Positions 1-64,000 of a DNA stretch of 64,000 nt are shown here, piece after piece. The stretch is from the NCBI GenBank assembly GCA_029260875.1, contig JAJDCL010000028.1, positions 1,161 to 65,160 of the forward strand, given 5' to 3'. The stretch is from Candidatus Saccharimonadota bacterium. GTDB lineage: Bacteria > Patescibacteriota > Saccharimonadia > Saccharimonadales > OFTM59. Both the position numbers and the translations under genes were made by a program. How positions within the stretch are numbered: position 1 is the first letter of the stretch; the number at the start of each line of letters is the position of its first letter. The notes below the pieces were generated by a model, which saw nothing but the letters and a program-made list of their open reading frames with translations, was not told where the DNA came from and searched no databases.

Positions 1-521
1 CAAAAACCGAATATCCACCTGACCATCGGTCCAAGCACCGGAATAAGAATGCCGATAGGGTAAACATAAGATACTATAGCCGTGTGTTTAAGTTTGATGT
101 GGGCCATTTCATGGAAAAGTATAACATCCAGTTCTGCTTTGGATAGCTCCTCAACGATCGCTGAATGAAGAACGATAGTATACGGCCTGGTATAACCCAC
201 GGCAAAAGCGTTTAAGTAAGGGTCTTGTGCTATATACACATCAACAGGCGGCATATCAAGCTGGTGCGCTATTGTGCGGACTGAATCAACCAGGTGGGCG
301 TGACGACCATTTTGAACCCTGAACGCGTTGCCTAAAAACGATATTTGGTACAACTTAACATAAAAAAGCGATACTCCTACCACAATCATAATAGCAAGTA
401 GGGCGCTTAGTTTTTCCTCCGCCAAAATGACAGCCACCAACACAAGGATAACTACGGTTATTATAAGCACCACCGTATCACTTGATTTCTTAGCAAGCTC
501 TAAATAGTTTTTGGACTGCAT
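1..521 (-). CDS. M48-family zinc metallopeptidase (HtpX-like), N-terminal part; gene runs off the left edge
   Basis: Own translation of the minus strand from the ATG at 521-519 gives MQSKNYLELAKK..., then hydrophobic segments, then ...ELDVILFHEMAHIKLKH (HExxH zinc motif). It is absent from the ORF track because no stop lies inside the window. Confidence 0.65.
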   Translation of the reverse strand, partial: MQSKNYLELAKKSSDTVVLIITVVILVLVAVILAEEKLSALLAIMIVVGVSLFYVKLYQISFLGNAFRVQNGRHAHLVDSVRTIAHQLDMPPVDVYIAQDPYLNAFAVGYTRPYTIVLHSAIVEELSKAELDVILFHEMAHIKLKHTAIVSYVYPIGILIPVLGPMVRWIFGF

Positions 522-577
522 GTATGTTGTTAATTTATTCTACTGAGAAAGCAGTAGTATCGGTTATCTCACGGGTT

Positions 578-1003
578 TCAAGAAAGAAATATCATTAAGT
601 TAAAGATAGCAAAAAGGGATCCAAGGCCTATACCAATAATGCCGAGCGTTCTAAGCTTGGGGTTTAAATTGCCTTTGCTTACGGCGATTCCTCCTAGAAT
701 CCAAGCTATAATAGGTATCCAACAAAAAACTATGCTAAGAACTCCGAGCGTGATGGCCGGTTTTTGCCCTTTACTGTAATAATCGCTTTGGTCAGGAAAC
801 TGGCCATTTCCTACAGGTTGCTGCCAAGCCCCTTGGGGCGGTCCTTGGTAGGGGGTTTGGTTTGTCGGATACGAAGGCGCTACTGGTGGTTGTGCTGGCA
901 GCGGTTGTGGCGGTGCCTGCGGCTGTTGTGGTTGTTGTGCTGGTGGATAGCCGGTCGGCGTAGGCGGTTGTGGTTGATAAGGCTGGCTATTGTTCGGGTC
1001 CAT
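578..1003 (-). CDS. Small membrane protein with a Pro/Gln-rich N-terminus and a double-TM C-terminus (DUF4190-like)
   Basis: 141-aa ORF. The N-terminus is MDPNNSQPYQPQPP... low complexity. The C-terminus is two hydrophobic helices (LGVLSIVFCWIPIIAWILGGIAV / LGIIGIGLGSLFAIFNLMIFL). The + strand ORF 764-1012 is its mirror artefact. Confidence 0.55.
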   Translation of the reverse strand: MDPNNSQPYQPQPPTPTGYPPAQQPQQPQAPPQPLPAQPPVAPSYPTNQTPYQGPPQGAWQQPVGNGQFPDQSDYYSKGQKPAITLGVLSIVFCWIPIIAWILGGIAVSKGNLNPKLRTLGIIGIGLGSLFAIFNLMIFLS

Positions 1004-1128
1004 GAATCCTAAATTCCTTCATACAGTTATATTAGTTATGCTTACAGTTTAATATAAAACGACCAAATAACAAAAATGCGAGTGGCAGAAAGTCTTTAGT
1101 TGTTCTTATAAGAACCGCTAAGGGGCTA

Positions 1129-2170
1129 TTAGTTGCTTTGTTTTGCAAGCTCGCCGTAGGTTTCAGCCAGTTGTTTTTTAAGCTTAGCACGTGCCCGCCG
1201 CGCAAGGTAACGACCGATGAGCTTATCCCACATCAGCCACCATTTCAATGCGCCGATGAGACTAAAGCCGGGCGCTTTGATTTTGACGCTCTGACCCAGT
1301 TCAATATGCAATCGCGCCTGTGAAGGCACCGCAAAGATATCATCGTGCGCCAGCTTGTCGCCAACCTTTTTTAATACACCCTGCACAGTTTGAAACTTAT
1401 CCTCAATATCCTGCTGGCTCTCCGGATAGTCGCGCCAGTAGAAGTAAAGCCGATTTTCTATGATTTCTATATCACACAGCTGGGCGTGCTGGATAAGCGC
1501 CATCATGGCGTCGGGGGCCAAGACAGTTAAATCTGTTATTCCATATTTGTCCGGGGCGTAGAGCGAAATATTTGTAGAAATCACCCTCGAGATTAATCTT
1601 TTGCGATTCGTCAAAATCAAACGGCAAGGTATGTATGTCAGCTATTGTTGAATCAATCACCATGTGCGGTAAATGGCGCGGCAATGTAAACTCCATGACG
1701 GTATAATTCGGGATTGATAACTTGTCGTCATGAAACAGACTCTGGCGGTAGAACGAAAATGGCAGTCCCTGCATACGGCCGCTAATATGGTCGGCTATCC
1801 ATGGGGACGTTTCGTCTTTGGTGAATAATATTCCCGGCCTTGAAGTCGGGCTGTAAGTCGCGTCAAGACGAAAACCATTACGACTTGCAAACATCTGCAG
1901 TGCGCGATTATTAATAGTATAGCGTGTAACTTCTTGGTACATTAGATATATTAAAGCCGCAAAAAAGATAAATATAAATATTATGCCCAATAGCCACCCA
2001 GAAGAGTCAATATTTAATCTACCTACCGACACCACATCCCATACAAGCGCAATGACCAGAGATCCGCCCAATAAAACAGCCATGAAAAGATTGCTATGAT
2101 GCTCAGGCTTGCGATACGGACGCAAAGGTGAAAAATCTATAGATTGCCCTGTCGCCGGTGCGCTATTCAT
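1129..2170 (-). pseudogene. Membrane protein gene split into two overlapping reading frames (apparent +1 shift near 1555-1600)
   Basis: ORFs 1472-2170 and 1129-1620 overlap in different frames. Frame A reads ...INLEGDFYKYFAL and then turns to nonsense. Frame B picks up as ...SLYAPDKYGITDLTVLAPDAMMALIQH... and carries on as a plausible protein to 1129. Confidence 0.5.
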
Positions 2171-2354
2171 GCTGCTAAGTTTAGCACGGCAGGGCTTTAG
2201 TTCCCTGGTAATCTATTCTAGATTGTGCATAGTAATAGGGCGACGGGCTTGCCTTAAAATATTTCCAACTCTGATAAATCCAAGAACATGCCACCCGGCA
2301 TCTTCCAGGAAACTTTATAAGGTCTCACCCTGAAAGGTGTTGTTTTGTGTAATC

Positions 2355-2767
2355 TTAGTTTTGGGTTGGGTAAAAATCACCCTTCAGGTAGCTCTGTAGG
2401 GCCAGCTTGCTAGCGTCAAAATGAGGTTTTGGCACCTGGGAGAGCGGGCACCAAAATAGCTCCTGACATTTTTGTGGATCTAAAATGCGCGGCTCGCCCT
2501 CAAAAGTTTTGGCAACCAATACAACGGATTTAAAATGCACGCCGTCTTCTCTATATGTCTCTAGATTGTTCGTAATAGCTATGACTTGGGGTTGATGCCG
2601 TGCTCTTCTTGTAATTCCCGTTTTGCGCACTCCTAAAAGTTCTCTCCAATCTCTAAACTGCCGCCAGGGATGGAATGTTTTGGCGCATGGCTGCCTGTTC
2701 GTCGGCCAACAAGAACCTCTCCCTGGGCGTTTTCCACAATAACCCCCACCCTTGGTCTATTTTGCAT
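2355..2767 (-). pseudogene. NUDIX hydrolase gene with an in-frame TAG inside the Nudix box and a downstream frameshift
   Basis: Own translation gives MQNRPRVGVIV...PGGSLEIGENF-TAG(2633-2635)-ECAKRELQEEHGINPKS. This matches Gx5Ex7REUxEExGU except for the stop. The rest of the fold (…VIAITNNLETYREDGVHFKSVVLVAKTF…) continues in another frame after the CCCC run at 2588-2591. Confidence 0.7.
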
Positions 2768-2794
2768 AATAAACACCTCCATCAAATACGTCCA

Positions 2795-2879
2795 TGGTGC
2801 CGGAGAAGGGACTTGAACCCTCAATCCCGAAGGAACACGATTTTGAGTCGTGCGCGTATACCAATTCCGCCACTCCGGC
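2795..2879 (-). tRNA. tRNA-Leu(CAA), class II with long variable arm, CCA encoded
   Basis: Minus strand reads GCCGGAGTGGCGGAATTGGTATACGCGCACGACTCAAAATCGTGTTCCTTCGGGATTGAGGGTTCAAGTCCCTTCTCCGGCACCA. Acceptor is GCCGGAG/CTCCGGC, the anticodon loop is CU-CAA-AA, and the T-loop is GGTTCAAGTCC. Confidence 0.9.
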
Positions 2880-3071
2880 TCGTCAGAACCAACAGTCAGC
2901 TGACACAAAAGAAAACAAGTTTTCTTTTGTGTCACCCTCTAGCCGCCTCTTCCTCTTAGTTTTCCATACAGTCGCTTTTAGGCTCCTTGGTTTGAAAAAC
3001 TAGGTTAAAGCAAAACTCGGGGATTTGCCTAATAGGTAAGACGAAAGCATTATATTATACTTATATCTGTT

Positions 3072-4313
3072 ATGCCACCGGACGATGATTCGTTAGACGA
3101 GCTAAAGAAAAACCTGGGGCTACCGACAAAGCGAGATAAGGTGGTTCAGCCACTGCACGACCTGAATTCTAACGGCGACAACCCGGCCTTAAAACTTATT
3201 CGTGGCAAGATTGACGCTCTGTATGCAACCGAGCCGAATGCCAAAGAAGAGCTGGCCGAGGCCAGGGCCACCGTGCAACACCGGTCAAAACACCAAAAGT
3301 ATATGTACGATTTAAGCAAGTCAGGCAAGTCGCTGGCTGATATTCAGACCGCTTGGCACAATTATTACGCCAACTTGCCTGACCAAGAAAAACACGAGGT
3401 TTGGCAGGAATTTTATATCAATCATGCTAAAGCGACCCAAGCTGCCAAGCCACAAGTCACAAAGGCCGAAACCGGGCGTCCGATGGTCGCAACACCAACA
3501 GCACCCCCCCAGCCAGCACATCGCAAGATAACTGATAACCGCTCGGTTCATGAGCTGAAAAATCAGCTACTAAATAAAGTAAACGGCCGCGCCAAACAAA
3601 AGGCGCATCACCGTAAGTCCCTTATGTTTGGAGTAAGCATGGGACTTTTAATGACATTTATTATGTTGTTTGGGTTTTTTAACGAACGTTTTATTGCGCC
3701 CTTCTTAACACCCAGCAAGGCTTTAAGCGCTACACCAATTATCCTAGATTCTGACGCAACGGTCGGGCCAGAATCCAAGATAATCATCCCGAAGATCAAT
3801 GTTGAGATACCAATTGTATACGATGTTGCCTCGGTTGAAGAAGATGTCTTTCAGCAGGCTTTAGAAAACGGAGTTGTGCATTATAAGGGCACATCACACC
3901 CTGGCGAAACCGGCAATACGGTCATATTCGGGCACTCTAGCAACAATATTTTAAACCGTGGTAAATATAAGTTTGCGTTTGTGCTTCTAAGTCGCCTAGA
4001 AATCGGCGACACATTTATGCTAAACCACGGAGGCAGACGCTACGTATACAGGGTCAACAAGAAAGAGATAGTAAAACCCACTGACATATCTGTGCTTGCA
4101 CCAACAGAGAAGCCCTCAGTGTCACTGATTACCTGTGATCCACCTGGCACGGCAATCAATCGGTTGGTCGTAGTGGGGGAACAGATATCGCCCGACCCCG
4201 CAGCAAATATCGCCAGTAGCAGCCCAGGCGTGGCTCAAGGTGATCAGCCGACCGTATTGCCGTCTGATTCGCCCAGCCTATGGAGCCGATTCTGGGGCTG
4301 GCTCAGTTCCTAG
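3072..4313 (+). CDS. Sortase-family transpeptidase with a long N-terminal cytoplasmic extension and one TM segment
   Basis: 413 aa. It has a TM segment (SLMFGVSMGLLMTFIMLFGFF), then VIFGHSSNN..., then the sortase signature SLITCDPPGT (TLxTC-type catalytic Cys). Confidence 0.8.
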   Translation: MPPDDDSLDELKKNLGLPTKRDKVVQPLHDLNSNGDNPALKLIRGKIDALYATEPNAKEELAEARATVQHRSKHQKYMYDLSKSGKSLADIQTAWHNYYANLPDQEKHEVWQEFYINHAKATQAAKPQVTKAETGRPMVATPTAPPQPAHRKITDNRSVHELKNQLLNKVNGRAKQKAHHRKSLMFGVSMGLLMTFIMLFGFFNERFIAPFLTPSKALSATPIILDSDATVGPESKIIIPKINVEIPIVYDVASVEEDVFQQALENGVVHYKGTSHPGETGNTVIFGHSSNNILNRGKYKFAFVLLSRLEIGDTFMLNHGGRRYVYRVNKKEIVKPTDISVLAPTEKPSVSLITCDPPGTAINRLVVVGEQISPDPAANIASSSPGVAQGDQPTVLPSDSPSLWSRFWGWLSS

Positions 4314-4324
4314 TTCAGCCTCCG

Positions 4325-5803
4325 TTAGTTGTTTGATGTAACCAAAAGCTCAGTACGTAGTAAAGTAGCGCGCCCAACAATTTGTGAGTCCGATAACGTA
4401 TAAAGCGCAGTGTAATTACTGTTGAAGTAGGGCGTAGAACTAGAGTATGCAGACGATAGTTCTTGTTTGTTGGTACCGTCAAAGTCAAAAACATTAACGT
4501 GGTTATTGCTCACAAGCGTCAGGCGGTGACCATCCATCCAAACGGCTCTTTGAGGAGTGGCTAGCTCAAGCCCTGTATTGTAGCGATAGTGGCGAGCCGT
4601 CTCGGTATCATAAACGACAAATTTGCTACCCGACTGAATCTGTACAAAGCGGGCGTTAGTAGAAAACGATGCAAACTGGGGGTCTTCAATACGCAGAAGC
4701 GCAGCCGGGATAATCTTTGCTGCTGGGTTACGTCGCAACGCAAGAACCGGGTCGCGCAATATATACATCCTTTGATCATCAGTGGCACCAGCCAAGACGT
4801 ACCAGCGACCAGAAAAACGAGCTATATCCAGTATGTAGCTAGTATCGACCGGTAGCTCCTTAACGGTATAAATTTGGTCACCTTCACGAATACGCACCGC
4901 GACGTTTCCTTCCGCCGCACCGCTACTGGCAACGTACAAGAGCACATCGTTACCGTGAGATTTGAACTGTATGACACCGTTTAGTAGTGGCACGGGGGCC
5001 TGGCCGTTTAGTTCGGCTGTCATCAGCGTTTGAGCAGAACGGTCATGCAAGTAATAACGATCAAAGCGCTTATCGCGCAAAACTACATCTGTAAACACAG
5101 TGCCACTAAAATTGCGACTCAAATTGCGACTTAATGCAGGCGCCTCGTGGTCAATCAATACAAACTCAGTGCCTGTGTCAAATGTGTGCCTGACAACGAC
5201 GTGGCGATTGTCGGTTGACCATTCAACCACATCAATGTCATGCCGATCACCATTAATACTGAATAAATCTGGTGGCAGAGCAAGGTTAATAGCAGTGGCT
5301 AGCTCTGAATTTAGGTCGACCAAATCAAAACTTATGTGAGCACCGGGCTGCCTGACAATCAACCAGCGACGATCCGGGCTCTGCGTAGAAAAAACAGGCT
5401 TTTCTGCATAAAGTTGTGTCTCGCGCGACACCAATGATTCCGGAAACAACACCGGATAAACCAGTCGCTCGATTTTACCCCCGAGTAGGTTAATGGTTTT
5501 TTCCCATGTACGGTAACCAGCGCGCCTAACACTGATATCGTACTTGCTTGACGGCATAATTAGGCGTTGGTCTGTCGCCCCTTTTAATTCACCATTCACA
5601 TAAACATCTGCTCTCTCGGGATGGGCATCCACAAAAACTAAACCGTTCTGATTAATTGCCCCTGTCTGCAGGTCAAATGTATAGCCGTAGGCTTGCAGCA
5701 CCAGAAGTAGTGACACCAAACTAATAGCAACCACCATCAGCACATAGCCCACGTACAGACGTATGCGGTGTTGTCGTTGTTTGATTGGGTCTAGGAAATC
5801 CAT
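4325..5803 (-). CDS. Membrane-anchored PEGA-domain protein
   Basis: 492 aa. An N-terminal TM helix is followed by a PEGA-like segment (ADVYVNGELKGATDQRLIMPSSKYDISVRRAGYRTWEKTINL) and a long beta-rich region. Confidence 0.6.
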   Translation of the reverse strand: MDFLDPIKQRQHRIRLYVGYVLMVVAISLVSLLLVLQAYGYTFDLQTGAINQNGLVFVDAHPERADVYVNGELKGATDQRLIMPSSKYDISVRRAGYRTWEKTINLLGGKIERLVYPVLFPESLVSRETQLYAEKPVFSTQSPDRRWLIVRQPGAHISFDLVDLNSELATAINLALPPDLFSINGDRHDIDVVEWSTDNRHVVVRHTFDTGTEFVLIDHEAPALSRNLSRNFSGTVFTDVVLRDKRFDRYYLHDRSAQTLMTAELNGQAPVPLLNGVIQFKSHGNDVLLYVASSGAAEGNVAVRIREGDQIYTVKELPVDTSYILDIARFSGRWYVLAGATDDQRMYILRDPVLALRRNPAAKIIPAALLRIEDPQFASFSTNARFVQIQSGSKFVVYDTETARHYRYNTGLELATPQRAVWMDGHRLTLVSNNHVNVFDFDGTNKQELSSAYSSSTPYFNSNYTALYTLSDSQIVGRATLLRTELLVTSNN

Positions 5804-5943
5804 ATTTTTATTTTAGTCGAACGTGACTATAGTATAAATATCAGTAGGCTCCTTTGTCAAAAGAAGCGACAGGGCTTGCAGAAGTTAACCATTTGGGTTT
5901 AAGATACAAGTTGTTTTAACCAAAACATAAGAGGGTAGAGCTA

Positions 5944-7035
5944 GTGGCTCAAAATACAATCGAAATCAATGGCAGACATTACGACGCGTTATCTGGCAAA
6001 CTACTAGATAACGGCCATCTGAAACCGACCAAAAAAAGTAGTTCAAAAACCGGTACTCAGGTAGTAGACGGGTTCATAAGACGGCCAAAACAAGCCCTGC
6101 CCAGGCAAGCGACCCCTTCACACAAAGTGCATAGCAAAGCCTCTCACTCAAAAACCCTTATGAGAACGTCTGTGAAGAAACCGGCCCAAAAAATCACGGC
6201 AATACATAATAAGAATTACTCTACCTATCATCCCAACGAAAGCAACAGCTCAAGGACAGAAAGGCCAGATCACGTTGACAGCACGCGCATAGAGCGAGCA
6301 GCAGCCATACACAGAAGCAGCTTGGTGAGTAGATTTGGCGAGATTGGTAGTCATATAACCAAACGTGTTGCCCCTATAGCTGTCAAGCCCGCCCCTGAGC
6401 ACGGCAAAACCGCACTCCATAGCGCAAGCACCCCGATAGACTTACGAGGCACTAACCCTGCTAGTGTAGTAGAGGAACCGTTGAGCCCTTTTGACATTGC
6501 CCTGCAAAAGGCTGACTCGCACAAGCTATCGCGGACCAAGAGGCAATCATTAAAACAGCGTACCGCGCGCAAGCTACGTATAAGTACCCATGCGCTGAGT
6601 CTTGCTATGGGCGTATTTCTTGCATTATTTGTTGGGGGGATTCTTGCGTACCGCAGCGTCCCTCAAATTGCACTCAAAATTGCCTCCACACGTGCAGGGG
6701 TTAGAGCTCAACTACCATCCTATCAGCCGTCCGGCTTTTCGCTCAGCGGCCCAGTCCAATATGGTGATGGCGTGGTTACTTTAAAGTATGAGTCCAATTC
6801 TGATGACCGCAATTTTAGCGTGGTTCAGAAAAAGTCCGACCTAAATAGCCAGTCACTAGCAGAAAATTTCACAACCGCTCAAAGCACATATCAAACCTTT
6901 GAAGATAAGGGTCGTACAATTTTTGTTTACGAAGGCAGCAATGCCACATGGGTGAACGGCGGTGTGTGGTACACGGTAGAAGGCGAATCAGAACTTTCTA
7001 GCGACCAGCTCCGCCGAATTGTCTCCGGCCTTTAA
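5944..7035 (+). CDS. Hypothetical single-pass membrane protein (basic, Ser/Thr-rich N-terminal half)
   Basis: 363-aa ORF with a GTG start. It has a TM helix (LSLAMGVFLALFVGGILAY) and no motif I recognise. Confidence 0.5.
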   Translation: MAQNTIEINGRHYDALSGKLLDNGHLKPTKKSSSKTGTQVVDGFIRRPKQALPRQATPSHKVHSKASHSKTLMRTSVKKPAQKITAIHNKNYSTYHPNESNSSRTERPDHVDSTRIERAAAIHRSSLVSRFGEIGSHITKRVAPIAVKPAPEHGKTALHSASTPIDLRGTNPASVVEEPLSPFDIALQKADSHKLSRTKRQSLKQRTARKLRISTHALSLAMGVFLALFVGGILAYRSVPQIALKIASTRAGVRAQLPSYQPSGFSLSGPVQYGDGVVTLKYESNSDDRNFSVVQKKSDLNSQSLAENFTTAQSTYQTFEDKGRTIFVYEGSNATWVNGGVWYTVEGESELSSDQLRRIVSGL

Positions 7036-7140
7036 TTGCGTAATATTTTTTAAAGCGTATATTATACCAATAAGAGGTCATAATTTTTATAATATTGCTA
7101 TTTTAGTTTATAAGTATTATAGTGTAGAGCAAGAATTACT

Positions 7141-7827
7141 ATGGAAGAACTAAATCCAAAGTTTGGACCAGTTAGCGTATTTTACGAGGGTATTTATAGC
7201 AGGCATAAGGAGTTACTATTTCTTGCTGATAGTTTCCGGCAAGGAATGGAGTTGATCGCCGACTTGGAGCACGTTAACGAAATACTTCGCAGCTCACCAA
7301 GACCGGATTTAGTTATGACCGAACGACTAGAAATGATGCCTGTAGAATCACCCTCCAAGCTGGGACGGATTAATAATTTCGTTCCGAATTTGTGTGGATT
7401 CGGTGTCCCATTATTCGAAGACCAGAAACAACCCGGGTTTGCGTCAAATGAATTAAAACGCACATATATAGGCCGACGAACGCCCACCGAAGAAGAACGC
7501 GCACAATATTTCCTTATTGGTGCAAGAGGTAATTATCATAAACAATTAGAATTCGCAAAAGAGAACGGCGTAGACGAAGAGCTGGCCCGTGACATGATAT
7601 TAATGACACATATTGATAAAGAAGCATTTATGAGGATGTGGATATTGATGCCTGAGCTGACAGCTGCTTTGATGGCAGCTTGTTTAGACACTCCCGGATC
7701 AGAGAGAAAAAACATTAAAGAAGAAGTTTTTGTTGCATACGCATTGATGTCACGGCTAGTTGATCGAAATGATGCGAGAGCCGTCAAAAAAGACGGTAGT
7801 ATTGATCCCTGGCTACTCTGTCATTAA
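7141..7827 (+). CDS. Hypothetical protein (orphan)
   Basis: 228-aa ORF preceded by a very AT-rich 100-nt spacer. No recognisable motif. Confidence 0.45.
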   Translation: MEELNPKFGPVSVFYEGIYSRHKELLFLADSFRQGMELIADLEHVNEILRSSPRPDLVMTERLEMMPVESPSKLGRINNFVPNLCGFGVPLFEDQKQPGFASNELKRTYIGRRTPTEEERAQYFLIGARGNYHKQLEFAKENGVDEELARDMILMTHIDKEAFMRMWILMPELTAALMAACLDTPGSERKNIKEEVFVAYALMSRLVDRNDARAVKKDGSIDPWLLCH

Positions 7828-7892
7828 GTAGTCATCTCAACCTTGTAATTATCTTGATTACGAGAAGTGCTAATCTGTTACAATAGCGTTAT

Positions 7893-9362
7893 ATGATAGA
7901 CGAAAAGGCAAGGACACGATTTGCGCCTAGCCCTACGGGTTATTTGCATGTAGGGGGGATCCGGACAGCTGTTTTTGCGTGGCTCGTGGCCAGACAGAGC
8001 GGGGGACAGTTTGTTCTGCGCTTGGAAGATACGGACAAAAAGCGTGAAGTAGAAGGCTCAGATAAACATCTCATGGAAAGTTTGCGCGTACTTGGGCTTA
8101 AGTATGACGAAGGCCCGGATATAGGCGGTCCGTTTGCGCCATATCGTCAGAGTGAGAGGCTAGACAATTACAAGGCCTGGGCTCAAAAACTTATTGACGC
8201 AGGGCGGGCATATGCCGATCCTTACACAGCCGAAGAAGTCCAGGGCTTTCGCGAAGAAGCCCAAAGAAACAAACAACCATTTTTATACAGAAATCATCGC
8301 CCTGAGAACACCCAGCCCTGGGACGGGGCTAAACCTTTGCGGTTCAAATCAGACCCTAAACCATATAAGTGGCACGACACCATTATGGGTGATTTGTCTA
8401 CCGGCCCAGAAGTCATAGATGATTTTATCCTGGTTAAATCTGATGGGTATCCGACTTATAACTTTGCGCATATTATTGACGATGCAGAAATGCAGATAAC
8501 GCATATAATCCGTGGTCAGGAATTTATCGCAAGCGTACCAAATTATCTAAATCTTTATGAGGCCCTCAATATAGCTCCACCGATAATGGCGACGGCCCCG
8601 CACGTACTAGGGCCAGACGGTAAAAAGAAGTTAAGCAAACGCGACGGCGCTAAAGATGTGCTGGATTACGTGCGCGACGGGTTTTTGCCCGAAGTTTTAG
8701 TTAATTTTATTGTCAGTCTTGGCTGGAACGACGGAACCGAACAAGAAATATTTACGCGGGAGGAGCTTATTCAAAAGTTTAGTTTGGACCGAGTACAAAA
8801 AAGTGGTGCACATTTTGACGAGCGACGCCTTGCTTGGATGAATGGCGCACATATTCGCCAATTGAATCTGGATGATTTATATAAAAGGACAGTTGGCGAA
8901 GGAGATAAGAGTCAGGAGATAGGAGTCAGAAATTTTTGGCCTGAAGAGGCACGTAAGCAACCTGATGAATACAAAAAACAGGTTTTAGCGCTTGTTCAGG
9001 AGCGCCTGAAATACTTTGCGGAACTGCCGGAGCTAACCCGCTTTTTCTTTATAGATTTGCCAATTAGTCCAGAGCTTATTTCTGGGAACAAACAACTTAA
9101 TAAATTTTCAGGCTCAGAGCTGGCAAGCATGCTAGAACAAGCAAAACACGCACTAGAGCAGAGTAGTTTTACTGTTCAGGATATAACAGATAGGTTGAAT
9201 CAATTATTAGAACGAACTGGCCAAAAACCGGGCGTACTTTTTAGCCTTATACGTATTGCCACAACTCAAGCCCCCGCAAGCCCAGCTTTAGCAGAAACCT
9301 TAGCTATCCTAGGCAAAGAAACGGCGCTGCAACGAATTAATCGACAATTAACAGCGTTTTAA
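7893..9362 (+). CDS. gltX: Glutamyl-tRNA synthetase
   Basis: 489 aa with the class I motifs RFAPSPTGYLHVGG (HIGH) and KLSKRDG (KMSKS). Confidence 0.95.
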   Translation: MIDEKARTRFAPSPTGYLHVGGIRTAVFAWLVARQSGGQFVLRLEDTDKKREVEGSDKHLMESLRVLGLKYDEGPDIGGPFAPYRQSERLDNYKAWAQKLIDAGRAYADPYTAEEVQGFREEAQRNKQPFLYRNHRPENTQPWDGAKPLRFKSDPKPYKWHDTIMGDLSTGPEVIDDFILVKSDGYPTYNFAHIIDDAEMQITHIIRGQEFIASVPNYLNLYEALNIAPPIMATAPHVLGPDGKKKLSKRDGAKDVLDYVRDGFLPEVLVNFIVSLGWNDGTEQEIFTREELIQKFSLDRVQKSGAHFDERRLAWMNGAHIRQLNLDDLYKRTVGEGDKSQEIGVRNFWPEEARKQPDEYKKQVLALVQERLKYFAELPELTRFFFIDLPISPELISGNKQLNKFSGSELASMLEQAKHALEQSSFTVQDITDRLNQLLERTGQKPGVLFSLIRIATTQAPASPALAETLAILGKETALQRINRQLTAF

Positions 9363-9382
9363 CTTTCAGCAAATACCGGAGA

Positions 9383-10249
9383 TTACACGTCAGCGTTAAG
9401 CGACACTCGCAACGCACGGCGAACACCTAGGCTGTCGCTATATAAGCTGTAAGTGCCGGACTGACCTAACTCAAGTTGGCCTCCGGGCGCACAGATGGTT
9501 GGGACGATACCGTTTGAAACACCAGCGCGATTATCGGGATAGTGAATAAGTTTTGTACTGGTGTCACGACCATCAAGCAGGGTTTGACCATTGGTTCGAA
9601 GCATCGCATTATTAATAATAATTTGCCCTATAGTGGCAGCGTCAATAATCAGACCCATCTCGGCTGCACGTTGTTGTTCGTCATTCAAGTTAGTACGCTG
9701 CTCCGTAGTAGTTTTACTCACGGGGAATAATCCCTGACCTTCCACGTATACCAGGCCTGGCTCCTCGTGTCTGTTGGCATAGTGTTGTGACTCAAGTGGA
9801 TCCATAACATCGCCAAGTAAAATACCCAAATAAAATTTGCCGATTCTCCCGTTATCATGAATAGGAGCTCTATCGTCATGTTCAGCCCACGCGTCACTCA
9901 ACGTCATCGTCTTGGTATCGTCGCTCTGCCCCTGATCAAAACGAGTAATAATACCTGGTTCATCTGCTGTACCAAATAATCCAAAAGCTTGAGCACTGGG
10001 CGCAATAACTAAATTGTCCTTGGCACCCTGGACTCTGCGCAAAGCAAGGAGAACTCTTGCAGCATAGGGGATATTAGCCTGCAACTTGTCGTAGGTGGGT
10101 ATTTCATTTTGCTTCGCAAATCCAAGTTGCCCTAAAGCCTCAATGTTAAGCTGGTGCTGAGCTTCAAGCCAACTTAATTCTACGCTCGTATCCTCTGGTA
10201 CAAAGTTAGCGACTTCGGGGGCTGGCGCGTCTTCAAAACTAGTTTTCAC
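9383..10249 (-). CDS. Hypothetical protein (orphan)
   Basis: 288-aa ORF, convergent with gltX. No recognisable motif. Confidence 0.45.
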   Translation of the reverse strand: MKTSFEDAPAPEVANFVPEDTSVELSWLEAQHQLNIEALGQLGFAKQNEIPTYDKLQANIPYAARVLLALRRVQGAKDNLVIAPSAQAFGLFGTADEPGIITRFDQGQSDDTKTMTLSDAWAEHDDRAPIHDNGRIGKFYLGILLGDVMDPLESQHYANRHEEPGLVYVEGQGLFPVSKTTTEQRTNLNDEQQRAAEMGLIIDAATIGQIIINNAMLRTNGQTLLDGRDTSTKLIHYPDNRAGVSNGIVPTICAPGGQLELGQSGTYSLYSDSLGVRRALRVSLNADV

Positions 10250-10423
10250 GGTTGATGCTCTCCTTAATCATTATATTTAGTATACCATGCCTGTCAATAT
10301 AATGCAAGTTGTTGAGTCACCGAAGTTATATTGTGAGAAAACATTGATTCTTGTATCAATAGGGTAGGTTAACCCTTGCTTGGGGCTGGCATCGTAAGCG
10401 GAAGCGTTTTATACTAGACTTCT

Positions 10424-11665
10424 ATGCAAGACGACATAATGCCGCCAGACAGGCGCGACCCTATACTTGATGGCCAAGAACATAAAAGCACGCCTACATC
10501 AGGCAACGAGCAACACGCCGAGTTCGAACCAGCCCACAAGACAGAAGACCAAACCGGACTCTCTTCAGGCAGCGAATCAGTTAAGGCAAAAAGGCCAAAC
10601 GCACTCAGGACCTTTATTAGGCGCTGGAAGTCATTTAGCAAAAAGCAAAGGATCGGCCTACTTATTGCCTTTGGAGCTATCCTTATTGGTTTAACTGTGG
10701 GTGCATTAGCGCTCTTTACCCCAGACCCGCCACTCCCCAAGCCCCCGGTTATTGCACCAAAAGTAGAACCGCCCAAACCAACAACAGAAGCATCTCGCTT
10801 GACAGGCGTGCAGATTTCGCCAGAGCTTAATAAGATGCCAGTTACTGGTGTAATGATAGAAAACAGTCCAGATGCGCGCCCACAAGCTGGCCTAAAAGAC
10901 GCAGGGGTTGTGTTTGAAGCTATAGCTGAAGGTGGGATTACACGCTTTTTGGCACTGTTTATGGAAGATCAGCCAGATTACATCGGGCCTGTACGTTCTG
11001 TTCGCCCATATTATTTGGACTTCTTGGCACCGTTTGACGCAGCTATCGCGCACGCTGGTGGCAGCGCTGAAGGCCTGGCTCAAATCCGCAGCGAAGGCAT
11101 CAAGGACCTGGATCATTCGGGCAACGGAGCCACATATCAGCGCGTATCTAACCGCTTTGCGCCTCACAACCTCTATACCTCTAGAGCTAAGTTACTCGAA
11201 CTCCAAAACAGAAAGGGCTACACCACGAGTACTTTTACCGGCTACCCGCGCAAAGAAAAAGAGACGCCCATTGCAGTCCCAACGGCTAAAAGCGTTGATT
11301 TTGACATTTCGCGCGCACTATATAACGTTCATTATGATTACGATGCTGCGACAAACAGCTATAAACGAGTTTTAGGTGGCCAACCACACACTGACGAACG
11401 ATCAGGCGAACAGATTGCACCCAAAGTAGTAATTGCTATAGTCACTAACCGGAGCCAAAACGGAATTTACTCCGTCTACCAAACAACAGGCGCAGGGACT
11501 GTTATGGTGTTCCAGGACGGCGGTTTAGTAGAGGGCACTTGGGAAAAGCCTAACCGAAAAAGCATGTATACGTTCAAGACAGCAGATGGGAAGCCCTTAT
11601 CACTTAACCCAGGGCGCACATGGATCACTATGGTTACCCCTGGCGCCGTCAAACACACCCCCTAG
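10424..11665 (+). CDS. DUF3048-family (YerB-like) secreted or membrane-anchored protein
   Basis: 413 aa. A TM anchor and a Pro-rich linker are followed by NSPDARPQAGLKDAGVVFEAIAEGGITRFLALF, which is typical of DUF3048. Confidence 0.7.
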   Translation: MQDDIMPPDRRDPILDGQEHKSTPTSGNEQHAEFEPAHKTEDQTGLSSGSESVKAKRPNALRTFIRRWKSFSKKQRIGLLIAFGAILIGLTVGALALFTPDPPLPKPPVIAPKVEPPKPTTEASRLTGVQISPELNKMPVTGVMIENSPDARPQAGLKDAGVVFEAIAEGGITRFLALFMEDQPDYIGPVRSVRPYYLDFLAPFDAAIAHAGGSAEGLAQIRSEGIKDLDHSGNGATYQRVSNRFAPHNLYTSRAKLLELQNRKGYTTSTFTGYPRKEKETPIAVPTAKSVDFDISRALYNVHYDYDAATNSYKRVLGGQPHTDERSGEQIAPKVVIAIVTNRSQNGIYSVYQTTGAGTVMVFQDGGLVEGTWEKPNRKSMYTFKTADGKPLSLNPGRTWITMVTPGAVKHTP

Positions 11666-11706
11666 AAATTCTGGCAACACTAGTTGAGTAAGCGCTGGTC
11701 GCAAGG

Positions 11707-11715
11707 TGTTATAAT
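11707..11715 (+). promoter_or_regulatory. Extended -10 promoter element (TGtTATAAT) upstream of the asparaginase gene
   Basis: gTGtTATAAT lies at 11707-11715, just 9 nt before the ATG at 11724. No good -35 at 17 nt. Confidence 0.35.
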
Positions 11716-11723
11716 GAATTATT

Positions 11724-12755
11724 ATGTATGTTCGTATTCTGCTAATTGGTTTTGGCGGGACTATTGCTATGGCCCGCAATGACGAAGGGGCTCTTGTACC
11801 GGCGCGTTCTGCAGAGGAGCTGGTTGATCAAGCTCCTGGTCTGAAAAAACTTGGAGCCGAACTGGATGTATTGCAGCTCCTCAATGAAGACAGTACAGAT
11901 ATTACGCCAGAAGATTGGCAAATGCTGATTGCTAAAATCTACGAACTACATAACAAATATAACGGCGTTATCGTGGCCCACGGGACAGACACTATGGCAT
12001 ATACTGCAACTGCGACAGCTTTGGCATTTGGCAAAAGCCTTAATATTCCTATTGTTTTTACTGGATCTCAGCAAACCATGGATGAGGCCGGAACCGACGC
12101 CCGAGTCAACCTCGAACGGTCTATGAAAGTTATGGTAGAGTCAGTGAATAGTGGTGTCACTGAAACCATGGTTGTTTTTTCTACGCATGTAATGAGGGCT
12201 GTAAGGACTATCAAGACTAGTGAATCTCGTTTTGATGCATTTGACTCTCCTGGATTCCCGCATATTGCCGATCTGACAGCCAGCACGACTGTATTTAGCC
12301 CCATCACAATGAAAAAGCATCAGCAAACAACCATGAAACCCCCACTTAATGTTTTTGATACAGGTATCGTTGGAATCGAAGCAAAACCAGGCCTGCTTCC
12401 TGAGAATATCCGCGTATTAGCTCAGTCAAAGTCATGCACTGCATTGTTGATTAAGTCGCTCGGTGCCGGAAACGTACCAGCAAAAAAAGCTAAATACTCA
12501 CTGATACCAGTTATTGAAGAGCTCGTTAGCCTAGGCAAGCCTGTTATCCTGGCCACAAAGTTTGTCGGTGGTCGAACAAATCCAGAAATATACCTTCCTG
12601 GACGCGCCGCCCTGAAAGCTGGCGCTGGTCATGCCGGCAATATGACTGATGTCGCAGCTGAAGTAAAGTTGATGTGGCTGCTAGGTCAAGGTATCCGTGA
12701 CCCCAAGGCCGTCAGCGAAGCTATGCTCAAATCCTACATAGGCGAAGTCGATTAA
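11724..12755 (+). CDS. Type I L-asparaginase family protein
   Basis: 343 aa with LLIGFGGTIAM (catalytic Thr motif) and HGTDTMAYTA. Confidence 0.85.
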   Translation: MYVRILLIGFGGTIAMARNDEGALVPARSAEELVDQAPGLKKLGAELDVLQLLNEDSTDITPEDWQMLIAKIYELHNKYNGVIVAHGTDTMAYTATATALAFGKSLNIPIVFTGSQQTMDEAGTDARVNLERSMKVMVESVNSGVTETMVVFSTHVMRAVRTIKTSESRFDAFDSPGFPHIADLTASTTVFSPITMKKHQQTTMKPPLNVFDTGIVGIEAKPGLLPENIRVLAQSKSCTALLIKSLGAGNVPAKKAKYSLIPVIEELVSLGKPVILATKFVGGRTNPEIYLPGRAALKAGAGHAGNMTDVAAEVKLMWLLGQGIRDPKAVSEAMLKSYIGEVD

Positions 12756-12949
12756 CTAGATTTATCCTTGTGTTTTATAATGATGATGGTCGTGTGGGTA
12801 CTTTTGTCTTAATGGGCGGATTTCTACTCGCAGGCTTATACAAACCATTTTTATCCGTAGTCTTGCGGATGATAAAACCCCAAAGTCGTTTTATCTACAA
12901 AGGCCTGGCGACGGCCAACTCTTCAAATCCTAAAAAGGATGGTTTGTAT

Positions 12950-13291
12950 ATGAATTATCAAAATCCGGACGGCGTAACCGTCCACGATGGGTTCCCAAAC
13001 CCAGCCACCGACACTTCACTCCAACCTCTTGATCTAAACAGCCTGTTAATAACACACACCGCTACAACCTACTTAATGCGCCTGTCTGGAGATGAATGGC
13101 AGGCTTTAGGCATTTTTGACGGCGATATATTAATTGTTGACCGATCCGTAAATGCCCGCCCAAATGATTTAGTTGTCTGGACCAAAGCCGACCGGTTCAT
13201 CATCAGCCACGAACACCAAGTAGAGGAGGGCAGCCCCGTCTGGGGCGTAATCACCTCAACCATCCACCAGTTTAGAAAGGTGAGCAGATGA
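12950..13291 (+). CDS. UmuD-like S24-fold protein lacking the Ser/Lys dyad and the cleavage site
   Basis: It aligns by eye to E. coli UmuD from CGFPSPA onward (here DGFPNPA...LDLNSLLITH...SGDEW...DGDILIVD...). I prefer the ATG at 12950, preceded by AAAAGGA, over the track start at 12770. The stop overlaps the umuC start in ATGA. Confidence 0.7.
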   Translation: MNYQNPDGVTVHDGFPNPATDTSLQPLDLNSLLITHTATTYLMRLSGDEWQALGIFDGDILIVDRSVNARPNDLVVWTKADRFIISHEHQVEEGSPVWGVITSTIHQFRKVSR

Positions 13292-14574
13292 AGTCACCAG
13301 TTTTTGCACTTATAGACTGCAATAACTTCTTCGTTTCATGTGAGAGGCTATTCAGGCCGGACCTGGAAGGCAAACCAGTAGTGGTTATGTCGTCCGGCGA
13401 TGGCTGCGTGGTGGCGCGCAGCAACGAGGCCAAGGCGCTTGGCATTCCAATGGGCGCGCCAGTATTCAAATATCGTCATATCTTTAAAGCACAGGGCGTA
13501 GTGCAGTTCAGCGGGAACTTTGAATTGTACGGTGATATTTCTCGTCGTATTACCGATGTACTAACTTCTGTTACCCCAAAAATTGAGGTGTATTCGGTGG
13601 ATGAATCGTTTTTAGATCTTGGCGAGCTAGCCATTGATGATTACGAGGCGTGGGGCAGGACAGTGAGCGACAAAATCTGGCAATGGATCGGGGTGCCGGT
13701 ATCCGTAGGCATAGCGCCTACCAAAACTCTCGCCAAACTAGCTGCCGACCAGGTCAAAAAAGACCCCGACCTCAATAGCGTCCTGAACCTCATAAGTGTG
13801 AAAGGTTTATCCTTTCACACTTGGTTGCGGACTACGCCTATCCAGGATGTGTGGGGTGTTGGGTGGCGGTCGGCACCGAAAATGAAGGCCGAGGGGATCC
13901 ATAACGCACTGCAACTCAGCCAGTTAAGGCCACAACGTGCTCAGCAGTTGATGGGTATTCACGGCCGGCAACTAGTAGCAGAATTAAACGGCCTGAGTTG
14001 CTATCCGCTAGAGCGAGAAGAAAGGGCACAAAAAAGCATAGCCCGTACCCGCACGTTTGGCGAAGATACAAGTGAGCTTGGTTCTTTAGAGGCAGCATTG
14101 GCATCATTTACCACCAAAGCCGCCTTCCGGTTGCGCGCAGACCGTCAGCTTGCCAAGCGAGCCGGTGTGTTTGCCAGCACCAATAAGCACAAACCCGGCT
14201 ACCGGACGTGGCAACGGGAGGTGTGTTTCCCGGTTGCGACAGCTGATACGGGCAAACTTATCGGAAGTGTCATAGACTTATTTCGTGAGTTTTACAATCC
14301 GCACGTTAAGTACCACAGGGCGGGGGTCTGGTTACAAGATTTTGTATCGGCTGATTATTTGCAAACTGACGTGTTCGGGGCTGTAAATGTAGTGGAAGAA
14401 GACCGATCTAAGGCCCGTATGCAAACCCTAGATTCCATCAACGAGCGTTTCGGTCGCAGCACCATCCGCTACGCCACCGAAGATCTCGGCAACGCCTGGC
14501 AGCCCAAGCATCAGCTACGCAGCCCCCGCTATGTCACCCGCTGGAACGAACTGCCGGTTGTTCGCAGTAGCTAA
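13288..14574 (+). CDS. umuC: Y-family translesion DNA polymerase (UmuC-like)
   Basis: 428 aa with the N-terminus FALIDCNNFFVSCERLFRPDLEGKPVVV and the motif YSVDESFLD. Translationally coupled to the umuD-like gene. Confidence 0.9.
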   Translation: MKSPVFALIDCNNFFVSCERLFRPDLEGKPVVVMSSGDGCVVARSNEAKALGIPMGAPVFKYRHIFKAQGVVQFSGNFELYGDISRRITDVLTSVTPKIEVYSVDESFLDLGELAIDDYEAWGRTVSDKIWQWIGVPVSVGIAPTKTLAKLAADQVKKDPDLNSVLNLISVKGLSFHTWLRTTPIQDVWGVGWRSAPKMKAEGIHNALQLSQLRPQRAQQLMGIHGRQLVAELNGLSCYPLEREERAQKSIARTRTFGEDTSELGSLEAALASFTTKAAFRLRADRQLAKRAGVFASTNKHKPGYRTWQREVCFPVATADTGKLIGSVIDLFREFYNPHVKYHRAGVWLQDFVSADYLQTDVFGAVNVVEEDRSKARMQTLDSINERFGRSTIRYATEDLGNAWQPKHQLRSPRYVTRWNELPVVRSS

Positions 14575-14587
14575 ATCCCATCTGTTA

Positions 14588-14596
14588 TGCTACAAT
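14588..14596 (+). promoter_or_regulatory. Extended -10 promoter (TGCTACAAT) for the tRNA-like/tRNA-Glu transcription unit
   Basis: TGCTACAAT lies at 14588-14596, 15 nt before the tRNA-like 5' end at 14611. The -35 (TAGCTA at 17-nt spacing) is weak. Confidence 0.4.
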
Positions 14597-14610
14597 TTTC
14601 CGGTCTTTAA

Positions 14611-14799
14611 GGCCCCGTCGTCTAGTGGTCCAAGATATCTGCATCTTTACCCCACAAAACAGGTTTTGCGGGGACCCCGTATCATCCAGAAGATCGCGGG
14701 TTCGGTGTACGAAGAACGGAGTGATAAGATAAGCTTGCTTAATCTTAGCGCGAGTACCGCAGGAAAGAGCGTAGCGATATCCCGCAGATTTAACAATAA
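14611..14799 (+). ncRNA. tRNA-derived structured module (Glu/Asp-like 5' half and split T-arm, no acceptor 3' strand); pseudo-tRNA or novel tRNA-like RNA
   Basis: GGCCCCG-TC-GTCT-AGTGGTCCA-AGAT-A-TCTGC-ATCTTTA occupies 14611-14649. A 24-nt hairpin follows at 14650-14673, then CCAGA-AGATC-GCGGG-TTCG at 14686-14704. A structured insert of about 75 nt follows, then CCCGC at 14781-14785. No CGGGGCC acceptor partner precedes tRNA-Glu. Confidence 0.3.
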
Positions 14800-14874
14800 G
14801 GTCCCATCGTCTAGCGGTTAGGACACCAGGTTCTCATCCTGGCAACAGGGGTTCGATTCCCCTTGGGATCACCA
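14800..14874 (+). tRNA. tRNA-Glu(CUC), CCA encoded
   Basis: Sequence is GGTCCCATCGTCTAGCGGTTAGGACACCAGGTTCTCATCCTGGCAACAGGGGTTCGATTCCCCTTGGGATCACCA. The anticodon stem is CCAGG/CCTGG, the loop is TT-CTC-AT and the T-loop is GGTTCGATTCC. Confidence 0.9.
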
Positions 14875-16375
14875 CAAGAGACTCATCTACATCAGATGGG
14901 TCTTTTTTGTTTGCTATAACAGATAACAGCGGGCTTAATTTTGCGGTTCCAAAACCGTTTTCAAAGTCATATACGATTCCATCTGGAAAAAGTAACTTTT
15001 GAATATCTTGTCGTATCTTGGTATTTGCACGGTTCCAGAATATGTCAGGTGTGGTTATGAAACTCATTGCATCATCTACGATCTGTTCTTTTTCCTTTAC
15101 GTACTGGTCGGCCTCAATTTGCTCATCCTCTAGATCATTAATCTTTTCTGCAATATTGGCGATCTGAGCCTGCTTATCCTCCTCAGTGATCTTATCCAAG
15201 ATAAACTTTTCTGTGGTAGCTTTTCTAAGTTGGCGGTAATAGTCGATCTCCTTGCTTATGCGTGCGGCGTTCTCAACAGCTTGGCCATACTCATCGTTCC
15301 ACGCTCTGAGCACGATTACCTTGTATAGCTTGGTGATACCACTGAGGGGTCTTAGGTTCTCGAGGTACTCCCTGAATAATTTATGCGTTATATCAGCATC
15401 TGCGCTGGCTTTTCTGCCAGTTACTTTCTTTTTGCAGGTAGGCTGATTGCAATGGTACATGGGGTAGTAGCTACCACTCCTGCCTCTAGACGAGCTGGCT
15501 GTAAGTGCCTTGCTGCAATTTGAGCACAGTAAGGTGCCTCTCAATGGGAACATGTCATCGCCACGAAGTACGTAGGTCTTTTTTGAGCCCTGTATCAAGT
15601 CAATGTTCTTGTAGATTACTTCCTCATCAACCAACGCCTTGTGCATGCCTCTATGGACTTTAGGGGATAGCTTATTCTTGGTATAACCCGCATAGATTAG
15701 ATTCTGGAGTATCTTTTTCAATGCATCAGTTGATTTTGGCTTACCACTCTTGGTCTGTATGCCTTGCGTAAACGCATAGCGTGCAATCTGTGCAAGTGAA
15801 AAAGTACCAGTTGAGAACTTAACGAGAACATCAGTAATCTTTGATGCGTAGACAGGATCGGCAACAACACGTGCGTTCTTTTTAGTGTAGCCAATAGGTG
15901 CCGAGTGTGGCCAGCCACCTTGCTCGACCCTTACACGCATGCCGCTCACTGTACGTATCGCACGGATCTCATTATCGAACTGTGCCGCAGCTGCAAGGAT
16001 TGCCTCAAGAAATCTGCCGACAGGATCATCATCAATAGGCTCAGTAACAGATACAATCCTCACACCATACTTAGCAAGTGCAACCTTAATACCATAGTAA
16101 TCACCTAGGTTGCGTGCCAGTCGATCAATTTTCCAGATGTATAGAATCTCAACCTGATTCTTTTTATCTTTGACGTATTGGAGTAGGTTCTGTAACTCTG
16201 GTCGATCTATGAACTTGGCCGATTCGCCTCGCTCTCTGAATATGTTTTGTTCTGGAACTAGAGTTTTCTGATCTTGTGCAAACTTTTTACACTCTTTCTC
16301 TTGAGAATCTAGGCTGGTTTTGCCATCAACTTGTTCCTTTGTGGAGACACGTGTATAGATAATTCCAACGCTCAT
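14834..16375 (-). CDS. Large serine recombinase (integrase)
   Basis: 513 aa. The N-terminal resolvase domain has IIYTRVSTKEQ (catalytic Ser) and IDRLARN. The recombinase domain has GGWPHSAPIGY. A Cys-rich zinc ribbon (LLCSNCSKAL...YHCNQPTCKKK) and a coiled-coil tail follow. The 3' end is antisense to the terminator and tRNA-Glu. Confidence 0.9.
   Translation of the reverse strand: MSVGIIYTRVSTKEQVDGKTSLDSQEKECKKFAQDQKTLVPEQNIFRERGESAKFIDRPELQNLLQYVKDKKNQVEILYIWKIDRLARNLGDYYGIKVALAKYGVRIVSVTEPIDDDPVGRFLEAILAAAAQFDNEIRAIRTVSGMRVRVEQGGWPHSAPIGYTKKNARVVADPVYASKITDVLVKFSTGTFSLAQIARYAFTQGIQTKSGKPKSTDALKKILQNLIYAGYTKNKLSPKVHRGMHKALVDEEVIYKNIDLIQGSKKTYVLRGDDMFPLRGTLLCSNCSKALTASSSRGRSGSYYPMYHCNQPTCKKKVTGRKASADADITHKLFREYLENLRPLSGITKLYKVIVLRAWNDEYGQAVENAARISKEIDYYRQLRKATTEKFILDKITEEDKQAQIANIAEKINDLEDEQIEADQYVKEKEQIVDDAMSFITTPDIFWNRANTKIRQDIQKLLFPDGIVYDFENGFGTAKLSPLLSVIANKKDPSDVDESLVVIPRGIEPLLPG
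14881..14908 (+). terminator. Intrinsic terminator of the tRNA-Glu unit; also part of the left att-like repeat
   Basis: ACTCATCT-ACATC-AGATGGGT forms 8 bp including one G.U, followed by CTTTTTT. Confidence 0.7.
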
Positions 16376-16413
16376 GGAACCAGTATATAACGAAACTGTA
16401 ACTGTTATGAAAA

Positions 16414-16572
16414 CTAATTTAGATGTTTTGGAACCGAACTACGTATTGTTTCTCTCGCAACGGATTCCAGTAACACAATCAGGCGTTCTATCTCATCATC
16501 AGAAAACTGCTTGAACTCTGTACCAAGCAGTTTTCTCGCCTCTTTAATTGTGATGATGGGATCTGGTTGCAT
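16414..16572 (-). CDS. Small ORF (52 aa) upstream of and co-oriented with the recombinase; possible directionality or DNA-binding factor
   Basis: Own translation gives MQPDPIITIKEARKLLGTEFKQFSDDEIERLIVLLESVARETIRSSVPKHLN. It is below the track's size cut-off and ends 38 nt before the recombinase start. Confidence 0.35.
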   Translation of the reverse strand: MQPDPIITIKEARKLLGTEFKQFSDDEIERLIVLLESVARETIRSSVPKHLN

Positions 16573-16743
16573 TTGTGGCTCTCGTGCGAGCCAAGAAAAA
16601 AACAGCCCGCAACTTTAATAGTTGTCTTGGCTGTTTGCCTATGCAGGAAATTATACAGCTCACAGCAAAATCCGTAAATGTTACCACGGTGTTAACAACA
16701 TAGCCTATAGGTGTTTCTACCCCCGATGTAATAGAATAAAAAG

Positions 16744-16864
16744 GTCTAAACCAACAATTGAGGCGCACCAACAGTGCGTGATTAAGCCTTGTAATGGGCA
16801 TCACGCAGGCAGTAGGGCTTAATAACTCTATTGTTGGTTTAGACACCAGCGTGGTGTCCTTTTT
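16744..16864 (+). ncRNA. Candidate sRNA of about 120 nt: closed three-way junction plus intrinsic terminator
   Basis: P1 pairs 16744-16758 with 16830-16844 (15 perfect bp). P2 is 16763-16779. P3 pairs 16781-16788 with 16816-16823. The terminator GACACCA-GCG-TGGTGTC-CTTTTT lies at 16842-16864. A TAGAAT -10 lies at 16732-16737. Confidence 0.4.
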
Positions 16865-16881
16865 AATTTGAGGAGAAAATA

Positions 16882-16986
16882 ATGGGTTTCATTAGAAACG
16901 ATTGGCATGAGCAAGGTATTGTTACCAAGATACTACTTGTTCTTGGTCTGATCATCGCAGCCATTGTTTGGCTTGCTAAAAACTGA
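16882..16986 (+). CDS. 34-aa single-TM micro-protein
   Basis: AGGAG at 16871-16875 lies 6 nt before the ATG. The product is MGFIRNDWHEQGIVTKILLVLGLIIAAIVWLAKN. Below the track's size cut-off. Confidence 0.4.
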   Translation: MGFIRNDWHEQGIVTKILLVLGLIIAAIVWLAKN

Positions 16987-17087
16987 TTGTTTTTCAGTTT
17001 TTTCAGTTACAAAAGCGGGTCTGAAAAACAATTGTTTTTCGTTTTTCCGTTTTAGAAAATCAGCTTAAAAAGTTGATTGTTTTTCAA
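16985..17087. repeat. Iteron/operator array: ATTGTTTTTC three times at exact 45-bp spacing, the middle copy within a perfect 18-bp palindrome
   Basis: ATTGTTTTTC occurs at 16986-16995, 17031-17040 and 17076-17085. GAAAAACAATTGTTTTTC occupies 17023-17040. Confidence 0.6.
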
Positions 17088-17148
17088 TTAATCAATTTTC
17101 CCACCAACTCCTTTGAATAAGATAGGCATCAGGGGTACTATATTAGTA

Positions 17149-18846
17149 ATGAAAGCAACTAAGGTAACAGTCCATAACTACCGATCGATACACGATGCCA
17201 CCTTTGATCTGGCTGACTATGCTCTGCTCATCGGATCCAACAATGCTGGCAAGAGTACATTTGCTAACGCCATCAGGGTTTTTTATGAAAAAGACGGTTT
17301 CAAGTACGATTCAAAGAAAGATTACCCATTTGATCTAGTAAAAGATGCCGAGCGTGAATCTTGGGTGGAAATATGGTTTGAGCTCGATCAAGATGAGTAC
17401 GATAACCTCGCAGAGAAGTACAAGCAAGTTGATAAGGTGTTGAAAGTTCGCAGGTATCTAGAAACCGCAACTTACAAGAACCACGAGGGCAAGGCTGGAT
17501 CTGGTCAGATTTTTGGCTACAAGACTGACGGCACCTTAGATAACGAGGCGTTTTATGGCGCAAAGAACGTTCAAAGTGGAAAGTTCGGAGAGCTGATTTT
17601 TATACCTGCCATCAGTAAGGTAGATGATCACACAAAGTTTAGCGGTGCATCTGCGTTGAGAGACCTTGTAACTGATATCCTCTCTGGTACCACTGACTTT
17701 GATGCCAACTACGGCGCATTAGAGGAAAACTTTACGACTTTCTCTAGTGCTATGCAATCCTCCAGTACCGCCGATGGCCGTTCCCTAAAGGCTGTTGAGG
17801 ACTCGCTGACTGGCATGCTAGAGGATTGGGGTATTGGGTTCAAGTTGACTTGGAAAACTCCCTCGATAGCTGAGATCATCAAGTCCATGATTAACTCCAC
17901 CTACACCGACCTAGCGCACGACAAAGAGATATTGATAACAGATGCTGGCTCTGGTTTTCAGCGACACCTTATCTACAGTGTTATCAAGACGGGTGCAGAT
18001 TTTGCTGCAAAAAAACCTAAAGCTAAAAAGACTAGCTTTGAACCAGAGCTTAGATGGATCGTATTCGAGGAACCAGAGGCTTTTCTCCATCCTCCGCAGC
18101 AAAACGAGCTTTCACGTAGCTTGCAGAAACTATCCGAGCTAGATAGTACACAGGTGTTATGCACCACTCACTCGCCGAACTTTGTAAACAAGAATATGCA
18201 GGCCATCACCAGCGTTGCTCGTGTGCAGAAAAACAAGAAAGGCTATGCTGATTTCTATCAGATTAGCGACACGACTTGGCAAGATATCACCGACAATAAC
18301 CAACTTATTAGCGCACTGCCATCAGCACCAGCGGCGCACCCTGATGATCTAGATCCTGAAATGGAGGCCATCAAGTACGCAATTTATCTGAATCCAGATC
18401 GTGCATGCATGTTCTTTGCTAAGAGAGTGCTGATTGTTGAGGGCGCAACAGAGGTTGCGTTAATAAACCACTTGATTGATATCGGTGAAATAAAGGCGAG
18501 CCTATCTGGCCTGCATGTAATTGATGCAATTGGCAAGTTCAACATCCATAGGTTTATGAAACTCCTTGAGTGTTTGGGCATTGAGCACTCCGTCTTGCAT
18601 GATGCTGATGCACCAGCAAAGACCTTACAGCAAGAGATTAATCAGCTTATCCAAGATTCCTCCAATACTTTTACGTACAAGATTGAAACGCTTGACCCTG
18701 ATCTAGAAACTTACCTAGGCCTGCCTGCGGTTGGTTCACGCCACGATCGTAAGCCACAGAGTGCGATCTATAACTACAACAACAGCAACTACGACACAGC
18801 AAAGATGGCCAGTTTCAAAACTCTGATTGAGAGCCTTGTTTCCTAG
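17149..18846 (+). CDS. OLD-family nuclease (ABC-type ATPase + C-terminal TOPRIM), stand-alone
   Basis: Motifs are Walker A GSNNAGKST, Walker B IVFEEPEAFLHP, H-loop TTHSP, and TOPRIM LIVEGATE ... HDADA. I prefer the ATG at 17149 over the track's TTG at 17113, which is in the same frame. Confidence 0.85.
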   Translation: MKATKVTVHNYRSIHDATFDLADYALLIGSNNAGKSTFANAIRVFYEKDGFKYDSKKDYPFDLVKDAERESWVEIWFELDQDEYDNLAEKYKQVDKVLKVRRYLETATYKNHEGKAGSGQIFGYKTDGTLDNEAFYGAKNVQSGKFGELIFIPAISKVDDHTKFSGASALRDLVTDILSGTTDFDANYGALEENFTTFSSAMQSSSTADGRSLKAVEDSLTGMLEDWGIGFKLTWKTPSIAEIIKSMINSTYTDLAHDKEILITDAGSGFQRHLIYSVIKTGADFAAKKPKAKKTSFEPELRWIVFEEPEAFLHPPQQNELSRSLQKLSELDSTQVLCTTHSPNFVNKNMQAITSVARVQKNKKGYADFYQISDTTWQDITDNNQLISALPSAPAAHPDDLDPEMEAIKYAIYLNPDRACMFFAKRVLIVEGATEVALINHLIDIGEIKASLSGLHVIDAIGKFNIHRFMKLLECLGIEHSVLHDADAPAKTLQQEINQLIQDSSNTFTYKIETLDPDLETYLGLPAVGSRHDRKPQSAIYNYNNSNYDTAKMASFKTLIESLVS

Positions 18847-19151
18847 CTAGCAGCTAGGTTTCCATCACTATTACTCAAACAGATACAGGAGTGAGTTGCC
18901 GCACAGCGTTAACTATCTGCCACATAGCTATTAGTTCTCGCTTGATTTGTTTCCAGTTCGCACCTATCAAGCTCACCATTTAGAAGCTCATCTACTAGAT
19001 GGGCTTTTTACATGGCTCATGCTCAACAAAACTGGCGGTTTACCGTATACTGAAGCATAAGCGCGTTTTTACACGCGATATTTCCATATGGCGGGCAATT
19101 TATGTACACACAAAAGACCAAAATTAGTACGACATCGGATGGGCTGCGTTA

Positions 19152-20879
19152 ATGCAGTTCGTGTCTGACAAATATTACTATTGGTATAACTGGGCCGTAA
19201 CAGCCGTAGGTCTGCTGATGACTAGCGGTAGCATTGTTGCACTAACCGCGCCCATAGGTGTTTTTACCCCCGAAAACGGTTTTATTGCTATGACAGCTAT
19301 TATTGGGCTAACCCAAGTCATCTATGGCGTGATATTCTTTAGGCTAAAGGCAAGGAGCAGCCCCTGGATAGCCGCTTTGATATCTGCCATGCTGCTTGCT
19401 CTTAACATTATTAACCTTATGCAAGACACCGGCCAATTGCACTCACAGTACTGGGTGCTCTGGGCTTTGCAGGCATTTTTTAGCGGACTGTTTGGTGCAT
19501 ATGTGGTTGCTGCTGTTTGTTTTCTTATTACTTTATATTTTGTGCTTGTAGCAACAGGCGAAACCGGCACCCAGCGGTTTGATATGATCAGCCTGGGCGC
19601 TGTTATTGGCACATACCTGATTGGTATAGCAGGGTATCTGGTGTGGCGAAACCTATACGTTGACCACGAAACAAAGCGGGTCCAAAAACTAACAGGCCAA
19701 CTTAAAACAAATCAGCAACAGGCAGAAATGCTCATCCAATCTATAAGTGATGGGCTGGTAGTAATTACGCCTGAGGGCAAAATCAGCCTGATTAATCCTG
19801 CTGCTGCTAAACTAACTGGCTGGGCAGTAGACGAGGCAATCGGCCTTGATGCGCGCCTGGTTATTAAGCTCCAAGAAGAAGACGGCAAGCCAATTGAAGA
19901 GATAAGCAACCCACTTAAAGCCGTATTTGATAAATCCCAAACCGTCAGCACCGAGAAGCAGCTCGTTAAACGTGACGGCAAGTCGGTCATAGTCTCTATA
20001 GTAGTTTCGCCGGTCATATTACCAAAAACGGATGCCGTAAACAGTGCAGTGGCTATCATAAGAGATATCAGCGTCAGCCGTGCCGAAGAAAAGCGCCGAG
20101 CCGACTTCATAAGTACAGCCTCTCACGAAATGCGCACGCCAGTCGCAGCCATAGAAGGCTATCTAGCGCTAGCCCTAAACAATAAAGTATCGTCCATTGA
20201 CAGTAAGGCGCGTGGCTTTTTGGAAAAAGCTCATTCTTCAACGCAGCACCTGGGTAAGCTTTTTCAGGATTTGCTTACCAGCGCCAGGGCAGAAGACGGA
20301 AGGCTTGTTAGCCACCCTGTAGTTATAGAGATGGGCTCGTATCTTGAGCAGTTGACCGACTCTTTGAGATTTGCCGCCGAAAAAAAGGGCCTGATGATGG
20401 ATTTCGTTATAGGCGCCGAGGGCAATATAACAGCGGGTAGCAAGGTAATTAAGCCGCTATACTATGTCCAGGTTGACCCAGATCGCATAAGAGAGGTTGT
20501 AACCAATCTGTTTGACAACGCAACCAAGTATACAGAAGCAGGGAAAATATCTGTCGGGCTTACTGGCAACAATGATGTTATACAGATATATATCAAGGAT
20601 ACTGGTGCGGGCATACCAGCTGACGACATCCCGCATCTTTTTCAGAAGTTTTACAGAGTAGACAGCTCGGCTACACGCACAATCGGCGGTACCGGGCTCG
20701 GGCTGTTCATTTGTCGCAAGATAATCGAGCTTTATAGTGGCCGTATCTGGGTAGAAAGCGAGCTTAACAAGGGCAGTACGTTCTACATTAATCTACCAAG
20801 GTTAAGTAGCCAAAAAGCCGCTGAACTGCAGGCCACCGAGACAGAACAATCATCAACCTTATCCCAGCCCATAAACTGA
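19152..20879 (+). CDS. Membrane sensor histidine kinase (multi-TM + PAS + HisKA + HATPase)
   Basis: 575 aa with the H-box SHEMRTPVAAIEGYL, the N-box NLFDNATKY and the G-boxes DTGAGI / GGTGLGL. Confidence 0.9.
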   Translation: MQFVSDKYYYWYNWAVTAVGLLMTSGSIVALTAPIGVFTPENGFIAMTAIIGLTQVIYGVIFFRLKARSSPWIAALISAMLLALNIINLMQDTGQLHSQYWVLWALQAFFSGLFGAYVVAAVCFLITLYFVLVATGETGTQRFDMISLGAVIGTYLIGIAGYLVWRNLYVDHETKRVQKLTGQLKTNQQQAEMLIQSISDGLVVITPEGKISLINPAAAKLTGWAVDEAIGLDARLVIKLQEEDGKPIEEISNPLKAVFDKSQTVSTEKQLVKRDGKSVIVSIVVSPVILPKTDAVNSAVAIIRDISVSRAEEKRRADFISTASHEMRTPVAAIEGYLALALNNKVSSIDSKARGFLEKAHSSTQHLGKLFQDLLTSARAEDGRLVSHPVVIEMGSYLEQLTDSLRFAAEKKGLMMDFVIGAEGNITAGSKVIKPLYYVQVDPDRIREVVTNLFDNATKYTEAGKISVGLTGNNDVIQIYIKDTGAGIPADDIPHLFQKFYRVDSSATRTIGGTGLGLFICRKIIELYSGRIWVESELNKGSTFYINLPRLSSQKAAELQATETEQSSTLSQPIN

Positions 20880-20958
20880 TATGGTGTATAGACTAAACCA
20901 TAAGCGTTCGTTATAATAACAGGTAAATAATAGACAAGAACAAGGAAGTCCAACGCAA

Positions 20959-21912
20959 ATGGCAAAAATAATGCTCGTCGAAGACGACAACAACCTGCGC
21001 GAAATCTACGAAGCGCGGCTTCTGGCTGAAGGTTACGAAATCGTTTCCGCAAAGGACGGCGAGGAGGCTTTGGCTTTAGCCGTCAAAGAACGCCCCGACC
21101 TAATTATTTCTGATGTGATGATGCCGAAGATCAGTGGCTTTGACATGCTTGATATATTACGCAGCACCCCAGAGACAAAAGACACTAAGGTTATTATGAT
21201 GACTGCTCTTTCGCAGGCCGAGGATAAGACTCGTGCTGACAAGCTAGGAGCGGACCGGTATTTAGTCAAATCCCAGGTAACCCTAGAAGATGTAGCCAAG
21301 GTCGCAAGAGAAGTTTTGCAAGGTGACGACGCCCCAGCCCACACAACTCCTGTTAATAACGCCATCCCGACAGCCCCACCACCAGCTCCAGCCTCTACGA
21401 TACCCGTAACAAACGAACCTCCAGCAGCCGCTCCTGTAGAGCCACCGGGCAGCGCTATACCTACACCCCTACCTGTGTCCGATACGCCAACCACAGAACC
21501 GCCTGCCATAGCTACACCAGCGCCAGCTGATGACCCCATCCCAGTTCAAGAACCTCCTGCGGTTGACGATGTTAGTCAGGCAGCAGCAACTGCAGACAAA
21601 CTGACTGATGTGGTTAATGACCTATTATCCAAGGGCCAAAATCAGGAAGCTTCAGATAATAGCAAGGAAAGCGACAATGCGTCATCCAGGAAAAGAATCA
21701 TACAGCCGATAAACGACATATCTGATAAGCCAGACCTAAACGCCTTGCTCGAAAAAGAAAACACAAGTAGCCAGACACCCCCTGTAACCAATTCTGTTAT
21801 AACACCGGACAGCCCCCCAAACACCCAGCCTGCACCCAATACAACTGCTAACCCCACCACACAACAAGACGTTCAGCAAACAGGACACGACCCAAACTCT
21901 ATCGCATTATAA
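20959..21912 (+). CDS. Response regulator: receiver domain fused to a Pro/Thr/Ala-rich tail of about 190 aa, no recognisable output domain
   Basis: The N-terminus is MAKIMLVEDDNNLREIYE...DLIISDVMMPKISGFD...LVKS. The C-terminal half is low-complexity (APPPAPASTIPVTNEPPAAAPVEPP...). Confidence 0.85.
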   Translation: MAKIMLVEDDNNLREIYEARLLAEGYEIVSAKDGEEALALAVKERPDLIISDVMMPKISGFDMLDILRSTPETKDTKVIMMTALSQAEDKTRADKLGADRYLVKSQVTLEDVAKVAREVLQGDDAPAHTTPVNNAIPTAPPPAPASTIPVTNEPPAAAPVEPPGSAIPTPLPVSDTPTTEPPAIATPAPADDPIPVQEPPAVDDVSQAAATADKLTDVVNDLLSKGQNQEASDNSKESDNASSRKRIIQPINDISDKPDLNALLEKENTSSQTPPVTNSVITPDSPPNTQPAPNTTANPTTQQDVQQTGHDPNSIAL

Positions 21913-21937
21913 GGTCAGCTTTTGCTAGACTGAGCAT

Positions 21938-22597
21938 ATGAGGATAAACGTTTACGTAGCTGCTGCTACAGGCTTAAGCCGTCGCGCAGCGGATAGGGCG
22001 GTGGCTGTGGGCAGAGTTGAGATCAATGGCCAGCCAGTTAAATTGGGTCAAACCGTAGGCCCGAATGATTCGGTAAGTCTTGACAAGCGCGCTATTACAC
22101 CGCCCGTCAAGACCACCACCATCATGCTAAATAAGCCAGTCGGCTACGTCTGTTCGCGCGACGGGCAGGGCAGCCGAACTATTTATAACTTGCTACCCCC
22201 GCATCTACGTAAGCTGAAACCGATTGGCAGGCTAGACAAAGATTCCTCTGGTTTGCTACTAATGACAGACGACGGTCGGTTGTCATATCAGCTAACTCAT
22301 CCAAGTTTTAAAAAAACTAAGATTTATGAAATCCGGCTAGACCGTCCGCTCACACCAGAAGATCACGACAAGATCACAACTAATGGTGTGCAGCTACATG
22401 ATGGCATAAGTAAGTTTGAACTTAACATAGTTGATGGCAAGAGCTTTGAATGGCAGGTCAGCATGCAAGAAGGCCGTAATCGCCAAATCCGCCGCACATT
22501 CGGCTCCCTCGGCTACGTTTTAACAAAACTCCACCGCACCCACTTTGGCTCTTACAAACTCGGCCATTTACAGTCAGGAAAATGGCGCTTACAATAG
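21938..22597 (+). CDS. Pseudouridine synthase, RsuA/RluB family (S4 domain + catalytic GRLDKDSSGLLL)
   Basis: 219 aa. It carries the catalytic Asp motif RLDKDSSGLLLMTDDG and a C-terminal NRQIRR. Confidence 0.85.
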   Translation: MRINVYVAAATGLSRRAADRAVAVGRVEINGQPVKLGQTVGPNDSVSLDKRAITPPVKTTTIMLNKPVGYVCSRDGQGSRTIYNLLPPHLRKLKPIGRLDKDSSGLLLMTDDGRLSYQLTHPSFKKTKIYEIRLDRPLTPEDHDKITTNGVQLHDGISKFELNIVDGKSFEWQVSMQEGRNRQIRRTFGSLGYVLTKLHRTHFGSYKLGHLQSGKWRLQ

Positions 22598-22601
22598 AAG
22601 C

Positions 22602-23063
22602 ATGGCGCTAGGGATAAAAGACGTGCGAGCAGTCATGATCGAGGCAGTTGAAACATTGATATTGCCACGATTTGACAGAATGGAGACTCGGCTGGACGGT
22701 GTAGAAACGCGGCTGGACGGAGTGGAAACCAGACTGGACGGTGTAGAAACGCGGCTAGACGGAGTGGAAACCAGACTGGCCGGTGTGGAAACTCGGCTTG
22801 GTAGACTCGAGCTTAGCCATGATGAATTAGGCCGTCGCTTTGGGGCCATAGAAGCAGGCATGGCCCAACTAGACTCTATCGATAATAGGCTCAAAGCTCT
22901 CGAAAACGACATCAGAGAAATTTACAAAATACTGAACGAGAAGCCACTACACATTGATAAGACGTATCAAAAACTATCCGACAAACAAAAACTGGTTCGC
23001 CTCCACCAAGAGACTCTTGCTCTCGCTCAGAAAATGGGCGTAGCATTGCCTGGGTCTAGCTAA
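22602..23063 (+). CDS. Coiled-coil protein with six tandem ETRLDGV heptads
   Basis: The ATG at 22602 avoids overlap with the upstream gene; the track start at 22545 is in the same frame. Sequence includes RMETRLDGVETRLDGVETRLDGVETRLDGVETRLAGVETRLGRLE. Confidence 0.55.
   Translation: MALGIKDVRAVMIEAVETLILPRFDRMETRLDGVETRLDGVETRLDGVETRLDGVETRLAGVETRLGRLELSHDELGRRFGAIEAGMAQLDSIDNRLKALENDIREIYKILNEKPLHIDKTYQKLSDKQKLVRLHQETLALAQKMGVALPGSS
22680..22805 (+). repeat. Tandem repeat: six 21-nt units, with the middle four forming two near-identical 42-nt units
   Basis: Units begin at 22680, 22701, 22722, 22743, 22764 and 22785. Units 22701-22742 and 22743-22784 differ at 2 positions. Confidence 0.85.
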
Positions 23064-23373
23064 ATTCGCAGTCCCCATTGCCCTCCGCCAGTTTGCAGGC
23101 CAGTACCAGATCCTTCATCTCTTTCTTCGTATACCCGAGAGTATCGTAGTCACTACCTAGACTCGCCATAACATCACTCATTGACGCCAGTCCCTCCGCG
23201 AGCCCGTCAGCTGCACCTATGGCAACCCTCCAGCCATAGTAGCTGCTGCCAGCAAATTCCTGTAGCGGGCACGATTCGCACACAGACCGGCCCAATAGAC
23301 CTTTTTCGTCTTTCGTAGGTATAAAACCGAGTTCGCCAAAGTTTTCGGACATATATAAACTCCTGAATATCAC
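23056..23373 (-). CDS. Hypothetical small Cys-containing protein
   Basis: 105-aa ORF with an alternative start at MSENF (23352). Convergent with the heptad-repeat gene and overlaps it by 8 nt. Confidence 0.4.
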   Translation of the reverse strand: MIFRSLYMSENFGELGFIPTKDEKGLLGRSVCESCPLQEFAGSSYYGWRVAIGAADGLAEGLASMSDVMASLGSDYDTLGYTKKEMKDLVLACKLAEGNGDCEFS

Positions 23374-23450
23374 GCCTAATATACTCTCTCTCTTAACTTG
23401 TCAATAAGCCAAATATGTTTTTTGATAACTTCGTGGTAAGATAAGCGGTA

Positions 23451-24797
23451 ATGAGTAAACTTCCGATTGTGGCTATTGTGGGGCGTGCTAATGTTGGCAA
23501 ATCGTCCTTGTTCAATGCGGTTTTAGATCGGCGTGAAGCAATTGTCGCAAGAGAGCCAGGGACAACCAGAGACAGCATAACCGCAAAAGCGGGGTATGAC
23601 GGCCAACACTTCTGGCTGGTTGATACCGCGGGCTTAAAAACAGCTGAGGATGATTTTGAATTTACCATCCAAGAGCAGATTGCTCAGGCAGCAGACAGCG
23701 CCGATGTTATATGGGTCGTGATTGAAGCTGATGTGCAAATTAGCGAAGAAGATCGCCGAGTAGCAAAGCTGGCCCTAAAAAGTCGCAAACCTGTCTATTT
23801 AGTGGTTAATAAAGCCGACAAAAAACCCAAAGCGCAAATAGACGACTACAGGCGACTCGGCATAAAAGACATCTTTCTAACCAGTGCCACTCAAAACCGT
23901 GGCATAGATGAGCTGCTAGGTAATCTTGTAGAATCAATCCCCAGTGCGTGGTTAGAGGATGATGACGACCGCTTGCATGTAGCGCTGCTTGGTCGCCCAA
24001 ACGTTGGTAAATCATCGTTGTTCAATACACTCGCCAAAAAGCAGCAAGCCATAGTAGCCGACAAGGCAGGCACCACACGCGACATAAACCGAGCGATTGT
24101 GCGTTATCAGGGCAGGGAAATTGAACTGATGGACACCGCTGGGATCCGTCGTAGCGGCAAAATAGAAAAAGGCATAGAACGCTTCAGTGTCATCCGCGCC
24201 CTTAGCGCTATCGAACAGGCTGATATTTGTTTTCTTCTAATGGACGCAAACGAGCTGCACGTAGCGCTAGATCAAAAGATAGCGGGTATGGTAAAGGAGG
24301 CAGGCAAGGGCCTGGTTTTGATTGTCAGTAAATGGGACAGCCTTGATAAAGATGCTTACACGCGCGACAAACTTGCACCGGAGATTGCTTATGATTTTGA
24401 TTTTGTACCCTGGGCGCCATTGATCTTCACTAGTGCCGTAAGCGGACAAAATGTGACCAAGCTATTTGATCTAGCGCTAGACATAGACAAAAAACGGCAA
24501 ACCCGCATCAAAACAAGCGAGCTAAACCGCTGGCTCAAAGATATTACAACCGCGCATCCACCAGCAGGCCTAAAAAACCGCATGCCAAAACTAAACTACA
24601 TCTTGCAAGAAGACGATAACCCGACCAATTTCAAAGTTTACGGCGCCCACACTAAGTTTCTGCACTGGAGTTATAAACGATTTATGGATAAAGAGCTGCG
24701 GTTGAAATACGGCTTTGAGGGCACCCCCGTTCGTTTCTGGTTCTTTGAGAAACACGTAACCCACAAACACGGCAGCAAACCAATAAGCAAAGAGTAG
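23451..24797 (+). CDS. der: Ribosome-associated GTPase Der/EngA (two tandem G domains + KH-like domain)
   Basis: It has two P-loops (GRANVGKSSLFN and GRPNVGKSSLFN), DTAG motifs and NKAD/SKWD. Confidence 0.95.
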   Translation: MSKLPIVAIVGRANVGKSSLFNAVLDRREAIVAREPGTTRDSITAKAGYDGQHFWLVDTAGLKTAEDDFEFTIQEQIAQAADSADVIWVVIEADVQISEEDRRVAKLALKSRKPVYLVVNKADKKPKAQIDDYRRLGIKDIFLTSATQNRGIDELLGNLVESIPSAWLEDDDDRLHVALLGRPNVGKSSLFNTLAKKQQAIVADKAGTTRDINRAIVRYQGREIELMDTAGIRRSGKIEKGIERFSVIRALSAIEQADICFLLMDANELHVALDQKIAGMVKEAGKGLVLIVSKWDSLDKDAYTRDKLAPEIAYDFDFVPWAPLIFTSAVSGQNVTKLFDLALDIDKKRQTRIKTSELNRWLKDITTAHPPAGLKNRMPKLNYILQEDDNPTNFKVYGAHTKFLHWSYKRFMDKELRLKYGFEGTPVRFWFFEKHVTHKHGSKPISKE

Positions 24798-24883
24798 TTA
24801 GTAGGTAGTAGATAGTAGTTGGGTTAGAGTAACACCGTACTATTGCATACTTCATACTTGATACCTCATACTTCATACTCATA

Positions 24884-25516
24884 ATGGCATTTTTTCAGAA
24901 GAAACCTCAGACAAGTGATAGTGTGCCACTTTATACGCTTGGGATGAACAAGACCATCTTAATCGTAGGTCTTGGCAACCCGGGCAAAAAGTACGAACGC
25001 ACGCGGCATAACATAGGCTTTGAATGCCTAGATACCTTTGCCAAAGCACATGATTTTGATCCATGGGTAGAGAAGAAAGACTTAAAAAGTCTAATAACTT
25101 CAAAAACGCTGGGCGATGTACGGGTCATACTTTGCAAACCGACGACCTTTATGAACCTTAGCGGCGAGGCAGTGCAACGTGTCCAGAACTTTTATAAAAT
25201 TCCTGGGGATAATATTGTGGTTGTCCATGACGAACTTGACATACCGTTTGGCCAGATCCGTATGCGCACCGGTGGCAGCAGCGCTGGCCATAACGGCATA
25301 AAGTCGCTAGCTCAACACAACGGAGAACGTTTTGGGAGGATTCGTATAGGTATCGGCGCAGATACAATTATGAGCGGCTCAGCCTTCGTCCTAGCTAAAT
25401 TCAATAAAGACGAAATGGCGCATATATCCAGCATGACTCGTGAAGTAACGAGCATCTTGAACGAATATGTCTACAGCAATAAACTCATGCCCGAAACCCG
25501 CAGTTTTATTCTATAG
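24884..25516 (+). CDS. pth: Peptidyl-tRNA hydrolase
   Basis: It carries LIVGLGNPGKKYERTRHNIGF. The true start may be the internal ATG at 24944 (MNKTILIVGLGNPG). Confidence 0.9.
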   Translation: MAFFQKKPQTSDSVPLYTLGMNKTILIVGLGNPGKKYERTRHNIGFECLDTFAKAHDFDPWVEKKDLKSLITSKTLGDVRVILCKPTTFMNLSGEAVQRVQNFYKIPGDNIVVVHDELDIPFGQIRMRTGGSSAGHNGIKSLAQHNGERFGRIRIGIGADTIMSGSAFVLAKFNKDEMAHISSMTREVTSILNEYVYSNKLMPETRSFIL

Positions 25517-25538
25517 GCTCGGTTTGTGGGGTATAGTT

Positions 25539-25691
25539 TTACCTTGCGGGTTCACTGCTTCCCCTAATTGCTTCTATCTGATTTCTAGTTTTTTCAGCTT
25601 CTGCTTCAGCCTTTTGTAATCTTTCTTCTGCCGCAGCACGCATCTGTGCTGGGTAGTTAGGATCTTGAGCCCTGTTACCAAGTACGCGCAT
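25539..25691 (-). CDS. Small ORF (50 aa, Ala/Glu-rich helical) with a strong Shine-Dalgarno
   Basis: GAAGGAG lies 4 nt before the ATG. The product is MRVLGNRAQDPNYPAQMRAAAEERLQKAEAEAEKTRNQIEAIRGSSEPAR. Below the track's size cut-off. Confidence 0.35.
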   Translation of the reverse strand: MRVLGNRAQDPNYPAQMRAAAEERLQKAEAEAEKTRNQIEAIRGSSEPAR

Positions 25692-25808
25692 TACTCCTTC
25701 AGGCGCCAATACCGCAGGCTTATCGTTTTCTGCAGCTGCATATAGTAGTGTTCATTCTTCTATGAAAATTTAAAATTATATCTCAGTATATAGCATGCTT
25801 CTGTACCC

Positions 25809-26320
25809 AAAAATGAGGCCCCAGATGCTGGGGTGCTTTTAAGGATCGTGCTTGAGTGAAGTGCAAGGAAGTGGTGAGAATCGCAAGGGAGCCGTACACA
25901 AAGTACGGTGACTGCGACCCGGAACCGCTGACGCCGCAATTTACCAAGAGCAGTAGCGGTGCAGTCAGCTCTGCTGAATGGCAGGCTACTGTGGCACGGT
26001 TCTTAAAAGGCCTCCAGAGGGGGTGGGCACCGCTGGAGGCCTATTACACCCTTCAACCCACCTTGAAGTTTTCACTCCACCTGGTGATGCCTGGTCGACC
26101 CTTTAAACTGCAAATAAAACGCAGAGGTGACAGGGGTTAAAGGGGTTAGTCTGTTTTAGAGCGCATTCGGCCAATAATAAATTAAGGACCAGCGCCAAGA
26201 GATTAAGTGGAGGGTAACAACTTATTCACGGCACGCTCTAAAACAATCTAACGTTCCTTCGCAATGCGAAGTGCTAGAATGGATATAAGGTACGGTAAGT
26301 CGGTATAATTCCGCTTACGA
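25809..26320 (-). ncRNA. Candidate unknown structured ncRNA locus (one or two transcripts) in an ORF-free region
   Basis: A consensus promoter points into it at 26327-26355. It holds at least 8 hand-found helices of 6-11 bp. Minus-sense terminator-like hairpins lie at 26004-26042 and 25809-25833. No credible ORF is present. Confidence 0.35.
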
Positions 26321-26326
26321 ATTGCC

Positions 26327-26355
26327 ATTCTAGCAAATATGTTACGTTATGTCAA
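26327..26355 (-). promoter_or_regulatory. Near-consensus sigma-70 promoter on the minus strand (TTGACA-17 nt-TAGAAT, with TGc extended -10)
   Basis: Minus strand reads aagtaTTGACAtaacgtaacatatttgcTAGAATggcaat. The -35 is 26355-26350, the -10 is 26332-26327, and the spacer is exactly 17 nt. Confidence 0.55.
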
Positions 26356-26374
26356 TACTTAAATATAAATATTC

Positions 26375-27235
26375 ATGAAAGTCAAGAAGCTAGTGCTTAG
26401 TGATGGACAGTTTCCAGCCACGCTAAAGAACATACCATACCCACCAAAAGAGTTGTATGTGCTGGGCAATATTGAGGGATTGATGGAGTCACGACGGCTA
26501 GCTGTGGTTGGGAGTAGGCGCGTTTCTCCGTACGGTAGGCAGATTACGACTTGGCTAGTAGAAGAGGCTGCCAAAGCAGGTGTAGTTATTATTAGTGGCT
26601 TGGCGCTTGGAGTAGACGCGCTAGCGCATCAGGCAGCCCTGGCTGTTCACGGTCGGACCATAGCGGTATTGCCGTGCGGGCTGGATAGATTTTACCCCTC
26701 TACAAACGCAGCGCTTGCCAAGAATATTTTAGAGCAGGGAGGGGCAATTATCAGCGAATATAGCCCCGGTACCGATGCACGACGAGAGAATTTTATAGCA
26801 CGTAACCGCCTGGTGTCAGGTCTTAGCGAGGGCGTGCTTATAACTGAAGCGGCTATTAAAAGCGGGACCATCCACACAGCTGGTTTTGCGCTTGAACAGG
26901 GGAGAACCGTCATGGCAGTACCAGGCAATGTTACGAGCCAGTTGAGCGCTGGTACGAATCAACTAATAAAGACAGGTGCGCTTGTTGTAACTGAGCCAGC
27001 CGATATTTTTATGGCACTCAAGATGGATGCAAAAGAACAGAGACAACAGGCGCTAATCGGCGACACTAAGGAGGAGTTTATGATACTTAAATTGCTTGCA
27101 GCGGGCTTATCTGATGGTGGCGAACTACTGCAACGCAGCGGGCTGGACGCCACGACATTTAACCAAGCACTAACTATGTTAGAAATAGCTGGCAAAATCC
27201 GGCCCCTCGGTGCCGGACATTGGGGACTAAGCTAG
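26375..27235 (+). CDS. dprA: DNA-processing protein DprA/Smf
   Basis: 286 aa with VVGSRRVSPYGRQ...ISGLALGVDALAHQAAL and a C-terminal winged-helix-like tail. Confidence 0.9.
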   Translation: MKVKKLVLSDGQFPATLKNIPYPPKELYVLGNIEGLMESRRLAVVGSRRVSPYGRQITTWLVEEAAKAGVVIISGLALGVDALAHQAALAVHGRTIAVLPCGLDRFYPSTNAALAKNILEQGGAIISEYSPGTDARRENFIARNRLVSGLSEGVLITEAAIKSGTIHTAGFALEQGRTVMAVPGNVTSQLSAGTNQLIKTGALVVTEPADIFMALKMDAKEQRQQALIGDTKEEFMILKLLAAGLSDGGELLQRSGLDATTFNQALTMLEIAGKIRPLGAGHWGLS

Positions 27236-27322
27236 TTACAGTAACTAATGTCATTTGCATTTTACAGGCAACACAAGTACTGTTACTTGCTGATACATAT
27301 TTAATAGGTACACTTATAAAGC

Positions 27323-29614
27323 ATGAGCAAAAACCTCGTTATCGTGGAAAGCCCAGCAAAGGGCAAGACCATTGAAAAATACTTAGGCAAAGACTACACC
27401 GTTAAAAGTAGTTTTGGCCATATCAGAGACTTGCCTAAAAAAGGTCTAAATATAGACATTGAAAACGGTTTTGAGCCCAATTATGAGGTCCCGTCAGATA
27501 AGTCCAAGACCATCAGCGAACTAAGAAAAGCCGCCAAAAGCGCCGACACTGTTTGGCTAGCAAGCGATGAAGACCGCGAAGGCGAAGCAATTGCCTGGCA
27601 CTTGTGCCAAGCACTTAAACTAGACGAGAAAAAAGCCAAGCGCATTGTGTTTCATGAAATCACAAAACAAGCCATTGAACACGCCGTCGCCAACCCACGT
27701 ACCGTCAACATGGCGCTAGTAAACGCCCAGCAAGCGCGTCGCATACTAGACCGTCTGGTGGGATATGAGCTATCGCCGGTGCTCTGGAAAAAGGTCAGGC
27801 CCGGCTTAAGTGCTGGCCGAGTACAATCCGTGGCTGTCCGGCTGACAGTTGAGAGAGAAAGGGAGGTCAAAGCCTTTGCCCCCCAGTTGGTCTTTAAAGT
27901 TACGGCTACATTTTTGGCCGACTCAAGTGAATTACCGGCAGAATTAACTACCCGATTTACTGAGGAAGAATCTGCAAAAGACTTTCTTAAGGCATGCCAA
28001 CTTGCAACATTTAGCGTTAAGAGTATTGAGAAAAAACCCGGCACTCGCAGTCCGGGAGCCCCTTTTACGACTTCGTCCTTGCAGCAGGAAGCCGCCCGTA
28101 AACTAGGCTACAGCGTTAAGCAGACCATGACGCTGGCCCAGCGCTTATATGAAAGCGGCCACATCACATATATGCGGACCGACAGTACCACGCTTTCTGG
28201 GTTTGCAATTAAGGCAGCCGAGGAATTTATCAAAAAACAGTATGGTGATAAATACCATCAGGTTCGTCAATATAAGACAAAAAACCAAAGCGCACAAGAA
28301 GCTCATGAGGCTATTAGGCCAACTAGCTTCGCTAAATTGTCAGCGGGGAATGATGCCCAACAGGAAAAACTGTATCAGCTAATATGGCGCAGGACCCTGG
28401 CAAGCCAAATGGCCCCGGCCACAGTAGACAAGACAGAAATTATTATATCTCCGAGTAACCGCAGCGAGACATTTGTGGCAAAGGGAGAGGTCCTAAAGTT
28501 TGATGGGTTTTTCAAAGTTTATGGTGGCACTAAAGATGACGTTATATTGCCCAACATAAAACACGGTCAAGAAATTGCTTTAGGTGAAATGATAGCCACG
28601 CAGACCTTCAGCAAGCCACCAGCACGCTATTCGGAGGCGAGTCTGGTTCGCAAACTTGAAGAGCTGGGGATAGGACGACCAAGCACATACGCGCCGACTA
28701 TTTCTACCATCCAGGCACGGGGCTATGTCGAGAAGCTGGATCTTGAGGGCACCGAGAGGAGTATTAAAAGCCTAAAGCTTAAAACAGGCAAGATTACTGA
28801 GCTACTAGCAACAGAGGTTACTGGTGCTGACCGTGGCAAACTTGTACCGACCGCGCTGGCTGAAGTTACTACTGACTTTCTTGTAAGGCATTTTTCCTCA
28901 ATTGTAGATTATAACTTTACTGCACATGTAGAAGAAGATTTTGACCATATAGCCGAAGGCAAGCAAGAGTGGCAAAAAATGATAAAAGCATTTTACCAAG
29001 ATTTTAAGCCACTTATTCAGCAATCAGAGAGTGTTACCAGGGAAGAGACCAGTCAATCACGGGAGCTAGGCCTGGACCCAAAAACGAGCAAGCTCATTGT
29101 AGTTCGCTTTGGTCGCTACGGACCTATGCTACAGCGAGGAGTGACTGAGTCAGAAGAAAAGCCGGATTTTGCCCCTCTGCCAACCGGCGTAGATATGAAC
29201 GATGTCACATTGGAACAAGCTTTAGAAATGTTTAAGCTCCCGCGAATAGTGGGGAAGACCGATGACGGTGAGGAGATTAAGGCAAACATAGGTCGCTTCG
29301 GGCCATATATTCAAATCGGCAAGCTCTATGTATCTATTAAGCCACACGACCCGATGAAAATTACCGAAGACGAGGCACGAGAATTTTATGCAAAAAAACT
29401 ACAACAAGAAGCAGAGAAGAACATCAGCGAATTTCCCTCTGGCATTAAGGTATTAAACGGCCCGTACGGCCCTTATGTAACTGATGGCAAGAAAAACGCC
29501 CGCATAGCGAAATCGGTTGACCCAAAAAGCTTGACCGAAGAACAAGCCAAGGAAATGCTTGAAAAAGCACCTGACAAGCCTCGTCGTTTCAAAAAGCGCA
29601 AACACAAGAAATAA
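27323..29614 (+). CDS. topA: DNA topoisomerase I
   Basis: 763 aa. The TOPRIM N-terminus is LVIVESPAKGKTIEKYLG...ASDEDREGEAI. The active-site region is ITYMRTDS. The C-terminal tail is basic. Confidence 0.95.
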   Translation: MSKNLVIVESPAKGKTIEKYLGKDYTVKSSFGHIRDLPKKGLNIDIENGFEPNYEVPSDKSKTISELRKAAKSADTVWLASDEDREGEAIAWHLCQALKLDEKKAKRIVFHEITKQAIEHAVANPRTVNMALVNAQQARRILDRLVGYELSPVLWKKVRPGLSAGRVQSVAVRLTVEREREVKAFAPQLVFKVTATFLADSSELPAELTTRFTEEESAKDFLKACQLATFSVKSIEKKPGTRSPGAPFTTSSLQQEAARKLGYSVKQTMTLAQRLYESGHITYMRTDSTTLSGFAIKAAEEFIKKQYGDKYHQVRQYKTKNQSAQEAHEAIRPTSFAKLSAGNDAQQEKLYQLIWRRTLASQMAPATVDKTEIIISPSNRSETFVAKGEVLKFDGFFKVYGGTKDDVILPNIKHGQEIALGEMIATQTFSKPPARYSEASLVRKLEELGIGRPSTYAPTISTIQARGYVEKLDLEGTERSIKSLKLKTGKITELLATEVTGADRGKLVPTALAEVTTDFLVRHFSSIVDYNFTAHVEEDFDHIAEGKQEWQKMIKAFYQDFKPLIQQSESVTREETSQSRELGLDPKTSKLIVVRFGRYGPMLQRGVTESEEKPDFAPLPTGVDMNDVTLEQALEMFKLPRIVGKTDDGEEIKANIGRFGPYIQIGKLYVSIKPHDPMKITEDEAREFYAKKLQQEAEKNISEFPSGIKVLNGPYGPYVTDGKKNARIAKSVDPKSLTEEQAKEMLEKAPDKPRRFKKRKHKK

Positions 29615-29694
29615 GCATCTCATTACGCAAATCAAGCTTTGTGCCCAGTATTTGATACTTTACATGAAGATGATTATGTTACTATGTAATAATA

Positions 29695-30510
29695 ATGTAT
29701 GGTTCGCCACCAAGTCCGGAGACAATAGAGGCCACTGATACTCTTGTCTCTGCAATAAATAGTATCCCAGGGTTACCAATGGGGGACTACTATGGTTTTG
29801 AGTCTGGCTTTTACAATATGGGCGAGCGGGACGTTGGTGCTGCTATTTTTCAACTCGTTACAGCATATGGAAACCCTTGCGATAGTAAGGACCCAGCGTT
29901 CCCTGATTTACAACAAGTAAGACTTGGGCCTAAGGGATTTCTTAGAAGAAGCATGTTTGTGGCTTTTGCCAACACATGGGGGCATGGACAGGAGCATCAA
30001 GCGGATTTAAGAATTACGACCAATCCAATTCACACATTTCTGTCCGGACGGTTAACTCTACGGCTACAGATGGAACCCCAAAAGGTGGCGGACAATTTGA
30101 TTCAGATTACTCGCGACTTCACCCCTGGAGAAGAAGTACTTTTTAGCCACACGTTCGATGCAGTGTCTGCTGAGTGGCGTCTTAGACGCCCTGGATCTAC
30201 GCTGCTCAAGCGATCCGTGGTTTCTCCCAGTAGCATACGTAATGAGGAGTATAGGCAACCAGACCCCCTTTTGCAGCGAGCCGTACAGTTGACAAGCCCT
30301 CGACCGAATACAGTGTTCACAAAAACAGATCAAGGCATCCCAATCCTACCATTCACAGAAACACACAGAAGGCTAAGGTTTTTTGGTATAGTTTTTCGGT
30401 CTGTTGTGATACGGCTAATTGAGGCGACCGGCCAGGAAATAAGAATTGAACCAGATGATACCAAAGAGCCAGGACCCGGTAAACTGCGGTTAGTACGAAG
30501 CACTGATTGA
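29695..30510 (+). CDS. Hypothetical protein (orphan)
   Basis: 271-aa ORF with no recognisable motif. Confidence 0.4.
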   Translation: MYGSPPSPETIEATDTLVSAINSIPGLPMGDYYGFESGFYNMGERDVGAAIFQLVTAYGNPCDSKDPAFPDLQQVRLGPKGFLRRSMFVAFANTWGHGQEHQADLRITTNPIHTFLSGRLTLRLQMEPQKVADNLIQITRDFTPGEEVLFSHTFDAVSAEWRLRRPGSTLLKRSVVSPSSIRNEEYRQPDPLLQRAVQLTSPRPNTVFTKTDQGIPILPFTETHRRLRFFGIVFRSVVIRLIEATGQEIRIEPDDTKEPGPGKLRLVRSTD

Positions 30511-30701
30511 GCTCCCAAATAAGCTATAGGGCTAACGATCGTTATGATGTACTGGCTGGTAGAAATTTTGCTGTTTAAAGAAACAATGTGTTTATCCACA
30601 ATTTGTGATCTGTGCAACTTATTTTATGATGATATTTCTACATGCTAGTGTGTGCAGGGAAGTCCATTTTGTGCTATAGTTAAGTCATAAGAAAAGAGGG
30701 G

Positions 30702-30730
30702 TTGACTTTTAAAAGTTATTGTTTTAGAAT
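30702..30730 (+). promoter_or_regulatory. Near-consensus sigma-70 promoter (TTGACT-17 nt-TAGAAT) for the sigma-r4/HARE-HTH gene
   Basis: TTGACT is at 30702-30707 and TAGAAT at 30725-30730 with a 17-nt spacer, 40 nt upstream of the ATG at 30771. Confidence 0.5.
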
Positions 30731-30770
30731 ATTACTAAACACATGTTAAAGGCAAGGAACTGACCGCATC

Positions 30771-31805
30771 ATGACAGACAATACCAAGAAGCTCAATATT
30801 GAAAAAATCGTTAATGACCTATTAGGTACTATAGATAGGGAACGCGAACGCGAGATTATTTCACGTCGATATGGCCTGTTTGACCGAAAAGAAACCCTAG
30901 AACAAATTGGAGAGCTGTTAGGAATTACTCGAGAACGCGTACGCCAGCTAGAGAAAGCCGTTGTAGCGCGCCTGAAGACCCAGTCCGAACAAGGCCAGCT
31001 CCCACATATCGCAGAGGTACAAGACATTTTTATTGCAAAGATTAAAGATCTTGGTCATGTAGCCAGGGTGTCAGAACTAAGCGCACAACTTACAAACGAC
31101 AACAGCCGTCTGGATCAGTCCCGGATTTCTTTTTTGGCACAGCTTTCTCCTAAGCTCGCTGTCATAGATGAAAACGACCATTTCCATTTAGCCGTTGGCA
31201 TAAAGGACATTCATGACGAGAAAAAAATCAAGGACTTAGTGGGTAGAGTTATAGATGCGCTTAAGAAAATCGGCAAACCCGCGACAATAGACCATGTTGC
31301 CACCGAAGCAGGGAACAGCGATACTCAGCACGCAGAAGCCCTGGCCAGCATTTCTAAGCACCTGGCTACCCTTAACAAGCGCTGGGGGCTTATCAAATGG
31401 CCGATGGTCAACCCGAAAAACATCCGCGACAAGATCTATGTAATTCTGCACGAGGCCGGCCAACACATGCACTTCAATGAGATCGCCGAAGCCATCAAAG
31501 GCTCTGATTTCAAGCGCAAGGACGTCACAACACAGGCCATTCACAACGAACTCATCAAAGACAAGCGATTTGTACTTATTGGCCGTGGTATCTACGCCTT
31601 GAAAGAATGGGGCTACAGTAAGGGCACCGTCGCTGACGTTATCGTTAGCATTCTGAAGAAAAAGGGCGAGCCTATGCACCGCGACGACATCGTCAAAGAG
31701 GTCCTAAAGAGCCGGCAGGTTAAAGAGACCACAATCCTACTGAACCTCCAAGGCAAACCGCAGTTCAAACGCGTCGCCAAAGCCACCTATTCTCTCGCCG
31801 AATAG
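30771..31805 (+). CDS. DNA-binding protein: sigma-70 region-4-like HTH followed by HARE-HTH-like winged-helix repeats
   Basis: The N-terminus is ISRRYGLFDRKETLEQIGELLGITRERVRQLEKAVVARLK. The C-terminus is MHFNEIAEAI...IHNELIKDKRFVLIGRGIYALKEWGY (RNAP delta/HARE-HTH style), followed by a second similar unit. Confidence 0.6.
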   Translation: MTDNTKKLNIEKIVNDLLGTIDREREREIISRRYGLFDRKETLEQIGELLGITRERVRQLEKAVVARLKTQSEQGQLPHIAEVQDIFIAKIKDLGHVARVSELSAQLTNDNSRLDQSRISFLAQLSPKLAVIDENDHFHLAVGIKDIHDEKKIKDLVGRVIDALKKIGKPATIDHVATEAGNSDTQHAEALASISKHLATLNKRWGLIKWPMVNPKNIRDKIYVILHEAGQHMHFNEIAEAIKGSDFKRKDVTTQAIHNELIKDKRFVLIGRGIYALKEWGYSKGTVADVIVSILKKKGEPMHRDDIVKEVLKSRQVKETTILLNLQGKPQFKRVAKATYSLAE

Positions 31806-31819
31806 ATAGGACTATACAA

Positions 31820-32371
31820 GTGCCCACATTGTTAAAGTATTACGATCTAGATCTACCAGTGTACGGCCCCGAAGCAAAGGTCATACTAAGAACTGACAGT
31901 CTCAAGTTAGCGGCAAAACAGGAATCTAGTACTATCGTTCGGCAAACACGTCTATCCGCTTTTGGCGCTCCTTCGCTTAAAGAGGCGCTCCTTATAGCCG
32001 ACCAAGCTTTTGAACGTGTCGCATCAAATTGTGGTGCTATTGTATTGCCACATACGTGGGGCCTGTCTAGAGCTCCAACTGGTATCAATCCTTATATTCT
32101 CACAAGCAGTGATCCGCTGACAGAAGACCTTTTACCCGAAGGATATTTGCTCGTTGCTGAAGTCCCTGTGCTTCAAACTGTTAGCCGACCAAGCTTACAA
32201 CAAATTCGAGAGGCAAGAAGTGCTTCAGAGAGTTATTACGAATCAGCACCGAATGGCGAGCTTTTTTGGGCCGATTCTTCACCCTTTCAATACATAAATG
32301 GTGTCCTTGAGCCTGAAAATGACTTAACTTTATATCTGGCTGATATAGAACCGATCCTGGCTATCAAATAA
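31820..32371 (+). CDS. Hypothetical protein (orphan)
   Basis: 183-aa ORF with a GTG start and no recognisable motif. Confidence 0.4.
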   Translation: MPTLLKYYDLDLPVYGPEAKVILRTDSLKLAAKQESSTIVRQTRLSAFGAPSLKEALLIADQAFERVASNCGAIVLPHTWGLSRAPTGINPYILTSSDPLTEDLLPEGYLLVAEVPVLQTVSRPSLQQIREARSASESYYESAPNGELFWADSSPFQYINGVLEPENDLTLYLADIEPILAIK

Positions 32372-32991
32372 CAAAATATACAAAATACGAACAGAGAATT
32401 TAAGTAAAAATTATCGTTAGGCAAGATTGCTAAAGTGACGGATTTTATATGTAACAAATAGGTCGGGCAGGCAGGTTAATTAGCAAAAAGTAAAATGTGG
32501 AAACTAAGCGCAAAAAACAATGGAGGAGAGCACTATAGAAAGTTATACATGCAATGTCGCACAATGTATATTTTGCGACTCTATACTGAGGTTAATTGAT
32601 GACCACCAATACCCTCATTTGCAGGGGAGTTTTATGGCGGTCTATGTTATAGCCCCTAACTCAATGATTAATACTGTTTTTGCGATCATAGTCTACCGCG
32701 ACCCTCGCTATACAAGAAGCACAAACTTTATGGGGCCCGTCACACGCTAGCGCGGATTTGACTTTTCCACAGGAGTCTGTGAAAACATTTGCTTTTTGCA
32801 ACATTTAATATTAAAGATTGTTTTGCCCTGCCTTGCTAGTATGTAGTAAGTATTTGACTTTCCCCTACTTCTGTATGTTGATATAGTTTTTTTAGTGTCG
32901 CGAGAAAAGAATGTATACACGAACAATTTGCGAACATTGAAGGGGGAGAGTGGCGGAGGTGCAGCCCTTGAGTTTGTAATACGTCTATAAA

Positions 32992-33903
32992 CTACTGGTA
33001 GTACACCTTCTCAACCGTACGCACGTCTACATACACACCTGGCGACACGCCCTCCCTTTCAAGGTGTCGCATAGTAGCGATAAATGAGCCGGCCTGTAAA
33101 CGAGCATCGCCTACAATGTTAAATCGTACGTAGTAGCTCTGGTTTGCCGGCTTAACGCGTAGTTCGTTTGCAATGGGCGGTAGGTTAACGCTTTGAATGG
33201 GTATATTTTGAGCTTGTAATTGCTGAATAACATCGGTTATAAAATTGATATTCTCGGTCGGCAGAACATTATCACCAACCTCAACACCAATACCGCTTTC
33301 ATCTATGATTGTAGGAATTTTAAGGCTGCTTACTCTGCTAGTGTCGCTGGTTTTAAAAAGCGCCCTCCCCCGCTCGTCTAAGACTATGTAGTCCGAACCC
33401 CCGTTTGGCACCAGGGCCAATACCGGCGTTGTGAGCTCAATTTCAAAAATAAGCTTATGCCCTGCAATTGGAGTGATTATAACGACATCTGATAATTCCG
33501 GGAACCGCATTTTAAAATCGCTTGCCAGTTTATTCGTGTCAACGGTAAGCTTGAGACGATTAAAAACAGATTTAGACAGAAGTTCTTGGCCTACTCTTTG
33601 ATATATTCCTGTGCTCTGCATGATTTGTTTCTTTTCCGGAGTTGAAGCAACTATTTCTATGCGTGGGCTTGCCTCCAACAGCAATAAATACCCGGCGCTT
33701 ATCAAAATTGAAATTATAGCAAGATAGATGGGTATCGTCTGCCAGTTTATCGGAAGGGTCATTTTTGATGTTTTCTTGTTCTCATGACGCTCAGCCATCT
33801 CACTGCGTGGCGAACGGCTGGCATAATAGGAAAACACATTTGTTGCATCCGGGTTACTAGCCTGCCTTGACTTTTTTTCACGTCGTTTAAAAATTAACTT
33901 CAT
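32992..33903 (-). CDS. ftsQ: Cell-division protein FtsQ-like (TM + POTRA-like region)
   Basis: 303 aa with one TM (IPIYLAIISILISAGYLLLL). It lies directly after murG with a 4-nt overlap. Confidence 0.7.
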   Translation of the reverse strand: MKLIFKRREKKSRQASNPDATNVFSYYASRSPRSEMAERHENKKTSKMTLPINWQTIPIYLAIISILISAGYLLLLEASPRIEIVASTPEKKQIMQSTGIYQRVGQELLSKSVFNRLKLTVDTNKLASDFKMRFPELSDVVIITPIAGHKLIFEIELTTPVLALVPNGGSDYIVLDERGRALFKTSDTSRVSSLKIPTIIDESGIGVEVGDNVLPTENINFITDVIQQLQAQNIPIQSVNLPPIANELRVKPANQSYYVRFNIVGDARLQAGSFIATMRHLEREGVSPGVYVDVRTVEKVYYQ

Positions 33904-35042
33904 TTTGAGTTTTCTAATATTAGCTGCGCCAAGTCCCGCGCTGCATCTGGTTTTGCAAGCTCTGCAATCGCACGAGAAAGGTTTTGTCTGTGCTGGCTGT
34001 TCTCTAAAAGATCTTCTAGCTTCTCTGCTAAAATATTTGGCTCTTTAAGCAAGGTCTCTTCCTGAAGTACAACTGCAGCGTTTTTGTCTTTCATTACCTG
34101 TGCGTTCTTAAGCTGGTGCCCGCCACTCAAGAATGGGCTTGGAATAAGTATGGTTGGTTTCGCTTGGATGCTAAGCCCGGCAATCGTAGTAGCGCTCGCT
34201 CGTGCGATAACAACATCAGCTGCCGCTGAAGCAATATGAAATTTTTCAATAAATGACTTAACAATCAGGCGAAGATTCTGGTAATTGCCGTGAACTTTTT
34301 GGTTAGCATGACCGACTTGGTGTATAACCACTAGGTCTGTGTTTTTATCTAAAATGCCTGGTAGTATTGCTCCCATAATCGTGTTGATCCGTTGCGACCC
34401 TAAACTACCTCCAGTTACCAGGACAACGCGTGCATCTGCGGGTATTTTCAATGTATTCTTAGCTTTGAGTTGGTCTTTCTTGGTCACAAACCTAAAATCG
34501 TCACTTATAGGTATGCCAGTAAATCTGGTCTTGGCTTTTTTGTATGGGTAGAACTCTACTGGCATGCCAGTGGCGTGCATCTTCGCCCACCGACCGATAA
34601 TACGATTCGCTAAGCCCGGCATGGTATCCGAATCGTGCGTTATATAAGGGATACGCAATATGGCAGCAGCCAGACCTATTGGTACGCCCACAAATCCGCC
34701 TTTTATAAATATGGCATTCGGACGATTGGATATGAGCAGCCAAACGGCTTGCATAAATCCCAATAGAACCAGAAAACCATCTCGCAGATTAAGTAGGTTA
34801 GTCTTTACGTCTACGAGTCTTCGTAGCCATGACTCGCCGTGATAACGACGGAATTTACCAGCAAAGATATACCGGGAGCCGTTGATGTCTGCGTGATTTT
34901 CTGTAAGATGCCTAAACCGTCCACTTTTTTCTCCGACGTAGACTAGTTTTACATTAGGGTGAAGCTGTTTTAGTTCATGGGCGACGGCTAACAGTGGCGT
35001 AATGTGTCCGCCTGTTCCCCCGCCGGTCAGCAGGATCGTCAT
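33900..35042 (-). CDS. murG: Lipid II synthase MurG (UDP-GlcNAc transferase)
   Basis: 380 aa with ILLTGGGTGGHITPLLAV and VTGGSLGSQRIN. Confidence 0.9.
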   Translation of the reverse strand: MTILLTGGGTGGHITPLLAVAHELKQLHPNVKLVYVGEKSGRFRHLTENHADINGSRYIFAGKFRRYHGESWLRRLVDVKTNLLNLRDGFLVLLGFMQAVWLLISNRPNAIFIKGGFVGVPIGLAAAILRIPYITHDSDTMPGLANRIIGRWAKMHATGMPVEFYPYKKAKTRFTGIPISDDFRFVTKKDQLKAKNTLKIPADARVVLVTGGSLGSQRINTIMGAILPGILDKNTDLVVIHQVGHANQKVHGNYQNLRLIVKSFIEKFHIASAAADVVIARASATTIAGLSIQAKPTILIPSPFLSGGHQLKNAQVMKDKNAAVVLQEETLLKEPNILAEKLEDLLENSQHRQNLSRAIAELAKPDAARDLAQLILENSK

Positions 35043-36216
35043 AGCGCTTTCCCTCCGTTAATGCCATGCTATTTACACCATAAGTAGTGTAACGCGAAGC
35101 GTTGAATACCAAGCCAATTGCTGCTGTTACAAATATAATACTCGTACCGCCGTAGCTCACAAATGGCAGGGTTATGCCTTTTAAGGGCAGCAGACCGATC
35201 ATAGCGCCAATATTAATTAGCGCTTGCGTGCTGAGCCAGGCTAGAATACCCGTGACAAGTAACCTGGTCCTGGTGTCGGGTGCTTTTTCGATAATTGCTT
35301 TCAGCCGCGAGAATAACGCAATAAATAGTCCAATGAGCACACTTGTACCCAAAAAGCCTGACATCTCAGCAAAAATAGCGAATATTGAGTCGTTGGCAGA
35401 TTCGGGGAGGTACCCGTATGCCTGTACGCTACCGCCGATCCCCTTCCCAAATAATCCGCCTGACCCTACAGCACTAAGCGCCTGGCACGCTTGGTACCCA
35501 ACGTTTTGACAATCCTGCTCCGGGTTCATAAATATTGCCAGACGTTCGCGTCTGTAAGGACTACTGGCGATCGCTAAAAAAGTGCCAAGAGCAATTATGG
35601 CAGCGAACATTAGCACCTTCTTCATCGGCAACCCAGCCACAAAAGCCATACTTCCCATCATCGCTACTATAACACCGGCAGAGCCCAGGTCACTTTGCAC
35701 CACAGCAACAACAAAACTACAAATCCCAACAGCAATTAACATAGGCTTAATCGTTTTCGCCTGGCTCCCTAACTCACCTTCTTTATGTCTTTGTGTTAAA
35801 AAACTAGCCATCCATATTAGCAGAGCAAATTTTATGAGCTCCACAGCCTGGAAAGATATGCCCCCAATTTGCAGCCATCGCGACGCTCCGTTAACTTCTT
35901 GGCCAAATAATTGGACTAGCACAGATGCGACGACGGCCAGGACTATAAGTGGCTTCTGTATTGTTCTCAGCGATTTCAATGGAAGCTGGGCGGTAATAAA
36001 AAACGCCACCAGGCCAAGAGCAACAGCTATTATTTGTTTGCTTGCATAATAGTTAGCCTCCACACCTTTTTGAGCACTTAGCCCTGGGCTAATAGCGTAG
36101 ACTACAATCAACCCTATACTAAGCAAAACAAGGCTTAAAAGAACCAGGATGTAATCCGGGCGGTGCCTTCTTTGCATAGGCTGATCTATTAGAACTGAAC
36201 GCCGTTTTGTGTTCAT
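34975..36216 (-). CDS. ftsW: FtsW/RodA-family (SEDS) peptidoglycan polymerase
   Basis: 413 aa and multi-TM, with LPLKGITLPFVSYGGTSI. Its 3' end overlaps the murG start by 68 nt. Confidence 0.9.
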   Translation of the reverse strand: MNTKRRSVLIDQPMQRRHRPDYILVLLSLVLLSIGLIVVYAISPGLSAQKGVEANYYASKQIIAVALGLVAFFITAQLPLKSLRTIQKPLIVLAVVASVLVQLFGQEVNGASRWLQIGGISFQAVELIKFALLIWMASFLTQRHKEGELGSQAKTIKPMLIAVGICSFVVAVVQSDLGSAGVIVAMMGSMAFVAGLPMKKVLMFAAIIALGTFLAIASSPYRRERLAIFMNPEQDCQNVGYQACQALSAVGSGGLFGKGIGGSVQAYGYLPESANDSIFAIFAEMSGFLGTSVLIGLFIALFSRLKAIIEKAPDTRTRLLVTGILAWLSTQALINIGAMIGLLPLKGITLPFVSYGGTSIIFVTAAIGLVFNASRYTTYGVNSMALTEGKRYDDPADRRGNRRTHYATVSRRP

Positions 36217-37256
36217 ATATTACCCTCTAATAAATAGAGTATTATCCCTAGTACTGCGGTAACTTGACCTATCACCCAGAAACGCATTGTAACCTTGGTT
36301 TCAGGCCATCCGATGGCTTCGAAATGATGGTGAATCGGAGAAGACTTAAAAACTTTTTTGCCGTGTCGTAGTTTTTTAGAAAGGCGGTTTATGATAACTG
36401 AGCCGGTTTCTGCGACATACACAAAGCCGATTACCGGCAGCACATAAATTGTATCTGTTTGCATGGCGATAATGCCCAGCGCAGTCCCAAGTGCAAACGC
36501 TCCGACATCGCCCATAAAGAACCTCGCCGGGTAAATGTTAAACCAAGTGTAGCTTAAGAGTGCGCCCACAATCGTTAGGCAAAATCCAGCAAGCGCAAAC
36601 TGGCCTTGGCTAAAACAAATAACCGCATAGGCTGTAAATGACGACACAAGCAGCCCACCCGCCAATCCGTCAAGGCCGTCAGTAATATTAACGGCGTTGG
36701 CGGTTGCAATGACCACCAGCCAAAACAAAGCTATCACTAAGATACCAATACTAAGTTCATCAAAGCCAGGTATATGTATGCTTGAAACTTCTAGTTTAGA
36801 ATAAAACCACCAGCCTCCGGCAATCGCCACCAAACTATGGAGTCCGAACTTAATTTTAGCGCGCATACCTGCCAGCCGGTTATTGTGTCCGCGAATATTA
36901 ATCCAGTCGTCTATAAAGCCGATCGTCCCGGACCCTATCATGCCAGCCAAAGGGAGCCACGTTTCTCCCCTATCCAGGTTGGCGAGTAGCGTAACCAAAC
37001 CAACAGACACAACGAACACAATCCCAGCCATAGTCGGGATATTTCGCTTATGTTTTTCGGCGTGGAGTTTATTATAAATAGCTGCTATCCCGCCAGACCA
37101 AGCATCAGTTCTTTGCCGCTTCCACCACTGATAGCGATAGGCCATAGTCGTATAAATGGGCGTAAGTAGCATGCTAAGAGAAAAGCCAAAAAACGCCAAC
37201 AGCAGTATATGTATAACACTGCTTGCTTCAAGTACAAATGTGAATGTTTCGGGCAT
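36213..37256 (-). CDS. mraY: Phospho-N-acetylmuramoyl-pentapeptide transferase
   Basis: 347 aa with NAVNITDGLDGLAGG, FMGDVGAFALG and PIHHHFE. Confidence 0.95.
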   Translation of the reverse strand: MPETFTFVLEASSVIHILLLAFFGFSLSMLLTPIYTTMAYRYQWWKRQRTDAWSGGIAAIYNKLHAEKHKRNIPTMAGIVFVVSVGLVTLLANLDRGETWLPLAGMIGSGTIGFIDDWINIRGHNNRLAGMRAKIKFGLHSLVAIAGGWWFYSKLEVSSIHIPGFDELSIGILVIALFWLVVIATANAVNITDGLDGLAGGLLVSSFTAYAVICFSQGQFALAGFCLTIVGALLSYTWFNIYPARFFMGDVGAFALGTALGIIAMQTDTIYVLPVIGFVYVAETGSVIINRLSKKLRHGKKVFKSSPIHHHFEAIGWPETKVTMRFWVIGQVTAVLGIILYLLEGNI

Positions 37257-37278
37257 AATACGTCCTTATTATTATAGC

Positions 37279-39051
37279 TTACTTCTTAGGTGTTACGCCA
37301 AAATTGTCAATCAAGGTATTAACTATACTGACGAAAATAGGCCCGGCAGCCTTAGTCCCAGCATATCCAGCTATCTTTGGTTCATCGACTCGCACAACTA
37401 TTACGTATTCCACCTCATTGCCACCAACAAACCCCATAAACAGACCGTTATAGCGATCTGTGTAGTAGCCACCCTCCGGGTTAGCTATTTCTGCAGTTCC
37501 GGTCTTGCCACCAATAGAAAATTCATTACGCAATTTTGGCATTCCGCCGTATGCTCTGTAATTCTTACTAAACGCATACTCCATTATCTCCTTTAAGTCC
37601 TTGCTCGCCTTTGAGCTTACTACGTTAGGCGACACAACCTCCGGTTTCTTAACGGTTTCGCGCCCGTCTGCAGCAATTGTTCTTTCCACTAAATGCGGAC
37701 GATAGTAAGTCCCACCGTTCACTACGCTGCTAATGGCTGCTGCCATTTGTAGAGGGGTAGCTGTCATCCCCTGCCCAAATGCACTGTTGGCAAACCGGAT
37801 GTTCAATCCATAACCCTCGCTCGGATCAGGTATTGTGCCCGCCCCTTCATAGCCCTGCTCAACACCTGTAGGCTTGCCTAGACGGTAGTGATTAACCATG
37901 TAATCGTGCCAGGCCGTTCGAGCTTGTTCATTTATTTCCCCGCCCCCCATTTGCATAAGCAACCAAGTAGCACCGGTATTTAAGGACAACTGTAAAATGT
38001 CATTTAGGGAACGCTGGCCCGAACCGCCCGACTCTTCTACATTAGTAATTGTTGCGCCGTCTATTTTGAAATAGCCTTGGTCATGGAATGAAGAGTTACG
38101 ATTAACTACGCCCTGATCAAGCGCAGCAGCCATTGTTAGCGGTTTCATAACAGAACCGACTTCTAGGGGCGAGCTAACAATTTTGTTTTCAAAAACACTT
38201 ATGTCTTTGCTCTCAACCCTAAAAAATTCTGCCGGGTTATAGGTTGGGTAGTTGGCTACCGCTTTTATCCCGCCGGTTCGGGCGTCCATAATTATTGCGC
38301 CACCTGAGTTTGATTTTGCATGTTCAACACCTTGTTTAAGTATATCCTCAAGCTGTTGCTGCATACCCAAATCTATGGTCAAAACAATTCCCTCGCCATG
38401 CTCCGGTTCTTTTAAAATATTTTCATCATTAGCAGCGAGCGGCACGCCCCTAGCATCAGTTATGGCTTTTAGCTGACCGTTTTGACCCTTCAATTTGTCA
38501 TTCAGTGCCTGTTCAAGACCATACCTACCCTGACCCTCATCATCAACAAAACCCAGCAGCTGCGCAGCTAAAGTACCTTGGGGATATGTCCGCTGTGGTG
38601 CTTCAGCAGTAATCACGCCGGGTATTTCTAGTCGGGAAACATCCTCTTTTTGCTGTCTTGATAATTTTTTGGCCAAAATCGAGTAGCGTGTATCAAGCTT
38701 CATCTTTGTTTCATATTCACCAGCATCACCCCCTATTGTCTCGCGGATTAGCCGTGCTGCTTTGGCTGGGTCTTTGATCATTTTCGGGTCGGCAACAAGT
38801 GTATAACGCATCTCGTTAAGCACTATTGGCACCCTCTCCTTTCCGTTTTGGACTTCAATTATGCCTCGCTCGGCGGGTATCTCGTATTGCTTAAGCTGGG
38901 AAGTTAAGGCTGCCGACTTATAGTAGTCGTGTCTAATAACCTGCAGGTAAAACAAACGCACAACAAAAACTGAGCAAACAAAAAGCAGCAAAAAGTACCA
39001 TATGCGAATGCGCTGTACAGGGGTAAATAACAATTTATCTGGTGGCTGCAT
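37279..39051 (-). CDS. ftsI: Class B penicillin-binding protein (FtsI-type transpeptidase)
   Basis: 590 aa with an N-terminal TM, SVMKP (SxxK) and a KTGTA motif near the C-terminus. Confidence 0.9.
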   Translation of the reverse strand: MQPPDKLLFTPVQRIRIWYFLLLFVCSVFVVRLFYLQVIRHDYYKSAALTSQLKQYEIPAERGIIEVQNGKERVPIVLNEMRYTLVADPKMIKDPAKAARLIRETIGGDAGEYETKMKLDTRYSILAKKLSRQQKEDVSRLEIPGVITAEAPQRTYPQGTLAAQLLGFVDDEGQGRYGLEQALNDKLKGQNGQLKAITDARGVPLAANDENILKEPEHGEGIVLTIDLGMQQQLEDILKQGVEHAKSNSGGAIIMDARTGGIKAVANYPTYNPAEFFRVESKDISVFENKIVSSPLEVGSVMKPLTMAAALDQGVVNRNSSFHDQGYFKIDGATITNVEESGGSGQRSLNDILQLSLNTGATWLLMQMGGGEINEQARTAWHDYMVNHYRLGKPTGVEQGYEGAGTIPDPSEGYGLNIRFANSAFGQGMTATPLQMAAAISSVVNGGTYYRPHLVERTIAADGRETVKKPEVVSPNVVSSKASKDLKEIMEYAFSKNYRAYGGMPKLRNEFSIGGKTGTAEIANPEGGYYTDRYNGLFMGFVGGNEVEYVIVVRVDEPKIAGYAGTKAAGPIFVSIVNTLIDNFGVTPKK

Positions 39052-39080
39052 ATAACCCTTGGCCTGCCTTCTGATAAAAC

Positions 39081-39428
39081 TTACTGGTTAATAGTTCCGC
39101 TTGGTGTAATGCTAGCAAGTTGTTTGGCCACATCACTATTTCTGACTCGCTCAAGAGCCTGCAAGCGAGCCGAAGCAACCTGCAGCTCATCGTGTTCTGT
39201 TCTTAGGCTTGTGCGCTCTTGTTCTAGTTCGCTAATCTGATAGCCCAAAGCGTTTGTTTTCGTGACCTGTGTTAAGTACAAAAGCCCCAGAAAGCACGCC
39301 AGGACTATTAGCATTATAGTATTGCTGACCGGTCCGAGTGTTTTTTCCTTAACCCTAAAACTCGTTGAGTTTTGGTTGCGAGCCGCAAATCGCTGGCGAC
39401 CCATTGCTAGTGAATTTGAATATGTCAT
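39081..39428 (-). CDS. FtsL-like small bitopic division protein
   Basis: 115 aa with one TM (IMLIVLACFLGLLYL) followed by a coiled coil. It lies between rsmH and ftsI. Confidence 0.55.
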   Translation of the reverse strand: MTYSNSLAMGRQRFAARNQNSTSFRVKEKTLGPVSNTIMLIVLACFLGLLYLTQVTKTNALGYQISELEQERTSLRTEHDELQVASARLQALERVRNSDVAKQLASITPSGTINQ

Positions 39429-39566
39429 TTTTTCTACTTTTTTGTTTGTTTTTTTGTTTGTTTGTCTGCGCCTCGATTTGAATACGAGGCACAGACACCA
39501 ATGCCTACTGCATCACTTTGACGCGAACTTTGTAGGCTCTGGAGAGGCTTTTTACCTGAATGGGCA

Positions 39567-40553
39567 TTAGTCTCTCCTTTCTTTTTGGTTATTTATTTTT
39601 GCGGCGGCCCGTAGTTTTGCACTACGCGCTCGCGGATTAGAAACAACTTCTTCATCGTTGCCCGTGACCGGGTGCTTGGTCAGCAATTCTAGCTGGGCAT
39701 CATAGCGATTTCCGCTGACTTCAAGCAAGGCTTGCTTGACGATACGGTCTTCCAAACTATGAAAACTGATTACCGCTAATCTGCCGCCAACCTCGAGTAA
39801 GTCAATCCAGATCGGCATAGCTAGCTTAAGCTGTTCAAGCTCGCTATTAACAGCTATGCGCAACGCTTGAAAGGTGCGTGTCGCTGGATGAATTTTACCG
39901 CCTCTAGGTTGAACCGAGGCAACGATGTGTGCAAGTTGTCCTGTGGTAGCAACTGGCCGATTGGCTACAATAGCCCTGGCGATAGCTCTGGCTCGGCGCT
40001 CCTCTCCGTAGCTACGGATCAGTTCAGCTAACTGCGCCTCGTCATAGCTATTAACTATGGTTTCGGCATTTAGATCCTGTCTTTGATCCATGCGCATATC
40101 CAGAGGCCCATCAAGGTTGATGCTAAAACCACGGCTTGCTGTGTTAAGGTGCGGTGACGATACGCCTATATCCGCCAAAATAAGGTTGAACCTTTTACCA
40201 GACGCTGCCAGCTCTTGGCTAGCTGTTAGAAAATCCTTATGAATTATCTCTACCGGCTGGCCTTTGAACGCTTTGCCCAAATAGTTGATCGCGTTCTGAT
40301 CGCGGTCAACAAGCACTGCTTGATCTGGTTGTAAGGTTCGCTCCAATATACCTTTTGCATGTCCGCCATAGCCAGCTGTCAGGTCGAGGTACGAATCCCC
40401 TTCCCTTGGAGCTAAATAGGACAGAACTGCGTCCAGTAATACTGGGATGTGGTCACCCCGCGCAATATTTTTTGCGGAGGTTACGTGTTTATTTTTTTGG
40501 TTTTGGTGCATTCGCTTGCTTTTTGTTTTTATTGTTTGTTTTTGCAAGGTCAC
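39567..40553 (-). CDS. rsmH: 16S rRNA (cytosine1402-N4)-methyltransferase RsmH/MraW
   Basis: It carries HIPVLLDAV...DLTAGYGGHA...DIGVSSPHL...FHSLEDRIVK. The start could be the GTG at 40553 or the ATG at 40511. Confidence 0.9.
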   Translation of the reverse strand: MTLQKQTIKTKSKRMHQNQKNKHVTSAKNIARGDHIPVLLDAVLSYLAPREGDSYLDLTAGYGGHAKGILERTLQPDQAVLVDRDQNAINYLGKAFKGQPVEIIHKDFLTASQELAASGKRFNLILADIGVSSPHLNTASRGFSINLDGPLDMRMDQRQDLNAETIVNSYDEAQLAELIRSYGEERRARAIARAIVANRPVATTGQLAHIVASVQPRGGKIHPATRTFQALRIAVNSELEQLKLAMPIWIDLLEVGGRLAVISFHSLEDRIVKQALLEVSGNRYDAQLELLTKHPVTGNDEEVVSNPRARSAKLRAAAKINNQKERRD

Positions 40554-40921
40554 CTAATCAGCAGTCAACTATTTGTTTTTTTGGAGTTTTTGTTTTTATA
40601 AGAACAGGCCGTATGTGCGGAAGGTTAAATGAGAGATTTGAAAAATCTTCGAACTTCCTACTTCCTGTTCTAAAGTTTTGAGAGACTTATGTGTGAGGTG
40701 GAGTTTTGGGAGGTGTTTTAGTGTAAAGAGCATAGGTTTTTAAAGTGGTTGCCTAGATTCCACTTGTTGACTGCCGAATAGCTAACCTCGGATAACGGAG
40801 ACAAACCTACGGTTTTTCTTATCACTCATGGTTTGAAATGAATTCAATTTCTAACTGTTCTTTTCCCTTACCCAGACTTCTGTGTGGTAAGTTATTCGGA
40901 CTCGGACTAATTGTTAAGGAG

Positions 40922-41293
40922 CTAGCTATCTTGGCCTGGTGCCATTAGACGGAAATACCTGCCAACACTGATTGCTACAACATCCCGGTCAATCCCGGCG
41001 TAGTCCAGTTGGTGTTGGTCGAGTGTTATTCTGCCCTGCTTGCCGTCAAGCGCTGCCTCCGTTTTGCCCATACGGAATCGCACATTCAGATCAGCAGTGC
41101 GTTCGTCCAGGATGTCCCCTTCCAGTCGCGGCTCAACCATGTTGTCCCAAACATCCTTTGGGTAAAGGTGTAGGTATTTGCCGAAACCACGTGTTACGAC
41201 TGCCCCGCTTGCAAACTTGTCCCTAAGTTCGGTTGGCATTGTGAGCCTCCGTTTGGTGTCAAGTTTGCGTTGAAAGTAGTCGACTGTGGCCAT
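40922..41293 (-). CDS. mraZ: Transcriptional regulator MraZ
   Basis: 123 aa with two half-domains carrying KLDTKRRLTMP and LDGKQGRITL (DxxxR-type MraZ motifs). Confidence 0.85.
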   Translation of the reverse strand: MATVDYFQRKLDTKRRLTMPTELRDKFASGAVVTRGFGKYLHLYPKDVWDNMVEPRLEGDILDERTADLNVRFRMGKTEAALDGKQGRITLDQHQLDYAGIDRDVVAISVGRYFRLMAPGQDS

Positions 41294-41453
41294 CCCTTTG
41301 ATAGTTAATTTGCCAGTGGTTTTTATTTTTCCCTTACTTTTTCGTGTTCAGTGCAACCAAAATCCCGGCTGTACTGACTAGAAATCGTTAGGGGCCATTT
41401 CTCAGGTAATCTATTTTGCACTACCTGTAAATATCCACTGACACCAGTCTACT

Positions 41454-41490
41454 ACCCACACTCACCCACTTGCAAGCACTTTTAACCCAC
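41454..41490 (-). promoter_or_regulatory. Three direct GTGGGT boxes upstream of mraZ (putative MraZ operator)
   Basis: The + strand has ACCCAC at 41454-41459, 41464-41469 and 41485-41490, with spacings of 10 and 21 nt. They lie 160-200 nt upstream of the mraZ start. Confidence 0.5.
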
Positions 41491-41531
41491 AATTTACATA
41501 AAAGCACTGGATTATCCACAGTTTTGCCAAA

Positions 41532-41561
41532 TAAAAAAATCCACCACAACATGTGGTGGAT
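41532..41561 (-). terminator. Intrinsic terminator after the LysM gene
   Basis: ATCCACCACA-ACA-TGTGGTGGAT is a 10-bp perfect stem at 41539-41561. On the minus strand it is followed by a T-run (the + strand A-run at 41533-41539). Confidence 0.7.
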
Positions 41562-41587
41562 AAAGAGCTAGCAGTAACGCTAGATTA

Positions 41588-42019
41588 TTATTGGGGTGGC
41601 AGATAAATCTTGTCACCCGGGTGCAAACCAGGCCGATCATCTTCTCCCGCCTGCGTGATAATATTATCAACTAATGGCCTAATTTCGGCGCCTGGGGGTA
41701 GGTGCTCACGAGCAATGTCCCACGCTGTGTCTCCCGGCTGCACGATATGGATCAATGCCCAGTCAGGGGTGTGCTCTCCTGTACCGCCCCGATCGCCTGC
41801 AATAGGGGCTGTGCTAGATTGCGCTTCGCTGTTTTGACTAAAGCCCACTCCGCCCGCGGCCACCAAAACAACTCCCCCGATTAATCTTTTGGCACGAGTT
41901 GTTAGCTTAAGCCTGGGTGCTTCATTTGTCCCGTTTCTACCAGGACCAGGTATCTCAAAAGGCGTAATCCACCCCCCTCTCGAGCTGGATCTTCCGTAAG
42001 TGTGATTTAAATAATTCAT
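41588..42019 (-). CDS. Secreted or membrane-anchored LysM-like domain protein
   Basis: 143 aa with a TM/signal segment (LIGGVVLVAAGGVGF). The C-terminal IVQPGDTAWDIAREHL...LHPGDKIYLP resembles a LysM motif. Confidence 0.55.
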   Translation of the reverse strand: MNYLNHTYGRSSSRGGWITPFEIPGPGRNGTNEAPRLKLTTRAKRLIGGVVLVAAGGVGFSQNSEAQSSTAPIAGDRGGTGEHTPDWALIHIVQPGDTAWDIAREHLPPGAEIRPLVDNIITQAGEDDRPGLHPGDKIYLPPQ

Positions 42020-42064
42020 TGTTAATGATTATAGCAAGCTTTAGCAGTTTTGTCAACCACCACT

Positions 42065-43360
42065 TTATAGCTGTTTTATGCGGTCAGCGAACCATTTGGC
42101 GCTGGGGCGGATCGTCCGTTTCATGCCGTTTTTACGGTCAACCTCTACTAAACCAAATTTTGGCCACCAACCATAGGCCCACTCAAAATTATCTAATAGG
42201 CTCCAATGGAAGTACCCGCGCAGGTCCACTCCTTCGCTTATAGCCCGCTCCATTGCAACTATGGTTTCCTCAATCCACCAGCGCCGATACTTATCGTCCG
42301 TGTCTGCTAGTCCATTTTCAGTTATAAATATTGGGCGCTTATAATGCGACCAAATCCTAAGCAGCAAAGGATAGATCCCTTCTGGCTCTAGGTACCAGCC
42401 CAAATCGTTGAGTGGTACTTTGGGGTTTTCTGGTTTTATGGCGTGCTCAAAACGATAGTAGTCGGTATGGTAATAATTAAAACCTATAAAATCTTGCTGC
42501 TTTCGGGTGCGTCGCAAAAACCACCAGTTCCAAAAGTAACGCATCCATTTAGTGATCATGCCGTCCAGCATATTGTGTGGTCGCTTTGCCTGTATGTTAG
42601 CCATTTGTGCTGCCATACCAACCTGGATATTTGGGTAGATTGACTTGATAATCTTATATGCTCTGCGGTGAGCCCTGGTTAGGTTCCAAAAAACCCTTAC
42701 AAATTTAATAGGGTCTTGTTCGCCTGGTGGATGTTCGCCTATAAGATAGCCAAATGATGCATACACATTTGGCTCATTAATTGTAATAACATAAGAAATT
42801 TCCCCCAGGAGCTCTTCCGTGATCTTAGCGATATACCTGTCCCAGTATTTGAGGTTAGCGCTTTTTTCAAAACCCCCCTTCTCTGCAAACCATACAGGTA
42901 TAGTAAAGTGCCACAAATTAATAAATGGCTCTATTTGTCGCTTTCTGAGCTCGCTTATGTATTGTTTATAGTGGGCCAGGGCCTCTTCATTCCACTTACC
43001 CTCCTCTGGTTCCAGCCTTGACCACTCAACGCCAAAACGAAAGGCGTTCATATTCAAACTTGTAAGTAAACTGAAGTCTTCTTTATAATTCTTGTAGTGC
43101 TCAACTCCGTTACCAGACACATAATTATTTGGGTCCTGGATTATGTCACGATGCGTGTGCCAGATAGGCAACTGGCTAAGCGTAAAGCTTCGGCTGGCCA
43201 TGGGGTATTTGTGCGCAGCAGTTTTAGCCAGTTCGGTTGCGTTCTCTAATTCCCATACAGTCCACTGGTTATGATTACCGCCTTCAACTTGGTGGCTAGC
43301 CGTGCTTGCTCCCCAGAAAAAGTTCTGAGGAAAAATCTTTGTGTCTTGGTTTTCATTCAT
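42065..43360 (-). CDS. Glycoside hydrolase family 1 beta-glucosidase
   Basis: 431 aa with the acid/base motif ITINEPNVY and the nucleophile motif FITENGLAD. Confidence 0.9.
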   Translation of the reverse strand: MNENQDTKIFPQNFFWGASTASHQVEGGNHNQWTVWELENATELAKTAAHKYPMASRSFTLSQLPIWHTHRDIIQDPNNYVSGNGVEHYKNYKEDFSLLTSLNMNAFRFGVEWSRLEPEEGKWNEEALAHYKQYISELRKRQIEPFINLWHFTIPVWFAEKGGFEKSANLKYWDRYIAKITEELLGEISYVITINEPNVYASFGYLIGEHPPGEQDPIKFVRVFWNLTRAHRRAYKIIKSIYPNIQVGMAAQMANIQAKRPHNMLDGMITKWMRYFWNWWFLRRTRKQQDFIGFNYYHTDYYRFEHAIKPENPKVPLNDLGWYLEPEGIYPLLLRIWSHYKRPIFITENGLADTDDKYRRWWIEETIVAMERAISEGVDLRGYFHWSLLDNFEWAYGWWPKFGLVEVDRKNGMKRTIRPSAKWFADRIKQL

Positions 43361-43390
43361 ATTGGGTGAATTATAGCAGGCACCAGTACA

Positions 43391-44143
43391 TCATCTATAC
43401 TCAGGGTTTTCAAAGTCAAACCTTGCACCTGCGTCCCACTTGCTGCGTTGGTTCCCATAAGCTGGGATGCCGCCATTATCTTTGAGCATTTTGGCTAAAT
43501 GCATTAGGTTCCAGGTCATAAAAGTTGTGTTGCGGTTTACAAAATCATTGTCCAGCCCGACTCGTTTACCATCTACTTCGTCTCCGTAGCTGGCGCCCGG
43601 CCCTGCCTCGCCAATCCACCCGGCATCAGCCTGAGGCGGAATCGTATAACCAATATGTCCTAGGCTATATAGAACGTTCATAGCACAGTGCTTCACGCCG
43701 TCTTCATTACCAGTAATCAAGCAACCACCAACCTTGCCGTAATCAGCGTATTGTCCTTGCTCGTTTAGAATGTGAGAATTAGCATACAGTCGCTCAATAA
43801 TTTGTTTCATCACCGAGCTGTTGTCGCCCAGCCAGATCGGCCCGGCTAATACTACAATATCCGCCGCCTGCACTTTTTTATAAAACTTCGGCCAATCATC
43901 CTCGTTCCAGCCGTGCTTCGTCATGTCTGGGTAAACTCCGGTTGCGATTTTGTGGTCAATTGGCCTAATCAGCTCCGTCTCTACCCCATGCTTGTCCATT
44001 ATATTGCGGGAGGCATTTATTAGCAGCTCCGTATGGCTTCTTTCAGGAGATCTCTTAAGTGTGCAGTTAAAAAATAGTGCTTTTAGGTTCGTAAAATCGT
44101 TATCAATCATATCCGTCCTCCTGTTAGAAGTTCCGCTAACCAC
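43391..44143 (-). CDS. Flavodoxin-fold NAD(P)H-dependent FMN reductase family protein
   Basis: It carries KALFFNCTLKRSPERSHTELL...ADIVVLAGPIWLG. The likely start is MIDNDF at 44110. Confidence 0.7.
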   Translation of the reverse strand: MVSGTSNRRTDMIDNDFTNLKALFFNCTLKRSPERSHTELLINASRNIMDKHGVETELIRPIDHKIATGVYPDMTKHGWNEDDWPKFYKKVQAADIVVLAGPIWLGDNSSVMKQIIERLYANSHILNEQGQYADYGKVGGCLITGNEDGVKHCAMNVLYSLGHIGYTIPPQADAGWIGEAGPGASYGDEVDGKRVGLDNDFVNRNTTFMTWNLMHLAKMLKDNGGIPAYGNQRSKWDAGARFDFENPEYR

Positions 44144-44580
44144 GTTTATTATATATCAGGTTTTGCCGATTTATATAGGTCAGGCGGTGCTGTGCCTTTG
44201 CTGAGTGCATGTACCATAAGGCGTGGTCGTGTCGTGGTTTACCAACTTTTTTATACCATCAGTAGGTAGTTGATGTTGTGGCCAGCGAAATATCGGCGAA
44301 TGCTAGCGTAAAGACTTCCTGCCAGGACGCCTTTTCTCCTTCATTTAAGTCTTGTTCTTGTAGCCACCTGTCAGCAAGCGACCCGTCCATCCACTCCTTA
44401 AGTAATCTTGGCCCAGTTGGCCAAAGCGCTGGCCAGATTAGTCTGCCCTACTTCGGTAGGTATTGAGCAATTATTTTATTCAGTAATACGCTGATCTAGT
44501 AAGGTCTTGGCCAAGTCGTTGCCCTTAGTTGGGGCTTTGAGTGTTGTAAATGACTTTGTTTTCTATAAAATGCACGTTGG

Positions 44581-45297
44581 TTACACTTGGTTCAAATAGT
44601 ATGTGCGTACTTCGGGCGAAAATTTTTCTATGGCATAGCGCAGCATTGTCCGCGGCATGTGGGCTGCATGAATATCAAGGAAGTCCCGGAGCGACGCGTC
44701 GTCTTTTTTCCCTGCTTCGCGCAGCATCCAGCCAACTGCTTTGTGCATTAAGTCGTGCTCATCACCAAGCAAAACTTCTGCCAGACGATATGTGTCGTCT
44801 AGTTGATGTTCACGAATAAATTGCCAAGTACTGACAATCGCAATACGTCGCTCCCACATGTTTTTTGATACAGCCAAACGATACAAAACATCTCTCGGCC
44901 TGTGAAGTAAATATCCACCAACAACGTCGCGACTGCTAACATCCACGATGTCCCAGTTATTAATCCGATCGCTTCGGCGTAGGTAAAGGTCAAACAACGC
45001 TTTTTTATAATCTGCGCCCGTTTTAGATGATCTAGCCTGTTCGGTCATAGTAATAACACCAGCCAAGCGGTGTTCGTGTATTGGGCTTTCCAACAAACTT
45101 TCAATTTCATCCATTGACAGGCCCTTGAAGTCGCGGCAAACCTTGCGAATTATCGGTACCCGAACACCAATAAACCGATCACCCTCTCCGTACTGACCAG
45201 GAGCGGTTTTAAAAAATCGCTGGGCGAACACCGCGTCGGCATCACTGGCAAACTTCGCCAGAGCCCGTTCAACATCACTAGCCGTTGCGTTCGTCAT
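44581..45297 (-). CDS. DNA alkylation repair protein (AlkD-like HEAT-repeat glycosylase family)
   Basis: 238 aa with FFKTAPGQYGEGDRFIGVRVP...NNWDIVD...WERRIAIV, which is typical of this family. Confidence 0.8.
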   Translation of the reverse strand: MTNATASDVERALAKFASDADAVFAQRFFKTAPGQYGEGDRFIGVRVPIIRKVCRDFKGLSMDEIESLLESPIHEHRLAGVITMTEQARSSKTGADYKKALFDLYLRRSDRINNWDIVDVSSRDVVGGYLLHRPRDVLYRLAVSKNMWERRIAIVSTWQFIREHQLDDTYRLAEVLLGDEHDLMHKAVGWMLREAGKKDDASLRDFLDIHAAHMPRTMLRYAIEKFSPEVRTYYLNQV

Positions 45298-45302
45298 ATC
45301 TG

Positions 45303-45896
45303 TTAATTATTTTGTGCTTTGTTAGCCACTCGCTTGCCACGCGGTCGCTTGTGGTCGTAATACGCTAGCTCTTTTTTGTGGTGGTCAAGTCGCACTATGT
45401 ATTCATCAAAACGGTTGTAAAGACCCGAATAATGACTGCCCGGGGTAAGTATTTTTAGTAATTTTCCTTGTTCGTGCAAATATTCAACTAAACTGTAGTA
45501 ATCGCCGTCGCCAGACACAAGTATCGCCTTATCATACTGCGACAGTTCTTTCATGGCCCACAGCACCAAATCAGCGTCAACATTCCCTTTTGTCACACGC
45601 TTTTCCTGCTCTTTGTCGTCGCCGTTTTTTGCCTCTTCGGCACGCGGACGAGTCATGTCAAACGTCGGCTTGAGCACTATTTTGTACCCGGCATCGTGCA
45701 TTTGCTCGTACAAACTCTCGTACTCAGGGACATAGCCAATAAACATAAAGGCCTCAGTAACTCCGTGCGCATCAGCTAGAAATTGCCGGAACTTCTTCCA
45801 GTCCATTTTCCATCCACCGCGCTGCACACTAATATTTAAATTCTGGCTATCAATAAAAGCGTAAACTCGTGCGGGTTTTTTGAATTTTCTTCTCAT
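45303..45896 (-). CDS. NYN-domain (LabA-like) protein
   Basis: 197 aa with VYAFIDSQNLN...DADLV...ILVSGDGDYYSLVEYL. Confidence 0.8.
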   Translation of the reverse strand: MRRKFKKPARVYAFIDSQNLNISVQRGGWKMDWKKFRQFLADAHGVTEAFMFIGYVPEYESLYEQMHDAGYKIVLKPTFDMTRPRAEEAKNGDDKEQEKRVTKGNVDADLVLWAMKELSQYDKAILVSGDGDYYSLVEYLHEQGKLLKILTPGSHYSGLYNRFDEYIVRLDHHKKELAYYDHKRPRGKRVANKAQNN

Positions 45897-46089
45897 ACCC
45901 CCAATTGTACTACCAAATTCGTTTTGTACTTTTTATTTATAATAGAACGGTGATTAGTCTGCGACTTCCCATGACTATTTGACGGGCTGGGGCGGTATAA
46001 TCCTAGCAAGCTCCGGTTTTGCGTAATTAAGTGGCACGTAGGCGCGTGGCCCAACTTCATAAATACCACCATCGGCATATATTCGCTTC

Positions 46090-46680
46090 TTATCGTAATT
46101 CATTTAGAATTTTTGGAAATCGGTTGGTGCGCATGGTGTTGCCTAGCATAAAATGTCCGTATTCGGGTAAATTAGTAGCCTTAGCCCCCGGGAATACAGA
46201 CATTAGCATTTTTGCGCTTTGTTTTGCTTCTTTTCCGTCGCGCGAACTATAAAAAATTGCTATGCCGCCCGCGCATCGCTCGATAAGGCTTGGGTCTAAT
46301 ACAAAGTCAAACAAGCCTCCATATCTACGGTTCGGGTCAAGCCACGGCGCTACAAGTACAAGTTTTTTGACATATGCATCTGGATTTTCGCTCATCCACC
46401 TAACCGATAAGCCCGCACCCATGCTGTGGCCGACGACCAAAGTAGCTTCCGTAATTGGTGTTTTTAAAGCTTCGTTAATACAATTTTCATATACGGGCTC
46501 GTACGGTTTCGGTAGCTCTGGGATGGCTGTCGGTATGCCCATGTGCCCCAATGTTTGAGCCAGCCATGGCAGCCAGTTAGCCTCATGCGGCCTCGGCTGA
46601 GCTGGGTCCATATACCGTTCCATTGAGGGTTTACCGTGCAGAATAACTGCGTTAGTCATCTTGGGCCCCGAGCCTATCAT
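46090..46680 (-). CDS. Alpha/beta serine hydrolase, YdeN/RBBP9-like
   Basis: It carries AVILHGKP...VVGHSMGA (GxSxG)...VLVAPW...YGHF. The likely start is MTNAV at 46659. Confidence 0.7.
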   Translation of the reverse strand: MIGSGPKMTNAVILHGKPSMERYMDPAQPRPHEANWLPWLAQTLGHMGIPTAIPELPKPYEPVYENCINEALKTPITEATLVVGHSMGAGLSVRWMSENPDAYVKKLVLVAPWLDPNRRYGGLFDFVLDPSLIERCAGGIAIFYSSRDGKEAKQSAKMLMSVFPGAKATNLPEYGHFMLGNTMRTNRFPKILNELR

Positions 46681-46819
46681 AGGCTTATATTAAGTGTCTA
46701 CGTAGAGGTCATATGCACGCCTATGCTTCTTGCAAAGAATAATGCATGATACTAGACAATTCTACACTAATTGTTACACTTAATAGCATAAATTAACTGT
46801 TCTTATAACAGGAGGGTAT

Positions 46820-47512
46820 ATGAGTGAAAGTACAGGGATCGTAAATCAGTTCAGAGATTCTGCTAATGAATTCTGGACATCAGTGGGCGGCTATCTACCG
46901 AAGGTATTTGGGGCGCTTTTACTGCTTGTTCTGGCTGTAGTTGTTGCCAAGCTAGCTCAGGCCGGTGTTGCAAAAGTTCTTAACTTAATTGGTGTTAACA
47001 AAATCGCCAAAAACAAAACCGTGTCTAAAAGCCTGAAGACGGCAGAGATTAACGTTGATTTTGTAGAAATTAGCAGCCGGATCGTTTTCTGGGTGATTAT
47101 AATCATCTTTGCACTAACAATTTCAGACGTACTTGGGTTAACCGCAATGAGCGATGTAATTAATAGCCTGCTTGGCTACTTGCCAAGCGTACTGGCTGCT
47201 GCAATTGTGCTTACAGTCACGATTGCCGGTGCTCGTTTAGTGCGTGACGTAGTTACGGCTTCTCTGCACCGCATGCGTGTTGATTTTGGCCACGGGATAG
47301 GTAACCTGACTTTCTATCTGATCATGCTTTTCGGTACCTTAATGGCGATTGATCAGCTGGGCTTTGACACCACAGTCCTTGCTACAAACATCAACATTAT
47401 TGTTTCTGGATTTGTACTTACCTTTGCTCTTGCCTTTGGGCTTGGTGGCCGAGACATTGCTGGGCGTGTCCTAGAAGATGCTTACACGAATCTTCGCAGA
47501 TCCAAAAAGTAA
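46820..47512 (+). CDS. Membrane protein with conserved-TM-helix repeats (MscS-related family)
   Basis: 230 aa. GGAGGG lies before the ATG. Four or five hydrophobic helices alternate with short amphipathic linkers. Confidence 0.6.
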   Translation: MSESTGIVNQFRDSANEFWTSVGGYLPKVFGALLLLVLAVVVAKLAQAGVAKVLNLIGVNKIAKNKTVSKSLKTAEINVDFVEISSRIVFWVIIIIFALTISDVLGLTAMSDVINSLLGYLPSVLAAAIVLTVTIAGARLVRDVVTASLHRMRVDFGHGIGNLTFYLIMLFGTLMAIDQLGFDTTVLATNINIIVSGFVLTFALAFGLGGRDIAGRVLEDAYTNLRRSKK

Positions 47513-47528
47513 AACATAACTTGGCACT

Positions 47529-47569
47529 AGCCGGCTCAATTACTGATATGTAATCGAGCCGGCTTTTTT
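47529..47569 (+). terminator. Intrinsic terminator
   Basis: AGCCGGCTC (47529-47537) pairs with GAGCCGGCT (47556-47564). There is an inner ATTAC/GTAAT stem, and the hairpin is followed by TTTTT. Confidence 0.75.
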
Positions 47570-47639
47570 ACTTATCCGATCTAGTTTTTGGATTCATCAT
47601 AGTAGGGCACTTTATTGACACACATTATAGCGTATACTA

Positions 47640-48305
47640 ATGTTGCGTACAGCATTAAGGAGTAAGACGATGAAAATGGACCAACCTCTTAGCGAGCAAC
47701 CAATTGAGCAACTGCCTTTTGAGTTTGATAGATTACAGGGGCCGAGGGGCGATGTTCAGCAACTTGCCGCTGTCGTATTTACTTTTAATACCATTCCCCT
47801 TGTCACGGCTGTTGATGAAGTCGGATTTCAAAGGTCTGCCGATCTTATTGACAATGCGACTGGTTTTCGGGCAGTATGTGACTCCAGATTCGGCCCAGAC
47901 AAAATAACGGAAGAAACGCACATTACCGCGACCTTTCGTGATGGTCATGGCCTAAAAGTAGATAGAACATGCGGTTTGATCCAAGCCGATACTGATGTAA
48001 CCGAAGACTTATTAGCACAACTAGATCAGGCCCGGTCAGTTATGCAAGTGGCTGCCCTCAGCATGATAAACGAAGTACCGCCTAATAATAAGTTCTTGGA
48101 GGGGCTAACCATCATTCCAAGCGAGCAAGGACCGCCACGTTATATGTATAAAGACCCTGTGAGCGGTAATAAATTTGAGTATACAGTCACAGGGTCAAGC
48201 GGAGTGAGCAGAGATTTTCAAGAAAGAATTTTTATTGATGACAATAACGAACCAGCTGTTGTTTTAGAAGGAAAAACCGCCATAACCTTTCTACCGCTTC
48301 TCTAA
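47640..48305 (+). CDS. Hypothetical protein (orphan)
   Basis: 221-aa ORF with a likely start at MKMDQP (47670). No recognisable motif. Confidence 0.4.
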   Translation: MLRTALRSKTMKMDQPLSEQPIEQLPFEFDRLQGPRGDVQQLAAVVFTFNTIPLVTAVDEVGFQRSADLIDNATGFRAVCDSRFGPDKITEETHITATFRDGHGLKVDRTCGLIQADTDVTEDLLAQLDQARSVMQVAALSMINEVPPNNKFLEGLTIIPSEQGPPRYMYKDPVSGNKFEYTVTGSSGVSRDFQERIFIDDNNEPAVVLEGKTAITFLPLL

Positions 48306-48467
48306 TTAATAAAACCTGTTTCCACAACTACATAATTTAATGATTTGTGTGGTTATTATTGTAATGTTCTGTCCATTTTAGCTCTTCTTGGTGGGCGCAA
48401 TTCTACGAACGCACGTTAAACGCTTACAATAACCTACGTAAAAATTTAAATTGATTAATGGTGTTTT

Positions 48468-48508
48468 AAAACCGGCCCTGTCAAGCATCTTGAAGAGCCG
48501 GTTTTTTT
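48468..48508. terminator. Bidirectional intrinsic terminator between convergent genes
   Basis: AACCGGC (48470-48476) pairs with GCCGGTT (48497-48503), with an inner TCAAG/CTTGA stem. An A-run lies upstream and a T-run downstream. Confidence 0.6.
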
Positions 48509-48629
48509 GACTGTCAGGGCAAAGCTCTATGAGAACATAGCATAGTACTAATACAGTGTCGCTAGAGTCAATCCTGGCGGAAATCTGGGGTCTAGCAAAT
48601 GTATTTTGTGGTCTGTGTTAACAATTTGG

Positions 48630-49583
48630 CTATTGGTATATGTCGGTAGCGTTTCTAGCTTTTTCTTTGTTAAAGCCTGCTTCTGTCATTATTTTTAGCG
48701 CCGCTTCGTCGCCAGGGCTACTGTATGTTACTTCTTGCGTATTGCCTACTATCAGACTCTCCGGGCTAATGCTTGTGGTATATATGTTGAATTCAATAGT
48801 GGCATAGGACTGAGCATCCAGTACAATTTGCAGTATTTCATTCTTGCATTCACTGAAACTACCGATAATTTGTAGGTCTGGCTGTAAGTAAAATTCATAC
48901 ACGCGCCGGCCATTCACTTCGGTTTCTTGTATGTCATCAGCAGCAATAACCTGACCGTCTTGGTTAATCACCCTGTATGCAAGCTCATCATTAATTTTAT
49001 AGTCTTCTAAGAATTCTGGAAGTGATACATCGCGCGGGATATTGACCTCCATCTCTATTGCCGTATCATCATACCGCGAAGTTTCTGAAAACAGAGCGCC
49101 AGTCTCTAGTTCTAACCTGTTATAGGACGCCTCTACGTTAGTAGAGCTCGAATTAAACGCCATATTTATAGTTCTGTCTCTTGACGATCCACTCCCCATG
49201 CCCCCCGCCTGACACTCTTCATACATGGGACCCTGCTTAAACATACTTACGGATGTATAAAACTCCGCGGTAGTAGGGTCAATCGACTTATAGTAGTTCT
49301 CAGATTTTTCCAATAGCTCTTTTGCGCTAACTTTTTTCGGAGCTAGCGGGTTAGTTGATTTGTTGGCTGGAGCTCCGGATGTAATCACAAGTGCGGCAAT
49401 CATAACGCCTGCTACAACCATGAGCGCGGGCGCCAACTTCAGCCATCGGCTAGTTTTTGGTTGCTTTTGGACGTGTTTAGCTCGTCTCAATATTTGATTT
49501 CTTAAATCCATTTTAAAGTCCTTATCAATCATTAGTTTGTCGTTGGTGAATTTACTGATAAATTTACTTTCTCTGCGTTTCAT
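48630..49583 (-). CDS. Putative anti-sigma factor (single-pass membrane protein)
   Basis: 317 aa with one TM (LAPALMVVAGVMIAALVI). It overlaps the upstream ECF sigma gene by 4 nt. Confidence 0.5.
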   Translation of the reverse strand: MKRRESKFISKFTNDKLMIDKDFKMDLRNQILRRAKHVQKQPKTSRWLKLAPALMVVAGVMIAALVITSGAPANKSTNPLAPKKVSAKELLEKSENYYKSIDPTTAEFYTSVSMFKQGPMYEECQAGGMGSGSSRDRTINMAFNSSSTNVEASYNRLELETGALFSETSRYDDTAIEMEVNIPRDVSLPEFLEDYKINDELAYRVINQDGQVIAADDIQETEVNGRRVYEFYLQPDLQIIGSFSECKNEILQIVLDAQSYATIEFNIYTTSISPESLIVGNTQEVTYSSPGDEAALKIMTEAGFNKEKARNATDIYQ

Positions 49584-50143
49584 ATAGCCTCCTTCCCTGC
49601 GTGTGTTAAATGCCCTTGCAGCTCTATTAACTTCTTTAGACGCCTAAAGCCACGCTTGTACGTGGTTTTTACATAATTGGTGTCTTTCCCAAAATAAGCT
49701 GCTATTTCTTTAATGCTTAACTCTTCTAGTAACCGCATACTGACTACCTCGCGCTGCTTGTCCGGCAGTAGTGCTATTACACGCGCCGCCCTTTCCTTGA
49801 CAGGGACGTCCTCAAACTTTTCAATTTCTTGCGCTACATAATCTTCAAAATCATCCATCGTTTCTATGGCAAACTCTTGCTTTCGGTATTTATTGCGCAA
49901 ATATGTAAGCCAAGTGTTACGCATAATCCCATAAAGATATTTGACATGATCATTAATAATAGACGCCTCCCCCTCTGTGTGCTCAATATACGACACGAAT
50001 GTTGCTGAGGTCAGGTCTTCGGCTATATCACGGTCTAGACATTTTATGTAAAAGAATTTATATACCTTATCTACGTAGCCGTCGTACAGTTCTTCTATTT
50101 CCATAATTTTCCTTTCACCTTCCAAGTCGCAAAAGGGGTACAA
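49580..50143 (-). CDS. ECF-type sigma-70 family factor
   Basis: Region 2 is DIAEDLTSATFVSYIEH. Region 4 is LPDKQREVVSMRLLEELSIKEIAAYFG. The likely start is MEIEEL at 50104. Confidence 0.85.
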   Translation of the reverse strand: MYPFCDLEGERKIMEIEELYDGYVDKVYKFFYIKCLDRDIAEDLTSATFVSYIEHTEGEASIINDHVKYLYGIMRNTWLTYLRNKYRKQEFAIETMDDFEDYVAQEIEKFEDVPVKERAARVIALLPDKQREVVSMRLLEELSIKEIAAYFGKDTNYVKTTYKRGFRRLKKLIELQGHLTHAGKEAI

Positions 50144-50174
50144 ACTACTCGTTCATGCTAACTAAATGGTAGCA

Positions 50175-50558
50175 TTATTTCTTTTTTGCGTGAGCATTGA
50201 GCCAGGCGGCAATTCTCGGGACGTCTAGGTGTTCCACGGCGACCTGTACAGCAAAGTCCTCCAGCTCACCCTGTTTAATTTGAAATATGTATCCGTTAAC
50301 TTCAAGCGATGTTGCGGCAACCAGCATTCCAGTTCGTTTATTACCATCCATGAAGGGGTGGTCAGCTATGATCCCTCGGCACATTGCCGCAGCTTTTTCA
50401 AACAAACCTTTATATAGCTCTTCACCGAAAACTTCTTGATACTGCGTTGCGATAACCGCTTCTAGTCTGCCCAGATCTCTGAGGCCATCAGAACCACCAG
50501 ACTGGCGAATTACCAGCACATGCAGTTGTAACAGCTGCTCAAGCGTAATACGGTTCAT
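50175..50558 (-). CDS. doc: Doc (death-on-curing) Fic-fold toxin
   Basis: 127 aa with the Fic/Doc motif HPFMDGNKRTG. Confidence 0.9.
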   Translation of the reverse strand: MNRITLEQLLQLHVLVIRQSGGSDGLRDLGRLEAVIATQYQEVFGEELYKGLFEKAAAMCRGIIADHPFMDGNKRTGMLVAATSLEVNGYIFQIKQGELEDFAVQVAVEHLDVPRIAAWLNAHAKKK

Positions 50559-50782
50559 CTCTTAGCTAGATTTTCAAAGTCTTTTTTATAGCGTTTCAAA
50601 ACGTTTTGGGCCGCTGTTATAACATCATCGTTGTTTGGCTGGTTTATACTCTTAATTTTTTTAACAGTAATCTCAACTTCATCGCCGGGTTTAATACCAG
50701 CATGATTCATGTCTTTGGCGGGAATAGTAACCCCTGCACTAGAGCCGACTTTAATAACTTTTTGGATAGATTTAATTGTCAT
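50555..50782 (-). CDS. AbrB/MazE/SpoVT-fold antitoxin
   Basis: 75 aa with VIKVGSSAGVTIPAKDMNHAGIKPGDEVEITV. It overlaps doc by 4 nt. Confidence 0.8.
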   Translation of the reverse strand: MTIKSIQKVIKVGSSAGVTIPAKDMNHAGIKPGDEVEITVKKIKSINQPNNDDVITAAQNVLKRYKKDFENLAKR

Positions 50783-51095
50783 GCCAACATTATAACGAAT
50801 TATAATTTTATTGCAATATTGTTGTAATGTGTTGTCTCGTTTTATAGGATTAAAATAACAACCTAATGCGGCTTTCGTGCCGCCAGCGAGATACTTTTAC
50901 CTCCAGCTGCAAAAGTATCCAAAAAAGCCGCAGCCGCTTCCAGCTCTTTATGAGTTCATTGTCAAAGCGCACAATGCTCGGGTAACTCCCTCCATCATGA
51001 TTACTTAGGATGATGGAGCTCAAACACCCCCTCGCTATAAATTGTGCTTTTGACACTCACTCATCAGGAGCTTCCAGAGGCTGGATTAGAGCAGG

Positions 51096-51668
51096 CTATG
51101 CTTTTAGTGTTGCTTCTAGCAGTTCTGGGAAGGCATCGGTTTTCAGGTCACTGTAGCAAAAGTGACCGTAGTTATGAAAATCTTTGACGGTCACGCCGGG
51201 TATTTTACTTCTTAAAAAGGCGACACTATTTTGAACAGGTGCATAGTCATTATCGGAGTTAAAAATTATCATTTTCTTGCATCTTTGAACTAGATTTGGG
51301 TCAATCTCGCAATCGAAAAAATCAGTATTTTCTTCGTGATGAGAATTTATCCACGGCGCGACAAGTACAAGTTGATCTATATTTAATTCTGGATGAAGGC
51401 TTAAATATTTTACAAAGAAGCCCCCGCCTGTGCTGTGCCCGATTAATGTAGTATCTGGGCCTATTTCAAATCTCTGGACTTCCCTAACCCATAAGTCCCA
51501 CTGCAGGTCAAAAGCAAAGGGGATCTCGGGAGCATCAGCCTTTATGTCGCGTACTAGAAGTTGTTTTTGCAGCCACGGAAACCAGTGGGCGTTGCTTGCA
51601 CTCGGCTGGCTTCCATCATAATATTCTGCCCTTTTGGGTCTTCCGTGCAGCAAAATTGCATTTTTCAT
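51096..51668 (-). CDS. Alpha/beta serine hydrolase, YdeN/RBBP9-like (paralogue of 46090-46680)
   Basis: It carries AILLHGRP...LIGHSTGG...VLVAPW...YGHF. Confidence 0.7.
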   Translation of the reverse strand: MKNAILLHGRPKRAEYYDGSQPSASNAHWFPWLQKQLLVRDIKADAPEIPFAFDLQWDLWVREVQRFEIGPDTTLIGHSTGGGFFVKYLSLHPELNIDQLVLVAPWINSHHEENTDFFDCEIDPNLVQRCKKMIIFNSDNDYAPVQNSVAFLRSKIPGVTVKDFHNYGHFCYSDLKTDAFPELLEATLKA

Positions 51669-53056
51669 TTGAGAGTGATTTCTTTTTTAGTTTTTATACT
51701 TTTTAGATACTGATCTTCAGGAAAAACCGAAACGCCATTATAGACAACTTTGATAATATTGTTTTTTGCATCAAAAATATATTTTACTAATTCACTTTCT
51801 GCGCTATAGCTGTTCGCTTTTATAACCTTGAGTGTTTGATCGTCCACATACTCTAGCTCTTCAGCGTCTTTAAAAGGAGTCCAAGAATTTGGATACCCAG
51901 CATATATCTTATTGCCGACAGTAGCGATATCTATCAGATTCCACAAGTCCATAAAGCGGCCTTCAAACTTACTAAACTCCTGTTTAGGTTTTTCCTCTTT
52001 GCTATCAAATTTATTTATAACACCGTAGATGCCTTTTGCAATTGCTCCTGCTCCACCATCAATCGCATTTGTTAGCACAATTACTGCAATATCATTCTTG
52101 GTGTCGTAAAAACTCTTTGTTATATAGCCCGGGAAGCCACCGCCGTGCCCAATCAAATGATTGTTATTAATATTATCAAGAGTAAGCCCAAGACCGTAAT
52201 ATCCCTTGGGGTTTTCATCGTTTTCCACTTTCCACTGAGTACGCTGCATTTCTTTCTTTGACTCTGGATCTAGCAACTTATTAGACTGAGGATTATGGGC
52301 AGAAAAATATATACACATATCTTCAGCCGTAGAACAAAAGCCTGTTGCTGAAGACATAGCACGCGTGTCAGCACCCGCAATTGGTAGCCGCTTGTCTAAG
52401 TCTTTACGACTATAGCCTGTTGCCAGATTTTTGCGTATGTCGGTGTTTATCTCAGGGACCGTATTTTTTAGTCCAAGCACATCTACAATATTTTTTTGTA
52501 CATAATCGTTATATGGCTGCTTTGAAACAGCAGCAACAACCATACCAAGTAGCGTATAACCATAGTTGGAGTACTTTAGTTTAATATTATTATCAATTAT
52601 TAATTTTGCCTCCAGTGTTTCTTTCTTAAATTCATCTTCATTTGGAAATTTTCTTAATAATTGCCAATAATCCGCGTTGTTGCCATCCCGAATAATGCCT
52701 GCACCATGGGAAAGCAGTTGTCTTATGGTAATTTTATGAAACCTTTTGTCGCTGTGTTTATTAAGCCATGGTAAATAGCCGGCCGCATAATCATCAATTC
52801 GTAGCTTACCCTTTTCTTGAAGCTGCATTATGGCTGTGGCTGTAAACGTTTTAGAATGGGATGCAATTCTAAATACATGGTTAGTTGTCATTTTTTCTTT
52901 AGTTTCTATATTGGCATAGCCGTATGCACCCTTAAAAATAATTTTATCCTTATGTGCAATCGCCACTACCATTCCTGGTATTTCTGTCCGCCTAAAACGG
53001 AACGGCAGCCATGACCCAATATACTTAACAGCCTTTTCTAAATCTTTCTTATTCAT
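51665..53056 (-). CDS. Beta-lactamase-family serine hydrolase (class C / AmpH-like)
   Basis: 463 aa with SHSK (SxxK), YSN and HGG motifs in the expected order. Confidence 0.85.
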   Translation of the reverse strand: MNKKDLEKAVKYIGSWLPFRFRRTEIPGMVVAIAHKDKIIFKGAYGYANIETKEKMTTNHVFRIASHSKTFTATAIMQLQEKGKLRIDDYAAGYLPWLNKHSDKRFHKITIRQLLSHGAGIIRDGNNADYWQLLRKFPNEDEFKKETLEAKLIIDNNIKLKYSNYGYTLLGMVVAAVSKQPYNDYVQKNIVDVLGLKNTVPEINTDIRKNLATGYSRKDLDKRLPIAGADTRAMSSATGFCSTAEDMCIYFSAHNPQSNKLLDPESKKEMQRTQWKVENDENPKGYYGLGLTLDNINNNHLIGHGGGFPGYITKSFYDTKNDIAVIVLTNAIDGGAGAIAKGIYGVINKFDSKEEKPKQEFSKFEGRFMDLWNLIDIATVGNKIYAGYPNSWTPFKDAEELEYVDDQTLKVIKANSYSAESELVKYIFDAKNNIIKVVYNGVSVFPEDQYLKSIKTKKEITLK

Positions 53057-53071
53057 AGCTTTATCATAACA

Positions 53072-53599
53072 CTAGGCTGCGATTATGTGATCTACGGCTT
53101 CAGTTAGGTTTCGGGCCACAAAGTCCGCTTCAGGGCCTTCGTCTTGGCCGTTTCTGGCCGTACGAACTAAGATGGCTTTAGCCCCGGCATTCTTACCCGC
53201 CACCACATCGGAGCGATGGTCACCGATCATGTAAATATTTGATAAATCTAGGCTAAAATCTTTTGCGGCATCTAGTATCATAGTCGGTTTTGGTTTACGG
53301 CATTCGCAGTCGTCGTTTGGACCATGTGGGCACATATATGTTTTAAGAATTTTAATGCCGCTTGGCTTAAGCTGTTTTATGACTTAATTGTTGATCCTAG
53401 CAAAATCTTCCCGCATAATTCTGCCTTCGCTAATTCCAGCTTGATTTGTAACGAGAATTACGGAAAATCCGTTCTCAGCTAATTTCTTAAGCGCAGAAAT
53501 TGAATCAGCAAATAGCTCAATTTTCTCTTCCCGATCCAACCGTTCATCCGGCGGATCTTGAATAATCGTCCCATCTCTATCAAGTAAAACTATTTTCAT
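53072..53599 (-). pseudogene. GmhB/histidinol-phosphatase-like HAD phosphatase interrupted by an in-frame TAA
   Basis: The N-terminal part has LLDRDGTI...VTNQAGI. A TAA lies at 53381-53383. The same frame continues VIKQLKPSGIKILKTYMCPHGPNDDCECRKPKP...IGDHRSD. Confidence 0.7.
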
Positions 53600-53620
53600 A
53601 TTATCTTCATCATAGCAGTT

Positions 53621-54178
53621 TTAGGGGTTTAGTTCATTTGGGATAACTTTTAGGTATTCTTTGTAGGTCATGTAGGTTTTTGTGTCTTTGACAAGGTCAA
53701 CAAATAAGATACCGCCCAGATGATCAACTTCGTGTTGTATCACTTGAGCTTTCAGATCTTTGAATGTTTTTGAATGCTTAGTTCCCTTTTCGTCGTAGTA
53801 AGTCACTTTTACTTCTTCGTATCTTGGCACTTTAGCAAACAAATCTGCGGTCCCTTTACTGCCCGCACTTATACAGCCTTCCCACATTTCTTTTGTCTTG
53901 CCTTTATATTCAGTAATCTCTGGGTTAATTAGCACAAGATCAAACGGCTTGATCTTAGCTCGTAGCTCAGTCGGCCGTATTGCAATAACGGCCAGGGCTA
54001 GGCTTTTACCAACTTGAGGTGCAGCCAGACCAATGCCCAGTTTCTTTTCAAGCAATGTGAACCGCATGTCCTCAATAAGTTTTTGGATGCGCACAGATTT
54101 AATTTCATCAACGGACAATTTCTTGGCAGTTTTGCGTAAAATTGGATCGCCAAACTGAGCCCGCTTCAAAACCTTCAT
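53621..54178 (-). CDS. def: Peptide deformylase
   Basis: It carries GIGLAAPQVG, EGCIS and HEVDHLGG. Confidence 0.9.
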   Translation of the reverse strand: MKVLKRAQFGDPILRKTAKKLSVDEIKSVRIQKLIEDMRFTLLEKKLGIGLAAPQVGKSLALAVIAIRPTELRAKIKPFDLVLINPEITEYKGKTKEMWEGCISAGSKGTADLFAKVPRYEEVKVTYYDEKGTKHSKTFKDLKAQVIQHEVDHLGGILFVDLVKDTKTYMTYKEYLKVIPNELNP

Positions 54179-54215
54179 GGCAACTTAACTCTGGCAAAGT
54201 TATTATTTATCTTTT

Positions 54216-54911
54216 TCATATTTTTACTTGGTCCAAAGACTGGACGATCGTGACGTAGTCCGACCAGTCTTTGCCTAACTTTTCTATATGAGGGATAGGG
54301 CTGCCATCGCGACTTACTAGTATTGCCCGGGCTCCTAAATTTCTAGCAAATTGCGCGTCTACGAACTGGTCACCGATTACCAAAGAACGTTCACCACTTA
54401 ACATACCGCTTTCTAAATAACGGTTTACCACCTTGGGGTCTGGCTTGCGAAATGAGCTATCATCACCGCAAACAACCGCATCTATCCTTCCTCGTAACGA
54501 CGAACGCTGGACTATACTGCGCGGGCTAGCATTGAGCCGGCCTTCATGAAAACGATTCGTTACCATAATCTGAAATACATCTGCAGCGTATAAACGTTGA
54601 GCCAGGCGTTTTGCATCCGGAAATATATGACGTTCAATATCCTCAAAATGTTCGTTCTGGGCGATTAGAAAGTCTGCAATTATTGCCTCAATGGTTGCCT
54701 CTGATACATTCCCACCTATGATATTGTTGATTGACTCTGCCAAGCTGCCGTGACGGTTTTCTGAAAATATCTGCGCGCCTGGACGGTCATTAAAGCCATG
54801 ACCTGGCAGCACATCGCATAAAACCTCAGTAAAAATACCCAGGCTATCTATTAATGTTCCGTCTAAATCCCAGATAGCATCTTTTGCTTCTATATCAACA
54901 CTAGCTGACAC
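54216..54911 (-). CDS. HAD-superfamily hydrolase (phosphatase)
   Basis: It carries IWDLDGTLIDS (DxDGT), VTNR and GDQFVD. Confidence 0.75.
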   Translation of the reverse strand: MSASVDIEAKDAIWDLDGTLIDSLGIFTEVLCDVLPGHGFNDRPGAQIFSENRHGSLAESINNIIGGNVSEATIEAIIADFLIAQNEHFEDIERHIFPDAKRLAQRLYAADVFQIMVTNRFHEGRLNASPRSIVQRSSLRGRIDAVVCGDDSSFRKPDPKVVNRYLESGMLSGERSLVIGDQFVDAQFARNLGARAILVSRDGSPIPHIEKLGKDWSDYVTIVQSLDQVKI

Positions 54912-56244
54912 TTGAGATTACGTCCTTAATCTCCACCCGCTTTTGCTCTGTTGTGTCGCGGTCACGTATCGTTACGGTATTATCTGCCAGGGTGTCAAAG
55001 TCTATTACTACGCAGTATGGGGTGCCGATTTCGTCTTGGCGGCGATAGCGTTTGCCTATATTGCCGTTGTCGTCCCACATTACGTTGCCGAATTCTTTTT
55101 TGAGCATTTGGTAGACTTCCTTGGCCTTTTCAACAAGCTCCGGTTTGTTTTTTAACAGCGGGCTGACCGCTACACGGTAAGGTGCAAGGTGTGCGGCAAG
55201 CTTCAACACGACGCGGGTTTCGCCGTTAATTTCTTCTTCGTGATAGGCATCTACCAAAACTGCCAAAAGCATGCGGCCAACACCGACCGATGATTCGATA
55301 ACGTACGGAGTAAAGCGTTCTTTGGATTCTTCATCAAAATAGCTCAGATCTTTGCCACTAACACGCGAGTGATTAGACAGGTCAAAGTCTGTGCGATTAT
55401 GTGTACCCCAAAGCTCTTTGAACCCTTGCGGATATTTAAAGTAGATGTCATGGGCTGCTGCTGCGTAGTGTGCACGTTCCTTTACGTCATGCTCGTGCCA
55501 CTTTAGATTGTCTTCTGCAATACCAAGGCGCTCCGTCAAAAACTTCCATGCAAATTCACGCCACCGCTCGTAAACCTCTTGTTGTATGTCAGGTTTGATA
55601 AAATACTGCATCTCCATTTGTTCTAACTCACGCACGCGGAAAATAAAATCTCGTGGTGAAATCTCATTCCGAAAAGCCTTGCCTATTTGCGCGATACCAA
55701 ACGGCAGCTTTGCGCGCATAGTCTCGCGAACGTTTTCGTAATTGATAAATATTGAACCAGCTGTTTCCGGCCGCAAGTATGAAATAGATGATTCGTCTTC
55801 AACCGGACCAACCCAGGTTTTCATCATCATGTTGTATTTGCGCGGCTCCATAAGTGTTTTTTTGCCGCATGTTGGACACGCTTTGTCCTTTAACAGCTCT
55901 TTGAGTTCGTTCAAATCTGTTGAATCAGTGTCTGCTAAGTGATCAGCACGATGACGCGCACCACAGCTTTTGCAGTCTACCAGTGGATCTGTAAATCCTG
56001 CCACGTGACCACTGGCTTCCCAAAGTTTTGGATTCTGAATAATGGTGCCGTCCACACCAAAGATATTGTCATGTTCACGAACCATCGCCTGCCACCAAAG
56101 CTGCTTGATATTGTTGGCCAGCTCTACACCGAGTGGGCCGTAGTCATAAAATCCAGCCAGACCACCATAAATTTCTGAGGCCTGAAATACAAATCCGCGG
56201 CGTTTGGCTAGGCTTACAATGTCTTCCATTTTGACTTCACTCAT
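54901..56244 (-). CDS. glyQS: Glycyl-tRNA synthetase, single-chain (alpha2) type
   Basis: 447 aa with AKRRGFVFQASEIYGGLAGFYDYGPLG and FRNEISPR. Confidence 0.95.
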   Translation of the reverse strand: MSEVKMEDIVSLAKRRGFVFQASEIYGGLAGFYDYGPLGVELANNIKQLWWQAMVREHDNIFGVDGTIIQNPKLWEASGHVAGFTDPLVDCKSCGARHRADHLADTDSTDLNELKELLKDKACPTCGKKTLMEPRKYNMMMKTWVGPVEDESSISYLRPETAGSIFINYENVRETMRAKLPFGIAQIGKAFRNEISPRDFIFRVRELEQMEMQYFIKPDIQQEVYERWREFAWKFLTERLGIAEDNLKWHEHDVKERAHYAAAAHDIYFKYPQGFKELWGTHNRTDFDLSNHSRVSGKDLSYFDEESKERFTPYVIESSVGVGRMLLAVLVDAYHEEEINGETRVVLKLAAHLAPYRVAVSPLLKNKPELVEKAKEVYQMLKKEFGNVMWDDNGNIGKRYRRQDEIGTPYCVVIDFDTLADNTVTIRDRDTTEQKRVEIKDVISSVS

Positions 56245-56483
56245 GATTTGGCCTTTTCTTCTTTATAAAACCATTCGTATATACCGTATATCCATGTAAA
56301 CAGATAAACAACACTGGGGGCAAAAACGCCCCACTGCTCACTTCTTATGGCAGAAATAAGCCAAAACAGCTGCGAGCACAAGCCAACTACAAAGCCCCAT
56401 TTGTTCTTACGGGCAATCAACACAATAGCCCCAACTCCCAGTACAAAAATCGCAACCTGCGTAATTAAATCAATAGTGTCCAT
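56241..56483 (-). CDS. Small three-TM membrane protein
   Basis: 80 aa, hydrophobic, with a 4-nt overlap with glyQS. Confidence 0.5.
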   Translation of the reverse strand: MDTIDLITQVAIFVLGVGAIVLIARKNKWGFVVGLCSQLFWLISAIRSEQWGVFAPSVVYLFTWIYGIYEWFYKEEKAKS

Positions 56484-56495
56484 CTTATGAACAGA

Positions 56496-57188
56496 TTATA
56501 TCCGAACAAGACGACTTAACATAGTATTGGCTAGCTGCAGCACTTCACCGGCAAGTTTTTCGGTGCCCTTGACCTGTGTTAGCTTACCAGGTTCGGATGT
56601 GCCAATGCCTAGGCGGAGTAGTTTTATGTGATTAGCTGTGAACGGACCGTCATCAACCGCGCGAAAAGCCATATCATCATACGAAAACATGTAGCGCTCG
56701 CCTGTAGACAAGTCTTTGCCCGCAGTATCTTGTCTAAGTTTTGGGCTATGTCCGGTGATCTTCAAAAGCTGCATGCTAAACCAAAGCTCTATAAGCTCTG
56801 GCGATAATGCTTTGTTGTCTAAGCCGGAAAGCGTTGCAGCCAAGAGTTTAAAATATTCTTCTCCGGCTGCGTCTTCGGTAACCCGGTTTATGCGCTTTAG
56901 TATTTCATAGCTAAGCATCGTCCGATCTATGTCGCTAACAATATCCCCGTAATGGGTAGCCAATCTTGAGGATATGAGCGTGCCGATCTCCTTACGGCCA
57001 GGCAAAAACGTAATATCGCTTATACTAAACAGTTCTATACCGCCAGCTAGCTTGGACTTAACGCGCCTGACCCCCTTAGCAATCAGCCGGATCTTGCCGT
57101 AGTCAGGGGTAAGAACAGTTATGATCCGATCCGCTTCCTGAAAGTTGGTTCTTGACAGAACAATCGCGCGCGTAACAATCTGATTCAC
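56496..57188 (-). CDS. recO: DNA repair protein RecO
   Basis: 230 aa. The N-terminal OB-fold segment is AIVLSRTNFQEADRIITVLTPDYGKIRLIAKGVRR. Confidence 0.85.
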   Translation of the reverse strand: MNQIVTRAIVLSRTNFQEADRIITVLTPDYGKIRLIAKGVRRVKSKLAGGIELFSISDITFLPGRKEIGTLISSRLATHYGDIVSDIDRTMLSYEILKRINRVTEDAAGEEYFKLLAATLSGLDNKALSPELIELWFSMQLLKITGHSPKLRQDTAGKDLSTGERYMFSYDDMAFRAVDDGPFTANHIKLLRLGIGTSEPGKLTQVKGTEKLAGEVLQLANTMLSRLVRI

Positions 57189-57565
57189 GATAAAGCTGGT
57201 TCCAAATATTTGACCGCCGACACCAGCTGGTGCAACTTGGTTTGTGGTTTATACAAAAAACGCACCACACCAAGTTGCTCAAGTAGCTTGGCGCCACCCG
57301 TTACAGATTCTTCCGAGACAATTGACAACACAATAACGGGTATGTCTTGCCATTCAGTGTACGACCTAAATTCGTACAAAAACTCTACACCGTTATGTGC
57401 TGGAAGTTGTAATTCTAAGACAACAACGTCAGGCCGTTCAGCGTCAGCCTGGTGTATGGCTGACTGGGCATTGGACTGCCAGTTGACGCTGTGCCCGTAT
57501 TGCTCCAATGCTTTTTGGTAATTGCCTCCCAATATTCTATCCGGTTCGATAAGTAATATATTCAT
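57185..57565 (-). CDS. Stand-alone receiver (CheY-like) protein
   Basis: 126 aa with MNILLIEPD...PDVVVLELQLP...LYKP. Confidence 0.8.
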   Translation of the reverse strand: MNILLIEPDRILGGNYQKALEQYGHSVNWQSNAQSAIHQADAERPDVVVLELQLPAHNGVEFLYEFRSYTEWQDIPVIVLSIVSEESVTGGAKLLEQLGVVRFLYKPQTKLHQLVSAVKYLEPALS

Positions 57566-58269
57566 ACGAGTGTCAGCTGTGTATTTGGCGCTAGCGTCAC
57601 CGCTAGACCGCTTAGTTTACTGTGGCGCGAAACATGCAGCCCGCCCGCCATGGTCGCGAATAAAGAGTCCGCTATAAAAATTCCGGCCGATGAGCTGTGC
57701 CCAAAGACAGGCAACGATTGCCGAGCGCGACCATGCAACAGCTTGGCACGCTGGAACATATTGGCTGTGAGTTCTTTATGATTGCCGTATGTGCCCGCCA
57801 CAATCCCCGACCTGCTTTTATGTGCACCCAGGACCAGCCGTGGCTTGCGTATGCCTGATTCCTGCTGCGCTTCTATGAACGAATAACCGAGCGATATCAT
57901 GGCAGCTTCCAGGCTTTTGCGGTGCCCCATAACCGGAGCATACCTACCGCTCAGATTAAGTTCTATGTCACAAGAATATTCCTTGGCTATCTTTTCGAGG
58001 CGTTCGGCCACTCTTTGCAAAACGGAGGACACCGAAAGAGGCTCAAGCTGTAGCGCGGACTGTGCACTTGATAGTTGGCGACTTAACAAATAGCTATCTA
58101 CTAGATGAATCGCCATATCAGCCACACTCTCGATGTGCTCGTATCTAGTCTCTTTCCCCATCTTCGCCAGCTCAATGTGCTGTGATATATGCAAAAGTGG
58201 CAACTTAAGTTGTTCTGCTAGCGCCAGCAGTAAGTGCTCACTATCCTTATACTGATCAGACGTCGTCAT
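57562..58269 (-). CDS. Cytoplasmic histidine-kinase-like protein with degenerate H-box and G-boxes
   Basis: 235 aa. AEQLKLPL sits where SHELRTPL would be, so the His appears replaced by Glu. The C-terminal SSSAGIFIADSLFATMAGGLHV resembles a decayed G2 box. Confidence 0.45.
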   Translation of the reverse strand: MTTSDQYKDSEHLLLALAEQLKLPLLHISQHIELAKMGKETRYEHIESVADMAIHLVDSYLLSRQLSSAQSALQLEPLSVSSVLQRVAERLEKIAKEYSCDIELNLSGRYAPVMGHRKSLEAAMISLGYSFIEAQQESGIRKPRLVLGAHKSRSGIVAGTYGNHKELTANMFQRAKLLHGRARQSLPVFGHSSSAGIFIADSLFATMAGGLHVSRHSKLSGLAVTLAPNTQLTLV

Positions 58270-58363
58270 AGTCGTCTGTTACCCTCAAGTTATATCTCCA
58301 GTATAGCACTGTAGAGTTTCATAGAAACTCCTTACGTATATGGTTGCGATATTCTGCTGGGCC

Positions 58364-59065
58364 CTATGGAGAAAATGACAAGTTTTTAATTATTATGTCG
58401 TCAAAATCTTTGGTGAACTGCTCTGATTCAGCCGTTAACTTTAGTGTTTTGTCACGCAACGGGAACATTACCACTGAGCCTTTTTTCTTATTTTCTATCT
58501 CGCCGTCAACCCTCACTCCAGCCGTGTCACCCATCTGAAAAGGTGTAACCTTGACCTTGCCGTTTTTGCTATCACTCTCAAACCGCTTTAGTAGTTGCGC
58601 ATAGTCAGTTTCTGTAACCTCAAGATGCAGCGCAAAAGCTGTCCCTGACTGTATGCCCGGGACAAACCCGGGGTGAAAATAACCGTTGACAGGGGTACTG
58701 CTTTTCTCGTCTTCTGTAACAAATGCTGACCAGGTTTTAGGATACACAATTTTTACGCTACCAAAAGCTGCCGGGCCCTGGTAGGTCGCATATGGGCTCT
58801 TTTCCTTCTCAGACAACTCAGTGTCTTTTTTGGCGCTAATCTCCTTAGCAGATTCTTCGTTTGCGACAGCTAGCTTTTGCTCAAAATTATTATTAAGGTC
58901 GCCGTATTTGGAGGCTGTTGTAAGCCATAAATACCCAAACACAAGCGTAAGCATCGCAAAGATCGCCAAGACGATAAAGAGTATGGGGCCATGGTTGGGC
59001 TTTGCTTGTGACGCCACATATGGTTGCTGGGGGTATTGCCCTGGCTGAGGATAGTTTGGATCCAT
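58364..59065 (-). CDS. Hypothetical single-pass membrane protein with a Pro/Gln-rich N-terminus
   Basis: 233 aa with MDPNYPQPGQYPQQP... followed by a TM (ILFIVLAIFAMLTLVFGYLWL). Confidence 0.5.
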   Translation of the reverse strand: MDPNYPQPGQYPQQPYVASQAKPNHGPILFIVLAIFAMLTLVFGYLWLTTASKYGDLNNNFEQKLAVANEESAKEISAKKDTELSEKEKSPYATYQGPAAFGSVKIVYPKTWSAFVTEDEKSSTPVNGYFHPGFVPGIQSGTAFALHLEVTETDYAQLLKRFESDSKNGKVKVTPFQMGDTAGVRVDGEIENKKKGSVVMFPLRDKTLKLTAESEQFTKDFDDIIIKNLSFSP

Positions 59066-59094
59066 ATAGAGCTAATGTTAGCATAACCCTGTTT

Positions 59095-59586
59095 TTATTT
59101 GTACTCGTATAAAAAAACTCCGTGCCACGTCTTGATGGGGCTTCTCCTAGGAATTTTAAACGCGATACTGACGAGTTTAATATCATGCTGGCTATATTGT
59201 TGAATAATTTTTTTATCCAATTTTTCCATGTAATGGTCAAGCAAAAAGACAAATATACCGTCCGCTTGGGGCCAGTCTTTTGACCAATAATCGCCCCAGA
59301 CTATTTTTACGCTACTTCTATACTTCCACGTGCGCATTCTGGACACAAGCACCAGTATGGGGTTTAGCTCATAGCCGACTACTTTTACCCCTTGTTCAGC
59401 AGCCATACGAGCTATGCGCCCATCGCCACAACCTAGCTCTAGCAATACTTCGCCCGGAGATAGGCCTAGCATGTCTAGCGCAATATCGGCTTGTTTTCTT
59501 AGCGTTGGTAGATACGGTGCCCCGCGCAATACTACAAGACCAAAAACTAGGATTAGTATGCCGAGCGCGGCAAACAGTACACTCAT
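59095..59586 (-). CDS. Class I SAM-dependent methyltransferase with an N-terminal TM
   Basis: It carries VLLELGCGDGRIA (motif I). It overlaps xseB by 4 nt. Confidence 0.75.
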   Translation of the reverse strand: MSVLFAALGILILVFGLVVLRGAPYLPTLRKQADIALDMLGLSPGEVLLELGCGDGRIARMAAEQGVKVVGYELNPILVLVSRMRTWKYRSSVKIVWGDYWSKDWPQADGIFVFLLDHYMEKLDKKIIQQYSQHDIKLVSIAFKIPRRSPIKTWHGVFLYEYK

Positions 59587-59789
59587 GAAGCAGTCTGGCT
59601 AAAATCTGCTTTAATTTTTTGAACCCTGTTTTCTGCCGATTTAAGGTATAGCTCAAGTTCTTGCAATATCTGCATGCCCCGCTCGTACTTTGCTACAGCT
59701 GTGTCAATATCACCCTCAGATGATTGCAGCTCGTCTAGTATCGCGTCCAGTTCGGCTTTTAGTTTTGGGTAGTCAATCGGCTGTTTCAT
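59583..59789 (-). CDS. xseB: Exodeoxyribonuclease VII small subunit
   Basis: 68 aa with LDAILDELQSSEGDIDTAVAKYERGMQIL. It lies directly after xseA. Confidence 0.85.
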   Translation of the reverse strand: MKQPIDYPKLKAELDAILDELQSSEGDIDTAVAKYERGMQILQELELYLKSAENRVQKIKADFSQTAS

Positions 59790-59793
59790 AATC

Positions 59794-60912
59794 TTATTTT
59801 ATCTTAATACTTTTAATTTGCGCTATAGATGTAGCATCTTGCAGCTCAATGTCTATGAGCATGTCTTTTTGGAGTTGAGAGCCAGAACGAATCAGTTTGC
59901 CCTCACGCCTTAGTATCACATAACCACGCGCAAGTGCCGCAGCGGGGTCTAGTGCTGCCAGTAAATGTTTTTTTAGATTCAAGTGTGTGGATATGCTGTC
60001 CAACTTGCGAACCAGTACTTCATTCATCAGCTTGGCGTTATCGGCGTGCTCGCGGCGCCTAAGACCTAACAGCTCTTCCAGCCTATGGGTCAAGGTAGCC
60101 TGAAGTTGTTGCAAGCGGTCAGTGATGTCCTTTCTGTCAGGCACCAACAACTCTGCGGCGTTACTGGGGGTGCTGGCACGAAGATCTGCAGCCAATTCAG
60201 CTAGCGTGACATCTGTTTCGTGACCTATAGCTACAAGGGTCGGGATTCGGCTACCAGCTATTGCCCGCGTAACCTGTTCTGTACTAAAGGCGCCTAAATC
60301 TTCAGGGCTACCGCCACCACGGATGATAACCAGCACGTCAACCGGTTCAGAGTGACTGTTAAAGTATTCAACCGCCCGCACAATCTGTCCAACCGCTGGT
60401 TCGCCCTGGACCTGTACATCAGCAAGCAAAATATCTATACCCACCCAGCGCACATTTATAATCTTTAAGAAATCCGCATAAGCAGCAGATTCCCCTGATG
60501 TGATCAGCCCAACCTTGCGTGGAGGCAACCGCAAAGGACGCTTACGACTAGCGTCAAATAAGCCCTCGGCAACCAATTTGGCTTCTAGTAACGATGCTGC
60601 GCGCTTGAGCGAACCATCTCCCACAGACTGGATAGATTGAATACTAACGCTAAAACCATATTGTGGGTGCAGTCTCGGGGTGCCACGAACTTGCATCATA
60701 AGGCCGTCCTCTAATGGCCCGGGCAGTAAAAAGACCGTGCCAAAGAACTTAACACTGGCATATTCATCTTTTAAATCAAAATACACCCATTTGTTCTTAC
60801 TAATCCGGAAGTTTGCCAGCTCGCCCACGACCGAAACACTAGGGTACGCAAACTCCAGTGTCTGGTTCAGTGAAGCAACAAGATCTACCGGCGAAAAAAC
60901 AATCTCTTCCAT
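59794..60912 (-). CDS. xseA: Exodeoxyribonuclease VII large subunit
   Basis: 372 aa. The N-terminal OB fold is VSVVGELANFRISKNKWVYFDLKD, and GRGGGS-like IIRGGGSPEDL is present. Confidence 0.9.
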   Translation of the reverse strand: MEEIVFSPVDLVASLNQTLEFAYPSVSVVGELANFRISKNKWVYFDLKDEYASVKFFGTVFLLPGPLEDGLMMQVRGTPRLHPQYGFSVSIQSIQSVGDGSLKRAASLLEAKLVAEGLFDASRKRPLRLPPRKVGLITSGESAAYADFLKIINVRWVGIDILLADVQVQGEPAVGQIVRAVEYFNSHSEPVDVLVIIRGGGSPEDLGAFSTEQVTRAIAGSRIPTLVAIGHETDVTLAELAADLRASTPSNAAELLVPDRKDITDRLQQLQATLTHRLEELLGLRRREHADNAKLMNEVLVRKLDSISTHLNLKKHLLAALDPAAALARGYVILRREGKLIRSGSQLQKDMLIDIELQDATSIAQIKSIKIK

Positions 60913-60968
60913 ACAACAACTTTATCACTAATACTTTAAATGCAGGGTTACTACTGCTACCGTATTTA

Positions 60969-62015
60969 TCAAAAAACGCGAGGAGGGGGCTCGTAGTGAA
61001 GAGCCCTTTGGTAAAAATAGTAGCCCGTGGGCAGCTGTATAGCCATACTCACCATCCTAAAGGCGATTACCACAGGGAGACTCAAGCCAGCAGGCACTCC
61101 AGCGGCAGCAAACACCGCAGTCATCAGACCTTCATAAATACCTATTCCACCGGGCAGAATAGACATAATGCCGGCAAAATTCGCTACCGCGTACGCAATG
61201 ATGATAGCGCCAGGATTTACAAATTGCCCAAAAGCAACAAATACCGCAAATACAGCTGCTATCTCACTAATATTGGCCAGCAGGGCGAACCTCAATGGAG
61301 GTATTAAATCCATCACATGCAGCCTAAGTAGACGGTAGTTTTCGTGTAGCTCCCTGAACACCCGCTGTACCCGGCTTATATTGATCGTTTCCGGGTGTCG
61401 CGGTCGCACAATTTTTATAACCCGGTTTAAGAATCTGGTTAAGCCCGTGAAAAATGCGTTTAGCCTAGACTCGTTACTAATAACAAACAGGACTATTAGT
61501 GTGCCGATCAAAAGCAAGGTTGCCAGCGAACCGGCAATCATCATGACAAAGGCACTCACCTGACCACTAAACGACAGTAGTAACAAACCAAGAGCGAGCA
61601 ACACCTGAAAAGACACAAACAACAGCGCAAAGCGCATAATCTGCACTAGTGTTGCCTTACCCACAGAAACATCCTCGTTCTTAAGACGAATACTTAAATA
61701 CGAGAACCCGCTTACCCCGGCCGTCGGGAACACGTTGTTCACAAAGTTCATCTCTAGGCTAAGTCGCATCATTGACCTAGTACGAAACCGGCTGCCCAAA
61801 ATCCTAAATACTGACTGGTACATCTTTCCTTGAGAAAAATGATTTAATGCTGACAGCGGTATTACGAGCAATATTGGCCAGGGGTTCGCGGTTTGTAAGT
61901 TTTTTAGGGTTTGAAATATCTGTTCACGCAGCGCATAACCAGTAAGCACCAGAGCACCGAAAGTGACCAGCGTGAGGAGTATTTTCCAACGACTTCGCTT
62001 TATCTTATCAACCAT
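60969..62015 (-). CDS. Multi-TM UPF0104/flippase-like (lysyl-PG-synthase TM-region family) protein
   Basis: 348 aa with about 8 TM helices and a PGGIGIYE-type motif (LPGGIGIYEG). Confidence 0.65.
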   Translation of the reverse strand: MVDKIKRSRWKILLTLVTFGALVLTGYALREQIFQTLKNLQTANPWPILLVIPLSALNHFSQGKMYQSVFRILGSRFRTRSMMRLSLEMNFVNNVFPTAGVSGFSYLSIRLKNEDVSVGKATLVQIMRFALLFVSFQVLLALGLLLLSFSGQVSAFVMMIAGSLATLLLIGTLIVLFVISNESRLNAFFTGLTRFLNRVIKIVRPRHPETINISRVQRVFRELHENYRLLRLHVMDLIPPLRFALLANISEIAAVFAVFVAFGQFVNPGAIIIAYAVANFAGIMSILPGGIGIYEGLMTAVFAAAGVPAGLSLPVVIAFRMVSMAIQLPTGYYFYQRALHYEPPPRVF

Positions 62016-62092
62016 TCCCAGCCATTATAGCCTAAAGACAGCTTCTAGATTAAATCTCTGCAAGAGGTAATAAACCAGCTATACTTAACCGC

Positions 62093-63253
62093 ATGAGTAA
62101 ATCTATATGCATATTAGGGCGTCAGCCAGTTTTAGGCTTGGCTGAGTTAGAAAGCCTGTTTGGCGCTGATAGAATGCGTCCGGTCGGCCAAGAGGCGGTA
62201 GAAATTGATTCAGAAACCCAGGCCGTGCCATTAGTAAGACTAGGTGGCACACAAAAGGTCTGCAAGCTATTAGCTTATCTTCCTTATAGTAACTGGCGTC
62301 AGCTAGAAAAACACTTAGTAGAGAATGTGCCAAAGCATTTGGGGTTTCTACCAGAGGGAAAACTCAAGCTGGGCTTAAGTGCTTACGGCATCAGTGTGGG
62401 GCCAAGACAAATCAATGCCAGTGGACTAACACTCAAAAAAAGCATTAAGGCCTCGGGGCGATCAGTACGCATAGTGCCAAACACCGATACTTGTTTAAGT
62501 ACCGCTCAGACCATCCACAACAATATGACCGGTCCACTCGGCATGGAGTTGGTGCTCATAGCCGACGGCCAGCAAACCGTATTAGCTCAAGTGATTGCCG
62601 TACAGGACATTGCAGCCTATGGCGCACGTGACCAAGCTAGACCGATGAGGGACGCTCGTGTAGGCATGTTGCCACCGAAGCTCGCCCAAATAATTGTTAA
62701 CCTGGCGCGGCCCGAAATTGGCGCTACCGTACTAGATCCTTTCTGTGGAACCGGAGTTGTCCTTCAGGAAGCAGCGCTTATGGGGTTTGATGTATACGGC
62801 ACAGATCTAGAGCCCCGTATGGTCGAATATTCCAAGGCAAATCTAGATTGGTTGAGAGTTGACGCTGCTCAAAGGCGGATCAGCCAAGGTGACGCCACCA
62901 TGGCTAAATGGGAGGATCCGTTTAGCGTGATTGCCTCAGAGACATATCTGGGTCGCCCCTTCTCTGCTGCGCCTGCACAAAACGTCCTTAGAGACGTTAT
63001 GCAAGATGTAGGCACCATCCTACGCAAATTCCTAAGCAATGTCGCAGGTCAAACTAGGTCGGGCTTTCGGCTTTGCTTGGCAATACCAGCCTGGAAGACG
63101 CAACAAGGCTTTCAACACCTTAAAGTGCTTGATTCCCTAGAGGAAATCGGTTATACTCGTCAGAGTTTTGTTCATGCCAATGAACGGGAGCTGGTCTATC
63201 ACAGGCCAAACCAGATCGTTGGTCGTGAACTAGTAGTACTAATAAGGAAGTAA
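62093..63253 (+). CDS. Putative RNA methyltransferase (N-terminal RNA-binding-like domain + class I MTase, UPF0020/Trm11-like)
   Basis: It carries VLDPFCGTGVVLQEAALMG (motif I) and YGTDLEPRMV. Confidence 0.65.
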   Translation: MSKSICILGRQPVLGLAELESLFGADRMRPVGQEAVEIDSETQAVPLVRLGGTQKVCKLLAYLPYSNWRQLEKHLVENVPKHLGFLPEGKLKLGLSAYGISVGPRQINASGLTLKKSIKASGRSVRIVPNTDTCLSTAQTIHNNMTGPLGMELVLIADGQQTVLAQVIAVQDIAAYGARDQARPMRDARVGMLPPKLAQIIVNLARPEIGATVLDPFCGTGVVLQEAALMGFDVYGTDLEPRMVEYSKANLDWLRVDAAQRRISQGDATMAKWEDPFSVIASETYLGRPFSAAPAQNVLRDVMQDVGTILRKFLSNVAGQTRSGFRLCLAIPAWKTQQGFQHLKVLDSLEEIGYTRQSFVHANERELVYHRPNQIVGRELVVLIRK

Positions 63254-63254
63254 T

Positions 63255-63527
63255 ATGTCACACGTCAAAGCAGGCGGCACAAGTAAAAACGTTAAGGACA
63301 GCCCGGGTCAACGGCTCGGGGTTAAGCTATTCGGTGGCCAAAAAGTCCGTACTGGCCAGATTATTGTCCGTCAAACCGGCATGACTAAGCGGCCTGGCAA
63401 AGGCACATTTATCGGCCGTGATTTCACTATTCATGCTGAAAAAGACGGTATAGTCCGTTTCAATACTCGCAGGTTCCGACTCTTCTCTGGCAAAACAACT
63501 GGCCGCACCGAAGTCACTGTTGAATAA
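63255..63527 (+). CDS. rpmA: 50S ribosomal protein L27
   Basis: It carries HVKAGGTSKNVKDSPGQRLGVKLFGGQKVRTGQIIVRQTG. Confidence 0.95.
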   Translation: MSHVKAGGTSKNVKDSPGQRLGVKLFGGQKVRTGQIIVRQTGMTKRPGKGTFIGRDFTIHAEKDGIVRFNTRRFRLFSGKTTGRTEVTVE

Positions 63528-63530
63528 ACT

Positions 63531-64000
63531 CTACTCTAAAATAACTAATTTTTTCATCTGATCCATCATCATTGCCTGGTTGTCTGAGCTAGGAGTCACG
63601 GTCGCAGCCATGGCACAAACCGCCAACCTTAAACCGTTCACTGGTTGCCCACTTCTTTCTAGGTCAAACGCCTGATCTCCTGCCAGCATAGTCTGAGAGC
63701 TAACGTAACTAGCCAAGTCGCTGAATTCAATCGTCGTTCTGGGCTCTAAAATACTCTCGCAATATTTAGCAAATATAGTCAACTCGTTTTCACTAAGGCC
63801 ACCGTACTGCCGAAGACACAATTCATAGCTATCCCGTTCATCTTTGCTAGCTGCGGCACCCATCGCTGCAGCCGAACAAACTACGATTGCACCGCGATTT
63901 TGAAGATCTGCAAAATCAAGTGTTGTTGCATAATTCATAAGAGCATTTGCCAACCTGCCCTGTTCTGCTTTTTCATGATACCCGTACGGGCCTCGCCCCT
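63531..64000 (-). CDS. Hypothetical protein; the frame stays open to the right edge, so it is probably partial
   Basis: The track gives 63531-63953 with a TTG start. My translation shows the same frame open through 64000 (...GRGPYGYHEKAEQGRLANALMNY...). Confidence 0.4.
   Translation of the reverse strand, partial: GRGPYGYHEKAEQGRLANALMNYATTLDFADLQNRGAIVVCSAAAMGAAASKDERDSYELCLRQYGGLSENELTIFAKYCESILEPRTTIEFSDLASYVSSQTMLAGDQAFDLERSGQPVNGLRLAVCAMAATVTPSSDNQAMMMDQMKKLVILE

Follow-up and report, generated by a model that had tools for sequence, protein, structure and literature searches.

Saccharibacteria and other CPR bacteria have tiny genomes, and our literature search turned up neither a regulatory RNA nor a small integrative element described in these bacteria. 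The locus studied here raises the question whether a hairpin-rich intergenic region beside a recombinase gene encodes an RNA and, if so, what that RNA does. The region lies in a 64,000-nucleotide stretch of DNA, hereafter called the window. From hand folding, a first-pass annotation had described a long closing helix P1, two hairpins P2 and P3, an overlapping intrinsic terminator and an upstream TAGAAT box, and reading of the window sequence found every one of these at the positions given below. The large serine recombinase (LSR) of the window has its relatives in Saccharimonadales/Saccharibacteria MAGs and genomes, which places the window in that lineage.

The island around the RNA

The RNA module resides in a 4-gene island of about 4.1 kb adjoining tRNA-Glu (14800-14874). 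The LSR gene (14834-16375, minus strand) matches the Pfam families Resolvase, Recombinase and Zn_ribbon_recom, and the last ~13 codons of its ORF overlap the 3' half of tRNA-Glu on the opposite strand. Just before it, on the same strand, lies a 52-aa gene (16414-16572) without Pfam match. Directly ahead of the LSR in most related loci, RNA present or not, stands a 50-70 aa protein of the type (I)TVKEARKLLG..F..L.D.E, which is a candidate directionality factor or regulator. The operon of the 52-aa gene and the LSR has a near-consensus divergent promoter (16650-16678, minus strand; TTTACG, 17 nt, TATAAT; 10/12 matches) that is directed away from the RNA. The -35 box of this promoter is overlapped by a terminator-like hairpin on the minus strand (16672-16689; CCGTGGTAACATTTACGG followed by ATTTTG), which may be an operator or a stop for antisense transcription.

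The single-gene cargo of the island is an OLD-family nuclease (17113-18846) with AAA_15 ATPase and OLD-like TOPRIM domains. Between a micro-ORF that follows the RNA and the OLD gene there are three 22-nt repeats of the AAAACTGATTGTTTTTCAGTT type (16978-17089) with an exact spacing of 45 nt, the middle one being part of a near-palindrome, GAAAAACAATTGTTTTTC. These repeats look like operators or iterons, and are followed by a possible promoter for a leaderless OLD mRNA (TTGAAT, 17 nt, TACTAT). The terminator hairpin after tRNA-Glu (14877-14912) has a near copy at 18982-19010, and the two probably mark the island ends. Beyond the island lie core genes, namely those of a histidine kinase, a response regulator, Der, Pth, DprA and TopA.

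At the same place, related LSR islands carry an Eco57I-type methyltransferase, DUF2326, a reverse transcriptase, SocA_Panacea, HATPase_c_3, DUF6829 or a HEPN protein with an ADP-ribosylglycohydrolase, much of it of defence type. Therefore, these small islands represent a cargo hotspot in Saccharibacteria. In the loci L045-L049, L051 and L062 the LSR gene lies 0.1-4.7 kb from a conserved pair of tilS-like (ATP_bind_3) and ftsH genes, a neighbourhood seen in many related genomes, as opposed to tRNA-Glu in the window; the LSR family may thus use more than one attachment site.

Fold of the RNA in the window

All elements of the fold are read on the plus strand. The core of P1 pairs positions 16744-16758 with 16830-16844 in 15 perfect base pairs. 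The full 5' arm (16744-16762; 15 bp, a U-U mismatch and 3 bp) starts with the nearly invariant GUCU, and the 3' arm (16826-16844) has AGAC as its last bases; a repeat search recovered these extended arms as 19 positions with one T-T mismatch, 95% complementary. The hairpin P2 (16763-16779) consists of GCGCAC (16763-16768), the loop CAACA and GUGCGU (16774-16779), and is closed by the pair G16763-U16779. P3 pairs ATTAAGCC (16781-16788) with GGCTTAAT (16816-16823) around a 27-nt loop (16789-16815), which contains a conserved A-rich stretch, GGGCA (16796-16800) and a segment termed X' (UCACGCA, 16801-16807). The intrinsic terminator (16842-16864) comprises GACACCA-GCG-TGGTGTC (16842-16858) followed by CUUUUU. 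Its 7-bp stem (4 GC) carries a 3-nt loop and has the bases GAC in common with P1, and a terminator scan called it independently.

RNAfold returned the same fold as drawn by hand, at -51.4 kcal/mol with a z score of -5.15, and none of 200 shuffles was equally stable. The reverse strand is nearly as foldable (z = -5.5). Therefore, the folding energy alone cannot choose the strand, and the choice is made by the comparative data. Allowing up to 2 mismatches, the P1 15-mer has no second copy within the window; the P1 arm being single-copy there, a MITE or dispersed repeat was ruled out.

Collection of homologues

Searches by blastn and nhmmer with the intergenic region of the window against the first 16 loci gave no usable match. 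A scan for long closing helices upstream of LSR genes revealed a design shared by several loci, in which the helix sequences differ and the ends GTCTWA...TWAGAC are kept. A covariance model (CM) built on the window as sole sequence, R1, matched L009, L003, L012, L026, L033, L038, L031 and L047. A second model, R2, was built from seven sequences found by R1, with the window left out. R2 matched the window with 91.9 bits (E ~6e-16) and its reverse strand with 27 bits, a test that is independent in sequence and not in the choice of sequences, since the training set had been gathered via the window-based R1. R2 added L008, which belongs to strain TM7i (complete genome CP075337), L040 and L049, and later L051, L053 and L061.

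A search of IMG/VR for relatives of the LSR found none; DNA patterns derived from the conserved 3' part of the RNA retrieved the IMG/VR copies L070, L080 and L066, the last one truncated. Starting from the downstream protein of L080, a further copy (L164) was found in the complete genome RAAC3_TM7_1 (CP006915). These searches, confined to the fetched DNA, yielded 18 distinct homologues, of which 14 lie beside LSR genes in Saccharibacteria genomes and metagenomes, 3 on IMG/VR contigs and 1 in the RAAC3_TM7_1 genome. The motif occurs in about one third of the fetched LSR loci, leaving about two thirds of the related recombinase loci without the RNA. It is also absent from L158-L163, which encode homologues of the BLIP-like downstream protein; therefore, the RNA is not obligatory for the BLIP-like gene family.

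Covariation and strand

Base pairs were counted in a 16-sequence alignment (A10) fitted to the structure of the model, a procedure that favours this structure; standard pairs were found in 89.6% of the cells, against 64.1% in shuffles, and 29 of the 34 pairs had changed on both sides, against 19.8 in shuffles. The covariation test that the first-pass annotation had suggested yielded compensatory changes in P1, P3 and the terminator. The covariation score was 0.683 compared with 0.205 for shuffled alignments, none of 500 reaching it, and dropped to 0.12 or below when the pairing partners were slid by 1-3 columns. Paired fractions were 96.9% in the outer helix of P1, 81.7% in P3 and 89.1% in the terminator, and changes on both sides affected 9/12 pairs of P1 (helix 1), 10/11 pairs of P3 (helix 5) and 3/4 modelled pairs of the terminator. 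The number of distinct pair types per column is beyond what fitting of the alignment can create; in one P1 column, for instance, 6 sequences have AU, 6 GC and 4 CG. The base of P1, GUCU/AGAC, is nearly invariant, and the sole exception (L040) has GCUU/AAGC, a double compensatory change. As judged by eye, a small hairpin of varying length and position occupies the place of P2 in most homologues, and no P2-type hairpin was found in L033; the CM alignment models P2 poorly. Among unpaired blocks, GGCA is the best conserved in the 16 sequences.

The strand was revealed by two further results. Sense matches to the CM scored 47-92 bits against 18-27 bits for antisense matches, and the pairs include 44 G-U against 11 A-C, an excess that is expected only if the plus strand is the RNA. 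An RNA-level element read from the plus strand, as had been annotated, is therefore upheld by the covarying homologues, the strand asymmetry of the CM and the G-U excess.

Protein-coding explanations were also considered. Two overlapping ORFs (16544-16846, minus strand; 16622-16822, plus strand) had been noted to lack protein-like features, and they are not conserved: stop-free stretches of the homologues lie on strands and in frames that differ from locus to locus, so that a coding region was ruled out, neither frame nor strand being conserved. A short ORF from the AUG in the P3 loop was likewise ruled out, as this AUG is replaced by ACG, GCG or UCG and the frames differ.

Could the inverted repeat act as DNA instead, as a recombination, replication or transfer site that forms a cruciform or a single-strand hairpin? 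The nearly equal foldability of the reverse strand would fit such a site, the ends GTCTWA...TWAGAC around a variable core recall recombination sites such as attC, and most copies reside in recombinase islands. However, neither the CM strand asymmetry (80-90 bits against 18-27 bits) nor the predominance of G-U over A-C by 4 to 1 would be expected of a DNA site, and the -10 box upstream and the terminator downstream keep one fixed orientation. In addition, there is a single copy per element, located mid-element rather than at the ends, and some copies have no recombinase nearby. The attC core AAC/GTT is not kept either: within the ends GTCTWAN...NTWAGAC, positions 5-7 vary (AAA, TAA, TAC, ACG, AGG), each locus has one copy, and the adjacent enzyme is a serine recombinase and not the tyrosine recombinase IntI. 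We consider a DNA-level element extremely improbable. The region is thus predicted to be a conserved structured RNA of about 120 nt that was previously uncatalogued.

An extra pairing between J2/3 and the P3 loop

In the window a 7-nt segment X (UGCGUGA, 16775-16781, plus strand), which overlaps the 3' arm of P2 and the joining segment J2/3, pairs with X' in the P3 loop. Among the homologues X is located just 5' of P3, and in some sequences it overlaps the 3' arm of P2. The pairing was evaluated in 14 sequences by a custom script. Complementarity between X and the P3 loop exceeded that of shuffled loops with p <= 0.056 in 10/14 sequences, and the X:X' duplex energies gave a Fisher combined p of ~3e-9, a value that is indicative only, as the sequences are related. 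The commonest form pairs GYACGG with CCGUGC. Departures from it on one side are accompanied by fitting changes on the other, as in the window, L009 (UUACGUG/CGCGUAA) and L053 (UGGUUG/CAACCA), and in L033 the pairing is lengthened to 9 bp. Formed alongside P3, the X:X' pairing would give rise to a pseudoknot; in sequences where it runs into P2, it could represent an alternative fold instead.

Predicted promoter, start and terminator

The -10 box TAGAAT (16732-16737, plus strand) predicts a transcription start at G16743/G16744. A TAnnnT hexamer, mostly TATAAT, precedes the G of GUCU by 6 nt in 11/14 sequences and by 7 nt in 3/14, with a TG extension in several of the 14. Since the -10 box keeps a fixed distance from GUCU, the RNA is predicted to start at the base of P1, just 3' of the -10 box, as had been annotated; the spacing of 6-7 nt holds in 14/14 sequences. 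No convincing -35 hexamer was seen in the window, and the promoter scan does not call the RNA promoter.

The -35 region of this promoter is overlapped by one copy (16703-16726) of a 24-nt direct repeat, identical at 22/24 positions to the other copy (19250-19273), which is located within the coding sequence of the histidine kinase near its 5' end, ~260 bp beyond the presumed island end. Such a match is expected by chance about 1e-4 times in 6 kb by our estimate, and no further copy was found in the window or in 63 loci. Possible explanations of the repeat are an operator, a scar of recombination or a regulatory link.

At the other end, a GC-rich hairpin with a U run overlaps the end of P1 by 2-3 nt in every homologue, often with 1-2 non-U nucleotides ahead of the U run. 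With its GC-rich hairpin and direct U run, the structure in the window is a predicted intrinsic terminator.

The downstream gene

Behind the terminator, a Shine-Dalgarno (SD) sequence GAGGAG (16870-16875) precedes a micro-ORF on the plus strand (ATG 16882 to stop 16986; 34 aa), whose product MGFIRNDWHEQGIVTKILLVLGLIIAAIVWLAKN is a hydrophobic helix. The U run and the ATG are 17 nt apart; therefore, the micro-ORF could be transcribed by read-through only. Throughout the homologues the next gene has the same strand as the RNA and usually an SD, and its start codon is found 15-28 nt past the U run in 10/14 copies and 43-53 nt past it in 4. The short gap in most copies leaves no room for a promoter, so that read-through is required. 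The first-pass annotation had offered a discrete RNA of about 120 nt or a terminating leader of the micro-ORF, and the 18 homologues, the fixed -10 box, the terminator and the adjacent start codon are consistent with the RNA being both.

Pairing of the RNA to the downstream ribosome-binding site was rejected as a candidate, no conserved pairing being seen. A resemblance in the window between AAUUGAGG of P1 and AAUUUGAGG of the SD region is absent from two homologues compared by eye.

A hydrophobic membrane segment, mostly N-terminal, is found in the product of the first downstream gene at 16 or more of the 18 loci. The ORF is peptide-sized (34-38 aa) in two of them, the window and L003, and these two invite comparison with type I toxin-antitoxin systems, in which the RNA would control a toxic small membrane peptide: a hydrophobic first ORF with a strong SD comes right after the RNA. 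However, the RNA and the ORF share a strand, with no overlap and no antisense complementarity, and the other 16 loci encode mostly 76-260 aa proteins with an N-terminal anchor and an extracytoplasmic domain. These fall into several unrelated families, and BLIP-like (PF07467) or DUF4352-type domains occur in some of them. A toxin-antitoxin function is therefore very unlikely, and the antitoxin-like role considered at first finds no support, there being no antisense overlap or repeats and the downstream protein usually being an anchored one of 120-260 aa.

The RNA is divergent from the recombinase in the window, L003, L008, L009, L012, L026, L047, L049 and L051, and co-directional with it in L031, L033, L038, L053, L066 and L070. 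The co-directional operons have the order RNA, membrane protein(s), a DUF5681-like protein, a ~200-aa protein, the small KEARKLLG protein and the LSR. Within the fetched flanks of L080 and L164 there is no recombinase. Thus the membrane-protein gene stays with the RNA, be the recombinase divergent, co-directional or absent from the fetched flanks. The locus L080 is a 12-kb phage-like contig (IMGVR_UViG_3300013296_000082) with the RNA at 6201-6326 on the minus strand. There the RNA lies between genes for a PTH2 peptidyl-tRNA hydrolase and a BLIP-like anchored protein; an RNA ligase, PNKP, a truncated CCA-adding or poly(A) polymerase-like gene, two endonuclease VII genes and a Tet/JBP oxygenase are nearby, and the contig also carries a glucosyltransferase-like gene.

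Beyond the membrane protein, the cargo is different at every locus. As the cargo varies and the RNA keeps its membrane-protein gene, the OLD nuclease is not the partner of the RNA, and the annotated link to this nuclease was dropped. Two further suggestions also found no support. Against a guide-like role stand variable segments that lie within helices, copies of the RNA without a recombinase nearby and the lack of a match to the island ends as judged by eye; a copy-control role does not suit a 4-gene island without a replication gene.

Proposed mechanism

At the level of sequence comparison, we regard two points as established: a strand-specific, conserved structured RNA unit with its own predicted promoter and terminator lies in the leader of a membrane-protein gene or operon, and this unit is carried by mobile elements of Saccharibacteria and is also present in a phage-like contig. 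We propose, giving it about an even chance, that the RNA serves as a terminating leader, or attenuator, and at the same time as the source of a stable small RNA. As a small autonomous transcription unit borne by these elements, it would be transcribed from a sigma-70-type promoter firing at or beside the G of 5'-GUCU. The transcript would fold into a three-way junction, in which P1 (15-20 bp) joins the 5' end to the stretch immediately preceding the terminator, P2 is a short hairpin that varies among copies, and the loop of ~27 nt on P3 (8-10 bp) would pair with J2/3, making a pseudoknot or else an alternative helix. The end of P1 and the terminator have 2-3 nt in common. At this terminator most transcripts would stop, giving a compact RNA of ~120 nt with both ends buried in helices, and the polymerases reading through would be the sole source of mRNA for the next gene. 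The product of read-through would be the 34-aa membrane peptide in the window and, in co-directional elements, the whole operon ending in the recombinase. In this way the leader would set or gate the expression of the downstream membrane-protein operon, and in co-directional elements that of the recombinase operon too. Read-through might result from constitutive leakiness, or its level might be adjusted by a partner able to recognise this conserved fold. We infer that read-through is the regulated step; conservation of the fold points to a partner, either a protein or a small molecule, or to a function of the terminated RNA itself.

Several points argue against an attenuator. The long and stable P1 makes a competition between P1 and terminator of the riboswitch type unlikely; the two overlap by only 2-3 nt, and inspection found no clear on/off alternative structure. 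No candidate for an element-encoded antiterminator was found in the 4-gene island. In addition, the downstream families are unrelated, so that no common regulated function can be read from them, the RNA is missing from about two thirds of the related recombinase loci, and a stand-alone sRNA gene with incidental read-through would look alike.

In that case the terminated ~120-nt RNA would be the functional product and act in trans as a regulator, decoy or scaffold, by a logic like that of the immunity RNAs P4 CI and P1 C4 or of other phage sRNAs. With a predicted promoter and a terminator of its own and with ends buried in helices, it follows a design typical of stable RNAs, unpaired nucleotides (the A-rich stretch and GGCA) are conserved, and in L080 the RNA is a separate unit in a co-directional array beside RNA-repair genes (RNA ligase, PNKP, PTH2). 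However, such an RNA would not need its strict adjacency and orientation to the next gene, a membrane-protein gene in at least 16 of the 18 loci; a by-eye search of the window for complementary targets found just a 6-nt match to the kinase mRNA, and there is no match to the C4 family or another Rfam sRNA. A trans-acting RNA is possible in our view, on the doubtful side.

The junction could also sense a ligand. A riboswitch-like RNA would bind a small molecule or an ion through the three-way junction and the pseudoknot and so modulate termination, and the junction, the loop-to-junction pairing, the terminator touching P1 and the 5'-leader position do resemble known aptamers; several of the downstream genes encode envelope proteins. 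However, a P1 of 15-20 bp forms without ligand, few junction nucleotides are invariant and no mutually exclusive antiterminator was found. Downstream there are heterogeneous anchored proteins instead of transporters or enzymes of one pathway, and the RNA is confined to mobile elements. We judge a riboswitch-like sensor to be unlikely. There is likewise a small chance that the RNA represents a new class of sensing leader, whose junction and pseudoknot would be bound by a small molecule or by a protein of the host or the element, and which would switch on surface-protein genes in mobile elements and phages of the episymbiotic Saccharibacteria, together with the recombinase operon where this is co-directional. 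If so, excision or transfer of the co-directional elements would be tied to a cellular signal.

Whichever of these holds, the RNA identifies a module, made up of promoter, RNA, terminator and membrane-protein gene, that recurs in small serine-recombinase islands with defence-type cargo (the OLD nuclease in the window; restriction-modification, reverse transcriptase and others elsewhere) and in at least one phage-like contig. If the proposed leader gates surface proteins or the recombinase operon, it would offer a handle on element control in organisms that are hard to study. As a well-supported orphan motif from a poorly explored lineage, the RNA would also be a ready candidate for Rfam.

Comparison with known systems

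The RNA was compared with Rfam 15 (4227 models), membership being assigned where the gathering threshold is reached. The scan of the whole window at gathering thresholds returned only two tRNAs. A permissive search (E <= 10) of positions 16300-17300 and of three homologues gave only isolated miRNA and snoRNA matches below threshold, regarded as noise, and none of these families recurred. The RNA thus matches no family, just as none could be assigned to it at first, and our literature search found no described RNA of this sort.

Among known systems, the nearest to it in logic are leader-embedded phage immunity RNAs, the pR'-6S-tR' unit of lambda, the put RNAs and riboswitch leaders, whereas its shape recalls the pRNA of phi29. 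The immunity RNAs, CI RNA of P4 and C4 RNA of P1/P7 (RF01695), resemble the present RNA as structured mobile-element RNAs of ~80-120 nt that stand at the operon start after a promoter, and premature termination of the operon as the regulated step, in P4 CI and P1 C4, is counted as a further likeness. In contrast to these RNAs, the RNA described here obtains its 3' end by its own intrinsic terminator rather than by processing, shows no seqA/seqC- or a2/b2-type target repeats downstream as far as judged by eye in the window, has no Rfam match, and differs in host phylum and element type. The pR'-6S-tR' unit of lambda, controlled by Q, shares the arrangement of a promoter, a short transcript terminated at once and downstream genes that need read-through; in put of HK022 the folded nascent RNA itself acts on the polymerase. 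However, the 4-gene island is without a Q- or N-like protein, lambda 6S RNA is without a conserved covarying fold such as the one found here, and the put RNAs consist of a pair of simple stem-loops to which no terminator is attached.

Riboswitches of the THF/ZTP type are similar in the 5'-leader position, the junction, the loop-to-junction pairing and the terminator touching P1, and differ in that the present RNA has a P1 of 15-20 bp, few invariant core nucleotides, no antiterminator that could be found, no Rfam riboswitch match, and heterogeneous downstream genes borne by mobile elements. The pRNA of phi29 (RF00044) is also phage-associated and ~120 nt long; its 5' and 3' ends pair in a closing helix, it too forms a three-way junction, and segments of its two hairpins are complementary. 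Unlike pRNA, the present RNA has no Rfam match and is followed by a terminator and a membrane-protein gene, and its islands lack genes for a packaging motor, a connector and a terminal protein. Type I toxin-antitoxin loci share with the window and L003 a small structured RNA beside a gene for a short hydrophobic peptide in a mobile element; they differ by their antisense layout, which is not seen here, and most loci of the present RNA encode larger anchored proteins. We would therefore class the RNA, by its predicted fold and its surroundings, as a new family within a known general kind, namely the leader or small RNA of a mobile element.

Follow-up and report, generated by a model that had tools for sequence, protein, structure and literature searches.

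What purpose is served by a 10-mer, ATTGTTTTTC, that recurs at regular intervals in the gap between a very short gene and a gene for an OLD-family nuclease? On the plus strand, the copies occupy 16986-16995, 17031-17040, and 17076-17085 of the 64-kb stretch of DNA analyzed here (the window), with start-to-start distances of exactly 45 and 45; a minus-strand match at 17023-17032 forms the left half, and the middle copy the right half, of an exact 18-bp palindrome, GAAAAACAATTGTTTTTC (17023-17040). These are the only four matches in the window on both strands, against a chance expectation of 0.28, and none of 100 dinucleotide-preserving shuffles of the window gave four. The first-pass annotation had described the spacing and the palindrome and had placed the array in the gap between the micro-ORF, which ends at 16986, and the OLD ATG at 17149; all of this is borne out, as are a partial copy, CGTTTTTCCG, at 17040-17049 and a TCAATT-AA-TCAATT doublet at 17084-17097. 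A second partial copy, GTTTTTTCAG, exists but lies at 16997-17006, one base to the left of where it had been put. That annotation had also allowed that the 10-mer might simply be common; within the 64-kb window it is not, its matches being confined to the array.

The array and the element that carries it

The whole array, three 45-bp units on the plus strand (16978-17112), sits inside a 4.2-kb integrative element at tRNA-Glu. The block from 14800 to 18979, which comprises the element and its tRNA-Glu(CTC) target (14800-14874), is shared with a second locus, L002, where a 91% identical copy (4.18 kb; 376 differences in the full alignment) is embedded among wholly different flanking genes. A degenerate copy of the tRNA 3' end with a terminator lies in the right flank at ~18970-19009. 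The minus strand encodes a 513-aa large serine recombinase (14834-16375; Pfam Resolvase, Recombinase, and Zn_ribbon_recom), the 3' end of whose gene overlaps tRNA-Glu on the opposite strand, and, upstream of it, a 52-aa backbone protein (16414-16572) that has orthologues in L002, L209, L210, L211, and L212 and found no match in a Pfam search. On the plus strand lies a structured leader or small RNA (16744-16866; fold z-score -6.2) that includes a terminator-like hairpin followed by T5 and has no Rfam match. This leader is a backbone feature directly ahead of the first cargo gene: its region (16744-16879) is 84% identical in a separate element, L209, with five compensatory pairs, and differs from L002 at 1 of 138 nt.

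The first cargo gene is the micro-ORF (16882-16986, plus strand), which encodes a 34-aa hydrophobic peptide, MGFIRNDWHEQGIVTKILLVLGLIIAAIVWLAKN, with GAGGAG ahead of it as ribosome-binding site, and whose TGA stop overlaps the first array copy. All seven of its substitutions relative to L002 fall at codon position 3, leaving the peptide identical, and the same peptide gene is also called in L001. The OLD gene (17149-18846, plus strand) specifies a 565-aa ATPase/TOPRIM nuclease (Pfam AAA_15 and OLD-like_TOPRIM; PADLOC Old, 3e-60), which as a single-gene OLD is Class 1 by definition (PMC12392090). M1 and K2 are invariant in 14 homologues, all of which begin MK at this ATG. The host is Saccharimonadia-like: among the species genomes searched, a Candidatus Saccharimonadia MAG supplied the single close OLD relative. 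The OLD of P0003 (JGI 3300071358), at 1168-2862 of a 4,097-bp contig, is 74% identical. Apart from the recombinase and OLD, the element encodes only the 52-aa protein and the 34-aa peptide; a Pfam search and ORF check found no regulator gene hidden in the cargo module, and the sole ORF overlapping the array is broken in L002.

Five further loci, L209 to L213, represent four related elements, L212 and L213 being the same element in two samples. Their recombinase genes are 68-72% identical in DNA, a small-protein orthologue is clear in four of the five (L209, L210, and L212/L213; the L211 sequence ends after the C-terminal part of its own), and the right end of ~100 bp (18860-18978) is common to L209, L212, and L213. 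The cargo differs, consisting of a Schlafen/AlbA_2 protein, of a methyltransferase and a ResIII helicase, a pair that looks like restriction-modification, or of SHOCT and unknown proteins. Given the shared backbone, the differing cargo, and the degenerate tRNA 3' end to the right of 18979, these form a family of small elements with tRNA-Glu as their integration target and interchangeable defence genes as cargo. The 11-mer GATTGTTTTTC, with one mismatch allowed, is found in none of the five related loci, which makes the array a feature of the OLD module rather than of the backbone.

This distribution counts against the recombinase or the 52-aa protein as a conserved partner of the array, and equally against an att site or an origin. 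The array had been proposed to bind an element-encoded protein, and the underlying idea of a real, selected cis-element stands, whereas neither of the two suggested binders is supported, L209-L213 being without the motif. Two further suggestions, that an excised circle replicates from the array as an iteron-type origin and that the array is an accessory site of the serine recombinase or the 52-aa protein, now appear very improbable. What speaks for them is the presence of regularly spaced direct repeats within a mobile element (at least three would be expected of iterons, and three at 45/45 are found), together with AAAAAC...GTTTTT arms that we take to be loosely similar to the hix/gix half-sites of invertases. 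Yet the element contains no linked initiator (Rep) gene and no DnaA box (TTWTNCACA), the motif is missing from all five loci, or four elements, with orthologous recombinases, and the element junctions fall at the tRNA-Glu 3' end and near 18979, away from the array. The palindrome is not conserved either, L002 reading TAAAAACGATTGTTTTTC in its place. To our knowledge, large serine recombinases need no accessory DNA sites.

Conservation of the sites and of the putative OLD promoter

The array is real, limited to this type of locus, under purifying selection, and linked to the OLD cargo and its putative promoter. The L002 cores, at 5865, 5910, and 5955, are again spaced 45/45, a persistence that is to be expected at 91% identity. 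The cores themselves are more telling: none of their 30 positions differs between the two copies, as compared with 12 of the 96 other array positions (hence 12 across all 126 nt) and 135 of 566 third codon positions in OLD (24%). At this synonymous rate, the chance of 0 in 30 is ~3e-4 by our own arithmetic, and the cores can therefore be taken to be under selection. In a search of homologous elements for the array, as suggested in the first-pass annotation, L002 retains three copies at 45/45 and L209-L213 are without the motif.

Comparison of the units with one another gives the origin of their spacing. Cores 1 and 2 are each followed by a 35-nt spacer, and these two spacers are significantly similar (p=0.002) and homologous along their length; spacer 3, formed by the promoter region, is related to neither. 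From this alignment, the array evidently arose by tandem duplication of a 45-bp unit, so that equal spacing needs no structural cause; the earlier suggestion that 45-bp phasing fits wrapping or looping is consequently not supported. The two homologous spacers have since diverged strongly, their best alignment being gapped, while the cores remain identical at 10 of 10 positions, which again indicates selection on the cores. This last observation bears on a further possibility, namely that only the proximal site is functional and that sites 1 and 2 are recent by-products of duplication without a role. One copy does suffice in a third locus, L003 (see below), and a duplication origin is demonstrated, but preservation of the cores between strongly diverged spacers, and the 0 of 20 differences from L002 in cores 1 and 2 on a background of ~24% (~0.004, again by our arithmetic), make this rather improbable.

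The OLD of L003 is 80% identical in protein, and the DNA of this locus begins to resemble the window at the site itself (window 17073 corresponds to L003 282). L003 keeps one site only, TTGATTGTTTTTCAAT, matched at 16 of 16 positions; upstream of it is what looks like a degenerate leader followed by a decayed micro-ORF. Since the micro-ORF has decayed and the site is intact, the site is tied to OLD and not to the peptide gene. The OLD genes that are 64-67% identical in protein (L004, L008, and L334-L337) are without the motif. L004, L334, and L337 have a different upstream inverted repeat, common to all three.

Carriers of the motif are three independent loci only, a thin footprint, and wider searches have not enlarged it. 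A cluster look-up gave no additional close relatives. With the 11-mer and one mismatch allowed, two further matches appear in 64 kb, at a chance level of 1.7, and a covariance model of the site recovered only its seven training copies, with no extra copy in 382 kb comprising the window and related loci (~190 kb of the ~380 kb searched is Saccharimonadia-like). No copy that would mark a dispersed repeat, be it a REP, an uptake sequence, or the motif of a global regulator, exists outside the array in the 64-kb window or in the ~380 kb, so there is no regulon to point to. A scan of metagenomes and viral contigs for ATTGTTTTTC-N33-37-ATTGTTTTTC listed more than 150 matches, all unrelated; most of those listed are in-frame coding tandem repeats, which explains an excess at gap 35, and none among them has DNA or protein similarity to the element. 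A scan of viral contigs for TTGATTGTTTTTCAAT gave at least 120 chance matches, none related, and collections of E. coli, phage, and plasmid sequences held no similarity.

Downstream of the sites, we read a putative OLD promoter (17113-17141, plus strand) from the sequence and its conservation in L003, with a -35 of TTGAAT (17113-17118), a 17-nt spacer, and a -10 of TACTAT (17136-17141); as a prediction, it has 8 of 12 consensus matches and falls under the threshold of a promoter scan. The -10 is separated from the OLD ATG by 7 nt, and there is no Shine-Dalgarno sequence. Both blocks are kept in L003, as TTTGAATAAG, which holds the -35-like TTGAAT, and as GGGTAnTATA, which holds a -10-like TACTAT or TAATAT, with the same 17-nt spacer and the same 7-nt distance to the ATG. 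The distance from the core of site 3 to the -35 is 27 nt in the window and 26 nt in L003, and relative to L002, the promoter region differs at 1 of 36 nt. A Shine-Dalgarno sequence is missing ahead of OLD in both the window and L003 and present in the more distant homologues L004 and L008. From the 7-nt gap and the missing Shine-Dalgarno sequence, we infer that the OLD mRNA is leaderless and made from its own promoter.

Taken together, these features lead us to favor, tentatively and at somewhat less than an even chance, the reading that the array consists of upstream cis-regulatory sites of the putative OLD promoter, bound by a candidate sequence-specific factor. Among the roles offered at the outset, operator of the nuclease gene is the best fit, given the 16 of 16 match of the proximal copy in L003 and its fixed distance to the promoter. 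Conservation in L003 shows that the ancestral state was one site centered ~68 nt upstream of the putatively leaderless OLD start; in the lineage of the window, a 45-bp unit bearing this site was then duplicated in tandem to give three copies in the same orientation at approximately -68, -113, and -158. A putative DNA-binding protein would recognize the invariant core, (G)ATTGTTTTTC. It is probably host-encoded, since the cargo module offers no candidate and the backbone proteins are excluded by comparison. Bound upstream, it would set the activity of a moderately weak promoter, TTGAAT-17-TACTAT. Sites placed in this way commonly serve activators or cooperative binding upstream of a promoter. 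Because OLD has no Shine-Dalgarno sequence, only transcripts from its own promoter would be well translated, which would make this promoter the control point. Co-conservation with the promoter at a fixed distance, as expected of an operator or activator site, is seen for the proximal site only. The sites lie 64-163 nt upstream, clear of the core promoter, and in view of this lack of overlap, simple repression is not accounted for.

Arms, hairpins, and DNA shape

Each copy of the core is part of a longer dyad. Site 1 (16978-17002, plus strand) reads AAAAACTGA / TTGTTTT / TCAGTTTTT, with 9-bp arms around an invariant 7-nt center; its 5' arm takes in the end of the micro-ORF, from the penultimate sense codon through the TGA stop, and its core is unchanged in L002. 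Site 2 (17023-17047, plus strand) reads GAAAAACAA / TTGTTTT / TCGTTTTTC, a dyad with an A.C mismatch at -2/+2, which gives rise to the alternative perfect 18-bp palindrome noted above; in L002, the same site is a perfect 8-bp dyad, AAAAACGA / TTGTTTT / TCGTTTTT. Site 3, nearest the promoter (17071-17089, plus strand), reads AGTTGA / TTGTTTT / TCAATT, and the arms of the L003 site are ATTGA / TCAAT. When all are aligned on the invariant TTGTTTT, GA and TC close every copy. Beyond these, the arms vary from site to site and keep their complementarity: in a count over 9-bp stems, 87% of cells are paired versus 75% in shuffles, with none of 500 shuffles as high and slid controls at 39-63%; four arm pairs are changed on both sides, and site 2 shows the symmetric loss of one T-A pair.

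Arms that vary and yet stay complementary are seen more typically in hairpins than in protein half-sites; among the features of the array, this alone falls outside what a simple protein operator would predict. A function at the level of hairpins is the main rival to the binding-site reading. In its RNA form, which we consider unlikely, the array would be three stem-loops with an identical UUGUUUU loop in the 3' untranslated region of the micro-ORF transcript, which would stabilize 3' ends, signal pausing or termination, act as an insulator, or be bound by an RNA-binding protein. Besides the two-sided changes in the dyad arms, this form is favored by the folds of the single sites (-3.6 to -7.6 kcal/mol, z-scores of -2.2 to -3.7), by a whole-array fold with z=-3.2 on the plus strand versus -1.2 on the minus strand, and by the conserved micro-ORF stop codon inside the 5' arm of hairpin 1. 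Against it, the stems shrink to 3-4 bp once A/U tracts are removed, while clear terminators in this genome have GC-rich stems; in the minimum-energy fold of the whole region, the core takes a different role in each hairpin; and the outer stem of hairpin 2 is broken by uncompensated substitutions in L002. In L003, furthermore, the hairpin is 5 bp and the micro-ORF has decayed, yet the 16-mer and its distance to the -35 are intact, and shuffled sequences pair with the leader RNA or the OLD 5' end as well as the array does. A terminator scan reported no intrinsic (Rho-independent) terminator over the array, where the A.U-rich stems include the U-tract, and Rfam returned over the array only a sub-threshold chance match to a microRNA (25 bits versus a gathering score of 79).

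There is also a slim chance that the copies act as hairpins of RNA, single-stranded DNA, or extruded DNA, whose identical 7-nt loop serves as a sensor or decoy that tunes OLD expression or activity. If true, the signals could be phage infection, supercoiling, or incoming single-stranded DNA, and the array would be a cis-acting module of a new type, controlling a defence nuclease in episymbiotic bacteria of the Candidate Phyla Radiation (CPR).

Two further candidates were tried and rejected. The IHF consensus WATCAANNNNTTR is matched at site 3 on the minus strand, and the match is not kept in L003. An attenuator, in which the left arm of the palindrome would pair alternately with cores 1, 2, and 3, meets two mismatches in L002.

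The base composition of the array, ~25% G+C with A5/T5 tracts at intervals of ~11 bp, brings in a different kind of reading, in which no dedicated protein is involved and curvature, an UP-like element, or cruciforms tune the promoter through DNA shape or supercoiling. Site 1 is indeed predicted to be strongly curved, at the 99.6th to 99.95th percentile of the window in a wedge-model calculation. No curvature is predicted for site 2, however, and only a moderate degree for site 3; curvature does not need the invariant 10-mer; and the L003 copy keeps the 16-mer without A5/T5 arms, tracts that site 3 likewise lacks. For a cruciform to be stable, 9-bp arms are on the short side. We give DNA shape a small chance.

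Likeness to known systems and significance

The control of single-gene OLD nucleases has so far been little described, and the locus offers a small, conserved control region that lends itself to testing, made up of a site array, a putative promoter, and an inferred leaderless start. A literature search found nothing on such arrays and no published maps of Saccharibacteria promoters or regulators. Possible uses include isolation of the regulator from Saccharibacteria extracts and a promoter part for new genetic systems in the phylum. The element itself, with cargo swapped between relatives, neatly illustrates the carriage of defence genes by mobile elements in CPR bacteria.

With respect to its gene, the locus resembles other Class 1 OLDs (P2 Old, Thermus scotoductus OLD, and Vibrio cholerae Vc OLD) in that a single gene encodes an ATPase plus TOPRIM protein and neither a helicase nor a reverse transcriptase accompanies it, and like P2 old, the gene is carried on a mobile element. 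Unlike those OLDs, it resides in a Saccharibacteria-type, tRNA-targeting, serine-recombinase element; neither an upstream repeat array nor a leaderless start is described in the Class 1 OLD papers (PMC12392090 and PMC6755086).

Repeats placed directly upstream of the gene for a harmful enzyme are also found in type III toxin-antitoxin loci (toxIN, cptIN, and tenpIN). In toxIN and cptIN, tandem repeats lie upstream of the toxin, and the cptI repeats are 45 nt long. By analogy, the ~45-nt tandem repeats directly upstream of a potentially harmful nuclease gene could encode an RNA that neutralizes or modulates OLD, a notion that we regard as extremely improbable. The units here are not near-identical, with spacers 1 and 2 diverged and spacer 3 unrelated; OLD has its own predicted promoter between the repeats and the gene, with no intervening terminator; OLD is an ATPase/TOPRIM DNA nuclease rather than a ToxN/AbiQ-type endoribonuclease; and L003 has a single unit.

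Plasmid iterons, as in R6K, pPS10, and P1, have a period of ~22 bp. The array shares with them repeats in the same orientation, an invariant core, and a constant period, but it has three copies and a 45-bp period, is accompanied by no Rep, DnaA boxes, or separate AT-rich unwinding region, does not occur in sister elements, and belongs with a cargo-gene promoter. Sites 1 and 2, where A5/T5 tracts surround a short inverted repeat, resemble bidirectional intrinsic terminators; in contrast to these, the non-A.T stem is 3-4 bp at approximately -4 to -8 kcal/mol, and it is the loop, not the stem, that is invariant.

The remaining comparators are promoters with multiple operator or activator sites, such as Class I activator sites near -61.5/-71.5, the three lambda OR operators, and the direct-repeat operators of the P2 C repressor. 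Unlike multi-operator promoters, the array has no cognate regulator gene nearby, lies 64-163 nt upstream without overlapping the promoter, and has copies that all face one way at 45-bp spacing, with arms that covary as in a hairpin; its sequence matches no known consensus among those testable. Like them, it places short invariant repeats beside a promoter, its proximal copy is conserved together with the -35 and -10, and the extra copies could give cooperativity. The array is a new instance of a familiar type of element, a fairly ordinary feature of modest interest in itself, and its main value is as an entry into OLD regulation and the promoter architecture of Saccharibacteria.

A family of elements at tRNA-Glu

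The element in the window (14800-18979) and its second copy on contig L002 (3679-7858) belong to a family that also includes the related elements L209, L210, L211 and L212/L213 (the last being one element recovered from two samples), each of ~4-5.5 kb and inserted at tRNA-Glu. All members share a large serine recombinase, a conserved right end of ~100 bp and a small protein of 52-68 aa, which retains the pattern ...KEARKLL...SDDEVE...IAREFI..SVPK. The defence cargo is exchangeable among members and comprises OLD, SLFN_AlbA_2, an N6_N4 methyltransferase with ResIII, or SHOCT with unknown proteins. A histidine-kinase gene is faced by the recombinase end in L212/L213 and by the OLD end in the window. 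Within the coding sequence of the 52-aa protein lies a perfect 13-bp inverted repeat with a 10-nt spacer (16501-16536; arms AGAAAACTGCTTG and CAAGCAGTTTTCT), which carries two changes in L002.

In every family member, the recombinase gene overlaps the tRNA; in the window, the last ~13 codons of the recombinase (14834-14874, minus strand) are encoded on the strand opposite the 3' portion of tRNA-Glu (14800-14874, plus strand). The 3' end of the tRNA and its terminator recur in degenerate form at the right flank (18970-19009), marking the likely attachment site. Just upstream of tRNA-Glu, a tRNA-like fragment on the plus strand (14607-14700) reads GGCCCCGTCGTCTAGTGGTCC... and then ...ATCGCGGGTTCG; it is called by neither ARAGORN nor Rfam and could derive from a tRNA gene that has decayed or been interrupted. 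Directly left of the insertion site are genes for a UmuD-like S24 peptidase and a Y-family polymerase (12770-14574), the latter labeled UmuC-like solely from inspection of its translation.

A candidate structured RNA and a micro-ORF ahead of the OLD gene

A structured RNA candidate of ~125 nt (16744-16866, plus strand) sits immediately before the first cargo gene's ribosome-binding site. In the predicted fold (z-score of -6.2), an outer stem of 19 bp is accompanied by two inner hairpins, and a T5 run follows a terminator-like hairpin. Only 1 of 138 nt differs between the window and L002, where synonymous sites are ~24% diverged, and five compensatory pairs distinguish the window from the L209 counterpart (5535-5671, minus strand), which precedes a different gene encoding 148 aa. 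The candidate (16744-16866) has no match in Rfam, and may serve the tRNA-Glu element family as a conserved leader or small RNA.

The hydrophobic 34-aa micro-ORF (16882-16986, plus strand) is, as judged from its substitution pattern, a real gene: all seven substitutions relative to L002 fall at third codon positions and leave the peptide unchanged. Its version in L003, a more distant OLD locus, appears decayed.

Upstream regions of other OLD loci

The first 18 nt of the L003 contig (1-18) resemble a tRNA 3' end (...TTCCCCGTGCGATCACCA). This tRNA-like start is followed by a degenerate leader and then the OLD module, with no recombinase between them, and L003 could be what is left of the element after it lost its mobility. 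The OLD genes of three still more distant loci, L004, L334 and L337, encode proteins with 65-67% identity to that of the window, and their upstream regions share a conserved inverted repeat, (GT)AAGTGACATGTGCGGTGGTGGCACTTA(C), located ~35-50 nt ahead of the OLD ATG (L004 2560-2615; L334 4935-4975; L337 255-290). A tRNA gene precedes this repeat in L334 and L337, and a DUF2130 gene lies downstream of the OLD gene in L004 and L337. The repeat differs from the array found in the window, and each OLD clade seems to have an upstream element of its own.

Follow-up and report, generated by a model that had tools for sequence, protein, structure and literature searches.

Genes and features of the locus

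Within the 64 kb stretch of DNA that was analysed (the window), a gene for an OLD-family ATPase-Toprim nuclease lies in a 4.1 kb element (14875–18979) at the 3′ end of a tRNA-Glu(CTC) gene. The element also encodes a large serine recombinase and a 52-aa ORF on the opposite strand, and a structured RNA, a 34-aa micro-ORF and three short repeats precede the OLD gene (Table 1). The ORF at 17113–18846 (+) holds the OLD gene, and its ATG at 17149 gives a protein of 565 aa, the length of most OLD homologues.

Table 1 Features of the OLD-bearing element and its insertion site.
Feature	Coordinates	Strand	Evidence
tRNA-Glu(CTC), attL junction at its 3′ TCACCA	14800–14874	+	tRNA calls; L001 homology from tRNA +1; syntenic tRNA in L085 empty site
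Large serine recombinase/integrase, 513 aa	14834–16375	-	Pfam, PHROG, pN/pS
52-aa ORF directly upstream of recombinase, same strand	16414–16572	-	tblastn, pN/pS
Structured RNA leader or sRNA	16739–16873	+	Identity to L001, covariance model, terminator
Micro-ORF, 34 aa, MGFIRNDWHEQGIVTKILLVLGLIIAAIVWLAKN, RBS GAGGAG	16882–16986	+	Comparison with L001
Three 22-nt repeats, 45 nt spacing	16978–17089	.	Repeat finder; conserved in L001
OLD-family ATPase-Toprim nuclease, 565 aa, Class 1 type	17149–18846	+	Family, structure, P2 Old alignment, 75 homologues, pN/pS
Conserved right end of element (attR arm), ends ...CAAGCTCACCA	18860–18979	+	Cross-element homology

Catalytic residues and predicted fold of the OLD protein

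The OLD translation contains the Walker A motif GSNNAGKST (residues 29–37), IVFEEPEAFLHP in the Walker B region (304–315) and TTHSP (339–343), followed by the Toprim motifs LIVEGATE (428–435) and HDADA (484–488). Pfam scanning finds AAA_15 (7e-32) and OLD-like_TOPRIM (2e-17), and the top PADLOC model is ‘Old’ at 3e-60, compared with ~1e-28 for GajA models.

The ATPase residues were assigned as K35 of Walker A, E307/E308 of Walker B, H314 of the D-loop and H341 of the H-loop, all of which are invariant or nearly so in 75 homologues. In alignment with P2 Old (UniProt P13520), K35, E307, H314 and H341 correspond to K37, D299, H306 and H332. The Toprim residues were assigned as E431, E435, D485, D487, D518/E520 and K535, among which E431, E435 and D485/D487 correspond to E398, E402 and D453/D455 of P2 Old. 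The matching positions of P2 Old are proven essential in vivo (PMC7049728).

Similarly, the metal-A ligands E431, D485 and D487 align with E377, D431 and D433 of Ts OLD from Thermus scotoductus (PDB 6P74), and E435, matched to P2 Old E402, aligns with Ts OLD D381. As candidates for metal B and the lysine, D518-x-E520 and R534-K535 are invariant or nearly so among the homologues; D518, E520 and K535 were put opposite P2 Old D541, E543 and K550 by position and invariance only. From these alignments the OLD gene appears intact, and every motif named in the original prediction is present. Because pN/pS is 0.044 over 167 differences from a 91%-identical copy at another locus (L001), the gene is under purifying selection.

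An AF2 model of the protein has a pLDDT of 85.6, and its top PDB match in Foldseek is the Class 1 structure 6p74 (E-value of 2e-23, TM of 0.59/0.64), with GajA (1e-16) and retron Eco8 OLD chains ranking below. We take the protein to have an ABC-type ATPase at the N terminus, into which a helical dimerisation region is inserted, and a two-metal Toprim nuclease at the C terminus. Helix 492–503 is followed after 5 residues by strand 509–515, leaving no Toprim insert 3 between α3 and β4, and two additional helices are found at the C terminus (532–564).

Absence of partner genes and class of the OLD protein

No helicase (UvrD), reverse transcriptase or separate Toprim gene was found between the tRNA at 14800 and the histidine kinase gene downstream, using the ORF list and Pfam. 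In particular, none of the element's ORFs has an RT domain in Pfam, and a GajB-type UvrD-like helicase is absent from the element and its flanks. On the 3′ side of the OLD gene, 18847–19151 contains no ORF of at least 50 aa, and the next gene is the kinase itself (PAS/HisKA/HATPase, 19152–20879), beyond the element end. The ATPase and Toprim domains are in one ORF, not split as in AriA/AriB. One chain, a fold closest to Ts OLD, the lack of insert 3 and the absence of an adjacent partner together support, as far as the model goes, a Class 1-like single gene.

The original prediction had named the gene, from its motifs, as a partnerless OLD-family nuclease of a class-1-like type, followed by a histidine kinase beyond a right repeat, and all of this holds; the repeat is real, though short. 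It had staked its case on the catalytic residues, which are present on alignment to both P2 Old and Ts OLD, and had proposed structure prediction as a check, in which Foldseek puts the Class 1 Ts OLD first.

Class 1 OLD genes have been described as standing singly, away from other defence genes (PMC10568477). The window gene also lies apart from other defence genes, whereas many of its orthologues are found within type I R-M operons or in defence islands. Class 1 nucleases of the OLD family are uncommon, occurring in 0.45% of genomes, and their tree has six clades, with the characterised defence OLDs falling in separate ones (PMC12392090). A defence role has been demonstrated for only two of them, P2 Old and Vc OLD, which defend alone (PMC12392090, PMC12445682).

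P2 Old resembles the window protein in having the ATPase and Toprim domains in one chain (586 aa compared with 565 aa, 91% of the query aligned), in conserving the essential residues, and in being encoded by a single gene on a mobile element, adjacent to an att end. On the other hand, the identity is 24%, the carrier is a prophage rather than a serine-recombinase element, and the tin-like co-transcribed gene is missing here, with the micro-ORF and RNA leader upstream instead. Ts OLD is both the top PDB sequence match (5e-12) and the top fold match. Its Toprim metal-A ligands align with ours, those of metal B probably do so as well, and both proteins have a Glu in place of the Walker B Asp (E276 in Ts OLD), although identity in the structural alignment is 16%. 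Ts OLD also has an unusual H140, in whose place our protein probably uses Gln142, the sole nearly invariant Gln nearby in the family.

Vc OLD, a chromosomal Class 1 DNA nickase of Vibrio cholerae, is alike by its description as a bacterial single-gene defence OLD without a partner (PMC12392090), and by this analogy we favour it as the functional model. GajA (Class 2), the retron Eco8 effector (Class 3) and AriA/AriB (Class 4) share the ATPase-Toprim architecture with weaker HMM or fold matches, whereas the GajB/UvrD of Gabija, the RT with msr/msd RNA of retrons and the ATPase/Toprim split of PARIS are all missing here. The gene is a new example of an already known kind of system.

Other assignments were rejected. 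The retron Eco8, MADS and PtuA equivalogs all score far under the NCBIfam cut-offs (59.8 bits against 250 for retron_eff_Eco8), and E. coli YbjD aligns over just 106 Toprim residues at 26% identity, so it is not the closest relative.

Integrative element carrying the OLD gene

The recombinase matches Resolvase (1e-29), Recombinase (9e-7) and Zn_ribbon_recom (1e-3) in Pfam and integrase in PHROG (2e-71), has the motif YTRVS with the invariant nucleophile S11, and shows a pN/pS of 0.045. The final 13 codons of its gene, together with the stop codon, lie antisense over the 3′ half of tRNA-Glu, an overlap seen family-wide. The 52-aa ORF is found 5′ of the recombinase in 24 related loci by tblastn, with a pN/pS of 0.054; it has no Pfam or PHROG match and is probably a directionality or regulatory factor.

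The ends of the element were delimited by comparison with related loci. The block 14800–18979 (4.2 kb) is 91% identical in L001, the flanks of which are unrelated, and the homology ends at 18979. There, the right end ...CAAGCTCACCA repeats TCACCA of the tRNA-Glu 3′ end. The right arm is 76–78% identical to the distal ends of L086, L094 and L087, which bear other cargo, and the homology ends after CTCACCA in all five sequences. Among relatives of the window, L085 has an empty site at the syntenic tRNA, and L084 has a different serine-recombinase element in the same spot, with homology to the window resuming at 19021. Judged from these sequences, the OLD gene is carried by an integrative element with discrete ends, and related genomes have both occupied and empty sites, in keeping with the mobile element proposed originally.

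The crossover would lie within TCACCA, and the circular junction is predicted to be ...CAAGCTCACCA joined to CAAGAGACTC...; no circular junction sequence of the element was found. Scans of IMG/VR with recombinase and OLD profiles gave no close relatives and thus no evidence for a phage origin of the element. A literature search on OLD or serine-recombinase elements in Saccharibacteria found nothing relevant.

The OLD gene is the main cargo of the element, beside the micro-ORF. Another 44 loci of the recombinase family lack it and have PLD nuclease, KAP NTPase, SF1 helicase and Dam-like methylase genes as cargo instead. The tRNA-Glu next to the element differs between the two element copies (window and L001) in the anticodon arm only. 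Incidentally, a relic search and spacer alignments favoured neither a native nor an imported origin of the functional tRNA-Glu.

The host is a Saccharibacterium, and so of an episymbiont lineage as the prediction had considered, with Der being 72–77% identical to proteins named Saccharimonadales or Saccharibacteria. Retention of such a gene in a small genome, which the prediction would then have found notable, is less exceptional than it seems, as several other MAGs of Saccharimonadia and Parcubacteria carry related OLD genes.

Structured RNA, micro-ORF and repeats upstream of the OLD gene

The leader RNA consists of a 12-bp outer helix around inner helices, followed by an intrinsic terminator (16842–16866), and a -10-like box (TAGAAT) is located 6 nt upstream of the RNA. 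It is ~100% identical to that of L001 despite a pS of 0.39. A covariance model matches in 6 further loci, which are 5 distinct elements because L108 and L109 are duplicates, and 17 of the 36 pairs are compensatory. The RNA also precedes unrelated cargo, without any RT. Rfam searches (E-value mode over 14400–19300 and gathering mode over the whole window) matched only two tRNAs and assigned the leader to no family.

The micro-ORF differs from that of L001 at seven nucleotides, all synonymous, so that the two proteins are 100% identical. By this comparison it is a real gene under purifying selection, and a membrane peptide with a single pass is predicted as its product. The 22-nt repeats, which separate the stop codon of the micro-ORF from the OLD start codon, each contain a palindrome (e.g. 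GAAAAACAATTGTTTTTC) with a T run behind it. Neither the micro-ORF nor the repeats could be kept as general OLD companions, being present in the window and L001 only, among the OLD loci examined. A 100-aa ORF on the minus strand (16544–16846) was rejected as a gene because a 1-nt indel relative to L001 breaks its frame, and the ORF call of L001 differs there.

No sigma-70-like promoter is found directly upstream of the OLD gene, so its expression route is a matter of conjecture. Transcription would probably enter from the promoter of the structured RNA and would have to read through both the leader terminator and the hairpin/T-run repeats, in which case basal OLD expression would be low. Regulation of the OLD gene by the leader RNA, micro-ORF or repeats is plausible, if conjectural.

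Neighbourhoods of OLD homologues

Cross-phylum homologues at 45–50% identity are located in defence loci, and approximately a quarter of the homologues are inside type I R-M operons. The S subunit gene hsdS is immediately upstream in 16 of 60 homologues, many with a 4-nt ATGA overlap, and the REase gene hsdR is immediately downstream in 7 of 63 by PADLOC or 9 of 63 by Pfam HSDR_N. Orthologues are often placed between the two, their stop and start codons overlapping those of the neighbours. Type I R-M operons are also known to hold additional defence genes, such as rloA/rloB in Campylobacter and Abi and PARIS-type genes in hsd loci. The OLD orthologues are alike in their position, whereas the window copy has no R-M neighbours. 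Shedu, SoFic, Mrr, SEFIR-TIR, GmrSD and PLD genes also adjoin homologues, and UvrD is downstream in none of 63.

Because about a quarter of the homologues share a 4-nt overlap with type I R-M genes, cooperation with R-M may be common in the subfamily. Such frequent wiring into type I R-M operons qualifies the textbook view of Class 1 OLDs as isolated genes. It also raises the reading that the window protein does not stand alone, having a partner encoded elsewhere, such as a type I R-M system, or forming a two-part system with the 34-aa membrane peptide, which is under purifying selection and accompanies OLD in both element copies. We consider this unlikely, as type I R-M genes are absent from the 64 kb window (tblastn), most homologues have unrelated neighbours, the micro-ORF is missing from all other OLD loci examined, and P2 Old and Vc OLD act alone (PMC12392090).

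We also weighed a housekeeping function, comparable to that of the archaeal OLD-family ATPase Cran1, in DNA repair, replication or the cell cycle. One archaeal OLD class has a cell-cycle role (PMC12796447), and umuDC is 2.6 kb from the OLD gene. However, the gene is missing at the same locus in the close relatives L084 and L085 and is located between the att sites of an integrase element, and defence genes adjoin it in other genomes. Its distribution across phyla is patchy at 45–50% identity, which indicates horizontal transfer. A housekeeping role is therefore very improbable. The original expectation of homologues in defence rather than housekeeping surroundings agrees with the defence or R-M loci found.

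It is also conceivable that OLD serves the element itself, by killing cells that lose it or by excluding rivals from the tRNA-Glu site, which is a hot spot with different elements in relatives. P2 Old, which a prophage encodes, kills cells (PMC12445682), and a small hydrophobic peptide encoded beside a structured RNA recalls type I toxin-antitoxin loci, in resemblance only. Yet neither a partner nor complementarity of an antitoxin kind was identified, OLD is dispensed with in sister elements of the recombinase family, and most OLD homologues are found at chromosomal loci for defence or R-M rather than beside recombinases. Addiction or competition of this kind is thus quite improbable, slightly more so than an R-M or peptide partner.

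Discussion

We regard it as likely that the window OLD is a catalytically complete, stand-alone Class 1-type enzyme, carried as main cargo of the tRNA-Glu element, and that it most probably provides single-gene defence against phages or mobile elements. The large serine recombinase has placed the element in a Saccharibacteria chromosome, at the tRNA-Glu(CTC) 3′ end. For the role, substrate, trigger and regulation of OLD, we infer the following course. When a phage infects, the ATPase dimer, by binding or hydrolysing ATP, would license the Toprim site for nucleic acid cutting. The target could be phage DNA, which Vc OLD nicks, or the anticodon stems of host tRNAs, which P2 Old cuts, and either cut would halt phage replication, possibly at the cell’s expense.

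More tentatively, and with doubts on our side, OLD could be interchangeable cargo of miniature serine-integrase elements that target tRNAs in Saccharibacteria and form a family not described before, in which the RNA, micro-ORF and repeats would form a regulated trigger for OLD. The features proposed to be common to the family are a recombinase ORF ending antisense in the target tRNA, the 52-aa ORF, a conserved 120-nt distal arm and a ~130-nt covarying leader RNA. The terminator built into the leader is proposed to gate whichever defence gene is inserted, be it OLD, PLD nuclease, KAP NTPase or methylase.

A compact, delimited cassette from an ultra-small episymbiont lineage offers a clean test of whether a single OLD gene suffices. 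Saccharibacteria are genetically hard to manipulate, and the 4.1 kb element, with its integrase, 52-aa factor, att arms and leader RNA, could serve as an integration and expression tool for them.

The trigger of P2 Old is RecBCD inhibition and its substrate is tRNA anticodon stems with a paired CNG. Because of this cutting, and because the two tRNA-Glu copies differ in the anticodon arm, the nuclease and the adjoining tRNA-Glu could, more speculatively, be functionally linked.

An intact OLD-family protein of the Class 1 type

Every motif that the original prediction had quoted for 17149-18846 was found in the translation, and the length from this start is modal among homologues. Residues 1-346 match Pfam AAA_15 (7e-32) and residues 422-487 match OLD-like_TOPRIM (2e-17). 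The top PADLOC model is 'Old' (3e-60), followed by AriA (2e-32) and the GajA models (1e-28 or worse), and no NCBIfam equivalog reached its cut-off, the retron Eco8 effector scoring 59.8 against a cut-off of 250. A second copy of the element on contig L001 (Logan ERR1883821) carries an OLD 97% identical to that of the window. Comparison of these copies shows strong purifying selection on OLD (pN/pS 0.044 at pS 0.39).

The predicted nuclease assignment held on alignment, where the catalytic residues are present and matched to two characterized proteins. The top PDB match is Thermus scotoductus OLD (Ts OLD; 6p74, Class 1; phmmer, 5e-12), in which VEGYGD (E377, D381) and HDEDV (D431, D433), containing the metal ligands as defined in PMC7049728, stand opposite VEGATE and HDADA of OLD. 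P2 Old, taken from AF063097, is 24% identical over an alignment spanning 91% of the query, which pairs K35=K37, E307=D299, H314=H306 and H341=H332 in the ATPase, and E431=E398, E435=E402 and D485/D487=D453/D455 in the Toprim domain. Mutating these P2 Old residues (K37, D299, H306, H332, E398, E402, D453/D455) abolishes killing (PMC7049728). In alignments of 22 and of 75 homologues, their OLD counterparts are invariant or almost invariant, as are D518-x-E520 and R534-K535, which we take, by position only, as the putative metal-B pair and catalytic Lys.

Modelling with AlphaFold2 on the 75-sequence alignment gave pLDDT 85.6 and pTM 0.83, and Foldseek with this model against PDB ranks 6p74 first (E 2e-23, TM 0.59/0.64), GajA second (1e-16) and retron Eco8 OLD third. 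In the modelled Toprim domain, strand 509-515 comes after helix 492-503 and no further helix intervenes, by which the 'insert 3' of Class 2 is predicted to be absent. By its modelled structure OLD is an OLD-family protein of the Class 1 type, and it is Class 1 also by genomic context. Thus, the Class-1-like placing proposed earlier is borne out by the best PDB and fold match, the lack of 'insert 3' and the lack of a partner nearby.

The best-supported reading is that OLD would be a single-gene Class 1 defence module. Its ATPase could serve as a switch or sensor and its Toprim domain as a two-metal nuclease. The substrate could be DNA, which Vibrio cholerae OLD nicks, blocking phage replication (PMC12392090); alternatively, it could be the anticodon stems of tRNAs, as for P2 Old (PMC12445682).

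Features of the element, its surroundings and related loci
Feature	Position	Strand	Remarks
tRNA-Glu(CTC)	14800-14874		tRNA calls
Large serine recombinase, 513 aa	14834-16375	-	Pfam Resolvase + Recombinase; PHROG integrase 2e-71
52-aa ORF	16414-16572	-	5' of recombinase; non-coding stretch beyond
Candidate structured RNA, core	16739-16873	+	Long hairpin, inner helices; intrinsic terminator 16842-16866
34-aa micro-ORF	16882-16986	+	Followed by three repeats, then OLD
OLD ORF	17113-18846	+	ORF listing; 565 aa from ATG at 17149
Non-coding sequence, 133 nt	3' of OLD
PAS histidine kinase	Start 19152		First gene past OLD
Der	23451-24797		72-77% identity to proteins named Candidatus Saccharimonadales or Saccharibacteria
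Structured RNA copy, L084	2321-2463
Structured RNA copy, L103	5616-5745
Structured RNA copy, L100	5253-5407
Structured RNA copy, L095	6463-6605	-
Structured RNA copy, L108	5036-5186

OLD as exchangeable cargo of a tRNA-targeting element

Homology between the window and L001 covers only 14800-18979, at 91% nucleotide identity, and breaks off after ...CAAGCTCACCA. Among chromosomal relatives located via Der, L085 has the empty site, with umuC, a 487-aa gene, tRNA-Glu(CTC) and the kinase 109 nt further on. L084 (Der 95% identical) has another serine-recombinase element at the same place, with a Dam-like methylase, and its chromosomal homology with the window picks up again at 19021. Over its last 119 nt (18860-18978), the element matches at 76-78% identity the distal ends of the elements L086, L094 and L087, which bear cargo other than OLD, and ...CAAGCTCACCA is the terminus of all five element sequences compared. 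This common terminus and the conserved distal end put the extent of the element at about 14875-18979. Both junctions contain TCACCA, and the distal arm copies the tRNA in degenerate form, from T-loop to CCA. The ~120-nt conserved arm, 18860-18979(+), exceeds by far the usual length of a serine-integrase att half-site, and may contain additional binding sites or a promoter.

Carriage of OLD by a mobile element, as predicted, is therefore supported by the L001 block in other flanks, the empty site and the other element in L084, and the next gene is indeed a chromosomal histidine kinase. A housekeeping role of OLD is the least likely explanation because the gene is absent in close relatives and bounded by att.

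The recombinase, which is likewise under strong purifying selection (pN/pS 0.045 at pS 0.39, window against L001), has more than 1600 homologues. Nearly every complete copy, among 44 metagenome loci, ends ~38-41 nt inside a convergent tRNA: the stop codon lies within the antisense anticodon loop, and the conserved C-terminal G-I/F-E-P is T-loop antisense. Modelling the excised circle would extend the ORF to 534 aa, and several homologues have 531-534 aa. The target is tRNA-Glu-CTC at recombinase identities of at least 70% and Met-CAT at 50-63%, with Arg, Ala and Leu also found; tRNA identity follows recombinase clade (window 14834-14874; loci L086-L113).

At 24 loci the recombinase comes with the 52-aa ORF. 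None of the 44 loci has OLD; among the cargo found instead are a PLD-family nuclease, a KAP NTPase and an SF1 helicase. Thus, OLD is exchangeable cargo, dispensable for mobility. A role selfish to the element, in addiction or exclusion, remains an alternative to defence. No close relatives of the recombinase or OLD were found in IMG/VR.

In the closest relative genome (L084 1-6200, GCA_029260855.1), the element carries this leader RNA as well as a 164-aa ORF and the Dam-like methyltransferase, beyond which a 475-aa gene may be either element cargo or chromosomal. Directly left of the tRNA-Glu hot spot lies umuD-umuC (S24 peptidase and Y-family polymerase, 12770-14574(+)), a pair syntenic in L085, L086 and L094. 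The tRNA-Glu and element unit between umuC and the histidine kinase is reversed in L094, L087 and L088 relative to the window and L086, which could reflect whole-unit inversion or independent insertions.

A tRNA-Glu relic at 14611-14693(+), with promoter-like TATGCTACAAT just 5' of it, has a 40-nt hairpin-forming insertion in place of part of the anticodon loop and is cut off in the T-loop. Because it is of the type of the L085 empty-site tRNA, the functional tRNA-Glu at 14800 may be imported, replacing the native one. The window tRNA (CTC) and that of L001 (5679-5753, TTC) show three differences in 75 positions; these all fall within the anticodon arm and include a compensatory stem pair (CCAGG/CCTGG versus CCGGG/CCCGG). 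Both stems have paired CNG, the reported P2 Old cleavage site. A link between these differences and OLD would be speculative.

A candidate leader RNA upstream of OLD

The window and L001 agree at 98-100% over 16575-16880, with synonymous sites differing by 39%, and the core at 16739-16873 is 100% conserved at pS 0.39. We consider this core, which includes a 12-bp outer helix and has no Rfam match, a candidate new structured RNA. A covariance model from four copies found further ones in the recombinase-family loci L100, L095, L108/L109 and L110. Over six distinct sequences, 90.5% of cells pair versus 29-42% with the partners slid, and compensatory changes occur in 17 of 36 pairs, reached by 0/500 shuffles, in an alignment that is model-fitted. 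A -10-like box (TAGAAT / TATAAT / TATAGT) lies 6 nt 5' of the RNA in three elements. Where checked (window/L001, L084, L103, L095, L100), the RNA sits just 5' of the first cargo ORF, and the ORFs behind it differ from element to element. The stretch from the terminator to OLD showed no sigma-70-type promoter, and we therefore infer that OLD transcription starts at the leader promoter and reads through.

The micro-ORF and three 22-nt palindrome-containing repeats, spaced 45 nt, are specific to this element (the micro-ORF in the window and L001). All 7 nucleotide differences from L001 in the micro-ORF are synonymous; hence it is translated. Its RBS is strong, and the encoded peptide, which has a hydrophobic helix at the C-terminus, is reminiscent of a type I toxin or a small membrane protein. 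Element family and leader RNA appear undescribed in the literature searched, and they, not the OLD gene, are the more novel part.

Host and neighbourhoods of OLD homologues

The identities of Der agree with the proposed host, an episymbiont lineage, and among OLDs from named genomes the nearest belongs to a Saccharimonadia MAG (64%). Retention in a small genome had been called notable, but it is not exceptional, since the same subfamily occurs in other Saccharibacteria and Parcubacteria MAGs (L050, L055, L074). The subfamily is remarkably well conserved, with identities of 45-50% across Proteobacteria, Planctomycetota, Nitrospirota, Chloroflexota, Acidobacteriota and archaea, which indicates that it spread horizontally.

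Immediate neighbours were scanned using crude ORF calls in 63 OLD loci. No UvrD was found 3' of OLD and no reverse transcriptase was found among them. The 5' neighbour is a type I specificity subunit in 14-16 of 60 and a methylase in several more, many overlapping the OLD start by 4 nt, and the 3' neighbour is type I HsdR in 7-9 of 63. Other neighbours include Shedu SduA, SoFic, Mrr and bSEFIR. In closer relatives, OLD stands beside GmrSD and an EcoRI-type methylase (L006), or beside an SLFN-type helicase, HNH, SEFIR-TIR and PLD (L007). Homologues are thus linked to restriction-modification (R-M) and defence genes rather than always to housekeeping genes, leaving the claim of a defence module unrefuted. 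For this subfamily, the published picture of Class 1 OLDs as isolated genes (PMC10568477) is a rather poor match. That OLD depends on a partner in trans, R-M or the micro-ORF, remains an alternative; the 64-kb window has no type I R-M genes. Orthologues at 45-50% identity are frequent between hsdS and hsdR with 4-nt start/stop overlaps (L009-L082), examples of such type I R-M embedding being L012, L014, L017, L021, L036, L059 and L081.

Follow-up and report, generated by a model that had tools for sequence, protein, structure and literature searches.

What does the gap between pth and dprA encode in this Saccharibacteria genome, where a near-consensus minus-strand promoter points into a helix-dense stretch? 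The window analysed here is the whole 64,000-nt stretch of the contig, and the earlier note had treated 25809-26355 within it as a single 0.55-kb, ORF-free locus. We found that this span covers two separate things, a conserved RNA and an unrelated remainder; conservation is limited to 26004-26355, so the span does not hold together as one unit. The conserved unit, the pth-dprA RNA, runs from 26322 to 26004 on the minus strand (~319 nt, as delimited by nhmmer and by the conservation limits of the alignment). Homology with the closest relative (L201) reaches from the -35 box as far as the U-run and ends directly after it, and nucleotide identity to this relative is 92% for the RNA versus 74-83% for the flanking genes. 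The minus strand of 26000-26322 folds with a minimum free energy lower than chance (z = -5.9), and on the same strand our covariance models give 123 bits for 26145-26326 (R1) and 110 bits for 26001-26152 (R2). The start was placed at the A residues 4-5 nt past the -10 box, inside a conserved nGCAA, and the end at the U-run. These limits agree with the ~315-nt transcript proposed earlier. The ~510-nt read-through form does not survive as a family feature, since the closest relative lacks the additional 190 nt, and we rejected a single ~510-nt unit including 25809-26003 because that relative is without this stretch, which belongs to a dispersed repeat. Nor is the gap between the two genes entirely free of ORFs: a small one, preceded by a Shine-Dalgarno sequence, lies outside the span, between it and pth. 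We conclude that the pth-dprA RNA is almost certainly a genuine conserved structured ncRNA gene of a new family, encoded on the minus strand.

The unit has the sequence features of an independent sigma-70-type ncRNA gene with an intrinsic terminator, and its transcription is predicted. The promoter described in the earlier note, TTGACA-17-TAGAAT with an additional TG (26355-26327, minus strand), proved to be the top promoter-like site in 24500-27500, with 11 of 12 matches. Among 98 non-redundant homologues the -35 box is TTGACA in 85 cases and TTGACT in 12, counts that are partly preset by an extraction pattern demanding TTGAC; the TG, which was not part of that pattern, is found 1 nt upstream of the -10 box in 95/98, and the spacer is 17 nt long in 86/98. 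The U-run after P7 measures 3-8 nt among relatives. Both the promoter, at a fixed distance upstream, and the hairpin with its U-run at the unit's end are conserved. It is the promoter that suggests strong expression, and the RNA would presumably be made constitutively and abundantly.

We assigned the RNA to the minus strand because of its promoter and terminator, its G-U pairs and the covariance-model scores. P6 contains a U-G pair in 97/98 homologues, G-U pairs occur in P3a in 26-28, and R1 scored 48-144 bits on the RNA strand versus at most 37 bits on the antisense strand. The convergent plus-strand RNA considered in the earlier note fails on the same evidence, as its G-U pairs would turn into A-C mismatches; a plus-strand RNA and a dprA leader were both ruled out in this way.

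To determine how widely the RNA occurs, we collected more than 130 homologues from Saccharibacteria genomes and metagenomes. It is carried by 17 of the 19 Saccharibacteria among the reference loci and by at least 120 contigs from the metagenome scan, and a distant lineage (L013) has a short divergent form (36 bits, E = 1e-5). Thirty dprA loci outside Saccharibacteria were without it, and so far as found the family occurs only in Saccharibacteria. A search with the Pth protein returned close relatives for all of its best 120 matches. The loops of the RNA are invariant over lineages whose proteins share 45-65% identity. A viral origin was rejected: five IMG/VR contigs match a looser 20-base pattern, for which ~5 chance matches are expected in that collection, and none fits R1/R2 or the synteny.

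The gene neighbourhood nearly always consists of der-pth, followed by the RNA, which points towards pth, and by a divergent dprA or topA. Because the RNA is convergent with pth, no gene lies downstream on its own strand. We consider der, pth, dprA and topA to be simply conserved gene order, which points to no partner protein. The arrangement does bear on whether the RNA is a cis element that controls the divergent dprA/topA promoter, by interference or as an antisense 5' end, or that serves as a read-through leader. Such a role would suit the position of the -35 box, which in most loci is ~20 nt away from the start codon of dprA, as well as the existence of alternative pairings and, in the window, a read-through that would reach the small ORF. 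However, the terminator abuts the convergent pth (about 0-20 nt) in most genomes and leaves nothing to read into, and the closest relative has neither the small ORF nor the tail. With pth as the convergent downstream gene and the small ORF absent in relatives, the locus does not have the layout of a riboswitch or cis-leader. Furthermore, dprA is apparently leaderless with its own -10 box and so does not overlap the RNA, the RNA still adjoins topA in loci that have no dprA, and interference needs no 300 nt of covarying structure. A cis-acting function is therefore very improbable.

Next, we assessed covariation, which supports helices P1, P3, P4, P6 and P7. A MAFFT alignment of 18 reference-genome homologues (GTDB), chosen only via DprA similarity, has 94.5% paired cells versus at most 57% in shifted controls; 24 of 50 pairs have changed on both sides, a result matched by 0 of 500 shuffles. 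The alignment of 97 homologues gave 91.4% paired cells and both-side changes in 21/24 pairs (0/500 shuffles); this alignment had been fitted to the model. A crude all-against-all covariation screen was too noisy and APC-corrected mutual information was used instead, whose strongest pairs are those of P7, P1, P3 and P4. The metagenome search pattern required the P6 3' strand, the pseudoknot and the P7 loop, so that their invariance among those contigs is partly by construction; the same invariance also holds in the independently chosen reference-genome set. The region could in principle be a small-protein gene, or conserved DNA (a promoter or protein-binding region) without RNA function, and mechanical ORFs do exist, such as one of 94 aa on the plus strand (25856-26140). 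That ORF, however, spans a non-conserved insertion, no ORF is conserved, the variable segments lack a 3-nt length periodicity, and five helices show compensatory double changes and G-U wobble. We give this reading practically no weight.

The fold consists of the 5' hairpin P1, two adjacent long-range helices, P3 (enclosing P4) and P6 (enclosing a variable domain), and the terminal hairpin P7 (Table 1). Peripheral hairpins vary freely in size and account for a total length of about 210-570 nt among genomes, whereas loops and junctions are invariant, including UUACCCUCCAC, GGUGGGUUGAAGGGUGUAAU and GGUGCCCACCCCC.

Table 1 Features of the pth-dprA RNA and of the adjoining region in the window.
Feature	Position	Strand	Basis or remark
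-35 box TTGACA	26350..26355	minus	invariant in 18/18 reference-genome relatives
Extended -10 TGcTAGAAT, 17-nt spacer	26327..26335	minus	promoter scan and homologue counts
P1, 5' hairpin (GUAAGCGG...CCG-A-CUUAC)	26295..26318	minus	hairpin in homologues
Single-stranded junction CGUACCUUAUAUCC (consensus GYACCUUAUACCCCC)	26281..26294	minus	column conservation, 98 homologues
UUCUAGC and variable hairpin	26253..26279	minus	hairpin length varies among homologues
P3 5' strand: GUUAG (P3a), AUU, GUUUUAGAGCG (P3b)	26234..26252	minus	pairs with 26145-26163
P4 hairpin UAAGU/ACUUA, invariant 11-nt loop UGUUACCCUCC (26209-26219)	26204..26224	minus	covariation
P5, variable hairpin within P3	26164..26199	minus	length and sequence differ among homologues
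P3 3' strand: CGCUCUAAAAC, AGA, CUAAC	26145..26163	minus	pairs with 26234-26252
P6 5' strand CCCUUUAAC	26136..26144	minus	pairs with 26049-26057 (GUUGAAGGG), 100% paired
Variable domain enclosed by P6	26063..26135	minus	two or more architectures, with lengths of 73-163 nt among relatives
GGUGGG-UUGAAGGG: putative pseudoknot 5' strand (26062-26057) and P6 3' strand (26057-26049)	26049..26062	minus	
Junction UGUAAU	26043..26048	minus	column conservation 84-94/98
P7 terminator hairpin, stems 26042-26033/26017-26008, UUUU 26007-26004	26004..26042	minus	covariation
P7 loop, invariant 15 nt CGGUGCCCACCCCCU, with CCCACC (26027-26022) as putative pseudoknot 3' strand		minus	
Dispersed structured repeat copy, ~120 nt, outside the RNA family	25850..25974	minus	within a 480-nt genome-specific insertion
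Terminator-like hairpin CCCCAG-CAU-CUGGGG, then CCUCAUUUUU	25809..25833	minus	insertion end; not conserved
Small ORF, preceded by a Shine-Dalgarno sequence	25691-25539	minus	between pth and the 25809-26355 span; missing from closest relative

The P1 hairpin forms in 95/95 homologues, always with 6 bp or more (median 9 bp), and 34 different hexamers occur on its 5' strand; for the junction that follows it we found no pairing partner. Over 97 homologues, P3 is paired in 98-99% of cells and both sides have changed in 14 of its 16 pairs; in L012 P3b is wholly swapped (GCGUGCAACG/CGUUGCAUGC). The P4 stem covaries (AU to CG in 6 homologues) around UACCCUCCAC, which is unchanged in 98/98, and the ACCCUCC of its loop is retained even in the distant L013. 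The long-range helix P6 is present in 98/98 homologues, with compensatory changes in L019 (CUCUUCAAC/GUUGAAGAG) and L013 (CCCUUCAAU/AUUGAAGGG); helices inside the domain that it encloses covary as well (mutual-information pairs 234-291, 260-284 and 262-281, in alignment columns). In P7, covariation extends to 9 of the 10 stem pairs, with 99.4% of cells paired. Three of the helices that had been found by hand are thus present in the sequence and covary in relatives, namely the 26008-26042 hairpin (P7), the 11-bp GTTTTAGAGCG/CGCTCTAAAAC pair (P3b) and the GTAAG(T)CGG/CCGCTTAC pair (P1). Two others compete with the conserved P6: CCCTTTAA/TTAAAGGG (26099-26106 with 26137-26144) and CTTCAA/TTGAAG (26051-26068), the latter able to form at least 6 bp in merely 23/98 homologues.

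The pseudoknot suggested in the earlier note is possible: both GGUGGG and the CCCACC of the P7 loop are present and invariant, and their pairing would tie the 3' hairpin to P6. In the DprA-selected reference-genome set GGUGGG-UUGAAGGG is invariant save for a 1-nt shift in L018. Because these residues never vary, covariation provides no test of the pseudoknot or of the functions of the loops. We also observed two sets of mutually exclusive pairings. P2 (UCUAAC with GUUAGA) is possible in most homologues (87-94/98 cells paired; its 5' strand is missing from L006 and L007) and excludes P3a, and in one subfamily a local hairpin excludes P6. Such pairings would also fit a switching regulator.

We then compared the RNA with known families using Rfam 15 (4227 covariance models). 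Two tRNAs elsewhere were the sole matches in the whole window at the gathering score, 25600-26500 gave just two chance lncRNA matches at E <= 10, and the 18 homologous loci gave three unrelated chance matches at E <= 5, none recurrent. The search that the earlier note had proposed thus left the RNA region without a family in Rfam 15, even at E <= 10, and the pth-dprA RNA constitutes a family outside Rfam. Together with the more than 130 conserved loci and covariation beyond that of shuffles in relatives, this bears out the structured minus-strand RNA of unknown class that had been described. In the literature on Saccharibacteria, TM7 or Patescibacteria we found no ncRNA like it, and blastn (distant mode) against all complete E. 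coli genomes, including their rRNA, gave no match. Look-alike words of the T-box, Cas9 tracrRNA, 5S rRNA and the 23S L1 stalk were rejected, as their order and context are unfit and Rfam is silent.

This leaves the question of whether a universal RNA (RNase P RNA, tmRNA, SRP RNA or 6S RNA) has diverged so far that the Rfam models miss it. Bacterial RNase P RNA (type A, RF00010) is of the same size class and likewise combines an invariant core with variable peripheral helices, and some short G-rich and C-rich words recall what we take to be conserved regions of the RNase P S-domain (e.g. GGGUUGAAGGGUG versus GGGUGAAAGGGUG). The look-alike words, however, stand in reversed order, and the P4 helix that marks a bacterial RNase P RNA (CR-I AGGAAAGUCC and CR-V ACAGAAnnCGGCUUA) is absent. 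The CR-I motif GGAAAGUCC and ACAGAA are each exact in 0/98 homologues, GGAAAGTCC is exact in 0/98 and within one mismatch in 2/98, and neither RF00010 nor RF00011 matched 25600-26500 or the 18 homologous loci. For tmRNA, ARAGORN found none in the window, the T-arm word GGTTCGA is exact in 0/98 homologues, and the RNA ends in a terminator hairpin and not in a tRNA-like CCA end. The words GGAAGCAG and AGGAAGCA of SRP domain IV, whose hairpin has a GGAA tetraloop and AGCA/GGAAG loops, are exact in 0-1/98 and there was no RF00169 or RF01854 match; the short words CCACCA and GGCTTA are exact in 4/98 each. 6S RNA is a ~180-nt rod with paired 5' and 3' ends, a central bubble and little sequence conservation. 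It resembles the pth-dprA RNA in being a stand-alone RNA under a strong sigma-70 promoter, and Rfam covariance models often miss it, but here each end folds into a separate hairpin (P1 at the 5' end, P7 at the 3' end) in place of a closing stem, with two adjacent internal multi-branch domains and long invariant stretches. CPR RNase P RNAs can indeed score below Rfam thresholds (PMC8172020), yet RF00010-type RNase P RNA is reported for all 35 circular CPR genomes studied, 2 of them Saccharimonadia (PMC8172020). The hallmarks of all four RNAs are absent, in line with the earlier note, and we see only a slim chance that a divergent form of one of them was missed.

The pth-dprA RNA also shares features with OLE RNA, the raiA motif RNA, ROOL and GOLLD, which are likewise stand-alone, lineage-restricted and several hundred nt long. 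They also have in common that covarying helices are numerous and pseudoknots likely, that nucleotides in loops and junctions do not change, that hairpins at the periphery vary around a conserved core, and that the sequence does not reveal the function. It differs in its host (Saccharibacteria, CPR) and its fixed context from pth to dprA/topA, and it resembles none of these RNAs in sequence or structure; all of them are in Rfam, and none matched at E <= 10. RNase P RNA, tmRNA and OLE RNA all show the pattern of variable peripheral hairpins around an invariant core. For the pth-dprA RNA we know of no partner proteins that compare with the Oap proteins of OLE RNA.

We propose that the RNA, as an independent gene, would act in trans as a folded particle, its most likely role being that of the RNA core of a ribonucleoprotein. 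The invariant C-rich loops (ACCCCC, ACCCUCC and CCCACCCCCUC) may serve as its recognition surfaces. Taken as a whole, the statement that this is a structured ncRNA gene of a new family with such a trans-acting mode commands somewhat more of our confidence than of our doubt. We favour such a folded particle over a cis-regulator and over a plain antisense RNA.

C-rich loops are also typical seeds of base-pairing small RNAs, and RoxS/RsaE and RNAIII of Firmicutes act by C-rich seeds that pair with G-rich mRNA sites. The pth-dprA RNA could be a trans-acting regulator of this kind, in which ACCCUCC, CCCACCCCCUC and ACCCCC seed pairing with sites such as GGAGG and the remaining fold merely presents the seeds. 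Like RoxS/RsaE and RNAIII, it exposes C-rich motifs able to pair with G-rich ribosome-binding sites, here three invariant segments that include CCUCC, the core anti-Shine-Dalgarno sequence, and it stands alone as a gene, with a promoter and a terminator of its own. However, it is three- to fivefold the size of RoxS/RsaE and differs from this class in its conserved long-range helices and junctions; its size, multi-domain covarying architecture and invariant junctions exceed the needs of seed presentation. The host moreover uses apparently few Shine-Dalgarno sites: GGAGG occurs at 5 of 60 window ORFs, and many look leaderless. We regard regulation by base pairing as unlikely.

The clustering of invariant nucleotides in junctions and loops of a covarying scaffold, with a likely pseudoknot, is a signature that ribozymes share, and the conserved core could form an active site for RNA processing or other chemistry. 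Protein-binding RNAs fit the identical signature, though, there is no similarity to any Rfam ribozyme family, and no cleavage site, substrate or processing context is visible, which makes catalysis an improbable explanation.

A bolder reading is that the pth-dprA RNA is a lineage-specific housekeeping RNA of Saccharibacteria, conserved like RNase P RNA or tmRNA and forming the core of an unseen ribonucleoprotein or ribozyme with an essential function. We hold this reading only tentatively. If true, the RNA would have been retained in genomes of ~1 Mb for a function tied to their unusual epibiont biology, in which, among other things, leaderless translation is widespread and the ribosome and RNA-processing apparatus are reduced. 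CPR bacteria have tiny genomes in which, to our knowledge, very few ncRNAs are known beyond the universal ones. The length of 300-570 nt, consensus promoter, fixed position, invariant loops and conservation above that of adjacent essential genes suggest, as far as sequence can indicate, an important and probably abundant component that has not been described before. The pth-dprA RNA is a well-supported addition to the few large orphan RNAs of bacteria, a class in which ribozymes, guide RNAs and unusual RNA-protein particles have come to light before, and with boundaries, a structure model and covariance models defined it is now directly testable.

The remainder of the span, 25809-26003, has a different character. 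The helices reported there (25819-25833, 25892-25907 and 25951-25991) all lie in the insertion that the closest relative is without and do not belong to the conserved RNA; the stretch that holds them folds weakly better than chance (z = -2.35). A nhmmer profile of the ~120-nt repeat within it found further copies: five other loci carry the repeat 3' of the RNA, three carry it elsewhere, and in L139 it sits within the RNA gene itself. RNAalifold on seven copies of this repeat showed compensatory changes in 15 of 20 pairs.

We observed that the region between pth and dprA, in which an earlier note had placed one or more candidate RNAs of no recognised class within 0.55 kb (25809-26355), holds a real structured RNA gene that had not been described before; it extends from 26322 to 26004, with a promoter reaching 26355. 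The source genome belongs to the Saccharibacteria (TM7, Candidate Phyla Radiation, CPR); no species representative has a DprA more than 66% identical to its own, and its close relatives by DprA are all Saccharibacteria or Saccharimonadales metagenome-assembled genomes. The region lies within the 858-nt pth-dprA gap. In the closest relative fetched (L201, GCA_029260855.1; Pth 81% identical to the window's), homology begins at the -35 box and ends with the U-run behind the 26008-26042 hairpin. The RNA is 92% identical between the two genomes, with differences that include a 12-nt indel within a variable hairpin, and the der, pth, dprA and topA flanks share 74-83% nucleotide identity. Since only ~20 nt separate the RNA end from the pth stop in L201, window 25517-26003 (~480 nt) represents inserted DNA in this genome, containing a small ORF together with the lowest third of the span first proposed. 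Only the upper part of that span is conserved.

Features of the RNA locus and of related loci (L numbers are loci from reference genomes or metagenome contigs)
Feature	Position	Strand	Detail
der	23451-24797	+
pth	24884-25516	+
50-codon ORF	25539-25691	-	MRVLGNRAQDPNYPAQMRAAAEERLQKAEAEAEKTRNQIEAIRGSSEPAR; good Shine-Dalgarno, AAGGAG ahead
Terminator-like hairpin after repeat	25833-25819	-
Dispersed structured repeat, one copy	25850-25974	-	~120 nt; profile searches
P7	26042-26008	-	10-bp stem, invariant loop CGGUGCCCACCCCCU, then UUUU; covaries at 9/10 positions
J6/7 junction		-	UGUAAU
P6, directly after P3	26144-26136 with 26057-26049	-	CCCUUUAAC with GUUGAAGGG
P5, inside P3		-	variable hairpin
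P4, inside P3	26224-26204	-	invariant 11-nt loop UGUUACCCUCC
P3	26252-26234 with 26163-26145	-	~19 bp; GUUAG-AUU-GUUUUAGAGCG with CGCUCUAAAAC-AGA-CUAAC
P2/P3a alternative segments	26273-26279 / 26248-26252 / 26145-26149	-	columns 52-57, 73-78, 168-172 of the 98-sequence set
P1, 5' hairpin	26318-26295	-	95/95 sequences; 34 stem hexamers
dprA	26375-27235	+
topA	27323-29614	+
Divergent RNA version	L013 5745-5990	-	~210 nt
Further repeat copies	L112 479-601; L159 158-285 and 344-429; L138 205-320; L085 611-702; L154 1918-2006; L002 1708-1828; L004 3389-3511; L188 6630-6752; L139 3852-3968

The RNA family is widespread in Saccharibacteria and has good covariation support. We searched 80 dprA loci of species-representative genomes by nhmmer and blastn with 25700-26375 as the query. 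Of the 19 Saccharibacteria loci, 17 matched, all of them only over window ~26000-26371; the other phyla among the 80 gave none, nor did the RNA match any of 30 non-Saccharibacteria dprA loci. In A1, an alignment of reference-genome loci chosen only through DprA similarity, the -35 and -10 boxes and several 10-20-nt blocks are invariant, while identity among the DprA proteins is only 44-66%. Metagenome contigs were then scanned for the exact pattern GGTGGGTTGAAGGG-N12-42-GTGCCCACCCCC (26 specified bases; far below one chance match expected), which at least 120 contigs matched; altogether, the 3' motif is present in at least 138 loci. Among the matches listed, 108 loci are full length with a promoter, 98 of them non-redundant, and the distance from -10 box to terminator is 300-593 nt. 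Five IMG/VR contigs matched a looser pattern by chance, lacking synteny and both covariance models (R1 for the 5' domain, R2 for the 3' domain), and a viral origin was rejected. One locus labelled Chloroflexi (L017 4300-5110) turns high-GC immediately upstream of a truncated dprA resembling those of Saccharibacteria and is probably a chimeric contig; another (L137), in which two RNA copies lie inverted and fragments of pth and dprA are duplicated, probably reflects an error of assembly.

A consensus promoter and a terminator hairpin mark the RNA as a gene in its own right. The near-consensus minus-strand promoter reported earlier (TTGACA-17-TAGAAT plus a TG ahead of the -10 box, 26355-26327) is present; it matches at 11 of 12 positions, and no site in the surrounding 3 kb is a better promoter match. 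Of the 98 homologues, 85 have TTGACA as the -35 box and 86 a 17-nt spacer; in 95 a TG, which the extraction pattern did not require, precedes the -10 box. The -10 box is followed by nGCAA. The RNA is convergent with pth, its terminator often 0-20 nt off the pth stop. With dprA it forms a divergent pair, typically with 20 nt between its -35 box and the start of dprA; in loci without dprA, topA is the divergent partner. This arrangement rules out both a dprA-specific element and a leader of any gene. A cis-regulatory explanation is unlikely, and a riboswitch or leader was rejected because no gene follows on the RNA strand.

Folding of the 521-nt stretch is better than that of shuffled sequences whichever strand is taken (z = -5.7 for one, -5.8 for the other), which leaves the strand undecided because any set of inverted repeats would give such scores. 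The minus strand is fixed by frequent G-U pairs (a U-G in mid-P6 in 97/98 homologues, 26-28 G-U in P3a), since a plus-strand reading turns them into A-C mismatches. R1 scores 48-144 bits on the RNA strand in 97/97 sources and at most 37 bits on the antisense.

RNAalifold, mutual information and explicit pair counts gave mutually consistent structures, and a multi-domain fold is kept by selection. In A1, the unbiased MAFFT-aligned set used for covariation counts, 94.5% of cells are paired, against 33-57% with partners slid, and both sides change in 24 of 50 pairs, a result that none of 500 shuffles equalled. The model-fitted 97-sequence alignment of the 5' domain is 91.4% paired, with double changes in 21 of 24 pairs. 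P6 is nearly invariant, its rare variants are compensatory (CUCUUCAAC/GUUGAAGAG in locus L019, CCCUUCAAU/AUUGAAGGG in L013), and the 73-163 nt that it encloses form a variable domain with covarying helices of its own. All helices found by hand in the earlier note exist in the sequence; two are only local alternatives to P6, CCCTTTAA/TTAAAGGG being confined to the window and its closest relative and CTTCAA/TTGAAG possible in 23/98 homologues. The pseudoknot proposed there, GGUGGG (26062-26057) with CCCACC (26027-26022), is sterically plausible; both segments are perfectly conserved, so their pairing leaves no covariation signal. GUUAGA has two possible partners, upstream UCUAAC (local hairpin P2) or downstream CUAAC (P3a). 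Both are conserved and track rare GUUAG changes, the upstream one being absent from two loci (L006 and L007), and the choice could represent a folding intermediate or a conformational switch.

The scaffold that holds the invariant loops and junctions accommodates large insertions at its periphery. L001, whose RNA is 513 nt long, has ~200 nt inserted between the 3' strand of P3 and P6, and L010 has ~45 nt there; the two domains therefore tolerate separation. In L013, a distant Saccharimonadales locus (Der 43% identical), a shorter version occupies the same place and orientation. Its promoter reads TTGACA-17-TAATAT, loop UGCACCCUCC caps a P4-like hairpin, P6 covaries, and ACCACC is presented by the terminator hairpin (R2, 36 bits; E = 1e-5 in 545 kb). 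It helps to define a minimal core of P4 loop ACCCUCC, P6, junction and P7 loop. This version is without P1, and its P3a strands are swapped (ACUAA/UUAGU).

As the earlier note had suspected, this is a structured RNA other than tmRNA, RNase P RNA, SRP RNA or 6S RNA. Rfam 15 gave nothing on the region at gathering scores or at E <= 10 with permissive filters, and its models were silent in 19 sequences, making a known-family explanation unlikely. ARAGORN detected no tmRNA in the window. RNase P RNA, tmRNA and SRP RNA were rejected on their missing defining motifs; CPR RNase P RNAs can be divergent, and every circular CPR genome studied, two Saccharimonadia included, has an RF00010-type RNase P RNA (PMC8172020). 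A 6S-like RNA was rejected because the 5' and 3' ends make separate hairpins, and protein coding because changes are compensatory, G-U pairs occur, variable-segment lengths lack 3-nt periodicity and no ORF is conserved. Our search of the literature on Saccharibacteria, TM7 and Patescibacteria RNAs found no RNA of this kind.

Judging from sequence, expression would be high and constitutive, and the pseudoknot may link the 3' hairpin to P6. The RNA probably works in trans as a folded particle, most likely an RNA-protein core, with the invariant C-rich loops as putative recognition surfaces. The main rival is a base-pairing regulator acting via these loops, against which the host appears to use few Shine-Dalgarno sites: GGAGG occurs in only 5 of 60 ORFs window-wide. 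A ribozyme is also possible. Many genes, for example those at 11724, 7893, 23451 (der), 24884 (pth), 26375 (dprA) and 27323 (topA), lack a Shine-Dalgarno, and upstream of them a -10-like TAnnnT box ends 5-8 nt ahead of the ATG, a pattern that points to frequent leaderless mRNAs in this Saccharibacterium. dprA itself seems to rely for its transcription on a -10-like TATAAA box located 6 nt upstream of the ATG (26341-26369, plus strand). Its -35 region overlaps that of the RNA gene on the opposite strand, and these tightly packed divergent promoters could compete for RNA polymerase.

The 50-codon ORF, within the insertion absent from L201, has no Pfam match and no homologue among 201 related loci. 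The repeat beside it has no Rfam match, and seven copies support a shared fold with compensatory changes in 15 of 20 predicted pairs. Its conserved hairpin, CCGUAUU..AUACGG, has CUC and GCCUUGY behind it. The repeat abuts the 3' side of the RNA terminator in five other loci (L159 has two tandem copies) and lies at unrelated positions in three. In L139 a copy sits inside the RNA gene on the opposite strand, which is why that homologue is 593 nt long. The repeat may represent a miniature mobile element or else a family of small RNAs.
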